A stretch of 1,078 nt of DNA from a phage. Positions 1 to 1,078 of the stretch are shown here, piece after piece (position 1 is the stretch's first letter; every line of letters starts with the position of its first letter). Where the stretch lies: the sequence record OR846416.1; one strand, 5' to 3'. The translations under genes were made by a program, and so were the position numbers. The notes under the pieces were generated by a model that made no database searches, had not been told where the DNA came from, and worked only from the letters and a program-made list of their open reading frames with translations.

Positions 1-299
<299 letters not shown>

Positions 300-307
300 T
301 GTTATCT

Positions 308-312
308 GGAGA
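308..312 (+). promoter_or_regulatory. Shine-Dalgarno ribosome-binding site for the downstream CDS
   Basis: GGAGA at 308-312, with 8 nt (AAAATAAA) between GGAG and the ATG at 320-322. The spacer is A-rich, which is typical of an efficient initiation region. Confidence 0.7.
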
Positions 313-319
313 AAATAAA

Positions 320-1078
320 ATGTTGGATATTGATAAAAGCACTGTGGACTTTCTGGTCACCGAAAATATGGTTCAGGAAGTGGAAAAAGTTCTCAGCCAT
401 GACGTTCCGCTGGTGCACACCATCGTGGAAGAGATGGTGAAGCGCGACATCGATCGTATTTATTTCGTTGCCTGCGGATCGCCACTCAACGCGGCGCAAA
501 CGGCGAAACATCTGGCAGATCGCTTTTCCGATCTTCAGGTTTACGCCATTTCCGGCTGGGAGTTCTGCGATAACACCCCATATCGCCTCGACGCTCGTTG
601 CGCGGTGATTGGCGTTTCTGACTACGGTAAAACCGAAGAGGTAATCAAAGCGCTGGAGCTGGGCCGGGCCTGCGGCGCACTCACTGCGGCGTTCACCAAA
701 CGCGCGGATAGCCCGATTACCTCGGCGGCGGAATTTAGCATTGATTATCAGGCCGACTGTATCTGGGAAATTCATCTGCTGCTCTGCTACAGCGTGGTGC
801 TGGAGATGATCACCCGCCTCGCGCCGCACGCGGAAATCGGCAAGATCAAAAACGATCTCAAACAGCTGCCGAATGCGCTCGGTTATCTGGTACGCACTTG
901 GGAAGAAAAAGGCCGCCAGCTTGGTGAACTGGCCAGCCAGTGGCCGATGATTTACACGGTTGCTGCAGGCCCGCTGCGCCCGCTGGGTTACAAAGAAGGC
1001 ATCGTGACGCTGATGGAATTTACCTGGACGCACGGCTGTGTGATTGAGAGCGGTGAGTTCCGTCACGGCCCGCTGGAG
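320..1078 (+). CDS. frlB: Fructoselysine-6-phosphate deglycase, SIS-domain (GlmS isomerase-like) protein; 3' partial, N-terminal 253 codons present
   Basis: ATG at 320 is preceded by the SD and the frame is open to the window end (759 nt, 253 codons). Translation begins MLDIDKSTVDFLVTENMVQEVEKVLSHDVPLVHTIVEEMVKRDIDRIYFVACGSPLNAAQTAKHLADRF. SIS-domain motifs are visible: F-V-A-C-G-S-P (nt 473-484) resembling the GlmS A-C-G-T-S loop, S-D-Y-G-K-T (nt 617-634) resembling the S-x-S-G-x-T motif, and G-E-F-R-H-G-P-L at the window end resembling GlmS G-E-L-K-H-G-P-L. Codon usage is E. coli-like, with no TTA, CTA or TCA codons in the covered part. Confidence 0.85.
   Translation, partial: MLDIDKSTVDFLVTENMVQEVEKVLSHDVPLVHTIVEEMVKRDIDRIYFVACGSPLNAAQTAKHLADRFSDLQVYAISGWEFCDNTPYRLDARCAVIGVSDYGKTEEVIKALELGRACGALTAAFTKRADSPITSAAEFSIDYQADCIWEIHLLLCYSVVLEMITRLAPHAEIGKIKNDLKQLPNALGYLVRTWEEKGRQLGELASQWPMIYTVAAGPLRPLGYKEGIVTLMEFTWTHGCVIESGEFRHGPLE

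Follow-up and report, generated by a model that had tools for sequence, protein, structure and literature searches.

The junction between frlA and frlB raises the question of how the downstream gene comes to be expressed: whether it is transcribed together with frlA from a promoter further upstream, and whether its translation depends on ribosomes that have just terminated on frlA. We examined this in a 1,078-nt stretch of record OR846416.1 (the window, by which we mean this whole stretch) that opens inside frlA and closes inside frlB. Read directly from the + strand, frlA ends with a TAA at 297–299 and frlB begins with an ATG at 320–322, leaving a spacer at 300–319 (tgttatctggagaaaataaa) of 20 nt with 25% G+C and 45% A. 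The RefSeq annotation of an identical O157:H7 record likewise ends frlA at 299 and starts frlB at 320, so the stop and start coordinates given in the initial annotation, along with its 20-nt spacer containing a Shine-Dalgarno (SD) sequence, proved exact to the base.

The identity of both genes is secure. The frlA portion (1–299, + strand) is the 3′ part of the gene for the fructoselysine/psicoselysine transporter, an APC-family permease; in addition to the O157:H7 match, FrlA matched the NCBIfam equivalog NF008466 with 969.8 bits (cut-off 800) and also Pfam AA_permease_2. The frlB portion (320–1078, + strand) covers the 5′ three quarters of the gene for fructoselysine 6-phosphate deglycase, which extends past the window; FrlB matched the NCBIfam equivalog NF008481 with 807.8 bits (cut-off 430) and contains a SIS domain. 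Because the NF008481 profile aligned over residues 1–340 of the 340 in FrlB, beginning at residue 1, the ATG at 320 corresponds to the N-terminus of the family, and this codon is also the annotated start and is invariant in the orthologue alignment. Antisense to frlB runs a 254-aa open reading frame (302–1066, − strand) for which Pfam gave no match; it is most likely a mere shadow of the frlB reading frame. The whole window was 100% identical to E. coli O157:H7 chromosomes and was matched in 3299 of 5426 complete E. coli genomes. The frl locus is, by that count, carried by only about 61% of complete genomes of the species. The 61 nt spanning the junction were identical in 3281 of 3298 E. coli genomes, K-12 MG1655 included, so that the K-12 literature is applicable to the junction studied here.

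Neither a signal that would end transcription nor one that would start it for frlB was detected at the junction. A consensus sigma70 tool scan returned no promoter-like site in the window, and the tool's terminator scan returned no terminator-like site on its + strand; the sole terminator-like match lay on the − strand at 933–915, inside frlB, with 1.1 such matches expected by chance. A purpose-written and deliberately permissive terminator scan, which yields many noise matches inside genes, was run over a 13-kb context and found nothing at the frlA-frlB junction; the same relaxed scan recovered plausible terminators after nirD, cysG, yhfL, frlD, and frlR. A search of both strands of the window against Rfam gave no match at E ≤ 10. 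The junction thus has no G+C-rich hairpin directly followed by a U-tract, as would mark an intrinsic terminator or attenuator, either between the cistrons or just before the second, and the sequence scans (tool and PWM) disclosed no promoter that would yield an mRNA containing the frlB SD and AUG. The gap between these two co-directional genes is, moreover, too short at 20 nt to accommodate a terminator plus a promoter.

Earlier work on frlABCD by Wiame et al. in 2002 was reportedly what Graf von Armansperg et al. followed. The latter authors described frlABCD in K-12 as a single operon whose control region lies upstream of frlA (bioRxiv 10.1101/2020.01.13.904318), with a sigma70 promoter that has a class II CRP site, a sigma32-dependent promoter further upstream, and an FrlR roadblock operator just past the start site that is relieved by fructoselysine-6-phosphate. 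During colonisation of the mouse intestine by E. coli, expression of the frl operon reportedly rises as a unit (PMC10936423). A 3′-end mapping data set (PMC7815308) has no frl entry in its supplements, and the mention of frl in PMC4448311 turned out to be a single entry, in a genome-wide table, that concerns a region at a distance of 11.8 kb. Since the junction offers neither a terminator nor a usable promoter and the published promoters lie upstream of frlA, co-transcription of frlA and frlB from a promoter upstream of frlA is supported by the sequence together with the operon status in the literature, from which the promoter location is also taken; it is, in addition, already known. From the sequence plus this operon status, we infer that polymerase from the promoters upstream of frlA (sigma70 with CRP, plus sigma32, gated by the FrlR roadblock) would read through the 20-nt spacer, because nothing at the junction stops or starts transcription. 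The earlier interpretation of this junction thus stands in part: expression of frlB from the upstream promoter agrees with our scans and with the published promoters, whereas the translational coupling that it also envisaged is not favoured by the findings below.

The frlB ribosome-binding site is strong, well placed, and open. Its SD, CTGGAG at 306–311 (+ strand), has a GGAG core (308–311) that lies 8 nt before the ATG and is ∼77% unpaired in five of six folding contexts, and the SD is conserved in 24 of 24 orthologous loci. The computed energy of the duplex between GGAG and the 16S 3′ end was −6.4 kcal/mol for the window, and the orthologues ranged from −6.4 to −8.3 kcal/mol. The initiation region around it (301–352, + strand) is A/U-rich and unstructured by folding, by comparison with orthologues, and by codon statistics. 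Few other stretches of the window have as little structure; the MFE of the region is −1.4 to 0 kcal/mol, and 40-nt segments starting at 304–313 have an MFE of 0.0 as compared to a mean of −8.0 for the window. In five of six folding contexts, the SD and AUG were ∼75–79% unpaired, against an average of ∼40%; in all 24 orthologues, the initiation region had an MFE of −3.4 to 0 kcal/mol, where background values were −7.5 to −10. The opening 15 codons of frlB point in the same direction, with a GC3 of 0.49 (vs. 0.70) and a synonymous conservation, computed across 21 Enterobacterales, of 0.76 (vs. 0.59; p = 0.005), and the GC3 of positions 320–364 is the second-lowest of 326 sliding windows in frlB. 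These codon-level features are signs of selection for an open frlB 5′ end. Selection against structure at the beginnings of genes is an established pattern, with which the low-structure start of frlB agrees.

A strong SD at the right spacing in an open region makes the frlB ribosome-binding site self-sufficient. We infer that frlB would be translated mainly by ribosomes loading de novo on its own initiation region, at the GGAG 8 nt before the AUG within an A/U-rich, essentially unstructured stretch. Such a mode of expression would be in keeping with the finding that E. coli gene pairs with SD-sized gaps are almost always polycistronic and probably initiate independently (PMC10666635). Taken as a whole, the junction is very probably an ordinary within-operon junction of the known frlABCD(R) operon, with frlB initiated mainly de novo.

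Comparison among species showed which features of the junction have been retained. A one-genome-per-species scan located FrlB relatives in 40 loci, and frlA lay directly upstream of frlB in all gammaproteobacterial loci. Our comparison set consisted of 24 of the latter, the window's own and 23 from other species, representing Escherichia, Pseudocitrobacter, Kosakonia, Yokenella, Franconibacter, Phytobacter, Citrobacter, Atlantibacter, Pantoea, Mixta, Serratia, and Pseudomonas; loci L038–L041, which come from low-identity Shigella and E. coli assemblies whose differences resemble frameshifts, were excluded as probably error-rich. The frlA stop codon was TAA in 22 of the 24 loci and TGA in the other 2. 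Gap length was 21 nt in 19 loci, 20 nt in 3, 17 nt in 1, and 33 nt in 1 (20–21 nt in 22/24), the stop-to-GGAG distance was 8 nt in 22, and the GGAG-to-ATG distance was 8–9 nt in 23. Sequence was far less constant, with 15 distinct junction sequences among the 24 loci and bases flanking CTGGAG that differ freely. The consensus fold of the 24 junctions was weak (−6.86 kcal/mol, with a covariation term of −0.23) and provided no supported pairing of the SD.

A same-strand gap of 20 nt is not in itself unusual, as the same 13-kb locus contains others of 18 nt (nirC-cysG) and 17 nt (rpe-dam); the feature that exceeds chance is the conservation of the layout across genera. This conservation is not confined to one junction. 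The frlABCDR order and the lengths of the other junctions are also conserved in Enterobacterales: the frlB-frlC gap is 48–54 nt, and frlC-frlD is a −1 overlap that was read directly only in E. coli, other loci having a similar match spacing. Because the other frl junctions are also conserved in length, the length conservation of frlA-frlB is not unique, and selection shows more clearly in the SD, which stays invariant while the sequence around it drifts. The constancy of the 8-nt stop-to-SD distance could reflect termination-related selection or, equally, the scarcity of indels in a short region. We also observed that the CT of CTGGAG (306–307) is kept in 23 of 24 loci though neighbouring spacer bases vary; in our own reading of the anti-SD register, it has no predicted 16S pairing (U opposite U), and its conservation may be phylogenetic inertia.

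The possibility of translational coupling, raised in the initial annotation, was neither demonstrated nor favoured by these data, the frlB SD being conserved, optimally spaced, and unstructured. frlB needs no coupling; re-initiation after termination on frlA is possible but unsupported by our observations, and a ribosome terminating on frlA, 20 nt before the frlB start, may now and then re-initiate there, probably as a minor contribution. A more far-reaching reading is that of substantial termination-reinitiation, in which 30S or 70S particles leaving the frlA UAA would travel ∼20 nt along the mRNA, bind at the GGAG, and begin translation at AUG 320; much of the translation of frlB would then come from reinitiation, and FrlB output would be tied to FrlA output. 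The geometry is consistent with this, as the gap is short and the distances from stop to SD (8 nt) and from SD to AUG (8–9 nt) are conserved across genera. Judging from general footprint sizes, a ribosome with UAA in its A site should have a footprint reaching roughly to the SD. However, other operon junctions are equally conserved in length, so gap conservation is not specific evidence for reinitiation, and the SD-AUG region is self-sufficient and open. The functional ATG at 320, at +20 nt, also lies outside the arrangements used to recognize reinitiation (overlap of stop and start, or −8 to about +6 nt). There is no stable structure after the stop codon, which would favour reinitiation inasmuch as a preprint (10.1101/2020.02.10.941153) proposes that such structures insulate cistrons.

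Published coupling results for the region around +20 nt are conflicting (PMC10666635 versus Tian and Salis, as reviewed in PMC12548453). In the work of Tian and Salis, coupling did not weaken over distances of −4 to +25 nt, a range that would allow re-initiation to contribute more than we have assumed, and the same review (PMC12548453) refers to early studies in which coupling was seen at about +40 nt, reduced 3- to 10-fold. Against this, the three native E. coli pairs studied in PMC10666635 behaved in a variable, pair-specific manner at +2 and +14 nt, with losses of 5, 20, and 70% already at +2 nt and of 80–100% at +38 nt, and its authors concluded that about 20 nt almost abolishes coupling. 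Moreover, a membrane permease (FrlA) and a cytosolic enzyme (FrlB) are not subunits of one complex, the class in which coupling is enriched (PMC10666635). We consider substantial reinitiation at frlB unlikely.

In addition to AUG 320, at which we believe frlB to be initiated mainly de novo, E. coli possesses an upstream ATG at 299–301 (+ strand) that overlaps the frlA stop as TAATG (297–301), fits the reinitiation distance in sequence only and in E. coli only, and is in frame with frlB through seven open codons (MLSGENK). Terminating ribosomes might use it to produce a FrlB proteoform with these seven additional N-terminal residues beside the normal protein. UAAUG, a −1 overlap, is among the commonest coupled arrangements (PMC10666635), the reading frame contains no intervening stop, and nearly every E. 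coli with the locus has the in-frame ATG. Yet it is not conserved beyond that species: in E. ruysiae the spacer is longer by one base and the same ATG, now out of frame, opens a 6-codon mini-ORF, while other genera have no ATG at the frlA stop. By our own estimate, an in-frame, open TAA+TG would arise by chance at ∼1–2% of junctions, so that some are expected genome-wide. No SD was found upstream of ATG 299–301, and both the annotation and the FrlB equivalog profile begin at ATG 320. As it lacks an upstream SD and is unconserved, ATG 299–301 is most likely a coincidence and probably not a functional start, and the extended proteoform is very unlikely. Just as improbable is a broader version, in which the 1-nt shorter spacer of E. 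coli, by bringing UAAUG into frame, would allow on-the-spot re-initiation in parallel with SD-led initiation at AUG 320; if true, this would be a two-start junction uniting both modes of operon translation. The E. ruysiae mini-ORF (about 2979–2999 of locus L003) has a TGA that ends 1 nt before the frlB ATG.

It is hardly likely at all that the junction carries a transcriptional signal of its own, be it a partial terminator or an internal promoter. The candidate for the former is a hairpin in the last codons of frlA (263–295, + strand; −14.7 kcal/mol) that ends 1 nt before the stop codon. Its tail is GTAATGTT rather than a U-tract, however, and it lies within translated RNA; shuffled sequences fold at least as stably as the local one (z = +1.23), and the hairpin sequence is confined to Escherichia, with no covariation. 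Missed by both terminator scans, unconserved, and without a U-tract, the hairpin was rejected as a terminator or conserved element and is probably incidental. The candidate for the latter is a weak promoter-like pair, TTGTCG (291–296)-N19-TAAAAT (316–321), on the + strand, which at 10.0 has the best score in the window by an approximate PWM, whose frequencies follow textbook compilations, and is matched by 4% of shuffles. Its 19-nt spacer is outside the 16–18 range of the tool, its −10-like hexamer is missing in other genera, and its predicted start falls near 328, downstream of the ATG at 320, so it cannot serve as a promoter for frlB. Neither candidate appears in the output of the tool scan, and both are restricted to Escherichia whereas the layout of the junction is conserved. 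The initial claims that the junction has no GC-rich hairpin with a U-tract and no convincing −35/−10 pair are therefore borne out, the former by the negative tool and relaxed scans and the hairpin tail, the latter by the negative tool scan and a PWM pair that would start past the ATG.

Least probable of all is that frlA coding sequence masks the frlB ribosome-binding site until ribosomes translating the end of frlA open it. One folding context (150–480) did leave the SD only 27% unpaired, but this is an end artefact in which the SD partner (472–475) lies in frlB and not in frlA, the pairing is gone in five other contexts (SD ∼77% unpaired), the initiation region has the low MFE given above here and in every orthologue, and neither the weak consensus fold nor any other conserved pairing provides a stable structure with upstream coding sequence that would hide the SD or AUG, so that unfolding-type coupling is not predicted.

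The reading of frlA-frlB as an ordinary within-operon junction agrees with its closest known counterparts, the SD-bearing short operon junctions of E. coli (PMC10666635). Like these, it joins genes on the same strand across a gap that is SD-sized yet below the length of a terminator plus a promoter, it belongs to a known polycistronic operon, and its downstream gene probably has independent initiation; local examples of the class are found in nirC-cysG (18 nt) and in rpe-dam (17 nt). It differs in that its gap of 20 nt is beyond the peak of the class at +9 to +12 nt, and nothing else distinguishes it. Coupled overlapping pairs (ATGA or TAATG) resemble it as adjacent co-directional cistrons, the more so as the E. 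coli frlA stop forms a TAATG, and the same operon contains a true −1 overlap in frlC-frlD. In contrast to such pairs, however, the functional frlB start lies at +20 nt with a strong, open ribosome-binding site of its own, the products of frlA and frlB are not complex subunits, and coupling at +20 has been reported to be reduced or variable. The frlABCD operon of K-12 (Graf von Armansperg et al., bioRxiv 10.1101/2020.01.13.904318) is the same locus: its junction is identical in MG1655, and the promoters, the CRP site, and the FrlR operator all precede frlA; the difference is that the window comes from the O157:H7 lineage, in which frlD has an amber codon.

Expression of frlB within the frlABCD transcript from its own conserved ribosome-binding site makes for a good annotation and has little significance beyond that, although this site may be useful for engineering or modelling fructoselysine catabolism. 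As a clean and conserved example at +20 nt, a distance at which reinitiation and scanning models of coupling disagree, frlA-frlB may also offer a native test case.

Elsewhere in the locus, the O157:H7 lineage has a TGG-to-TAG change in frlD, the gene for fructoselysine 6-kinase (W111amber; 8550–8552 of locus L001, about 2550 in window-equivalent numbering). The annotations of TR01 and EDL933 both treat frlD as a pseudogene, and the O157 allele of the 90 nt around codon 111 was found in 308 of 3300 E. coli genomes. Fructoselysine-6-phosphate, the FrlD product, is both the substrate of FrlB and the inducer of FrlR (bioRxiv 10.1101/2020.01.13.904318), so the operon in the window is, judging by this amber codon, probably non-functional and non-inducible in its source lineage.

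The layout changes at greater distance. Three Chloroflexota loci keep frlA and frlB adjacent with a gap of 73–74 nt, which in the two Levilinea loci (L028 and L030) contains a hairpin-like inverted repeat, and four Firmicutes loci (L031–L034) have frlA on the downstream side of frlB. The operon lacks frlC in the loci from Pantoea, Mixta, and Pseudomonas, where the order is frlA-frlB-frlD-frlR.

Two further observations concern transcription beyond the window. A sheet of EDL933 Cappable-seq start sites belonging to PMC10469882, which we took to hold those TSSs that lie downstream of annotated start codons, has a TSS at 4309973 (+), 90 nt inside frlC, in all eight growth conditions, and a second at 4311132 within frlD in one condition; the former entry suggests constitutive internal transcription inside frlC. 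In addition, the 99-nt gap between frlD and frlR contains a strong, perfect hairpin (ACGUUGGCGUGAGCAUCUUCACGCCAACGU; −20.3 kcal/mol; 9011–9040 of locus L001) with a weak T-tail (GCTGTTACTT), which may act as a partial terminator or as an insulator between frlABCD and frlR.

What the first reader, a model, noticed from the sequence alone, without database searches (positions are those of the whole stretch)
473..634. N-terminal SIS domain phosphosugar-binding motifs are intact
C-G-S-P (nt 473-484) and S-D-Y-G-K-T (nt 617-634) correspond to the two loops that bind the sugar-phosphate group in SIS domains. The second is the usual S-x-S-G-x-T motif with Asp in place of the second Ser and an inserted Tyr, a divergence from the GlmS consensus. 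Whether this divergence is a family trait of FrlB-like deglycases is not something I can establish from one sequence.
Basis: partly seen in the sequence, partly recalled or inferred. Interest (0 to 1): 0.2.

Follow-up and report, generated by a model that had tools for sequence, protein, structure and literature searches.

The report
FrlB phosphate-binding loops, one Ser-to-Tyr variant
The two short motifs are the sugar-phosphate-binding loops of the well-known E. coli enzyme FrlB.

Summary
The window is the 3' end of frlA plus the first 253 codons of frlB (fructoselysine 6-phosphate deglycase) of E. coli O157:H7. C-G-S-P (residues 52-55) and S-D-Y-G-K-T (residues 100-105) sit exactly at the stated coordinates.

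A profile of 113 FrlB orthologues aligns both motifs without gaps to GlmS C300-G-T-S303 and S347-Q-S-G-E-T352, the loops described as contacting the sugar phosphate. No Tyr is inserted. Asp101 sits at the free 'x' position, and Tyr102 replaces the second Ser (GlmS S349).

On the conservation question, G-S-P is invariant in the E. coli-type FrlB clade (113/113). S100, G103, T105 and E107 are nearly invariant. Position 102 is Tyr in 67 and Ser in 46, with about 19 switches on a rough tree. Tyr nearly always comes with Lys/Arg104. Outside this clade Tyr is essentially absent, and FraB has Lys and STM0572 has Gln at that position. The exact string SDYGKT is limited to enterobacterial relatives and a few others.

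This is a known enzyme with known loops and a small clade-specific variation. Interest is low.

The parts
3..299 (+). 3' end of frlA (fructoselysine/psicoselysine transporter): the last 98 codons plus stop TAA at 297-299
   Evidence: NCBIfam NF008466 FrlA matches profile positions 349-446 of 446, E = 2.4e-61. RefSeq annotation of an identical O157:H7 stretch agrees.
308..311 (+). GGAG Shine-Dalgarno-like sequence, 8 nt upstream of the frlB ATG
   Evidence: Read directly from the sequence. The function is inferred.
320..1078 (+). frlB, first 253 of 340 codons (fructoselysine 6-phosphate deglycase), cut by the window end
   Evidence: NCBIfam NF008481 equivalog scores 587.9 bits against a cutoff of 430. 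The stretch is 100% identical to annotated frlB in O157:H7 genomes.
473..484 (+). Loop 1, C52-G53-S54-P55, in the turn between strand 46-51 and helix 54-69. It aligns to GlmS C300-G301-T302-S303.
   Evidence: G-S-P is invariant in 113/113 orthologues and C52 is present in 110/113.
617..634 (+). Loop 2, S100-D101-Y102-G103-K104-T105, between strand 94-100 and helix 106-117. It aligns to GlmS S347-Q348-S349-G350-E351-T352.
   Evidence: Conservation in 113 orthologues is S100 112, G103 113, T105 108, and Y102 67 against S 46.
638..640 (+). E107, the counterpart of Salmonella FrlB E98, which is proposed to position the catalytic His
   Evidence: Invariant in 113/113 orthologues. The role comes from PMC10285752, where the E98A mutant was inactive.
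1016..1018 (+). E233, the putative general base (GlmS E488, Salmonella FrlB E224)
   Evidence: PMC10285752.
1064..1066 (+). H249, the putative general acid, 16 residues after E233 (GlmS H504, Salmonella FrlB H240)
   Evidence: PMC10285752.

Best explanation
Nt 473-634 encode the two strand-to-helix loops of the N-terminal SIS subdomain of E. coli FrlB. By homology, these loops hold the 6-phosphate of 6-phosphofructose-lysine while E233 and H249 of the partner subunit carry out the isomerisation and Schiff-base hydrolysis that yields glucose-6-phosphate and lysine. The anchoring residues shown by alignment are S100, G103 and T105, together with the backbone amides at the N-terminus of helix 106-117 and the G53-S54 turn at the N-terminus of helix 54-69. 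The E. coli-type FrlB clade differs from the SIS consensus at two places. First, the fourth residue of loop 1 is an invariant Pro rather than Ser, and I infer that the preceding S54 takes over the hydroxyl and helix-cap role. Second, the third residue of loop 2 alternates between the canonical Ser and Tyr, a one-base change (TCC to TAC). Tyr is accepted almost only when the residue two positions on is Lys or Arg. I infer that the Tyr hydroxyl, the Lys104 ammonium group or both replace the lost Ser hydroxyl contact to the phosphate or to the amino-acid moiety of the substrate. Gene identity, residue correspondence, conservation and secondary-structure placement are shown here. The atomic contacts and the compensation idea are inferred.
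For: Identity: NCBIfam FrlB equivalog 587.9 bits, and the frlABCDR context in an identical genome. Correspondence: ungapped profile alignment to GlmS, and a constant +9 offset to Salmonella FrlB S46, S91, S93, G94, T96, E98, E224 and H240 (ranges 34-253 against 25-244; residues named in PMC10285752). Role of these loops: the GlmS-Fru6P overlay and docking show H-bonds from these residues to the phosphate. In Salmonella FrlB, S91A loses binding, S93A and T96A are inactive, and S46A lowers kcat 25-fold. Structure: the AF2 model has pLDDT 93.5 and places both motifs in strand-to-helix turns. Foldseek top hits are the deglycases 3EUA, 2A3N, FraB, 3FKJ and 8GLR, followed by GFAT/GlmS isomerase domains. 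Conservation. Y/S switching and coupling: about 19 parsimony changes; Y goes with K/R in 66/67 sequences against 14/46 for S; 21/22 Y-clades against 6/20 S-clades have K/R, Fisher p = 1e-5. Both the S-type and the Y-type proteins lie in frl-like operons with a PfkB kinase, an AP_endonuc_2 protein and a GntR regulator. E. coli FrlB is reported as an active enzyme (Wiame et al. 2002, as cited in PMC10285752).
Against: There is no substrate-bound structure of any deglycase. The contacts in Salmonella FrlB come from docking and molecular dynamics. I had no model coordinates, so the distances from Y102 OH, K104 NZ and S54 OG to the phosphate site were not measured. The S93A mutant of Salmonella FrlB still binds substrate, so this position may orient the substrate or its lysine moiety rather than bind phosphate. 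The tree used for the coupling test is an unbootstrapped neighbour-joining tree, so the number of independent switches is approximate.
Confidence: 0.85

Rival explanations
1. One reading: the loops are an intact S-x-S-G-x-T site in which Asp replaces the second Ser and a Tyr has been inserted.
For: None beyond reading the string by eye. S-D-(Y)-G-K-T can be forced onto S-x-S-G-x-T only by treating Tyr as an extra residue.
Against: The motif has six residues, like the GlmS SQSGET. The profile alignments to GlmS and the phmmer alignments to 3EUA, 3FKJ and FraB are ungapped through this loop. Forty-six of 113 orthologues read S-x-S-G-x-T in the same six columns.
Confidence: 0.02
2. Tyr102 and Lys104 do not bind phosphate. 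They form part of the pocket for the amino-acid (lysine) moiety, so the Y/S alternation reflects differences in substrate preference among FrlB orthologues, for example different glycated amino acids.
For: In the MD runs of Salmonella FrlB the substrate's Lys moiety contacts S93, and S93A binds substrate with near wild-type affinity yet is inactive. This position varies among deglycases with different substrates: Lys in FraB, Gln in STM0572, Ser in B. subtilis FrlB. Tyr is strongly coupled with Lys/Arg104.
Against: The Y-type and S-type proteins examined sit in the same kind of operon. Frequent flipping among close relatives fits near-neutral exchange better than repeated specificity shifts. 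No biochemical data exist.
Confidence: 0.25
3. The Y/S alternation is near-neutral drift at a tolerant surface loop position, and the association with Lys104 is a phylogenetic artefact.
For: The change needs one base. It has switched many times. The position is variable across the wider family, with S 73, T 13 and R, A, N, G, M, Q, K among the rest.
Against: Within the clade only two residues, Y and S, are seen in 113 sequences, which indicates selection for a hydroxyl. Twenty-one of 22 separate Y-clades carry K/R, against 6 of 20 S-clades. S93A inactivates Salmonella FrlB.
Confidence: 0.2

Closest known systems
E. coli K-12 FrlB (fructoselysine 6-phosphate deglycase, NCBIfam NF008481)
   Same: It is the same gene. 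The window is 100% identical to O157:H7 frlB and 99% identical to the main E. coli protein cluster P0001. It has the same operon, frlABCD-frlR.
   Different: Nothing of substance. In the O157:H7 record examined, the downstream frlD is annotated as a pseudogene.
Salmonella FrlB (PDB 8GLR; 2A3N aligns over the same query range and served as its molecular-replacement model)
   Same: The two-SIS fold is shared (Foldseek E = 1e-19 to 1e-20, TM 0.82-0.87). The Glu/His pair is 16 residues apart. The loop residues S91, G94, T96 and E98 equal S100, G103, T105 and E107.
   Different: Identity is only about 22%. Salmonella S46 is Pro55 here and S93 is Tyr102 here. In Salmonella, S46A lowers kcat 25-fold and S93A abolishes activity.
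B. subtilis FrlB (PDB 3EUA) and Salmonella FraB (PDB 9OTJ and related entries)
   Same: These are the closest solved structures. The architecture and catalytic residues are the same.
   Different: Loop 1 is C-G-G-S in both. Loop 2 is S-H-S-G-N-T in 3EUA and S-H-K-G-N-T in FraB, so neither has Tyr.
GlmS / GFAT isomerase domain
   Same: The SIS fold and loop positions are shared: CGTS and SQSGET align to CGSP and SDYGKT, and E488/H504 align to E233/H249.
   Different: FrlB has no glutaminase domain. It scores 42.8-44.5 bits against GlmS model cutoffs of 381-418. It catalyses deglycation rather than amination.

Membership tests
FrlB, fructoselysine 6-phosphate deglycase (NCBIfam NF008481 equivalog) | Whole-protein score above the curated cutoff | tested here: met
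   587.9 bits against a cutoff of 430, even with only 253 of 340 residues.
FrlB, fructoselysine 6-phosphate deglycase (NCBIfam NF008481 equivalog) | Location in an frl operon with the transporter FrlA, epimerase FrlC, kinase FrlD and regulator FrlR | tested here: met
   The frlA end lies in the window. The identical O157:H7 locus reads frlA-frlB-frlC-frlD(pseudogene)-frlR.
FrlB, fructoselysine 6-phosphate deglycase (NCBIfam NF008481 equivalog) | Catalytic Glu and His exactly 16 residues apart | tested here: met
   E233 and H249 are invariant in 113/113 orthologues and align to GlmS E488 and H504. The criterion comes from PMC10285752.
FrlB, fructoselysine 6-phosphate deglycase (NCBIfam NF008481 equivalog) | Deglycase activity on 6-phosphofructose-lysine | not testable with these tools
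   Reported for E. coli FrlB by Wiame et al. 2002, as cited in PMC10285752.
SIS domain (Pfam PF01380) | Profile match above the gathering score | tested here: met
   36.6 bits against a cutoff of 25, over residues 43-161.
SIS domain (Pfam PF01380) | Double-SIS fold like the GlmS isomerase domain | tested here: met
   The AF2 model has pLDDT 93.5 and pTM 0.91. Foldseek finds deglycases and GFAT/GlmS isomerase domains at E = 1e-15 to 1e-21.
SIS domain (Pfam PF01380) | Canonical phosphate loop S-x-[ST]-G-x-T | tested here: not met
   S100, G103 and T105 are present but the third residue is Tyr102. Distant representatives have S 73 plus T 13 of 102 at that position. Failing this feature does not argue against SIS membership.
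SIS domain (Pfam PF01380) | First loop [CS]-G-x-S with a Ser at the helix N-terminus (GlmS S303) | tested here: not met
   The residue here is Pro55, while Ser occupies this position in 78/102 distant representatives. S54 precedes it and is invariant in the clade.
GlmS (glutamine--fructose-6-phosphate transaminase) | N-terminal glutaminase domain and a score above the GlmS model cutoff | tested here: not met
   The ORF starts directly with the SIS region. It scores 42.8-44.5 bits against cutoffs of 381-418.

The most novel reading that the evidence does not exclude
Within frl-operon FrlB enzymes, the second serine of the SIS phosphate loop has repeatedly been swapped for a tyrosine, and the swap is tolerated only with a lysine two residues on. 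This would be a coupled, alternative way to build the substrate-anchoring loop. It might tune how the 6-phosphofructosamine, or its amino-acid moiety, is oriented for catalysis.
Probability: 0.2. Interest if true: 0.3.

Novelty: already known. Interest (0 to 1): 0.1.

Why it matters
It matters little. FrlB, its SIS fold and the role of these loops are already described, including mutagenesis of the equivalent residues in Salmonella FrlB. The useful outcome is a corrected annotation of the motif: a Tyr-for-Ser substitution with no insertion, and a Pro at the Ser303-equivalent position. There is also a small comparative note. Two positions whose alanine mutants cripple Salmonella FrlB are naturally non-serine in the active E. 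coli enzyme, and the Tyr co-occurs with Lys104. This could guide mutant design for groups studying deglycase mechanism or FraB inhibitors.

Tried and rejected
1. I tried to read Teplyakov et al. 1999 (PMC2144271) for the primary crystallographic list of GlmS phosphate ligands, but it is not held. A GlmS inhibitor review (PMC9272926) gave only docking statements. I therefore rely on PMC10285752 for the GlmS/FrlB overlay and on general knowledge for the GlmS contacts.

2. They are not exposed, so no atomic geometry was obtained.

3. The residue-level alignment to 8GLR was not printed, because only the top five alignments are shown. I used the constant +9 offset of the matched ranges and the eight residues named in the paper instead.

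4. The Pfam 'Melittin' hit on the FrlA C-terminus (19.7 bits, below the 20.6 cutoff) was rejected as a spurious match to a hydrophobic transmembrane segment.

5. I considered whether the S-type proteins might be paralogues with another function. This was rejected for the two loci examined, since both types lie in frl-like operons.

Full report
**What the window is.** The 1078-base window holds the last 98 codons of frlA (stop TAA at 297-299), a 20-nt spacer with GGAG at 308-311, and an ORF that starts at ATG 320 and runs off the end after 253 codons. The ORF scores 587.9 bits against the NCBIfam equivalog for fructoselysine 6-phosphate deglycase FrlB (cutoff 430). The upstream fragment matches the FrlA transporter model. 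Pfam finds a SIS domain at residues 43-161. The whole window is 100% identical to E. coli O157:H7 chromosomes, where it is annotated frlA/frlB within frlA-frlB-frlC-frlD-frlR.

**Check of the observation.** Nt 473-484 read tgc gga tcg cca, encoding C52-G53-S54-P55. Nt 617-634 read tct gac tac ggt aaa acc, encoding S100-D101-Y102-G103-K104-T105. The strings and coordinates are correct.

**Mapping to the SIS phosphate loops.**
- I took E. coli GlmS from MG1655 and aligned it to an HMM built from 113 full-length FrlB orthologues. The match has E = 5e-22.
- Through both motifs the alignment is ungapped. In the usual GlmS numbering (Cys1), C52-G53-S54-P55 aligns to C300-G301-T302-S303.
- Likewise S100-D101-Y102-G103-K104-T105 aligns to S347-Q348-S349-G350-E351-T352.
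- E233 and H249 align to the catalytic E488 and H504.
- phmmer alignments to solved deglycases are also ungapped here. B. subtilis 3EUA has CGGS and SHSGNT, Salmonella STM0572 (3FKJ) has CGGS and SQQGNT, and Salmonella FraB (9OT* entries) has CGGS and SHKGNT.
- The match to Salmonella FrlB (8GLR) covers query 34-253 against chain 25-244. With this +9 offset, the residues named in the structure paper (S46, S91, S93, G94, T96, E98, E224, H240) fall on P55, S100, Y102, G103, T105, E107, E233 and H249.
- An AF2 model of the near-identical full-length protein has pLDDT 93.5 and pTM 0.91. It places loop 1 between strand 46-51 and helix 54-69, and loop 2 between strand 94-100 and helix 106-117.
- Foldseek returns the deglycase structures first and GFAT/GlmS isomerase domains next.

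S-D-Y-G-K-T has the same six residues as S-Q-S-G-E-T. Asp101 is at the variable second position, and Tyr102 substitutes for the second Ser. Nothing is inserted. 'Intact' is thus an overstatement, because two of the consensus hydroxyl residues are replaced.

**Is it a family trait?**
- In 113 orthologues of at least 51% identity, G53, S54 and P55 are invariant and C52 is present in 110. S100 is present in 112, G103 in 113, T105 in 108 (Ser in the other 5) and E107 in 113.
- Position 101 is H 56, D 36, Q 19. Position 102 is Y 67 and S 46.
- The exact string SDYGKT occurs in E. coli, Serratia, Sodalis and a few others. SHYGKT is the commonest form.
- Among 102 more distant full-length representatives (under 50% mutual identity, 23-47% to FrlB), position 55 is Ser in 78 and Pro in only 5. 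Position 102 is Ser in 73, Thr in 13 and Tyr in 1.
- G-S-P is therefore a signature of the E. coli-type FrlB clade. Tyr102 is frequent there but not fixed, and it is essentially confined to that clade.

**Extra observations on the Tyr.**
- On a neighbour-joining tree built with the motif columns removed, the Y/S state needs about 19 changes. Ser to Tyr is a single-base change (TCC to TAC).
- Tyr is accompanied by Lys or Arg at 104 in 66/67 sequences, against 14/46 for Ser.
- Counted by maximal same-state clades, the split is 21/22 against 6/20, Fisher p = 1e-5. The tree has no bootstrap support, so these counts are approximate.
- One S-type protein (Paenibacillus, P0011) and one Y-type protein (P0062) both sit next to a PfkB kinase, an AP_endonuc_2 (FrlC-like) protein and GntR/UTRA regulators. 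Both are therefore frl-operon enzymes.

**Mechanism.**
- By homology with GlmS and Salmonella FrlB, the two loops anchor the 6-phosphate of 6-phosphofructose-lysine at two helix N-termini. E233 acts as general base. H249 from the partner subunit acts as general acid and is positioned by E107. Together they carry out enolisation and Schiff-base hydrolysis to glucose-6-phosphate and lysine (PMC10285752).
- In Salmonella FrlB, S91A abolishes binding. S93A and T96A bind substrate but are inactive. S46A lowers kcat 25-fold with an unchanged Km.
- E. coli FrlB, which is reported as active (Wiame et al. 2002, as cited), naturally carries Pro and Tyr at the S46 and S93 positions.
- I infer that S54 and the Tyr102 hydroxyl and/or Lys104 take over those roles. 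I could not measure geometry because model coordinates are not exposed.
- An alternative is that position 102 contacts the lysine moiety. This was seen in some MD frames for S93.

**Verdict.** This is a known enzyme with known loops. The described divergence is misread, and the conservation question is answered. The Tyr102/Lys104 coupling and the invariant G-S-P are minor clade-level details, which I did not find mentioned in the few papers I read. Interest is low.

Noticed in passing
L001:6220-7005 (downstream of the window, same O157:H7 record): frlD, the fructoselysine 6-kinase that produces FrlB's substrate, is annotated as a pseudogene with an internal stop in O157:H7 strain TR01. The pathway may therefore be non-functional in this strain even though frlB is intact.
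   Followed up: no
window 1-1078: Only 3299 of 5426 complete E. coli genomes contain this stretch, always once or twice and always on the chromosome. The frl locus is therefore accessory in the species.
   Followed up: no
window 623-631 (Y102, G103 and K104 codons): Among FrlB orthologues, Tyr at 102 is almost always paired with Lys/Arg at 104 (66/67), whereas Ser at 102 tolerates K, N, E, T, S, A, Q or H. The Y/S state flipped about 19 times on a rough tree.
   Followed up: partly
L003:7038-9154 and L004:7151-9355: In the two Firmicutes loci examined, the FrlB and FrlC-like genes are followed by conserved Amidohydro_2 and YjbQ genes that are absent from the E. coli operon. L003 also carries duplicated GntR-PfkB pairs and a second, shorter SIS protein.
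   Followed up: no
distant representatives P0173, P0220, P0222, P0214, P0234: A few distant SIS/deglycase-like clades have C-G-A-P in loop 1. This puts a Pro at the same position as FrlB P55, so the Ser-to-Pro change is also seen in sequences outside the E. coli-type FrlB clade.
   Followed up: no
window 3-296 (FrlA C-terminus, residues 73-93 of the fragment): There is a weak Pfam 'Melittin' hit (19.7 bits, below the 20.6 cutoff) on a hydrophobic transmembrane segment. I consider it spurious.
   Followed up: yes
proteins P0002-P0005 (E. coli, 302-310 aa): Several E. coli FrlB entries are 30-38 residues shorter than the 340-aa protein and are listed at 87-90% identity with full query coverage. 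This suggests internal deletions or assembly or annotation variants.
   Followed up: no
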